From Euprymna scolopes (lineage: Eukaryota): a DNA stretch of 63,675 nucleotides. The stretch is from NCBI GenBank assembly GCA_053919585.1, contig CM132785.1; one strand, given 5' to 3'. The position numbers and the translations under genes are program-made. The notes beneath the pieces are model-generated. The model made no database searches. It saw only the letters and a program-made list of their open reading frames with translations, and was not told the origin of the DNA. Shown here piece after piece: positions 1 through 63,675 of this stretch. The stretch's first letter is position 1. Every line of letters begins with the position of its first letter.

Positions 1-970
1 TAGGTTTTAACGATTTTAATTATAAACCGTAGCCATTACAAGGTTTATTTTGATCTCGGTTCGAATCGAGTTGTCTTCCTTTAGAATAACATAGCGGATC
101 ACGGTAACTGCCTCGCTTCCTCAAACATTGATTTTCTTTGTTGAAAGACTAACTGATCGATTTACGTGATTTTTGGGATGTGACATCTTCGTTCAAAGAC
201 AGGAACGTACAAAGATTTGTGTTTTTTGTATTTTTGTTAGACTGAACTATAGACCTTCACTTGTTATATTATTGTCCATAGCATTTTAAAATGTAATCAA
301 AGACGTTGCTTACACCGTTGAAAAAAAAAATCTTTGAATTTGTAATTTTTCTTTTATTAAAAGTTGACCTTTAAAATCTGTAAATGCAGCAGAAATCTAC
401 CAGACAACTGCGACTCACGTTAGTGGAGTATTTTGAGAGTCGAGATGTGTTGAGAGTTTACATTTTAGTAACCAAGCTTAAATGCAGCACTTTAAGGCTT
501 ACAGCTTCGTGAGGTGCGTACTTTGGAATTCCACCCTCGTAAACCAGTGTAGAATATCAAATAAATAATGTTTAATAAGTATGCACTGACAAATGCTAGG
601 AGAGATAAGTACAACACACTCAACGCGAATAGATATGAAAGGCGCACGTAAAGTATCCAACAAAATGTCGGAATGATGAAATCTCAAAAATAAAAAAAGT
701 ACAGAGGCTACTGTGCTATGTTACTCCATGTGAATCCGGGCCTTAAATGAGAAGTTAAAAGCAAGATGTTTTTTCACATTACATTTAAATTTCAGTCGTA
801 GAGACAAGGAATTCAAAAGAAATGATCCCAGGAAATAAAATATTGGAATTACAAATCTTTCTGCATCTCTGAGCCTCTACAGTGAAGGAGTGCAATTTTG
901 CTACATGTCACAAAACTTTAAATAAGCATTAAACTAAGTTTTATAAAAAAAACAAAAAAAAAAACAACCA

Positions 971-1051
971 CCGTCAGATCATCGAAGTTAAGCGACGGTG
1001 AGCCTGGCCAATACTAAAATGGGTGACAATTTGGTAACACCAAGTGCTGTA
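971..1051 (+). pseudogene. 5S rRNA-derived sequence (pseudogene or SINE3 head), 5'-truncated
   Basis: CGTCAGATCATCGAAGTTAAGCGACG...ATGGGTGACAATTTGGTAACACCAAGTGCTGTA follows the invertebrate 5S sequence, including box A and box C. Confidence 0.75.
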
Positions 1052-1176
1052 TTTGCTTGAAGCCTGAAGGAGGTTGGACGCCGCCTGGCTATTCTTGCAC
1101 AAACCCTGCATGAAATACTGCAGCGCCTCCCCGACTCGCAGGGTTAATAGACAATTTTTTTTTTAAATCTGAAAAG

Positions 1177-1900
1177 TTGTTTGGTTTTGTTTAACGGCAT
1201 ATCAACCCTTTGTGGGTTATTAAATGCCGAATCCAGTTATTTTGGGAATAGTATTCGATGCTGTATCCAGTTATTTTATGAGATTTTTATTCTTGAAGCT
1301 CCTTGTATTTTCAAGCGTTAGTTCGTAGCTTTCGATTTGGTTGTTTTATAGTGGATTTTGTCATTTTTGTCCTCTGCCTTGCAGAATATGATTGGGTTTT
1401 GCACCGAGAGGGGGAAAAGGGTTACAATATTATTAAGTTTTGTATTATGAATGTAGTTATATTGTTGATAGTGTTTTTATTTCAAATTGTCCTCGTTCTT
1501 AAGATTTCTTGGAGATAAATAACCAAACGATTAAATTTGGTTTGCCACAATAACATTTCAATTAGATTTAGATTTTCTTGCAAATCATGAGGATTTCTTT
1601 TGGTTTGAGGAGTAACTTCAGTTTCCATGTCTTCTAATTCCGTAAATCCATTTGTAGTAGTGGCTTCTGTTTGTGGTAATTTCTTTATATTATTTTGTTT
1701 TTTGGTAGATGTATTTTTTGTTTGTTAAGTGTTTTTTTTTTTCCACCACGGGGAAGACGTATTGGTGACCTGTGTGGTCTTTCTTTTAACCGATTTTGTT
1801 TTTCCTTAGTTTCCTCTTTTTCAGCATCTGCACGACGTACTGGTGATTTTTGTGGTCTTTCTTTTGATCGACTTTGTTTAAATCTGGAGATATTTTAGTG
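1177..1900 (-). mobile_element. Decayed non-LTR element, probably I/Nimb-group: ORF1-like C-terminus joined to a 3' tail
   Basis: The minus strand encodes a frameshifted K/R/E-rich peptide (SKERPQKSPVRR...LKERPHRSPIRL...TNGFTELEDMETE) and ends in GGGTTGATATGCCGTTAAACAAAACCAA. Tail fragments recur at ~15565-15610 and ~16450-16490. Confidence 0.45.
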
Positions 1901-3414
1901 TAAACATCTAGAAACGCTCATAAGTAAACAGCCATGCAATTGTTTTTTTTTTTAAATAGTCATCACCGATATCACAGTCCCAATTAAAGTCATTGCTCGT
2001 CGTTTGACAAAAGCATGCGGGTATTTTTTTCTTCGAATAAAAAACAGAATTAACTAAATGTTTTTCCAATTACCCCTAATATGTTTTCTATCTTTTCAGA
2101 AACTTAATGCTAATGCGATAAACAAACATTTTCTATGGAAATAATGTTAAGTTGAAACGAAAGACATTGTCCCAGTTACAAAGAATGAAGGCTTCATTAA
2201 GTTATTTAAAAACACCTTTCTGTTTTCGTATAGAAAACTGTTTTTCACGTCACTAACGCTTTTATTTACAAGGTGAACATATATTTTGTGTAGAGTAAAT
2301 GAAAATCAAATCACACTTGTATTGGTGGGTGCGATTGATCGAATGAATGGCGACAGAGGTGTATGCTTAATTTTGTTGAAGTCATGCGAAGACAAAGTGG
2401 ACAGCTTGTCATAAAAACGGAGTTACACACTTGAGAAAACAAGACATACAAACTCCTCTAATAAGCTGATATTTAAAATAGCGTAAGAGTTCTAAATAAA
2501 ACAAATAAATAAAAATCGGTGCTTACACATATTAAAAATTACTCACAAAAATAAGTAAAACGCTACATGGAACTGAAATTGTATTATGGTGTTACGTGTT
2601 ATGTTTAAAAAACGACGTACATCAAAAATTGGTAAATTCATAGAGTATATTTTTAACAGGAAAATTTTAACAAATTAAATGACAAAAAAAGTCTCGTTCG
2701 CCATTTTGCTAAAATTGTCGCTGGTTATCTCCTTAAATTATCTCTTCGTAAAAAGAATGCTAAAATATCACAGCCATTATTAATACCTAGAAATCAAATT
2801 ACGATTAAATTTTATTTCATAAGAAAAATACTGGATGACTTTGCGTTAATTTTAGTGTAAGACTTCGTTTTTAACAAGGTCGCATTAAACGTTTGTAATT
2901 ATAATTTTGCAATATTGGGACAAAAATAAATAAACGCAAAAAAAAAATACATTAGATTTGAATATATAGGAAACATAATTTAGGAATACCAGTTCGATGT
3001 AAATAAGTACGAGAAATTTCAAGCCAATGTGATGGCGACAATTCCGTCAAATCAAATAGTTGGTCCGATTTTGTAATTGAAGAACAAATGTGTGTAAAGC
3101 ATTTTCTTCTAGTCCCAAGTTTTCGTGTAAGCGAAATGTACGATGAATTAAAATCAATTATAAAAAAATAAAAGGGTTTTCTAAAACAGAAATAAGTATT
3201 TGAAATTTAATTGACCACCGCAAGTCATTTTTATTTTCAAAAGATTCGATTCCGTGCGGAAGCAGATAAAAAAAAAGGACTAAATATTTTGTATGCGAGT
3301 TCTACATCTAAAAAAATTGGCAGATCGATTTTTACTTAGTTGGCCATGAAAAGAAGCGTTATAACGTCGCACATTGTATGCGTGAATATATATATATATA
3401 CACATACACACACA

Positions 3415-3720
3415 CTGGTACCATGTAACCCAGTACTACCTGCCTCATGGTCGGGTCACCGGCGACTAAACTGGTTCCCCCAGACTTGTTTGGTGAGGAG
3501 GGCGGCTAGTCTCCCTGAAGGATTAAAAATAAGACCTATCAAAGGGCGAATGAACCCTTTTTCGGGGTCAACGGCCAATTAGCACCGGGTGTGTGTGTAT
3601 GTATGTGCTGGGGTGGAGAGGGCTTCCATAAGCCGTGGTGAAGGCAACCTATCTAGGAGAAGCAAATCTGATTAAAAAACAAAGCGGGAAACCAGTGCCC
3701 GCATTAAGCTGGTCTGCAGT
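3415..3720 (+). mobile_element. RTE-like retroelement 5' UTR fragment
   Basis: GC-rich island between microsatellites containing AAGGCAACCTATCTAGGAGAAG...AAAC, a motif I recall from molluscan RTE/SINE UTRs. A more decayed relative lies at ~32843-33066. Confidence 0.45.
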
Positions 3721-3768
3721 TTTACTTGTTGCTGGCTATCTTGCTCTTGCTTGATCTCAACATTTTGA

Positions 3769-3771
<3 letters not shown>

Positions 3772-3841
<70 letters not shown>
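3772..3841 (+). repeat. (GA)n microsatellite (representative; many (TA)n/(CA)n tracts elsewhere)
   Basis: Directly visible. Confidence 0.95.
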
Positions 3842-3845
<4 letters not shown>

Positions 3846-4007
3846 GCTGTCGTAGAAAGCTAAGACTCTGTAACGTCATCTTTGTATAGATACTCCATCA
3901 GGCATTTGTCTATAAAAATGGTCCTGTGGCGATGGAAGTAATTTTTGGGCTCATGGACTTTTAGTGTCTGAGGGAGTGGCACTCATCTGACAAGACGTTC
4001 CAATCAT

Positions 4008-4038
<31 letters not shown>

Positions 4039-4535
4039 TACACGCACAGATTTTATTCATACGGACATTTGACTGGATGGATGCATATAATATCAGCTGT
4101 TTTTATCTAAATTCTGCGTCATCAGGCCATTAGTTTCAAATGCGAATGTATTAGTTCTTTTCTCCAAACTTCCAATCATGTTACTATTAATAAAAAAATT
4201 ATGCAATGTTACTTTTCACTATTAAAAAACGATTGGAGTTTCATTAGAGAAACATTAAGGAGACAAGTATATAATAAAGTTTTTTTTAGATCAAAGTTAT
4301 ATACTATGATTTTTTTGTCACTTTCAAAACTGACTAATATGGTTTTCAATAATTTAAAACGTATTTGACCAAAAAATTCATTTTAATCTGCAGTCATTCC
4401 CATAGGAATTGATATGAACTATATAAACTACACAAACACACACTGCTATTTCATTAGTTGGGTACTGCGGAAAGAATTGGCCAGTTCTGATTACATACAA
4501 GGCAAAGCTCATAAAAGTGTATAGTTTGCTGATAA

Positions 4536-5036
4536 TCTATAAAAGTGAGAATGTGTGCGAGAACACTTCTCAATCTATATACTCAACGAATTCTTCATCT
4601 ATAGGTTTTAAATTTGGTGTATAGGGTATTAAGTGTTGTGGGAGACTTCAGTGGTTTCATTCGAAAAAGAGGAGCAAAGTGGTCAAAGTTGAAAAATTGG
4701 TACTTAGAAAAAATGGGATTTATATCTTTGTAAATTTTTCACGAATGCGTATCGTGTAATATAAGTTTCTTTGTGTTAAGAATAAGTAGGTTCGAAAACA
4801 CTTTTCAAAGATCAAGCTAGCTGATCTAATGGTTATCGTAGTTAACTCACTGTCTTTAGGTTTTTGTTTCAGCCTCAGCTCGCATATTTAATTTTTTTTT
4901 TCTTTTTTTTTTTACTTACAAGAAACGAACTGTTTAGGAAAAAAAATAATTGTCGCATGCACAGTTGTTTCTGTATAAAGTAAAACATAATATTTATGTA
5001 TATCTTACGACCGAGCAACGCCGGGCGGCATGTTAG
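4536..5036 (+). mobile_element. Non-autonomous Helitron
   Basis: 5' TCTATAAAAGTGAGAATGTGTG; 3' CCGAGCAACGCCGGG...TTAG|T. Confidence 0.65.
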
Positions 5037-6043
5037 TGTTTATATAAATGGTAATTGTCAGAAAATAACTGTTTTTCAATATCAGCATAAAGTCTTCGCA
5101 TAATTAGCATCAATAAAAATTTGCGATACAGCACAACAGAGTATCAACGACTATGTAAATTCCATCTTGCTTAATTGTCTTTTTTTAAGTCAGTCACATT
5201 AATAGCTATGTCTAGATGGCTTAACCTAATAAGCAATTTTGTATAATCAACAACCCGACACTTCGTACAAAATGTTAAGACACACACACAGACACACATA
5301 CTGAAAGAGAATGTATTTTCTTTATGTGACGAATCAGGCAACACAAAAGACCTCCGAATTATTTAGCAGGGAGTATAGAGAGGAAGGACTGAAGTAGAGA
5401 TGGGGAAGGGAAAGTCTAGTTAAGGCGTCGTTGAGGGCGACTGTCCGCTCATAGGTTTAGTGGTTGGTTCGTGTCAGTAGACTATCGCCCGTTGGTACGT
5501 CGGCAATTTATTAACTGTTGTCCAAGGAAGGGGGGGGGGTTCAAATAAAAACTTTGAATATGAAAGAAAAATGAACACACTGAACGGGAAAGAGGAGGAG
5601 AAAGCTTGGAATTCATTCTAGAAAGGTGAAGTTTATGAGTATGAGGCGAGAATCAAGAAAATGGCGGTGAAAGCAACAGGTAGAAGTAACATAGACAAAC
5701 AAGTCGTTTCACCACACTTGCGGTGTATATACATATATATAAATGTAAACAAATTTACTTGGTCGAGACACTGGACAAGCTAAGGTCTCGGCCAAATAGT
5801 CGGTTAAAATCATACGTCCTAGTATATAAGCTGTCCGAAATATTTCAAATCTAATGCTGGAGAACATGAGACAACGCTGAATGTAGAGCCAAAAGGCTAC
5901 ATACCCAGAACATCTAGACTGCGACCATGCGGTAGACTACCATTCTTGAACAGGGCTCCAAAGACATGCTTAAAGATGCCCTAAGACAATCCGCTGGAAC
6001 ACCAAGGCGCATGGCATTATCTCTCAGGATAGAAGATTGCCTA

Positions 6044-6081
<38 letters not shown>

Positions 6082-6460
6082 GCGTGTGCTTTGGAAGTTT
6101 TTTTTTTTTTTCTTTTAGACCGTTAAAGCTATATTAAAAAAATTGCCTTTCGTAGGACATTTTTTACCACTATAATCGCTGAATTCACAGTAGTCCTAAT
6201 GTTATTTCAGGGATCAGTTTTTACTATGAAATACTGTACCGAGGAATAAAAAAGAAAACAGTATATTAAAATCATAGCCCCGTAGTAGTATTGATTAAAC
6301 ACCAACTCCTTAAACACTAGAACAGCCATTGGATTTTCTTTTCTTTTTGTGCGCCAAATTAGGCTAACCTAATCCTAACCTATTCACTTTATCGAAAAAC
6401 AGTCTTCCTTACCCTATTATCAATCCTTATCTGCAAAAATGGAAAGTATTTACAAGGCTG

Positions 6461-6524
<64 letters not shown>

Positions 6525-7085
6525 CACACACATAACTTGTATTATTGTTTCCTAGAGATAAATCCAGTGAAACTCGTGATTCTAGATAGTGTCCATTAAC
6601 AACCAAAGCTCTAATATAGTATGTTTATTCATACAAATATTACTAACTACATATGTGCATACATATTTATACTGCGGTTTTATTCAAAGTCCATTATCAT
6701 CTAGCGATTATAAAGGCACATATGCATATACACGCGTGTGTATATATGACATCAACATTTGCGTGTCTATGTATAAATACGTGACTGTGAGGATGTATAC
6801 TTTACTATTTCTATTACACTTCGTTCCTATCCCTCCGACCAAAACGCCTCCTGAGAATGTAATCCACTCATTGCTTTCAGTAAATGTATAGTGGTCAAAT
6901 GATACTTGATTTTATTCAAAGTTGTAGTTGAAATATGGGTGCATCTATGTACCAATTATATATATATATATATATATATATATGATATGATTAAAAAGAT
7001 GCGTTTGCAACAATGGAATGCCGCACAAACGTTTCAAAGAAATAAAAGCAACATTAACTATCTTGCAAAAGACTGTTAATGTAAA

Positions 7086-7485
7086 TCTAATATATAAAAT
7101 ACTATAAGTCAGTTAGAAAAATATGGGGACAATTTCTAAAACTAAAAGTTGAAGAGCAGCTCTAGGAGCCTCAAATGATTCGATTTTTATGGACTTTTTT
7201 ACGGGCCAGTTAAAATAATTTTAAGAGAGTTAAAAATGGGTCAACATTGAAAAAATCGGTTAATCATTTGTAGATTCATCTTAGTTTATTTTTAATCAGT
7301 TCGTATGCGTGTCACGTTGGTACAGTTGTAACATCAACTTTGAATGCTATAGTTTCGGTTCAAGCTGATGGCACCCAATTTTTTCTTTTTATATTTGTAA
7401 TCACCGCTATAATATATACGAAATCTGGACAAATAAAACATGCTTAAGCGTATTTTACGCCCGGGCAAAGCCGCTCCCTCGCTAG
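7086..7485 (+). mobile_element. Non-autonomous Helitron, both ends present
   Basis: A|TCTAATATATAAA 5' end; 3' CCCGGGCAAAGCCG hairpin remnant then CTAG|T. Internal sequence is shared with 46781-47150. Confidence 0.75.
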
Positions 7486-9644
7486 TGTCACCTATAGTTA
7501 AAGGGAAACAAAGCGAACGCAGGAAAGTTAACATGAAGCAGTTTCTAAAAGTTATGTTTTATTTTTTAAATTGGAAATAACCGAAAACCAACAAAATCTT
7601 ATATACATATATTTGCTTTTCAATAAAGTTCATAAATTTCAATCGAACTAAACCGATACTTATCGGACTGAAATGCAGGGTTAAAAAAAAAGACCCAAAC
7701 CAAACAGAACTTTCATGAACAAAGTTTCTTTTCAAGAACTACAAGTCTGCGAATCATAATCACAGGACTGCTTCCCCAGTTGATTAGACTGCTTCCCCAG
7801 TTGATTAAACATGACTGTTTTCAAGTCCAGTATAAACAAATTTTTCTCGAGCTGTCAAATTTTGTCCAGTTTCACTCACACACTCCAATTCCTCACATGT
7901 CTCACTGTTCGCCTTATTAACCTTTAATGACTTTAGAGCCTGGATAAACGGTTACTAAGTACAAACAAATGCGAAAAAAATGCCATAATCAACTGTAAAA
8001 CACAAACTAATTCATTAATAATCAAATGTAATCACAAAGGAATTAAGTGGCTTATTGTCCATGACAACGCGTTAAAGATTTTGCTAACAAGTGAACAAAT
8101 TGAAAATCGAACGTCATAAAAAATAATTCAATATTATGTCTATACTTGCCCAGTTCAATGTCGTTATGTTTATTTTTGAATAATCTCTACATTAATGACA
8201 ATGTTTGAATGTGTGTGCTCTATATATGTAGCGGACAATAATGAATAATAGTTATGAAAATATGTCAGAGCTAGACAGGGAGAGTAAGAGGGGGCTAGAA
8301 GGAGAGGGAGAACTAAAGCTGGAGTTTAATAGTATATTGTGGAGATTGTCAACCTTTTGACCGAATTGTCAAAAAAAAAAATGAATAAAAATAAAGATCT
8401 GAAATCAATCAATCGTCATTTAGACATTGCCGCTTCTCCTCGCAATCAGCTTCCGGTCCGTCGTATGTTCTCGGGAAAGAAAAAATAGGGATATCGATTT
8501 ATTAACAGCATAAGGAGAATGCTTCATCATTGCCAAAAGGGAGTTAGTCGTGTTGTGTAACTCATTGCTTTTAAATGGCACACAGATGGGCGTCCCATAT
8601 TAAATTATTAGACAACGTAACCGATTTGTCTAAACATCTTTACAAGAGATGGTTTGTGGTTCTTAAGTTTTGCATGTTCATCGGAAGCCATACAGATTGA
8701 ATTGATGAAGCATCTTAAATCCGAATTCGTTTTGGGGGGGGTGACAACAAGGGACGCTAAAACCAGGTCATGTCTCAAATGCTTTTCTTCGCCAAATATT
8801 TCAATCTCATGTTCTTGCAATGTCCCGTTACAACGACGTCTTCGATATTTAGGTATGAAGCTCATCGTCCGAAAGATATCAAATTGCCGTGATAAACCTC
8901 CCTATATAATTTTTTGAATGGACCGAGCATGTCGCTGTACAGCTGATAGTATTTATTTCCTCACGCTGGGAAAACTAGCATGAAAGTGTTGTATCTGTTC
9001 TATTCAAAGATATTATTAGGTGATCTACATTCGCATCGAATGTCCATATAATAGCAATACTCCATAGCGGGAAACATAAAATACGGCTTAAAACCGCCAA
9101 AAAGAGTCATTTTAAAGTTAAAAGGATACGAAGGATACGTTTACCTTTCTTTCACGACAGAAAAGTGTGCCACAAGTTTGAGGAGGTGAGATTTGAAAAG
9201 CCAATCTGGCCGGTGATAAAAAAAATATCTAAAGAGCCCACATCACCACTCTCCAGTAGAGGCGCCCTAGGTGATTAGCAATGAACTAACCCCCTCTCAA
9301 AGAGGGAGAAAGAAAAACATGGGAAGTGGATCTCTCAGAACGGCACAAGACCACATATAGAAAAAAAAATCCTCTCAGCATTTTCCTAGACACTGATGGC
9401 TTTTTTGACCAGGAAAAATTCCTGGTTCAGATAACACTGAGATCCCAAAAAATGGTTGGCCTTTGACTGTGGAATCGCGATTGACTCACTATCTCGCGCG
9501 ACCTTGTTTAGAACAGTTGTGCGTTGGTCACTATTTGTTATAATGGTGGGGGGGAACAGGAGAAGAGGCTGCTCACCTCGATCAAGGTAAACGCCGCTGT
9601 AATAACAACGTATTCATCCATCTCATACGTTTTAATTGAAATAG

Positions 9645-10385
9645 TTTTTTTTTTTTTTTTTTTTTTACAAAGGCATCACCACATTATCAAGGCCCAGAGG
9701 CCACTCAAGGATAAGGGTTAAAGAGTGTACAGTAGAAATTGGTCAATATAGTAATCATTAGTAATGAAAATTTGGTAAATTTAATAACTTATATGGAACG
9801 GCTCATCAAGAACTTATTTACTTTAGACTTGAACACAACCATATTGTAGTCAGCCGGAAAGCAGGAAAACGGAAGACAATTCCACAGGCGTGCAGTTCTA
9901 AGAAAGAAGCTTTGTTCATGGAATCTACGTTTAGGTTTAGCCACAGATAAAGAGTGGGGGAAATTATTGATAGTGTTTACAGCTAGACGAGTGTTTCTTG
10001 TGAAAGTTTGGCGAGGGGGGACCAAAGATTGAAGCTCAGTTGAACACTTTCCATGAAAATAACGATACATCAGAGACAAACTCGCAACATCTCTTCTGTG
10101 AGATAGAGGTTGCAAGGAGGAGAAAAGGACATCTCCTACGAGGCTACGAAGTCTATTTTGAACTCTATCAAGGCAGGACAAGTCCTTTCTAGCAGCTCCT
10201 GCCCAGATGTGGCAACAGTATTCCATCCTTGGACGTACCTGGCTCTTATATAGGTAGAGAATAGCATCAGCAGTGAGATATCTACTGGATCGATAGAAAG
10301 ATCCCACCATTTTTCCAGCGGCCTTGGCAACAGATTTGATATACGTGTTCCATTTAAGATCAGGAGTAATGGTCAAGCCCAGAAG
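9645..10385 (-). mobile_element. 5'-truncated LINE (L2/Crack/Daphne-like): ORF2 C-terminus, 3' UTR and poly(A)
   Basis: ORF 9789-10376 contains LYKSQVRPRMEYCCHIWAG, LQPLSHRRDVASL, FFLRTARLWN and FKSKVN, typical post-RT segments. The T-run at 9645-9666 is the poly(A) tail. Confidence 0.85.
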
Positions 10386-10774
10386 CTTGTCAAATTGAAG
10401 AACATTACGTCATGCCACACAATGAAGCGTGTAAATATCTTCAATAATCTTTAAAAAATTGAAAATCAAATATAGGAACTAGTCTTGGAAACATACCAGA
10501 AAAAAAAAACACTCAGAAATAATATTCTTACAGCTACATAACTTAAAAACCGAGCTATTAAATTCGACAAGAAAAAAGAAGCAACCTTAGAAGTTAGTGT
10601 TCCTAATTATGTTGGGCTGAACAGAACTGAAGAGAACAGATAACGAAATAACGTTTTTACGACATTAAAAGAAACTGGCATCTTAGATCTCCATTTCAGA
10701 AATTGAAGAGGCAACAAACTCATGAAAGGATTAAAAAATAGTACACACATTTGTACTTAAAGGGACGGGTAGAA

Positions 10775-11045
10775 TTTTTTTTTCATACGCATCACCACTT
10801 ATCAAGACCAAGAGGCCACTCGAGGATAAGGGTTAAAGAGTGTACAGAAAAAAAATTAGACAATATAGTAATCGTTAGTAATGGAAATTCGGTGAATTTG
10901 TAAACTTATACGGAACGGCTCATCAAAAACTTGTTTACGTTAGACTTGAAAACAACCATATTGTAGTCAGCTGGAAAGTAGGAAAACGGAAGACAATTCC
11001 ATAGGTGTGCATTTCTAAGAAAGAATCTTTGTTCATGGAATTTAC
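10775..11045 (-). mobile_element. Short 3'-end copy of the same LINE
   Basis: Colinear with 9660-9928 (GCATCACCAC-TTATCAAG...GGCCACTC...GGATAAGGGTTAAAGAGTGTACAG). Confidence 0.9.
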
Positions 11046-11159
11046 AAAAAAAAAAAAAAAAAAAAAAACTCATTTAGAATATTTGAGATGTCTTGTCTAT
11101 GCCGAGCATCCGATAAGCTGCCCTATCCTAAGTTAGACCAAAAAGATATTTTAGATGAT

Positions 11160-11345
11160 TGATATTATTCGAATTGCTATTCTCGTTGTGATTTACAACG
11201 TTTCGCTTAATGTAACCTCGAATCATTCCGAATTCGGGAATTCTGAGTAGAAAGTTGCCAAGTTTGAAATGATGTACCTAGAGAAGGCCGGAATTTACAT
11301 CGGCCAAACATTAGCATTACAATAATTAATATATGGATAGTAGAT
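11160..11345. mobile_element. Same family, decayed, with two outward-facing hammerhead-like motifs
   Basis: Left ACAACGTTTCG (reverse complement CGAAACGTTGT); right CCTAGAGAAGGCCG..CGGCCAAACATT. Confidence 0.45.
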
Positions 11346-13574
11346 AGAATAGCCAAATGTTGCAAATTGTATATTTTTATGGTTAAAATTCTCTTCGATA
11401 AAAGGAGGCTAAACGAAATCTTGGTTCATCCTGAAAAATTAATTTTCAGTGATGTTAATTTTTCATTGTACTACTAAAGGCTTACAAATAAAAAAAATAA
11501 AAAAAGCACGACGTGGATTTGTAGCCAAATGTCAAGTTAATTTTTATAATCGGATTTTTTTTTTTATTTAAAACAAAACGCAAAGCGGATTTGTCGAAAA
11601 AAATTAAACATAATCGTTGTCCCTGGGACACAAATAGATTCGCGATTCTTTTTTATGGGGGAGGGGGCTGAGGATAGAGTGCGTTTAGTCATTTCTGGTT
11701 ATTGATTATACAGTCGTCTCAAATCGCATTTTCACCCCGTAACGAACTCATCTGTTCTGGTACACTTCAGTTGTCCTGCCGTCGTTTAGTAAAAAGGAAA
11801 TCCTTAGAGACAGAGCCATTTTTTTAAAAAATTTATTCTAATGCAAAGTTTTTCTCATTAAAATTTGACCATTCAAACATGTTAGAATGTTTTTTTTCTG
11901 ATTTCCCTTTTCACTGTGCCGTTTTATTTATGGTAAGTGACAATTGAAGGACGTTAAGATACATGTACTCCTCTATTTATGTTCAGTCATATTTTGGAAA
12001 CTGACTACTGTGAGGAGTCCAGATTTATAGTGGCAACCAGAGTGAACGGCAACAATATATTTATTCATGCATTTATATTTTTACATGCGAGTACGATCGG
12101 TGGAAATAGAACAAAAACAAAACAAAAAATTCTAAACTAAACGATCCGAGAAAAGCTTTTGAGGCAGTTTATAGTGAAGGCTAGGATTTACCGTCAAATT
12201 GGATGGGTCGGATTTATTTACGCCAAAGATTTCGAAGTACAGTAAGTTTATCGAAGCCCATTCGGTAGAAAAAGTGTATAACAGGGAGATGTGAGCGCAA
12301 CACTTCTGCAGTGTAACAGGCGCATGAATGTCTTGCCGAATATAGTATTAGCCTATGTAAAAAAATCTAACTCGCAAACTGATAGAGTCGATTGAAAACG
12401 TAACAACTGACTCTCGAGTTGGATTTAAAAAAATGACTCATTTTTATCTCCTTTATATTTACAACAAGTACTGAATGCTCGCGGGATTTTAATTAACTCA
12501 AAGGTATTTTGCTCTCATGCTGTAGTAGTCAGCTTTTCTGTACAATATTGCAAGATTAAAAAAAATGGAAAGGATTTTAATCAATATTTTTCAATGTTTG
12601 TGGGATTTGTCAACCCTAATTAAGGACACAAACATGATATGGGCTGACAACGTCAGATGGCAGAAAAACCTTGGAAAAACAAACATCCATCGGGAAATTT
12701 CCACTGACAAAAGATGTTCCCGTTTTGTAAGGCGCGCAGATCGTGGAAGAAAATAAATTGGACAGATATCTAAATTGGCTCGTCATTTTCAGAAAAAAAT
12801 TAATGCGTAAAACTTTGGAAAAAATCTTTTTGTTTTTTCTTGTTAAATCAAAACAGGACACATTGCTACCGAAACATGAGAGGCTACAGTGAATTAATGG
12901 CCAGATGTACAGAGGACATGCAACGTAGTTAGATGCTTGTGCACTTTGTATTATTGCATGTTGGTACAGTTTAGGAAACCGGAAGCAGAGGGGCAATTCC
13001 AATGGCAAGCAGTTCGAGGAAAGATGTTATTGCAGTAATAAAGTTTCCGGCATCTGGAAAAATCTACCGCGAAGGGGGAAGATTCTGCTGTTGGTTGGGT
13101 ACATTAGCGTTCAGAGAGCAGAACTTCATAATTCATCGGAGGACCAAACGTTAAATTACTTGTAAAAGAAACATAGGAATTCAACATTGCGGCGATGGGA
13201 CAGAGTCTGATAGTGTGAGATTTATAAAGTCAGATGACCCCTTTTATGGAAACTGTCCAAGCACGAGACCTCATGAAGATACGATAACACATCTATAGCA
13301 TCAGTTTTACAATATATATCTATTATAATAAATCCATAGTCCTCTGTTCACAATGACGTTATATCATTCGGTATATAATGTCATGACGTCATAACAAATG
13401 ACATGTATAACATGTACGGAAAGGGGTAAAAAAAATCAAAGTAAAAATTCCCCGGAGAGCTTCGTACAGTCTACTAGCGTATATATAACTAAATAATATT
13501 GGGCTCTAATACCACGCTAGACAAGTTATCACACCAGCCATTATCCCATAACGCTACACATCCACCATTAGCTA

Positions 13575-13650
13575 ATGCATGCAATGTTGTTGCGACATCT
13601 GGGCTGGTGCACCAATCACTTGTCTATTCCTCTTGGACTGTCCGTCACGC
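13575..13650 (+). mobile_element. LINE ORF2 fragment
   Basis: CMQCCCDIWAGAPITCLFLLD resembles RMEYCCHIWAGAARKDLSCLD. Confidence 0.6.
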
Positions 13651-14810
13651 CGAGCTGTGAAGTATGGCGCAGAGTTAAGGAACACGTCACTATTCATGTA
13701 CCGTCGCACGAGGGCAGATTTAGACACGAAGTTGGATTTTAATGGGGAGAAAATCTGCATCAAAAGAGTACACTAGTTGGGTAAAATTTAATAATCCCAA
13801 CCCCCATTTAATTAGAGCTATAATACATTTTAATAGAGTATCATTCAAAATATTTAAAACCTATTCACTTGAGGTAAAGTAATTCAATATATTCACATAT
13901 CCCCCCCCAAAAAAAAGGTTTTATTAAATTTTATGAATCTCCCGAGATATTTAAAATATGCACACTCTTTAACAAACGATGTTAAAGCGTATTTATTTAA
14001 CAAGTAACTAGTTTATAATATGGCACAATTAATTAAAATAGGTTTAAGTTCCAAAAGCTAATATTTAAGGTTTATATATATTTGAATACATGTTAAGTGT
14101 TGGATTTCTGAGCTTTATTTTAATAGCTAAATCAAACTGTCGGAAAAACGAAACGCACATATGTATGTATGTGTGTGTGTGTGTGTGTTTCCTTTTGTCT
14201 TATTTAGATGTATCATTCGCTATTGGACATATTTTTCTTATGTGTTCATGAAAGATTTTTGCACAGAAAAAAAAAAGTTGCCTTTGTTTCCAACTGTTTT
14301 TAAATAGAGAGAACCAAAAAAATAATCGAAAAACCCGAGGAGAAATATGTTACACAAATATAACAGACCAAATACATTATATTTTAGTTCATTTTAACTT
14401 ATTCTATATTCGTCTTTCCCAGAAGCAAGATCTAAATTTCGCTGACTGGTTCCAAAAAGTCTTGCTATGACCAGTCTTCGAGGTTGATTTTTTTTTAAAC
14501 AATAACTAATAAAAAAATATTGTCAAACAATGCAGGTTTTTTTAAACGCGTCTTTACCTTTTTGAACCTGATGTAGGTCTGTCAATCTTTCCTAATACAA
14601 TTTAGAATCGCATTTAGAGCAAGTATCCGTTTATCCGCTCTCTTGAACGTTAGACAAATTCGAGTGTGAGCTTAATGGAAGCGTTTCAGTAAAACGAGCT
14701 GAATTCGAACATGGAAAACCCAGATTTTCAAGGTGTCGTTAAACACTTAGCCACTGTGATACCTGCATTTACTATTAATGCAAGAAGCAGCAAAATAATT
14801 TTATAAAATA

Positions 14811-15070
14811 CAGTGTAATTCTGATATAAAAACACTCGGGATATAAGAAACACTCGGGATATAAGAAACACTCGGGATATAAGAAACACTCGGGATATAA
14901 GAAACACTCGGGATATAAGAAACACTCGGGATATAAGAAACACTCGGGATATAAGATTTTATCTGGTCCGAAATTAGAGCCTGTGTTAATGTACAGTGTA
15001 GCCAGATAGAACCCCGGATAGAAGAGATGGATGCCCCGAAGAAGAAGTCTCTTCTATTCGGGACTTCCTG
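14811..15070. mobile_element. pogo/Tigger-like MITE with amplified subterminal repeat
   Basis: TA|CAG ... CTG|TA ends with weak TIR similarity; contains the 18-bp array. Confidence 0.45.
14830..14955 (+). repeat. Perfect tandem repeat, 7 x 18 bp (AAACACTCGGGATATAAG)
   Basis: Directly visible. Confidence 0.95.
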
Positions 15071-18000
15071 TACCTAGTTTTGATTGGCTAATAAAATCGG
15101 ATCTAACCTATCAAAAGTCGAGAATACACGGAAAATTTATTCAAAAGTTAAGCTCTGTAAACGATGACCACGCAGACAGCACAATACTTTCAAACGAACT
15201 CTTGTTTATCGTTCTCATAGTAACGCTATACGACAAACAAGCACTGCTTCACTTTTTACGAGCGGAAATCGCTAATTCTGGGGTAAAATTCGATTTTTTT
15301 TTTTTTTTTTAAGATTCTGATTAATACGGACTTTTCTCTTTACAAAAATTATTTAACTTGTTATTTTGAATCAAACTTGTTAAATCACTTTTTAAGAGAT
15401 TTTGTGTGTGTGGCACTCACACTATATTGATTCTATCTCTCGCGCAATAAAGCTCATTTCAGACTAATGTACTATCTCTTACTGCGAAATTTCAAAGCAA
15501 GATCTGTGCAGTTATCATGAGCTCATCCTCGCAAGCATTACAACCGCATTGGAATTCGTTTCATCGTATGGCATATCAACACTTTTCGTTAATGCTGAAT
15601 TCAGTCATTTCGAAAAAAAAAAGAAAAAAAAGGCAAATTATCCTTCAAAGTTGTTCATATCTTTAAATATTTATTTATGAAGTTTGGTTTGCTTGTTTTG
15701 TAAAACAAAATTGATTTTTTTTTTTTTTGTAGAACATGATCGAGTTTTGCAAAGAGGAAAAAGCAGTAACAATGTTTGTTGCATTTTACGTCAGCTACCC
15801 GGTATCTTCTGACAGCCCGATCTGGTAATACCAGTGTAATACATATTTGTACGGTATAAACATGCAATCAGTAGGAGCATAGTTTTGTTAGTCAGCATAA
15901 ATTATTTTGGGGAATTTTTTGCCATCGTTTTATAATGTTTCACTGTTTCGATCAACACACACAGAATAGACGCATCTTGTAGATTCGTTAGGACATAACC
16001 GATAAACAAATTCGCGTAATGTTTGAATTTCAAATCTAAATTACTAAACGCGGAGATTGACAGGACGTACATCGAGAATATCTGTTCCTTTTCTCTTTGT
16101 AAACAACGAAAATAAAACTCGAGAGACAACAAATCTTTTTTAAAGCAAAGCTTGGTGAACGTAAATAAAATATCGATGGGCGATCAAGTGATTAGCGCAC
16201 ACAAACTATTGAATAGCCATCGATTGGGCAATAAATATAAAAGACGATGCACAAAAGAATAGGCGAGAAAACAAAATCGTTAGAGTACACTAGAATGAGA
16301 GAGAACAATGTTAAAATGATAGATTGTCACAGAAAAGCCAATATCTGTTTGAGGGTCGATAAAAGAAGGAACTAGAAAAACAGATTGAAGACGATCCTTT
16401 CGAAGTTGAATTAAATATTCAGGTCATATTTAAGAGTTTGCTAGATTCGTTCTACGGCATATCAACAGTTTTCAGTTTTTAAGCAGTAATTTTGGAAACA
16501 CATTACTGTTTTAAGTATTTATATATCCACATTATACGTTATTACATTTAAATTTCTACAGCTAAGTACAATTTGGAAAGCAGGGAGGGAATTGCACCAT
16601 ATTTTTAATAGAATACATCTAAAATCTTATTTTTTATAAAGACACAAAATAAATTTCTCCCCACTCTGCCAAACCCACATAAACCTAGTTTAATAATACG
16701 TAAACAGAACAGTTTTCTGAAGATAGTATAAAATTAATGGAAGTTGTTCGACTGAGCTCCACTTTCCTTGTTCTTCATGCAAGACATTCGCAACGAAAAT
16801 ATATCTATCAAAAATGAAAATTACTTTTTGGTTTCCGTGTTCCTAGCAAAAAACGAAATTTCTACGATTAGACTTTCTGCCCAATAACTGGCCAGCATTT
16901 GTATATATTACCACGGGATTGCTTCTCTATAGATTACAACAGTATTATTAAAATATATATAAGTGCTCGTTACAAATTGCTCCCATAGTAATCACACTTT
17001 ATTCCAGTCATCATTTTAAATATTTCTATATCTCGCATAATTCAATTACAATCCATCCGTTTTGTTATCCCTTACCCGCGAATTGCTATCGACCTGTGTG
17101 TGCGGTCACCGATGAGTAAAATACACTTCTAAATTTGTCTGCTAATTCACAAAGATGAACATATCCAAAAAGCTCAGCTAAGGATTTTTTCCCTCGACAC
17201 CAAAGCGAACAGTCTATACCATTTCTGAAATGGCACTTTCCCGATTATCTGCAATTTGTTGCTGTTACTGCGTATTTCTTGGAGGTTCATTCTTCTAAGT
17301 TTTGACTTTTCTCTTAGGGGTCCGTCTATTGCTAATCGAAGGCGGTGCTCCCTACCAAAAAATGCAGACAGCTTTTCAGGCATTTTTGAAAGTCAGAGTT
17401 CTGTTCCTCTAGGTTATTATCTTTTCAAATCTCACTTTCTTACCATTGTGTCATATTATTCCGTCATGGAAGGTTAATAACATCAAACGTAGTTGCTAAT
17501 TTAAACGATATTTTGTAGTACCAGCCCAAAAGTAGTTAGCCGCCCTCCCAGGAGGTTTGTTCTCTCATGAGTTTTGTCCTCCATTTATCATAACCCCTAT
17601 TTCATAAAAGGATGGCCAAGAGGGGAGTTCTCGTTTTAACATCTAAAAGAGTTGTTGCTGCGTCCTGTGAACTCCTCACTGTAAACCTACACTTTTGTCA
17701 GATTTCCCTTAGCACAGCAGGCGAGTAAACATTTTTGACACCTAGTGCTAATCATAAAATTAGGCACACCCGATAGATTTCATTTTAATATCGCCCTTCT
17801 CCAATGGCATAGATTGTTTCGTATATATTTCCGGTTGGCGCCAGTAGACTGTGATTAAGCAGAGATAAGCGCTAACCCTTCTAAAGTAATTTTCAAGGCT
17901 GGCTAGTCCTCCAAGCAGAAAAAGAACAATTCTACCTTAATTTTAATATTTTGTTTCAATTATTAAATTTACATCCATGCAGACTGAAAGTTCTTAAAAA

Positions 18001-18204
18001 GTACATTCGATTATTATGTAGAATCGAAAGCGAATACGTGCTTGTATACCTACGTTAATGTTTTCACTGTCCGTCTTCCTACCCCCTGCTTGTTGCTATC
18101 TTTCATTTATTCTCTTATGCCTGTTCAAGAAATTCAAAAAGTGTTTTATCTATGTGGTCATACAAAACGGCCAGGTGTTGGCATAGAAGTCTTTCTGTAA
18201 AACG

Positions 18205-18270
18205 CACTGGGTTCGAATTTGACACGCCAAGGTTTTCAGTCCGTGTCACTAACCACTTAGCCACCGTATT
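18205..18270 (-). repeat. tRNA-derived SINE head (relative at ~14699-14760)
   Basis: Reverse complement GGTGGCTAAGTGGTTAG...GACTGAAAACC...TTCGAACCC: A box, anticodon-like loop and partial B box. Confidence 0.55.
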
Positions 18271-18570
18271 AGTGAATATGACGTTTGCTAGGAATACGAT
18301 CTCACCGACGATCATTGCGTTAACAAAATCTATGCGTCAGTCGTACCAGTTTCATCGACCGTGACAATCGCATTCACATACGTGTAGATTCCACCGAAAA
18401 ATATGCTTTTTATTGATAATATTTTCCAACTAGATGATCTGTTGTAATTCGACATTCAATTTTGTAACACGTATTTGCATCTTTTGCGTAGTTTCAAAAT
18501 ACCATTTTTACTTTTTCCTAAATTTTAATTCTTAAAAAGATGGTTTCAAGCCGTTTTCTTTTAGTTATAA

Positions 18571-18670
18571 CTAGCGAGGGGTACCCGGCGTTGCCCAGGT
18601 GTTTGGAGGTATGGTTTTGAAAAAAGCCTTTTGTAGACATACAGAAAAAGCGAACACACATACACTTTCG

Positions 18671-18680
<10 letters not shown>
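18571..18680 (-). mobile_element. Mini-Helitron (~105 bp)
   Basis: Reverse complement: (TA)nTAAAGCGAAAGTGTATGTGTG...CCTGGGCAACGCCGGGTACCCCTCGCTAG|T. Confidence 0.7.
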
Positions 18681-18718
<38 letters not shown>

Positions 18719-18965
18719 CTTGATAGACACGTAAGTGACCTTGTCCGAGGCCGAGGAACAGTTTCTACCGCAATCCTTGCTTAGTTATCTGTTTGCTATT
18801 CAAAGACACGCATACAAGAATATATTTTTAAAATGTTTTTTTTTTTGAAATCTCGTTAATTTCAATGAATACCGTTTTTCTTTTAACAGGTTTAGATTAT
18901 GTTAAAAACCTAATCACCGTTAATTTCGGATTAAGCTCAATGTGTCTATTTAATAGGTGCAGAGC

Positions 18966-19253
18966 ATATATAGTGCAAAACTTTGAAATTCAAAGACTTT
19001 TGCTTTTTTATAACTTATTTCCCCCTGGATTTTTTTTCATTACAGCCGTTTTGTTAGTGGGAATGCAATTTTACGATTTATGTCCTATATCCTATCGTCA
19101 CAAACTTGTCAGATGATTATGGACACATAAATCGTAAAATTGCCTTCACACTAACGAAACAGCTGTAATGAAAATAATCCAGGAGAAAATATACAAAAGT
19201 TATAAAAAAGAAAAAGTAAGTCTTTGAATTTCAACAAAGTTTTGCCATATATA
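18966..19253. repeat. Long foldback (~120-bp arms)
   Basis: GCAATTTTACGATTTATGT / ACATAAATCGTAAAATTGC and CATTACAGC / GCTGTAATG, among other matches. Confidence 0.85.
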
Positions 19254-20020
19254 TATATATATATATTAGTTAGCTTGCCTTAAATATATTATGAATTTTA
19301 AAGTCTAAACAAAAGACGGGTTTGGGATGTTTCTGATATTACTAAAATAGAAAAACATTTAATAAACAATCCAAATATCCCACGCACAAAATAGTTTTTT
19401 CCGGTGAACAAATTTATAAAATTCAGCCTGTGTTAATAATTATTATCGTACACACAACTGATTCAATACTTTATTGAACAATAGAGCGAATATGAAACCC
19501 AACCTTAAATATTTCTTATAAAAAAAATAAAAAAATGTTCGCCATTTGTATTAGTGTTCCAGGTGCGAACTTAACGCCTTCTATTTAATAACCAAGGGAT
19601 TATTATTTCCGAAGAATGGAGAAGGAATGTTATTGTTAAAATGTAGAGAGTAAACGATTCAGAGGAAAAAGAAAAAATAGCAAACCAGTCAATCGAATGG
19701 ACAAGGAAACGAGGCTATCTTGATCTCGAATGGTATTGTAGAGTTAAAATGTAGACGAAGCAGAGAAAGGAAAGAAGGGTGGATAAACGAAGAGGAGGAT
19801 CGTTAGCTTTTAAATATGTTCTCTTCCTTCTGGGCCAATAGGAAGGTCACACACAAGTGTACAGGAGGTGGGTGTGATGAGGATTTTTAGCTTTGTGTAT
19901 AAAGCAACACATAGAAAATATAACAAGGTCAAGTTAAGCATTATGAAAGAATGAATTTGGCAAGATAAATTTATGCATATATATTCAAGAGTGTGATTTC
20001 ATATAATGTAACATTGATTT

Positions 20021-20420
20021 AATTTGAATAAAATAAGATACGCATCAAGTGCGCTTGAAAGCCAAATCACAACGTAATATTAGGAAAAACAAATATTTTA
20101 CTTGTTTGAAATTTATGATAAATATATTTCAGAGATATACTCCATCGTCAAGGTTTTTTTTTTCTTCTTTCTTGCCATGTTGTAAAGTTGGAGAAAGAAA
20201 GTCTATAAAGATCCTCGCCTTGTTTTCAACGGTTGGATTTTGAAATGTTTGGACTTTTCTTTCCAACATGGCAAGAAAAAAAACACTGAAGATGGAGTAT
20301 ATCTCTGAAATATATTTGTTAGAAATTTCAAACAAGTAAAATATTTGTTTATTTTCCTAATATTACGTTGTGATCTGGCTTTCAAGCTCACTTGACGCTT
20401 ATATATATTTTAAATAAATT
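20021..20420. repeat. Long foldback (~175-bp arms)
   Basis: The mirror ORFs 20049(+) and 20391(-) give near-identical peptides. Confidence 0.9.
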
Positions 20421-23289
20421 AAATATTTAAGGTTTCGTTTAATATTCGCTCTACTATTCAACATACATACAGACATACAGAGTCAAGGTTAGCTAGAAAA
20501 TAAACAACTTTATGCTTATATAATCTCGACAGTTCGTGCATTGTGCATAGCCATTAGTTTTAGTTATTGGTTCAGGTGTCCAAGCTATTTCATCTAGCTT
20601 ATCAAGAGTCCAGAATATCTTTGAGATACTGGCTTAATATGTATTCCCTTAGTTTCTATAATAAAGTTTGTGTTTCTAAGACATTTTACTTGCCAGATAT
20701 ACTTTTTATTTTTTTAAATTTTCATTTGTGGGGCAGTTGTGTATTGGATAAAATTCTTGGTAAAAACCAATTACAAGTTACACTCTTCTGGATGTTTAAG
20801 TTTCAATCCTCAGTTCTGACGATACTCAGGATACAGAATTGCGAATTACTCGAGACTTACCCAGTCATGGCTGATGAAACTGATACACGCTACTTCTTTA
20901 CTGTTCAGAATTCCATGCGGATTCCCGAGTTCGACAAAATGCACATGAACATCGGAGTTTACATCAACGGAAACGCTGTGGGACTAACACTAAATGAACA
21001 GAATGATCAATATACAATGAGTTTATGTTGATTAGAATTCTGTTTACTCACTAGGTTTCACAAAGGTCAAATTTTTAAGATGAGCGAAGATAAAAATTTA
21101 AGACAAAATAATTATTCTTTATTGAAAATTAAAAAGACAAGAAAGAAAGAGTTCGGAGAATACGAAAGTTGACCTCCCAAATTTAAGTATTGCTTTTAAT
21201 TTATTTAAACAAAATAGAAATACGTCTTATGGACCCGATACCGGACGAATATTTTTACTTGTAAACAATTGAAAACAAATATTATAGAAAATAGAAATAC
21301 ACAACCCAGTAACTAAACATTAAAGGTGACCGACACCTCTATAAGCAGAAATATAATCGATAACTTTCACCAGTTGTTGTGTGTTAAAGAGAAGAGCAGA
21401 TTGTCTGCGACATTGAAAGCATTCAATGGGACGTAAAATCTTAAGGCAACAGCTAATCTCGAGTCTGGTCCAGACCAAACTAAGGACAAAAGACCAGCGG
21501 CAGAGATTAGATTAAGAAGGCGGTATAATCCTTTCTATTTTCAATTAAGAGTGTTTGAACGCAATAAACATTTTGCAATCTACAAAGAAATTGCTTTGCC
21601 CTCTGGATTTCTTTTCTGATAAAATAAAGCTTTTTTTTTATTGGACAGAGAAAAATATTTAGATAAGATGCGAAAAAAAAAAAATAGGGCTGTCCATTGT
21701 TTGGTGAAAAACAGAATCACGAGAATGGATAGGAAGACAAGTCACAAAGGGAGACAAAGACGAAAAGGAGAATGATAAGGCATACCCGTGCGAACTGAGC
21801 AGTAAAATTTGATGTTCGAACCCAGAGAGAAGAACGGCCAAGGTTTTATAAAAGCCAAATGCAGAAAGAAAAAGACAAACGCAAGAAAAATAGAAATAAG
21901 AGAAAGCGGAAATATCTATTATCCCCCTAATAATTTATTAACATTTTTTTTTTTATCTAAATAGAATTTCTCGTTGTTGGAAAATACTTAAGAGATTTAA
22001 ATTTGTTCTTTTATTTTTTAGCTATCGATGATGACATTTTAAATGACAACAAAGATTCTCTACTAAGGTCGGATATCGTAATTTCAAAATAAAATTGTAA
22101 TCTGGGGCAAATGAACTTTTACGATTTCACTTTAGTCATCTTTATTCGTGATATTTCTCAACTACTTTCTGACACCGAGGTAAAGAATTCAGAATACAAA
22201 AAAAAGCTATGTAAAAGGAAAGGCTATTAGAAACCTTTTCCTTTCATGGGTGGAATTCAATATTTAATATGAAAACACCTTTTATTTATTTTCCCATTAT
22301 ATATACTTGGATCGGAATGGTATTACAAGTATAATTAAATCCCTGTTTCCTACAGAATGCGGAGAACTTAAATCTTTCAGACAGATCCATAAAACAATAA
22401 AATCAAAGCCATTTCACAAAAGAAAAAAAAACTTTTTACTCTTTAACACTGATATAGGTACAAAAAACTAAACGAAATCAATTTAATAATAATGATCGAC
22501 TATTTATAGCAAATAACCAGAGAAAATGTTCATTTATCTTGTACATATTACATACACAAAGATTAAAATACAAGATTACGAGTTCGCCCCCACCCCTCAT
22601 TTTCTCAATTGTCTTGAACTTGAAAGAGTTCAATTTGAGAGTTATTGAATATTTGATCTCCAACAAGTTAACGCTTATTCCATTTTTATATATATATATA
22701 TATATATCCTCAACATTCTAATAAAGAGCAATATATATATTAGAAATATATATATTAGCAGGCGTTTCTGAGTCATAAATTATGCTTTAATAATTCATGT
22801 ACATTTCGTATTTATTATAAGAGAATCAATATTTCCTGAGTTACAAAAACAAAGACTCGAGTGTCATCAGCTAGAAACGAAACCAAAATAATTGGCCGTT
22901 ACCGTTTGAGCCATCGTCAGAAGGGTAAGAAACGTTACAATTTAAACAATTAACTTATAAATGTAAATTTGCGTATGCGTACAGGTCCACCTATGTCATT
23001 TCTTTTCAACTGGTCAATAAAAAATGGCTGCTAAGGTGTCAAAGATGAAATTGAATTTGTCTCACAAGTCCAAATTTCCGATATGTCAAGTTTCAAATCT
23101 GCAGACAAAAAATTGAGGAGGTTAATAGCGACCGCTACTCAGACAAACATGGTCGTACATGTGCGTATATTTTGGCATCATTCTCTGAATTAAGCAAACA
23201 TTTCTTAAATAGCAGGATTATGTTTAATTATTTCATTAAGTTTTCCAGTTTTTCTTTTCTTTTATCTAAAAATAATTAATCTATGTTGC

Positions 23290-23328
<39 letters not shown>

Positions 23329-23647
23329 GAATATTTTTGCGTTTTCTCAATCATCAAGGGAAGAAAAATGAAGAAAAATGATGAAGAAAGGATGTTGGAC
23401 CCACAATCTCCGGGGATGACGTTACTTCTCATGAATGATGACAGCAATTTAAACAATCTGTAACAAGTAAAATTTGATGTTCGAACCCATTTCAAGCATT
23501 TCGGGGTATAAAAAAAGAAAGATAAATAACAAGTCAAACATTCATTATCTTCAATCTACTTCCACAATGAGAAGTTTTATCTTCCTACTTTCTTTGCATA
23601 ATTATACTTTTTGTAATTTCATTCTTTTAAAATTTGGAGAATTTCTC

Positions 23648-23825
23648 AGTACTAGTGCAATTATTGATCCGTTCTGAAATAACGGTTTTATTTAGAAAGC
23701 CATTCTTAACATGAGGAGAGAAGGGTGTTTTGTACCTATTCTGTACTTGAGCCTTACAATTTTATAAAAACAGGCCATAAAAACTTATTTAAAAAAAAGT
23801 GCGGATCAAGAAGTGCAATAGCACC
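23648..23825. mobile_element. Merlin-like MITE, 8-bp TSD AATTTCTC
   Basis: TIRs AGTACTAGTGCAATTATTGATCCG / CGGATCAAGAAGTGCAATAGCACC; perfect TSD. Confidence 0.8.
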
Positions 23826-24799
23826 AATTTCTCTTATCTAACTTTTCCGCTATTTTTCCCGGAGATGGGCACTCCTATTTCTGTAGCTCTGTTATAAACA
23901 TATTGAGCACAGTATTCGCTGTTTTTCTTTTATATTCTTTTAAATAAACAATTTTGATATAAAAAAGGAGCAGTACTAAACTAAGAACGTTTTGTTAGTT
24001 GTGCTCAAATAAGTCCCAGTTGAAATTATAACTTCAGATTTGATTTCTCCCGATCTCACATCTTAATTGATGTTTACATTTCAAACATTCATGGAAAAAG
24101 CTTAATAAAGGAAACAAAATTACAAAGTCGGAAATATCGATCTTCTGGATACGGTCTTGCAAGAATTCCTTCATTTGAGGAATTCGAAAATTCAAAAACC
24201 AGTTTCCCCAAGAAGAAATAGTTGAACTAGAATTAAACTAACGAGAAGGAAACCATACGGTGCGTCCATTCAATCTACGCGTTCAGTGATGAACAATGCC
24301 AATTAATACTACAGTTGGATGGACAGACAAAAACCTCTTATGGTAATACGTGAGCGTATTTAAGAATGCTATTTCACGTTTAAACAAGAGAGCGTAATAG
24401 ACGGACAGAATATCATCTTTATGTATAAAACAGTAGATGCATGTAGGTGTATTGGAAAATATGTACCCGCTAAACTCTTAAAGTACTGATCGCATAACAC
24501 TGAAATTATCAGGAAAAAGTAGTCATACGATGAATGGTTCATAAAGAGTAAAATCTTTGTTTGGATGGATGAATAACGCCTTCAGAAATATCAGCAAGTT
24601 GAAATGCAAAATGCTCATTTCAACTTGTCGATATATTTTTTATGATTTTAGTGTATGTGCAAATTCATTCATAGCTTGTATTAGTCTAATTTTAAATCTT
24701 TTTTATCTATCTCTCGATAGCCCAAACAAAAGAGACTGTGACTGGAGCGCTAAATGTTTTGGTTTCGATTCTAGCTAATGGCATAAGTCATTATTTTAC

Positions 24800-24970
24800 T
24801 TTTTTTTTTTTTTTTTTTTTACAGTGATCACCACTTATCAAGGCCCGGAAGCCACTCAGGGATAAGGGTTATTGCAAGTACATTACGTTAGTGTGGAGAT
24901 TTGATGAAGTGTTTAATTAAGGGGGCGGTTCATTAGGAATTTGTTAACATTGGACTTGAAGACATCCAAC
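24800..24970 (-). mobile_element. Diverged 3'-end copy of the same LINE family
   Basis: T-run followed by ATCACCACTTATCAAGGCCCGGAAGCCACTCAGGGATAAGGGTTA. Confidence 0.75.
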
Positions 24971-26349
24971 TTTTGAAATCAGTACTATATATTAGGAATT
25001 GGATGAATATGTTAAAATCCGAAATTTTTACGTTAATTGTACGTACGTTGAAATCAAGTACAGAGTGTAATTTTTAATTAAAATTATACTTAGATCTATA
25101 TCAAAATAGGAATTCGCTAGTAAGACGTGACAAAGAAGCAGCTAAAATCTTTATATTTTGCTGAATTAGTACAGGAAGAAACCAAACCTTTGAGTAGTCG
25201 CTGTCTCTACTAAGGGGATATATTGAGGGTATATATTGCAAAGGAAAAAAAAACCCAAAAAAAAAAACAATAACCCAAGTATTGCTTCACAAGAAATTTT
25301 TACTTATACTTTATTCTTGACCAAAAAAGCCATATTGCCACCAAAGTTCAAAGAGCTGAAAACGATCAACTAGATTGAAGAGTTGACAAAAAGCTGCTAG
25401 TATTTTATTAATAACGAGGTCTATCATTAAACAGAAAACCCCTATAACGAGAGAAACTAAGGGGAAAGTAATTGCTACGACGGGTTATCAAAATAACAAA
25501 ACTCAAACTGTCAACGTGAACCGCAGACTTATTGATCACCAAGAATCGAAGGATCAAACCCCATCATGCTGCACTTATAGATGCGTCCAGCCATTTCTAT
25601 AATGAAATGCATGCATATAATTTGTGTAGTAATGATTGAATAAGGTTTTTAACTCGAGCTTGACAGACCGACGGACGAGACTTGATAGATGAAAGAAATA
25701 TATATATATAAGCTATTGTCTCATGAGTAGACAATTCCTAATTAATCAATTTATAAAAACTTCTCAATTTATCTCTGAATGCCATTTTAACACAAGCTGT
25801 TAACAAAAATATGTGAAAGGAATTTTGTCAGATAATATTGCGAAACATTCTTTTGGTAAAAAAAAAAAAATTTACAGAAATTAAAATGTTAAGGGAAGTG
25901 TAGAATAGCAAAGACTGCAACTCCCACAATGTTCCTGGTGGAAACAATTATCATCATCATCATTATTATAGTAATAATGGAGTCAGTCGAACAATTGGAA
26001 TAATTAGAACGCAAAAGAATCCGAGTCTTTGGAATGCTGCAAGATTTGTGCATTTGCGAATAGTGAATACGACACTAATCAAAAGGTTGTTGGGTCAACC
26101 TTTGTTAGAACGAACAGAATAAGAAAAAAAGGGTGTTCATAACACATTCACTCAATTTGCAAGTTTAGCACTGAAGGAAAAAAAAGTTAATTCAAACTTA
26201 GCATGATATTACAATGGGGCATCGGAAAATGTGATTTCTAACTTATGCATGACATAATGGCATTGCTATTCCAAATTGAAACATGACATGCAAAACTAGA
26301 CAATGTACTGGAAGATGCTTCAGTAATTGTTGAAGAGAATAATAGATTG

Positions 26350-26690
26350 CTATTCTTTATTTGCGGACTGTTCCTCATCTTCATAGTGTTAGTTGTTTCA
26401 CCACGTTACGGTCAACTATTCCTCTGGCCTTCTTCAGGTGGTTAACCGCAATGGGATAGGAATGCCGAGTCTTAACTGTATCCTCAGTAATTACTTCTTT
26501 CCATAGTATTTGTCTCACTAGGTTTTGGCAAACTAATCCTCTGGCCTACTTTGGATAGGATTAAAACCGTTATCTTCAGACAATGCTTACCTTGAACGGT
26601 AGAGATTCAACGTCTACCCACTTCGCCACAGGCACGGAACAACAATTATGAAGATGAGGATAACAGTCCGCAAATAAATATAAGAATTAC
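26350..26690. mobile_element. Inverted-repeat element with Penelope-type minimal hammerhead remnant (minus, 26397-26440)
   Basis: Arms TTTATTTGCGGACTGTTCCTCATCTTCATA / TATGAAGATGAGGATAACAGTCCGCAAATAAA; minus strand CAC CTGAAGA A GGCCA..TGACC GTAA CGTG GTG. Confidence 0.6.
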
Positions 26691-27024
26691 TCATCTCAAA
26701 GGATTCCAATAAAAATATATTTCTATAGTTTTATAATCTGAGAACAAAACAGTTAATAGTTCCATTGAGAAACAGGATTTTAACGGTTTTGTACGCAAAT
26801 GCAAAAAGCGTCCTAACACGTGGTTTGCCATTTCAATCATCTTGAGATTATTTAATGAAAAACAAGTTATTATAAATAAGTAGCACACAGATAACTTTAG
26901 CCATCAACAGGTTTTATTTTTATCTCGGCACCAAATTCAATAGTCTATAACATGCACGATTGAAAACGGATGTACACAAGTACAAGAATATCGCAGAATT
27001 CTTAGAAAATTACCTCCAGACCAC

Positions 27025-27330
27025 AGTTGATTGGACTGTAAATGGGTTGTAATATTTAATGTTAGTAAGACTAAGCTGCTCAACTTAAACAATTACAAGA
27101 TCCTAATAATTGTTAAGCCTGCTTAGCAACAAAAACCACACTCCTCCACTGTTCAGGCTACTTAATGTAAGAAAACCTTCTACTCTAATACTTTCTTCCT
27201 TCGAACAGTTAGACTTTGGAATTCCTTTCCTACAGCCCGCTTCCCTGACTGACTTGATATGCAGAAGTTTAAATGTTAAATTGCTGTGCAAACCTCACTT
27301 TCTAACTCTTGTGGCACATCGTCGTGCTAA
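27025..27330 (+). mobile_element. Decayed, internally deleted LINE ORF2
   Basis: Encodes FNVSKTKLL and FYSNTFFLRTVRLWNSFP...QKFK with stops. Confidence 0.65.
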
Positions 27331-27881
27331 TCGATGTAAACGCTTGTTTTACAACAAATAATAGTGGCATGGTCACAATATACCAGTAACACATTTTTAA
27401 AACTTATTAATTAATCCATCATGACATGCTTATGGTGAGACCTTACTCACCCGTATAGAAGTATTTCTGCCACAATTAGAGGAGTACGCGAATAAATTCC
27501 GTATAAAAAGATTTAGGAAGCCGTAATTCTTTAAAATATACTAGAATGAGAGTTGGGTGCATGTACATCGACTAAGTTTTTGATTTTAGACAGTGGAACA
27601 TCGAAGGTGATCTAATGAGAACTGAGGTGTCAACGTGATTATGCTTTATTATGCAAATGAGCAAGTTTTGACAAGAGCAGTATTTAACGTGTAAATAGTG
27701 ATGACAATCATCTTTTTTGTAGCTGGAATGTTTAGGTATTGGTGAATAACAGCACACGGCTAGAATGTTTAAAATATTCTTTATCAAGTAATTGTGGGTA
27801 GATTGGTTGCATACTACGTTCCAAAACTGCCGACTGTCAACACGACGGTTCTAGGCTCAATCCTTGGCTTGGGAGAGAGGC

Positions 27882-27940
27882 TAGTCTAGCTGCACTGATG
27901 TGTTGTGATACAACGAAACAGGACTGTATGTCGATGACTA
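27882..27940 (+). ncRNA. Type I hammerhead ribozyme (copy 1, with core A9->U substitution)
   Basis: TAGTC-TAG-CTGCA | CTGATGt | GTTG-TGATA-CAAC | GAAA | CA-GGAC-TG | TA | TGTCG-AT-GACTA. Stems I, II and III all form, with a GUA triplet at 27926-27928. Confidence 0.8.
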
Positions 27941-28204
27941 CAAATATATTTTAAGCCCCCCTTCTTTGGGTAGAGCACTGTCGTAAATAATCTCACCCGC
28001 TACTTAATTGGCTGAAAAATGCGAAGCTCGTTGTTTGTTTGTTTACAAACAGGCGATTTGAGCACTATAAAAGTGGTGGCGGGTGTCTATTTACATAGAC
28101 ATTCTGACGAGTTATTTACGGGCGTCGCTTACATGGTCGAGTGGGAGAACTGCCGACTGTCAACACGACGGTTCTAGGTTCAATCCTTGGCTTGGGAGAG
28201 ATGC

Positions 28205-28235
28205 TAGTCTAGCGGCACTGATGAGTTGTGATACA
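28205..28235 (+). ncRNA. 5' half of hammerhead (copy 2, intact CUGAUGA, truncated by (TA)n)
   Basis: TAGTCTAGCGGCA CTGATGA GTTG TGATA CA followed by a TA microsatellite. Confidence 0.7.
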
Positions 28236-30002
28236 TATATATATATATATATGACGATTGTGAAGAACATACTACGTAGTATTTTGCACATTTGGACTTA
28301 TGCGCCAACAGCTTTTACTGGTTAGAATAATACTATCACTTGATTGCGCTCGTCCAATCACGTTCTACCAGACCCACGCTTTTAATTCCATCGACTAGTA
28401 TTCTCTTGGGCGATAATGGAATGTAGTCGTTTGCATTCGAAGAGAATTTACCCTCAACATGTTCGAAAGAACGATACTAATCAGATGTTCATACAGAGAA
28501 TATTTCTTTTATGACAGTAATTAACATAAAACTTGCCGGAGTCAAGATGTCATGACTTCTCTTTAATAGGATTTTAATGGAGCTTTGCTGACTTGAGAGA
28601 AGGGGGTTAAGTGATTTAATGAAGCTAATTCGAGAAAGTTCCTCTCCACCGAAGCGAGAATCCTTATCGTTTATTGTGTGATAAAATAAAAGCAAACTAC
28701 CCCCCAATTGGCAAGATCAGAATCATTTGCATAATGTTCGCGTTTACCTATTTTTTTTAAATAGAACATTAGACATTCACGCAGCATAAATAGCTTAGTC
28801 GTCGTTTATTGACTGATTAGATCTGATTCTCAGCCGAGCAACAGCCGAGGAAGCTCAAAATCACTACACGATAACGATTTGAAAATAAGCAATCCTCAAC
28901 ATATTAGAAGCTTAATACGTCCTAAAATAAAGTACTCCTGCCACATCTGAAGAGAGTTGTTTGGAGCGGTCTCTCCAAACTTGACAGGGTACAAAACCGG
29001 ATTACTTTTTCTCTTTACGAATCAAGCAAGATTCTGAATTTCAAGTTCAGCATAATCCCTTAAGCGAAACATTTTAGACCTTTTTTTTAAGCGATAGCAT
29101 GATATTGAATAAAATTAAGAATTATAGACATATGGTTTGATTACATAATATCGGAAGTTTTATCTTCGTAAGGAGTGTAGTGCTATACTCTTTGATACAT
29201 TGAATTTTACCCGTCCTTGAATAGGTGTTCTAGTACGGTTATATACGAGTACTCAGACGTAACAAACAGCAATCGACAATGAATTTGTCTATCCAAGCAT
29301 CTAAGTCAAACTAAAAATGTCCAACCTTATTCAATCATTTTGAGTAAATGCATTACATACTAATGTTAGCTCATTTTTAGAACGATTTTATTTGAATCGA
29401 TATGTTATTCAAATACCATGATATTGGCTTTGAATAAACTCAATCCGCAATCGTTTAAAAATTCTGAATGCTTAACCCCACACCAATCTTCTCTCAGCTA
29501 AATATAAAAAGACTCCATTCCATCTGATTCACCATATTGCTAATACCCCATCAGTTTTCGAAATGATGTGGAAAGTATTTACAAAAGATAACGGTTAATA
29601 AAGAAATAATATTCTTGAAAATGGAGAAAATACGTAAAATCAGTTCTGATTACGCCAACGTTTCTGTCGCATGGCCATGGAAAAAGGTTTCATTTTGAGC
29701 GTGTGAAATTGAAACTGACACGAGCTGCGTAAATGTTTTATTTATATTTGGAGCTAACAAATTGCGAAATATTCTGGCGTCAATTTTATTACAACAAAAA
29801 TCTTTCGACCTTATATGCAAATAATTTAATTTTTTAACGCAAGTTATTTGCTGTCTCAGTTAATAGAAAGTCCGTTTTAATTATCTGAAGAAAAAGTTGT
29901 CTCATTGACGCATGCGCGTTCTTCGCGTAGGAAAAAAATCTTTCCAATACATACCCTTCGCTCCATTATACATAGCAATCTCTCTCATTATATATATATA
30001 TA

Positions 30003-30876
30003 CTAGCATTTCAGCCCGGCGTTGCTAGGGTGTTTGGAGGTGTATGTTGAGCAAAAAAAAAAAAAATAAAAATAATGGTAGTAGGAAGGCAAGCTCGAAC
30101 CCGTACCGCGAAGGAGGAAAAGAACGGGGGAGGACCTGACGACTTTGCCGTTACGACCGCCACCAAATCGGAAGTGACGTACTTTTAAATTAAGGCTAGA
30201 TAATCGAAAAGAGGGGATGGCTTTCGACAATATCGGCGAAAAAGAAAAGCGACCCCTATCTGTAGAAAAGGGCCTAGTTGAAGGTGAAGATATTAATGTT
30301 TTTAGCCAATTTTTCGATATTTGTCGTCTGAAAGGTCGCGCTTAAAAACGATACTGATCTTGTGAAAATCGGTCGCCTCTGTCGAAAGTTTTAGGCAGAC
30401 ATGCAAACATACATACACATATATTGGTAGCTCAAATTTTCGACCCAAACCGATTAAAAAGCTTGCCCTTTCTCTGAATACCCTTTATGTAAAATTACAA
30501 ATGTTTAGACCAGAAATTCTGAGTAATTTGGTAGAGACCGCAGCGGTAATTTTTTAAAAACTTTGATCCCTATTATGACCCCTTAACATTTATTATTTTG
30601 GGCTCAAATCAAGTTATTAAGCTAGATCCATGTCCAAGGAACCTATATCTAAAATCGCAAGTGTTTAGACCCAAAATTGTCGGAGAAGTTTGGTAGAGTT
30701 CTCAAAGGTCAAATCTTTGAACTTTGACCCCTTAACAGCCAAATTTCTGGGCGAAAACCCGATCACATAAATTTTCCCAAAACTCAGTACCCTGTATATC
30801 ATATTTCGAACCTGTAGACTTAAAATTGACAGTCATTGCTAGGGAAATGTACACACATACACGTTCACTTTTATAT
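30003..30876 (-). mobile_element. Non-autonomous Helitron (~870 bp)
   Basis: Reverse complement starts ATATAAAAGTGAACGTGTATGTGTG and ends CCTAGCAACGCCGGGCTGAAATGCTAG|T. Shares GTGTTTGGAGG with the 18571 copy. Confidence 0.7.
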
Positions 30877-31328
30877 GTGCGTGTGTATCTGTTTGTCGTA
30901 ACTCCATTTAATGAATAAAACCCCGGATGTATCTATATTAACTATACAGAGCTCGGCATTAAGCCTGGAGAGGTCTGACTAATTCATAGCTGTGGCCGAA
31001 TATGCTTGCAAATAATGTTTGTATAAATCAGAGTTATCTATATATTATATAGTGTAACACTTTATCCAAGTAAAAATATTTGCATATGCGCGTACATGTT
31101 TAATCTGAACTTAGAACACTCGTAGCCTATATGTAGTCAATACATGTAGAAATAACAAAATTTCACACGTATACGACAAGAGAGGGAGAATAATTATATT
31201 AACCATTGGGTAACCATGTGAATAAACAAGGAAAGATAAGGCAACACATTTTCTGTTTTAATTCTAATAACTTCGTTTATATTCCTATCCACTCTTTCAT
31301 TTTAGTCTCAGGTTAATTTTTTTATATT

Positions 31329-31374
<46 letters not shown>

Positions 31375-31383
<9 letters not shown>

Positions 31384-31872
31384 GTAATAATGTGTGTGTA
31401 TGTGTGAGAGGACAAGTCTCAACCTTAATACTCAACGACTTGATATTTGGTATATAGGATATTCAGACATGTGGAAAACATTTGGTTTTCATCTGAATAA
31501 TAAAGCTGATAAAGGTCAAAATAAGCAATTGGTACACAGGGGTCGTAGAATTTTTATCGAATTGTCAACTGTTTAACGACTCCGCATGCGTGGTCGAGAA
31601 ATGTGACAGCTTCTTTATGTTTAGAATAAGATATTTGAAAACACTTAAATGCTAGTGCAATGATCATCGTACTTGACTCACTTTATCTAAATTTTGGCTT
31701 CGATCTCAGCTCGAAGATTTTTTTTTTTTACTTATTTACTTACAAGGAGTGAACTGCTTAGAAAATCTATACTCGCATGCAATATGTTTCAGTTTATTTC
31801 CGTTTGTTTACATTTTTTTAAAGGAATTTAACGTTATGTTTAATGCAGGGCAACGCCGAGTACACCTGCTAG
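31375..31872 (+). mobile_element. Non-autonomous Helitron
   Basis: 3' GGGCAACGCCGAGTACACCTGCTAG|T; the 5' end merges with a (TA)n tract. Confidence 0.6.
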
Positions 31873-34445
31873 TATTAATATATGTGTGCGTGCACGCGCA
31901 TGCGTGTATGTGTAAAATTAGGAACATTAACCGACTGTCTTACCAGAAGAATGCCCAATATCGCGGATACAACGTTAATATGACCATGAAAACTGCAAAA
32001 ATCAAAATTAAATACCGAGTTTATGACCAAACGATCGTTAAATTGCCATCGAGTGATGATATAGACATAAAACGTGTCAGTTGCTATCAAATTTCAATTT
32101 TTCTACTTCACCGAAAACTACGTGTAGATGTGCTCAAACTGATTTTCCATGAACCTCTTTTCAATATACTAGAATGCGGTCATGTCTCGAACTTTTCATA
32201 CACGAAAACATTTCGATAGCACTGAAGCGACCTCTGGTAGTTAGCTTCTCTACTAAATTACATATTTTGCTCTTATTCAATGAGCATCTAAAATAGGACC
32301 AACAATTATGAAAGGTTTTATGCGCTAAAAAAAAAAAGAAAAAAAAAAAAAAAAAAAAAAGGAGGTGTCTAATTCGAAGTAGTTTTGTTTAAATTGATTA
32401 GTTCCCATCTTTTCTGATGTCTATAAAATCATAGAAAATTAACGTTGCAAAATATCGAAGTGTAATAAACATCTAACTTCTTTACAAAAGAGACCGCGCT
32501 AATTGTTTCTAATTTTGCTCAATTATCATGATTAGAAATTTAATTTAACTCCACAGGGACTTCCACGTCTATATTAAAATATGTTATGCCCTAAAATATT
32601 GTATCTGTTTCATCTAAATTTGCCTTTCATAATCAGTGTTAGCAGGGATACTTGAAGCAGTAATGATGTCATCTATAATAAAAAGATTCAGTGTAAGTAG
32701 TTGCCCTTCTTTCCACAAAAGACGTGGAAAGAACTTGAGATCGGTTTAATATGATGAAATCCAGTTCCGAAAACTACGCAATCTGGACGATTAGAAAAAA
32801 AAAAAAAGTTAGATCGGACGCGTCGGATTTATTAGCAGAAACGCCTCAAGTGACCTCACGAAGGAGGCTGTAATGACTGGGAGAAACGATTGACATAAGC
32901 CTGAAGGTGTAGGTCTGAAACATTACCAACTGACCATCCGTGGTCTTTTGGCCTGCAGCAAAGTGTAGTATCTGTTCTAGTGGAACTCTTCAACCTTTTT
33001 CATCGCCAGTGAATGAGAAATCCGTCTAGAGCGAGACAATTCGTATTTTAAACCAGAGTAACCCCTCTTTATTTAGATCTAATTGTTTTCCGCGTTTATT
33101 TCCTGCATTTTGACTGCTCTCATGGGGAGGATATTAAATAGGCACAAGGCTGAAAGTATTTCCCGCTAAAAACTCACTTTTTTTATTCTTCTTTTGTTGT
33201 AAATAGAAAACGTCGTTAGCATGTATTAATAGCAGTGTAATTGCGGTAGGTAGAAACGTGTTTGCTAGAGCATTCTATTTACATAACATTCTTCTGATTC
33301 TATTTAAGACACGGACAACTTGAAAGCGTTATTTAAATTTTATTCATGTTAATCACCAAAACCCAAAGCAGTTCTTCTAAACCGACTGTCGTCAAGAAAA
33401 CCGGTAATTGCCCGGTTAAAAAATGCATGTAAATAATTAGACGCGTTCTAGAAATCTACAGTCGTCGCCAAATAGTTCACTTGTTTTATTGAATTGAGCA
33501 TTGAAAGACAGTTAAACAATATATACGTAAGTTTATCGGATTCAGACATACAGGGGCCGAATCTCCATTATTGATAATCATCTTATAAGAGCAATTTTTG
33601 CTTGTATTTTGAATTTATTCAAGGGAGATAATTACATAACTTCCAGTGTCAAATGGCGCTGATTTTGGAGAACATATACTAATTTTAGTCAAGTACAGAA
33701 ACCATAAAAAACGTTTTATGACTAGAAATGTGTATATGAATGAAATAAATCTGCAAATATATAAACTATATATAATAATATATTTTAAATAATGTTACCA
33801 ATAATATTGTGTAGCCTGCGTTCGTGCTTGGCATTAATAAAAAAAAGTCAATGCATTTTATTTATTACTACCATAAATATTATGGGATCTTTCATAAATT
33901 GTATATGTCCGGATGGTCTATTTTATTATGTAAATAGTGGTCTGTATGGTTATTCAGCTAAAACTCTAGAACTACAAAAAGCAAACACCCACAAAGTTGA
34001 TAGTTTTTGACCAGCATTGCTCTGGATGAATAATATAAAGTTCAGAAAAATTATTAAATTTTTGACCCTTAACTGGTAGAGATTTTTCAAGCGTAGCATC
34101 AGTATTCAAGCCGGTTTCATGTATGAACTAAAGCTGTAAAACTCATTTCAAGGATTTATTTTTCTTGTGTAGATTCATGCTTCGAATAATCTATAAAAGT
34201 GTGTATAGATGAAGAGCGAAATGGGCTGGACATGGAAGAAATAAGTGGATGAGAGAGTAAAGGAGAACTGAAAGAGTAAGGAAGAGAGAAAACATATATT
34301 GAATTTTGTCCCTGACAACGCATGGTATCCTTGCTAATAGTAATGTGATTAGTAGTAGTTAAGTTAGTTGTATTTCTGGTGAAGAAGTCTTGAGCCTACA
34401 ATTGACCAAACGAACAGAAATGTTTAATTATAATACAGCTTGGCA

Positions 34446-34503
<58 letters not shown>

Positions 34504-36135
34504 TTATATATTTGTATATAAAATATTTTCTTCTGAACTAATTAACTGATCATTATAAATCAAAGATGAGGATAAAATGTAATATATTTAGTTCAATGTA
34601 TTTTATGCAAATGATTAAAAAAGAGTGGAGGCCATTTGTGAAAATTGAGACACTCAATTATGAATATTAAACATCAAATTTCAGTATCTTTGCTGAATTT
34701 TAAGCGTAGGATGTATATTATAGACAAAAGTATCCATACAAAAATCCAACTGCCGCAGATTTACAAGTTTGATTCACATGTATCTAAGAAAATTGTCCGA
34801 ATTAAAATCTTAAGGCGCCTTAAGCTTAAGCGTTAAAATTTAGATCTTTTGTGGAATCAAAAGCATTAATGTGTTATCGTTAAAGGAAAGTGTAATAAGC
34901 AGTCAAAAGGTATGTATTACTATCAAAATAATGTTCTGCTTGTCCATTCCTTAGTCCGTACGTTACGCTTTGAAAAAGGTTAAATAATTTTTTGAAAGCC
35001 AAACTGATTCAAAATAAATAAATAAATAATATTTTAAAAAAAAATAGCCAAATTCGCGAAATTTGATTTTAAAAGGATCAATCTGAAAACCATAGATAAG
35101 AATATGAGAGTTACTCCTCTTTGATGTAGCCTTGTTTTCGAATATCATAAGAATCATGGTTATAATGTTACAAGAAAAGAACTCATTTCGATGTGTAGCG
35201 ATTCTCCACAGATTATAGAAATGTTACGGCAAAAAGAGAGCATTCGAAAGAAAAAAAAGAGAAAAAAGAAAAACGTTGTCTTCCAAAAGATGCTGAACTG
35301 AAAGAGCAAATTGAAGATCATCTCTTACAATTTGATTTTTTTTTATTATTGAACTATGTAGCACAATATTTCTTTCCGAGTATTTAGTACTTATTAATTT
35401 ATCCCCATTTGGATCAGTTTAATATTTAAAATACAATGAATAACATTTTTTATAGAAATGAAAAACTACTTGCAACGTTTTATTGATTTTTCTGTTTTTA
35501 AAATATTTTTGCGCTACGCAGAAAAATCTAGCCAAACATTTGTTGATTCAATATATTTCTCATTCCCTGGAATTTTCACGGGTCTTGCTAATCATATATT
35601 GATTTTACTATTTGGAAGGAGAACACGAAGTAGTAGAAAACTTCTGTTCGGAGAATTAATTGTATCCATTCTTCGAATTATAAATAAAATTGATTTTAAT
35701 TCCCGTGAGACGCTTCTAAGTTTCATACAATTGTTATCCACATTTTTTTGGCGTCGGAAAAATCATGCTGATTTTAAAATTAGTTTTTATTTGTTTGGTC
35801 AAATGCCATCATTATCAGCGGAAAAGTTGAAGATAACAGAAACGCAAAGATTGGAGATAAATTTTGTTAGACTCGAGACAAATCAATATGCGGGGGCTTA
35901 TGATTCTTATCGCCCCAAGGAAAAGTGGATCATTAGTTTTGGATGATTCCACAAAAGGAAACATGTTTTTATTATTGATCTGTGAATTCTCTCGGCAATA
36001 ATAATCCAACCCAACAAATTTTATTAACAGGAAACGGAGAATCGTGAAAGTGATTTCATGACATTTGTTTTTACCTATGTTCACTTTAAACAAACTGCTG
36101 TGATAGGGAACAGATTTATAAAGCGCAAAAAGACA

Positions 36136-36220
36136 CAATCACGTTGAATCACTGATATTAAACAACGTTGAACTATCCCAGTACCAGAAGGGTAACCATT
36201 TGAGAATACTATATGCTGTA
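36136..36220 (+). pseudogene. Degenerate 5S-derived copy with internal deletion
   Basis: ATCACTGATATTAAACAACGTTGA...CAGTACCAGAAGGGTAACCATTTGAGAATACTATATGCTGTA. Confidence 0.6.
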
Positions 36221-36600
36221 TAGAAAAGAACGTTATCTCAGTCATCTAGATCTCGAAACTGACCCGCTGCTGGAGCAGGCTGGTTAGAGCGAACGAAGGA
36301 CGCTGGCTCTAAGCAAACCAGCCCATGGCATCCATCATCCCTAGGACAATCAGATGGTTTTTGTCGTTCCAGTAGCCGAATGTTCATTCATCCAGAGAGT
36401 AACCTGGGTTGGAGTAGGGCAGCAAGATGGTTGCAGGTATTACATTTAAATTTTCCATATATTTGCACAGTTTGATAACCAACGACAGAATTCGGAAGCC
36501 ATAACTCCATACCCAAATTAACTACCTCTTGTTAAAGATACCAAAACGTGTAGTCTTGAAAATGTGAAATACTAGCACTTGAAATATGCATTAGCTTGGA

Positions 36601-37032
36601 ACTATTAATTATATTAATTCAATATTAACTATTATATTAACATATTATATTAATTCAATATTAACTATTATATTAACATATATTAATTCAATATTAACTA
36701 TTATATTAACATATTAATTCAACTATTATATTATAGTAATTCAATATTAACTATTATAGTAATTCAATATTAACTATTATAGTAATTCAATATTAACTAT
36801 TATAGTAATTCAATATTAACTATTATAGTAATTCAATATTAACTATTATAGTAATTCAATATTAACTATTATATTAATTCAATATTAACTATTATATTAA
36901 TTCAATATTAACTATTATATTAATTCAATATTAACTATTATATTAATTCAATATTAACTATTATATTAATTCAATATTAACTATTATATTAATTCAATAT
37001 TAACTATTATATTAACATATTATATTAATTCA
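36601..37032 (+). repeat. AT-rich minisatellite, ~23-bp unit AATTCAATATTAACTATTATA(G/T)T
   Basis: Directly visible; G and T variants occur in blocks. Confidence 0.95.
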
Positions 37033-37116
37033 AGTGACGTTTAGAAGGTCACTGAACTCTTATCGATAATACAGAATATGGAATACTTAAAATGGAGGTG
37101 GTGCGTACAAAAACTC

Positions 37117-37311
37117 GGTACCTATGCACTTTTGTTACCGTGCTGAAATAAAATTTAGAAAGCTGTTCTTAACTTGGGGAGGAGAGCGTGTTTTCTAACT
37201 ATTCTCTACTTTCATTTAACAATTTAATATAAAAGATATCGTAAAATTTGAATGTAACTTGAAAATGCTATTCTTTTTAAAATAGCGCGGTAACAAAAGT
37301 GCATAAGCACC
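37117..37311. mobile_element. Merlin-like MITE
   Basis: TIRs GGTACCTATGCACTTTTGTTACCG / CGGTAACAAAAGTGCATAAGCACC; TSD AAAAACTC/AAAAACTA. Confidence 0.75.
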
Positions 37312-37800
37312 AAAAACTAAAAAAACAAAACAAATTACTTATAAAACAGTGATTGATTTGAGAACTAAAAAACTATGAAATGTCGGGGTTATTTTTGACG
37401 ACATAACTTTTATTAGGAAATCATCACGAACACAAGCCTTAGGATAATGAATTGCCCCTCCCCCCTTATATAGACTTATCAAAATACGCTAGATTGTGTA
37501 GTTTTAGGATAAATAAGGAGATGACGATCTATCCAGGAAAAAAAAAAGAAAAAAAAAGTCAACTATCTATCCATAACATATACGCAGATGAGCGTCAGAT
37601 ATAAAAATGGAACATTAGTTCATGGAATAATATACAGGCATGCCTGCCTGGTCAAAAAGACAAATACATTAAAGTTTAACCCAGATAATTCAATGTCTTA
37701 AATGAATATGGTCAAACGAATCAACCGAAATATCTTGGTTTAAATTTATTCAGGTGTTGAATTCTATTTTTGTTTGTTTTACTCGTCTGTTGAGATATAT

Positions 37801-37933
37801 NNNNNNNNNNNNNNNNNNNNNNNNNNNNNNNNNNNNNNNNNNNNNNNNNNNNNNNNNNNNNNNNNNNNNNNNNNNNNNNNNNNNNNNNNNNNNNNNNNNN
37901 NNNNNNNNNNNNNNNNNNNNNNNNNNNNNNNNN
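37801..37933. other. Assembly gap
   Basis: N run. Confidence 1.
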
Positions 37934-37962
37934 NGTACTTTCAAATAAGCTTTTCTATATTT

Positions 37963-38122
37963 AAAATCTAAAGTTTCGACGATATACATCTTCGTCAGAA
38001 ATAAAATCACTTTGACTTTACTTCCTCGTGGCATGAGACCACAAAGTAGGCATGCAACAAGGAAAGAAAAAACAAACTTTTTTCCTGATGAAGACTATAT
38101 CGGCGATACTTGGTTGATTTTA
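37963..38122. mobile_element. Inverted pair of hammerhead-core remnants
   Basis: Minus: CTGACGA A GATG TATAT CGTC GAAAC. Plus: CTGATGA A GAC TATATC GGC GATAC. Confidence 0.55.
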
Positions 38123-38740
38123 AACAAATGTTTTTGTTTTTTTTTTAATCTGCGTTGTAATAAACTTTAAACTTACATATTTCAATTCAAATGCATAGAA
38201 CGCTTTTACATATAGAGAGAAACGCGCGCGTGCGTGTGTGTAGAATAGTCCTGCACAGAGCTGTATCACTTTCTTACACTTCTCCAGTGTTGTTAGACTT
38301 AGCAAATATTTTCACGCTGAGATTTGAAACCCGAACCATTTAAAGTAGCAATCAATATTAAATCTGTCAAATTTCGAATAAAGTACTTGAAATTTCAAGT
38401 ACTTAAAATTGTTATCTTGTTATGCATTAAATGTTCCGTCTTTTGGGTAGTCAATATATCGGGTGGGTGTTTGATATGAGGTAGGACTGAAGGGTACACA
38501 CGTACAAATATGAAGATTCGTAAAACAGCATGTAAGAGAAAGATAAAAAGAAATATGAAGATAGCCAACAAGTGCTTACATTTATCGATTATTTGCGATT
38601 AACAGGCGAGTGAAGTAAGTGCCTATCGATTACTCTTCAATCGGGAAGCTTATTATCGAATATTACTAGGGGCATCCGGTAACTATTTTAGGTTATCTAC
38701 ATGTGAAATACAAACTCAGAGTTTTAACAGGAATACATAC

Positions 38741-38856
38741 TCTACCTATGAATAACGACAGTAAAAACACCAGTTCTCGTTAGATCACCGAAGTTAAGCG
38801 ACCTTGAATCTGGTCAATATTAAATGGGTGAAAATTTGGAAACACAAGGCACATTA
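38741..38856 (+). pseudogene. Near full-length degenerate 5S-derived copy
   Basis: AAAACACCAGTTCTCGTTAGATCACCGAAGTTAAGCGAC...ATGGGTGAAAATTTGGAAACAC. Confidence 0.8.
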
Positions 38857-39158
38857 TGGCATCTTTCCGTGATTACAATATAGATGTTGAGTACGACATG
38901 TGAAAATCTCATTTTATAATGTTCAGAATTTGTTAAAAGTGGAAATATTCATTAAATATACGCCAAGTTGGAGCAATGGTGAAATCGCAATATGCTATTA
39001 AGGATAAGGCAGAACTCGTCGTACAAACGGTTGGACCGCTTTTCGGTAGTTGATAAGGTTTATATAAACAAGGATAATTCGCCTAAGTGTAGTTGCTGAC
39101 CGACTGCGTAAAATTGCTAACTATCGATAGAAACAATCGAATTTCGAGAAAGTGTCTG

Positions 39159-39195
<37 letters not shown>

Positions 39196-39480
39196 CCTAT
39201 AAATTTGGATTTTCTGTGTATTAATATTCATATTAAAAACTATTTAAAAAGAAAATACAACTTAGTTATATATGGGTCGTGGAATTGCATTCATCTGCAA
39301 AAGATCTAGTTAATTTTCATATTCTTTTAAACATTCATTTTAATTATTTTTTTTCAGTTTTCTCATGGGATGATCATTTGTAACTATTACGTGTAATTAT
39401 ATTCATGCAGATATTCGGCATGGTTTATATTTGCATAAAAAAGGTTATAGTAAATACAAACCTTTCTCTCTCTCTCTCTC

Positions 39481-39917
39481 TCTATATATATATTTGTTTC
39501 AAATATTTTGCCTACGAAACTCCTTTGTCAGTTTTTGATCTGCAGACATAAAACTTAGTATATAGGGTATTCGAACCCATGCGAAATATATTTGCGTTTT
39601 AGCCAGTGCAAAAGTGAACATTAAAAATGAAATTTGCCAGATGAAAGTCGAACGACGGCAATATGAATGCGTAACGTAATATTTATTGGTTCCGTTTTAA
39701 ATGTTTAGCCGTGCAAACATATCTTCATAGCTCGGGTATTAACGTCAAAGGTAAAAGTAAATAATTTTGGTTTCGATTCTTGGTGGTGGCAGTCATTTTT
39801 TAACTTTAAATCATTAGTATATATGGAGTCCAATATAATATAAATACAAAATCTGCATTAATCAAATTATCATATTTAATGTATTTTACGACCGGGCAAT
39901 GCCGGGCGGCCTGCTAG
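39481..39917 (+). mobile_element. Non-autonomous Helitron
   Basis: 3' TTTTACGACCGGGCAATGCCGGGCGGCCTGCTAG|T, plus internal TATAGGGTATT and GGTTTCGATTCT motifs shared across the family. Confidence 0.7.
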
Positions 39918-39920
39918 TGT

Positions 39921-39959
<39 letters not shown>

Positions 39960-39965
<6 letters not shown>

Positions 39966-63675: not shown

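What the first reader, a model, noticed from the sequence alone, without database searches (positions are those of the whole stretch)
27820..28267. tRNA-headed, hammerhead-containing 323-bp tandem unit: candidate non-LTR retrozyme (circular-RNA element)
Seen: an ~88-bp block repeats with a 323-bp period. It has a tRNA-like head (A box TGGTCGAGTGG, CTGTCAA loop with an Asp-like GTC, B box GGTTCAATCC) followed within ~20 nt by a type I hammerhead. Copy 1 has all three stems, GAAA and a GUA site but reads CUGAUGU. Copy 2 has an intact CUGAUGA and the G that restores a stem I pair (CGGCA/UGUCG) but is cut by (TA)n. The two copies therefore complement each other to give a complete canonical ribozyme with a bulged stem I. 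Known: metazoan non-LTR retrozymes are tandem units of a few hundred bp with type I hammerheads that yield circular RNAs, and the schistosome Sm-alpha repeat is a tRNA-related SINE with a hammerhead. Inference: this is a decayed member of such a family in a probable cephalopod. Active siblings would be Pol III-transcribed and self-cleave to ~323-nt monomers. It lies antisense to Fat. I cannot tell whether the family has already been described.
Basis: partly seen in the sequence, partly recalled or inferred. Interest (0 to 1): 0.88.

Follow-up and report, generated by a model that had tools for sequence, protein, structure and literature searches.

The report
Dead copy of tRNA-hammerhead retrozyme
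This is one broken copy of a very abundant small mobile element of this mollusc-like genome that carries a tRNA-type promoter and a self-cutting hammerhead RNA motif. It belongs to a kind already known from schistosomes, mussels and amphibians, so it is a useful example rather than a new system.

Summary
Window 27825-28252 (+) has 1.27 units of a 323-bp repeat. Unit 1 is cut at its 5' end inside the tRNA-like part, and its hammerhead carries two point changes (stem I G>T at 27891, core A9>T at 27901). Unit 2 has both promoter-like boxes, but its hammerhead stops at GATACA, followed by (TA)n.

The family is large. The 48-nt ribozyme core occurs 16,241 times in this 5.9-Gb genome at two or fewer mismatches, against 0 in the control. 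Half of the sampled ribozymes are fully intact. A diverged sister family keeps the fold through two compensatory pair changes.

All 58 sampled copies reach the same family 3' end 21 nt after the cleavage site, or stop short of it by a small terminal deletion; (AT)n follows in most. Their 5' ends are scattered, they hold up to 3.6 units, and 25 of 58 also have (TA)n directly 5'. This fits copying from a multimeric or circular RNA by a Penelope-like reverse transcriptase. The genome holds thousands of such elements, which also end in (TA)n.

Not shown: Pol III transcription, self-cleavage, RNA circles, or which element mobilises the family. Rfam and tRNA finders do not recognise either motif. 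Poly(A) RNA-seq shows no read ends at the cleavage site.

Verdict: a new member of a known kind (non-LTR retrozyme, Sm-alpha-like). The scan had already noted this kind elsewhere in this genome.

The parts
27810..27819 (+). Possible left target-site duplication, CATACTACGT
   Evidence: The same 10-mer recurs at 28268-28277. This is borderline: the longest match in shuffled flanks was 9. Target-site duplications are not general in the family.
27825..27881 (+). Unit 1: 5'-truncated tRNA-like part. No A box; B box mutated to GGCTCAATCC (27854-27863).
   Evidence: Unit position 1 is window 27825.
27882..27940 (+). Hammerhead 1, type I topology, complete in length but with two changes: stem I G>T at 27891 and core A9>T at 27901. 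The GUA cleavage site lies between 27928 and 27929.
   Evidence: row L001:1283-1341. RNA reads from sibling copies carry G at 27891 and A at 27901 (table 3).
27949..27952 (+). The only run of four or more T in the unit. It is a possible Pol III terminator and sits exactly where the family's copies end (unit position 125).
   Evidence: one T4 per unit, kept in 31 of 31 sampled internal units..
27953..28126 (+). Spacer of the unit. No ORF of 110 aa or more overlaps it, and no RNA family was recognised.
28127..28204 (+). Unit 2: tRNA-like head with A box at 28134-28144 and B box at 28177-28186.
   Evidence: Boxes in the same order and at similar spacing occur in sister family B. Not called a tRNA.
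28205..28235 (+). Hammerhead 2. Only the 5' half is present (stem I 5' strand, CUGAUGA, helix II up to GATACA). The last 28 nt of the family 3' end are missing.
   Evidence: The same end at unit position 88 is seen in L030.
28236..28252 (+). (TA)n tail, or remnant of the target microsatellite
   Evidence: (AT)n follows the element in most sampled copies.
28253..28267 (+). 15 nt (GACGATTGTGAAGAA) between the (TA)n and the possible right duplication. Origin unknown.
   Evidence: It may relate to the 'tail' extensions described for Penelope-like insertions (PMC8557442, PMC11167929). Not tested.
28268..28277 (+). Possible right target-site duplication, CATACTACGT

Best explanation
Window 27825-28252 is a dead, 5'-truncated 1.27-unit insertion of an abundant non-autonomous retroelement.

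Each 323-bp unit holds, in order:
- a degenerate tRNA-derived segment that keeps A- and B-box-like motifs at about tRNA spacing;
- a type I hammerhead with a 5+5-bp helix I carrying an internal loop, a 5-bp helix II, and a short helix III that can pair with a second copy;
- a 21-nt stretch ending in AUAUAU;
- one T4 run;
- a 170-nt spacer.

Proposed mechanism (inferred, not shown):
1. Units are transcribed, possibly by Pol III from the internal boxes with read-through of the T4.
2. Two neighbouring ribozymes can cut out a 323-nt monomer, which a tRNA ligase could circularise.
3. A reverse transcriptase of a resident Penelope-like element nicks AT-rich or (TA)n DNA.
4. It starts cDNA synthesis at a fixed internal site of the RNA, at the AUAUAU 21 nt after the cleavage site.
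5. It copies an uncut multimer or a circle for a variable distance. This gives copies of n + 0.39 units with one fixed 3' end and scattered 5' ends.

The window copy cannot cleave. Ribozyme 1 has lost core A9 and one stem I pair. Ribozyme 2 lacks its 3' half.
For: Abundance:
- 16,241 matches of the 48-nt ribozyme core.
- 16,908 matches of unit positions 1-30.
- 13,881 matches of the B-box stretch.
- All at two or fewer mismatches, with 0 matches in the controls.

Insertion architecture:
- 53 of the 58 sampled elements end at unit position 124-126; five stop earlier (positions 88, 88, 101 and 122, and L024 with a TA-replaced end). Their 5' ends range from position 1 to 265, and they hold up to 3.6 units.
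- Genome-wide there are 6,787 terminal junctions and 2,220 internal junctions.
- 25 of 58 have (TA)n directly on the 5' side as well.

Ribozyme:
- 75 of 94 sampled ribozymes have an intact core, and 47 of 94 also keep all 18 pairs.
- Family B differs by G-C>C-G in helix I and U-A>C-G in helix II. The remaining differences are two at the outer end of helix I, which is then less well paired in B, and two in the loops.
- Helix III of family B is a perfect 10-nt palindrome, and its predicted dimer is the double hammerhead. This is the architecture described for metazoan type I hammerheads in PMC4209133.

Promoter-like boxes: sister family B has A- and B-box-like motifs in the same order and at similar spacing, although its box sequences differ and the sequence between them has diverged further. 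About 90 of 100 unselected copies that have unit positions 1-17 also have the A box upstream.

Penelope link:
- 15,396 GIY-YIG candidate places, many with open frames of about 806 aa, and a 3' UTR that also ends in (TA)n.
- The literature reports partial tandems, 5' truncation and a (TA)n preference for Penelope-like elements (PMC8557442).
- It also reports AT-rich cleavage and internal initiation of reverse transcription downstream of the hammerhead (PMC11167929).
- A 2026 preprint derives vertebrate non-LTR retrozymes from Penelope pLTRs (10.64898/2026.07.22.740005).
Against: - No Rfam hammerhead model reaches its gathering score. Hammerhead_3 scores 14.6-20.3 bits in a different register, and RAGATH-1-hammerhead scores 11.2 bits in the type I register. 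RF00163 did not surface in the scans over this element (a lower hit would be hidden by the clan rule), and in the whole-genome scan, which scored 74 of about 900,000 candidates, its hits came from other families, as their ~410-bp spacing shows.
- The minimum-energy fold of a single ribozyme is not the hammerhead fold and is no better than shuffles (z = -0.65).
- The covariation comes from one sister lineage, so it counts as two events.
- No nucleotide similarity was found between the unit and the dominant Penelope-like element within 1.5 kb of its endonuclease domain.
- Poly(A) RNA-seq shows low coverage on both strands. Most reads run on into unlike sequence, none pile up at 27928/27929, and the flanks of this locus are silent.
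- The head is not recognised as a tRNA.
- The T4 inside each unit would hinder long Pol III transcripts.
Confidence: 0.75

Rival explanations
1. It is an ordinary tRNA-derived SINE mobilised by a LINE. The hammerhead is a passenger, and the multi-unit copies arose from SINE dimerisation or template switching.
For: - A and B boxes lie at about tRNA spacing, and a T4 sits exactly at the copies' 3' boundary.
- Pattern counts suggest that most copies hold only the tRNA-like, hammerhead and tail module: 14-17 thousand copies against 2,220 internal junctions.
- The tail is a simple repeat.
Against: - Copies run on in register through the spacer into one to three further units at a period of about 318-324 bp. 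Dimerisation does not predict this.
- 5' ends are not concentrated at the tRNA start in the sampled copies, although the sampling was biased towards long copies.
- (TA)n on both sides, occasional inverted neighbours and a fixed internal 3' end are habits of Penelope-like elements (PMC8557442, PMC11167929).
- No LINE partner was looked for.
Confidence: 0.12
2. The insertion pattern is right, but the ribozyme plays no part in mobility. The template is an uncut linear read-through multimer, and no 323-nt circle exists.
For: - For the Anolis Penelope-like element, ribozyme mutants inserted as well as wild type in vitro, and no RNA-seq reads ended at the cleavage site (PMC11167929).
- Here too, no read ends occur at 27928/27929, and only 7 reads cross a unit junction.
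Against: - The ribozyme core and its pairing are kept between diverged families A and B, which argues for selection on the master copies.
- Among the first 100 listed exact matches (two contigs) I saw at most two adjacent hammerheads, so I saw no long array that could serve as a source. A circle would regenerate multimers.
- Metazoan retrozymes of this size do form circles in mussel, coral and axolotl (PMC7229834).
- Poly(A) libraries are a poor test for circles.
Confidence: 0.35
3. It is a local DNA-level tandem duplication or a small satellite, not a retroelement.
For: Two adjacent copies with a 323-bp period.
Against: Thousands of dispersed copies on all large contigs share one 3' end and have variable 5' ends.
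Confidence: 0.02

Closest known systems
Metazoan non-LTR retrozymes (Cervera & de la Pena 2020, PMC7229834)
   Same: - Short tandem units in the reported 170-400 nt size range, each with a type I hammerhead.
- No LTR, primer-binding site or polypurine tract; no ORF of 110 aa or more overlaps the element.
- Dispersed in many copies, AT-rich, with irregular target-site duplications.
   Different: - A tRNA-like A/B-box segment sits directly upstream of the ribozyme. The paper does not mention one.
- A strict common 3' end in (TA)n.
- Circles are not shown here.
Schistosome Sm-alpha / Sj-alpha SINE-like elements (Ferbeyre 1998 and Laha 2000, as cited in PMC2770079)
   Same: A tRNA-derived head combined with a type I hammerhead in an element of a few hundred nt (from memory, about 335 nt; not checked here), present in more than 10,000 copies.
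   Different: - Different phylum.
- The Sm-alpha head is still called tRNA-Gln by tRNAscan-SE (PMC2770079), whereas this head is not recognised as a tRNA.
- No sequence comparison with Sm-alpha was made here.
Hammerheads in the pseudo-LTRs of Penelope-like elements, and their protein-less derivatives (PMC4209133, PMC8557442, PMC11167929, preprint 10.64898/2026.07.22.740005)
   Same: - Partial tandems and heavy 5' truncation.
- AT-rich or (TA)n targets.
- A 3' end set by an internal start site a short way downstream of the hammerhead.
- A helix III suited to dimer formation.
   Different: - No RT/EN ORF.
- No detected sequence similarity to the dominant resident Penelope-like element.
- The hammerhead is the 'canonical metazoan' type, with a long helix I and an internal loop, not the minimal type.
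Amphibian satellite 2 and other tandem hammerhead repeats
   Same: Tandem units of roughly this size, with a hammerhead that probably acts as a dimer (PMC4209133, PMC7229834; from memory the newt unit is about 330 bp, not checked here).
   Different: Here the copies are short and dispersed (mostly one or two ribozymes), not long arrays.

Membership tests
Hammerhead ribozyme, type I | Conserved core: C3 U4 G5 A6 N7 G8 A9, G12 A13 A14, the A15.1-U16.1 pair, and a cleavable H17 | tested here: met
   The family majority sequence has CUGAUGA, GAAA and GUA. The core is intact in 75 of 94 sampled copies. It is NOT met in the window: copy 1 has U at position 9 (27901), and copy 2 lacks GAAA and the cleavage site.
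Hammerhead ribozyme, type I | Three helices around the core, with helix I open and helices II and III closed by loops | tested here: met
   18 pairs, 93.7% of cells paired against 18-51% when the partners are slid by one to three columns. Helix III has only 3 bp plus GGAC.
Hammerhead ribozyme, type I | Compensatory changes that keep the helices | tested here: met
   Pair 10-51 changes G-C>C-G and pair 22-32 changes U-A>C-G in family B. Both come from one sister lineage, so this is modest evidence.
Hammerhead ribozyme, type I | A match to the curated covariance model at its gathering score | tested here: not met
   No gathering-level hit. The best scores were Hammerhead_3 at 14.6-20.3 bits (gathering 48.5) and RAGATH-1-hammerhead at 11.2 bits. 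RF00163 scores 42-57 bits on other families of this genome.
Hammerhead ribozyme, type I | Self-cleavage at the predicted site | not testable with these tools
   Poly(A) RNA-seq showed no pile-up of read ends at 27928/27929. This is a weak test.
Non-LTR retrozyme | Head-to-tail units of a few hundred bp, each with a hammerhead, without an ORF or LTR | tested here: met
   323-bp units, 0.6 to 3.6 per insertion. No ORF of 110 aa or more overlaps the element.
Non-LTR retrozyme | Unit-length linear and circular RNAs in vivo | tested here: inconclusive
   Only poly(A) libraries could be laid. Family reads are present on both strands, 7 reads cross a unit junction, and there are no cleavage ends. Junction reads cannot distinguish circles from genomic tandems.
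tRNA-derived SINE | Internal Pol III A and B boxes at tRNA spacing | tested here: met
   TGGTCGAGTGG at 28134-28144 and GGTTCAATCC at 28177-28186, 43 nt start to start. Boxes in the same order and at similar spacing are found in family B and in about 90 of 100 unselected copies.
tRNA-derived SINE | A head recognisable as a tRNA cloverleaf | tested here: not met
   ARAGORN finds nothing at default or -ps settings, and gives inconsistent calls at an 80% threshold. The Rfam tRNA model finds nothing at E up to 10.
tRNA-derived SINE | A 3' tail shared with a partner LINE | not tested
   No LINE 3' ends were compared.
Non-autonomous derivative of a Penelope-like element | Partial tandems, 5' truncation and AT-rich or (TA)n insertion sites | tested here: met
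   (25 of 58 with (TA)n directly 5'). The habits themselves are described in PMC8557442 and PMC11167929.
Non-autonomous derivative of a Penelope-like element | Sequence shared with the pseudo-LTR or 3' end of a resident autonomous element | tested here: not met
   blastn of the A and B units against 30 loci of the dominant element gave no hit at E up to 0.01. Only +/-1.5 kb around the endonuclease domain of one dominant family was available.

The most novel reading that the evidence does not exclude
The copies of n + 0.39 units, with a strictly fixed 3' end at the unit's only AUAUAU, are the genomic footprint of rolling-circle reverse transcription of a 323-nt circular RNA. That circle would be made by Pol III from its own internal tRNA-type promoter, cut out by a dimeric hammerhead, and primed from nicked (TA)n microsatellites by a telomerase-related Penelope reverse transcriptase. 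On this reading the element is a self-promoting SINE-retrozyme hybrid that regenerates multimers from monomer circles.
Probability: 0.25. Interest if true: 0.6.

Novelty: new member of a known kind. Interest (0 to 1): 0.33.

Why it matters
The window copy itself is inert. The family, however, is large, fairly young (about 94% pairwise identity) and unusually regular. It has one fixed 3' end 21 nt past the ribozyme cleavage site, in-register multimers, and (TA)n targets.

That regularity makes it a convenient natural data set for an open question about retrozymes and Penelope-like elements: is the template a circle or an uncut multimer, and where does reverse transcription start?

It would also extend the Sm-alpha-type pairing of a tRNA-type promoter with a hammerhead to this genome. 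By its coded run labels this is a mollusc and probably a cephalopod, though I did not identify the species. The library searches turned up no published description of such an element in cephalopods.

Tried and rejected
- Tandem Repeats Finder finds no 323-bp array, because there are only 1.27 units.
- Rfam at gathering threshold finds nothing in the window or in 20 sibling loci. The one tRNA hit, at L032:52-124, is unrelated.
- The Rfam E-value scans align the core in a type III register with poor outer pairing. I rejected that register, because its helix I would be a 6-nt hairpin and its helix III is mismatched.
- ARAGORN finds no tRNA.
- Single-molecule folding does not favour the hammerhead fold.
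- A systematic search for target-site duplications did no better than shuffled flanks, apart from borderline cases such as the window's CATACTACGT.
- Units within one element are only slightly more alike than units of different elements (95.8% against 94.2%). This does not separate circle templates from array templates.
- The dominant Penelope-like element shows no nucleotide similarity to the unit.
- Its 3' UTR has no canonical CUGAUGA...GAAA motif. By eye it holds only a hammerhead-like stretch with an extra U in the core.
- Read laying gave no cleavage ends and no proof of circles.
- An apparent 3.7-fold drop in copy number just upstream of unit position 1 (against 64) turned out to be an artefact. 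My A-box pattern carried the CCATGG variant of a CpG site that also occurs as CCGTGG and CTGTGG. The count for the spacer pattern is likewise an undercount, because the majority reads TTCCGACG.
- I could not test whether most copies start at the tRNA-like 5' end.
- tblastn of the cadherin exon against window 1-52000 found no further cadherin exon.
Full report
1. WHAT IS IN THE WINDOW

The stretch 27825-28258 holds two copies of a 111-nt block, 86% alike, with start-to-start spacing of 323. The rest of this section is read from the sequence itself.

- Unit 1 begins at 27825, inside a tRNA-like segment and downstream of where the A box would be. Its B box reads GGCTCAATCC (27854-27863).
- Hammerhead 1 spans 27882-27940:
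  - distal helix I, UAGUC with GACUA;
  - an internal loop;
  - proximal helix I, CUGCA with UGUCG;
  - core CUGAUGU;
  - helix II, GUUGU-GAU-ACAAC;
  - GAAA;
  - helix III, ACA-GGAC-UGU;
  - cleavage after GUA, between 27928 and 27929.
- Against the family majority this ribozyme has two changes: G>T at 27891, which breaks a helix I pair, and A>T at 27901, which is core position 9.
- The unit's only run of four T follows at 27949-27952, then a spacer of about 170 nt.
- Unit 2 has A-box-like TGGTCGAGTGG (28134-28144) and B-box-like GGTTCAATCC (28177-28186). They lie 43 nt apart start to start, close to the 44 nt of a tRNA gene.
- Hammerhead 2 (28205-28235) has CUGAUGA and the helix I G, but stops at GATACA and runs into (TA)n (28236-28252).

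Tandem Repeats Finder reports only the (AT)n, because there are just 1.27 units.

2. NOT CHANCE, AND NOT LOCAL

The window comes from a 5.9-Gb assembly.

- A 133-nt probe across the unit junction found copies at 96-100% identity on many contigs.
- A 540-nt probe of 2.4 units gave 3,775 first-look candidates.
- Whole-genome pattern counts at two or fewer mismatches, all with 0 matches in the reversed-pattern control:

| Pattern | Matches |
|---|---|
| 48-nt ribozyme core | 16,241 |
| Unit positions 1-30 | 16,908 |
| B-box stretch | 13,881 |
| Terminal junction (ribozyme + ACAAATATAT + ATATAT) | 6,787 |
| Internal junction (ribozyme + ACAAATATATTTTAAG) | 2,220 |

- 31-mers of the tRNA-like plus ribozyme module also occur in DNA runs filed under at least three other organism labels. 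This is weak evidence, since few words were sampled.

3. ANATOMY OF THE FAMILY

I aligned the unit to 58 distinct sampled elements.

- 53 of the 58 end at unit position 124-126, that is ...GAUGACUACAAAUAUAU, 21 nt after the cleavage site; (AT)n follows in most.
- Five stop earlier. The window copy and L030 both end at position 88, a 28-nt loss between two TACA repeats. L014 ends at position 101, a 14-nt loss between two GACT repeats. L023 ends at position 122, and L024 has a TA-replaced end.
- The 5' ends are scattered from position 1 to 265 of whichever unit is 5'-most.
- Elements hold from about 0.6 to 3.6 units, always in register.
- Internal units keep the T4 and spacer (31 of 31).
- 25 of 58 have at least four TA repeats directly at their 5' edge as well.
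- Target-site duplications are not general. The window's CATACTACGT (27810-27819 and 28268-28277) is borderline.
- My two samples were selected for long copies. The junction counts (2,220 internal against 6,787 terminal) and the tally (5 tandem pairs among 100 hits) say that most insertions carry one ribozyme.

4. IS THE RIBOZYME REAL?

For:
- 24 of 101 sampled instances are identical to the 59-nt majority sequence, and most others differ by one to three scattered substitutions.
- 75 of 94 family-A instances keep the whole core, and 47 of 94 also keep all 18 pairs.
- A sister family B was found by chance next to several elements. It has the same architecture with a diverged body. Its ribozyme differs by G-C>C-G in helix I and U-A>C-G in helix II. 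Its other differences are two at the outer end of helix I, which is then less well paired, and two in the loops.
- On the alignment, 93.7% of cells pair, against 18-51% when the partners are slid by one to three columns.
- Helix III plus its loop is ACAGGACUGU in family A and the perfect palindrome ACAGUACUGU in family B.
- The predicted minimum-energy dimer of family B is the classic double hammerhead with a 10-bp intermolecular helix III. The A segment forms a duplex of -10.3 kcal/mol.
- PMC4209133 describes 'canonical' metazoan type I hammerheads in just this way: helices I and II in contact, and a short helix III with a small palindromic loop that works as a dimer in tandem repeats.

Against:
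- No Rfam model reaches its gathering score.
- E-value scans give Hammerhead_3 at 14.6-20.3 bits, in a register I reject, and RAGATH-1-hammerhead at 11.2 bits in the type I register.
- RF00163 scores 42-57 bits on other families of this genome. It did not surface in the scans over this element, where the clan rule would hide a lower-scoring hit.
- A single ribozyme does not fold better than shuffled sequence.
- Cleavage is untested.

5. THE tRNA-LIKE HEAD

- Only the two box motifs and their spacing survive.
- ARAGORN and the Rfam tRNA model find nothing. At an 80% ARAGORN threshold the calls disagree on the anticodon. The 'Asp-like GTC' therefore has no support.
- Family B has box-like motifs in the same order and at similar spacing: TAGCGTAATGG, and GGTTTCAATCC or GGTTTCGAACC. 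The box sequences differ from A's, and the stretch between them has diverged further.
- In an unselected list of 100 copies that have unit positions 1-17, about 90 carry the A box upstream. The site just 5' of it varies as CCGTGG, CCATGG or CTGTGG, as expected of a decaying CpG.
- That fits, but does not prove, a Pol III promoter in the master copies.
- The single T4 lies about 150 nt downstream of the predicted start, exactly at the copies' 3' boundary. Yet the copies do not end in a T run, and many continue upstream through the spacer. Simple start-to-terminator Pol III transcripts therefore cannot be the only template.

6. WHO MOVES IT?

From this genome:
- It holds 15,396 first-look GIY-YIG places, many with open frames of about 806 aa.
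- In the six loci I read, the endonuclease domain is C-terminal, and a 3' UTR of about 600 nt ends in (TA)n. This is a young Penelope-like element with the same target or tail.

From the literature:
- PMC8557442 describes heavy 5' truncation, partial tandems, inverted neighbours, optional tails and a (TA)n preference for such elements.
- PMC11167929 shows in vitro that a Penelope-like protein cleaves AT-rich DNA. It starts reverse transcription at a fixed internal RNA site downstream of the hammerhead, without homology to the target. It uses uncut multimeric RNA, and ribozyme mutants still insert.
- A 2026 preprint (10.64898/2026.07.22.740005) derives vertebrate non-LTR retrozymes from Penelope pseudo-LTRs.

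The family's footprint matches all of this. Still, I found no nucleotide similarity between the unit and the dominant element, so the partner is inferred, not identified.

7. RNA

I laid three poly(A) RNA-seq runs (raw reads) and one set of RNA-seq contigs on window 27600-28450.

- Reads at 90-99% identity cover the element on both strands.
- Coverage is highest over the ribozyme, which other families share.
- 79-89% of the raw reads run on into unlike sequence.
- The unique flanks of this locus have zero depth.
- Seven reads 'go back 322', as expected from tandem copies elsewhere in the genome.
- No molecule ends pile up at 27928/27929.

So the family is present in RNA, probably mostly as part of longer transcripts. 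This locus is silent, and neither cleavage nor circles are shown. Poly(A) libraries are a poor test for either.

8. CIRCLE OR MULTIMER?

- A start at AUAUAU, 21 nt 3' of the cleavage site, means the template must be continuous across that site. It is therefore either uncut or re-ligated, that is, circular.
- Units within an element are 95.8% alike, against 94.2% between elements. This fits units that were identical at birth but does not decide the matter.
- Among the first 100 listed exact matches (two contigs) I saw no run of more than two ribozymes.
- I leave this question open.

9. COMPARISON AND VERDICT

- What it works like: a non-LTR retrozyme (PMC7229834) with the Sm-alpha-type addition of a tRNA-derived promoter (PMC2770079), mobilised in the manner of Penelope-like elements.
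- Membership: the structural criteria are met. Recognition by the curated models, circles and cleavage are not met or could not be tested.
- Earlier notes of this scan on other pieces of the same genome reached the same reading. I treated them as leads only.
- The finding is a new member of a known kind.
- The window copy is dead.
- The FAT4-like cadherin exon at 52097-57427 on the minus strand makes 'in an intron, antisense' plausible. I did not verify it.

Noticed in passing
G000:C8:10432194-10435515 and G000:C3:89840417-89842627 (not fetched): Rfam-grade type I hammerheads (RF00163, 48-53 bits) sit in regular arrays with a period of about 410 bp. One array has at least 9 units. The other has two blocks in opposite orientation. 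This is a separate, classic tandem retrozyme family. L011:2213 and L011:2621 hold hammerhead-like motifs (CUGAUGA...GAAA) 408 bp apart.
   Followed up: no
L009:1315-1390 (+): A different, well-formed type I hammerhead lies directly at the 5' edge of a family-A insertion. It reads CUUGC-CUGAUGA-GAUC/GAUC-GAAA, has a 5-bp helix III, and cleaves at GUC followed by GCAAG.
   Followed up: partly
3' sides of L012, L057, L008, L041 and L013, just after the (AT)n: Hammerhead elements of other families lie tail to tail, in inverted orientation, sharing the same (TA)n tract. The genome list also shows head-to-head inverted pairs of family A, for example C1:150389892(-)/150390039(+) and C1:166716632(-)/166716724(+). 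Inverted neighbours are a known habit of Penelope-like elements.
   Followed up: partly
L067, L068, L074, L075, L080, L088 (the six loci read), about 340 nt downstream of the GIY-YIG match: In these loci the dominant Penelope-like element (frames of about 806 aa) has a 3' UTR of about 600 nt with internal poly(A) runs, which ends in (TA)n. Near its end is a hammerhead-like stretch (CUUGAAGA, then GCCCG-loop-CGGGC, then GAAAC) with an extra U in the core. It is not a canonical hammerhead.
   Followed up: partly
window 28230-28236, and L030 and L014: The window's unit 2 and L030 share the same 28-nt loss between two TACA repeats. L014 has a 14-nt loss between two GACT repeats. These short direct-repeat deletions at the 3' end could be recurrent template slips or a deleted sub-lineage.
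   Followed up: no
window 27600-27657: Another repeat, just upstream of the element, is well covered in all RNA runs, while 27658-27802 is silent. Its loose ends point to several genomic copies.
   Followed up: no
window 52097-57427 (-): A single 1,776-aa open exon has 15 cadherin domains and a FAT4-type N-terminal domain. It is the start of a FAT4-like protocadherin gene. No further cadherin exon was found at lower coordinates by self-similarity.
   Followed up: partly
genome-wide list: The site just 5' of the A box varies among copies as CCGTGG, CCATGG or CTGTGG, and the spacer site varies as TTCCGACG or TTCTGACG. This is the pattern expected from CpG decay, which hints that these repeats are methylated in the germ line.
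   Followed up: no
loose ends at window 27880: Many RNA reads share the ribozyme from 27880 onward but carry a different upstream sequence (…ACTTGATTCCTGGCTTGGGATGGGT). This points to at least one further family with the same ribozyme and a different tRNA-like 3' half. The 16,241 core count may therefore pool several families.
   Followed up: no
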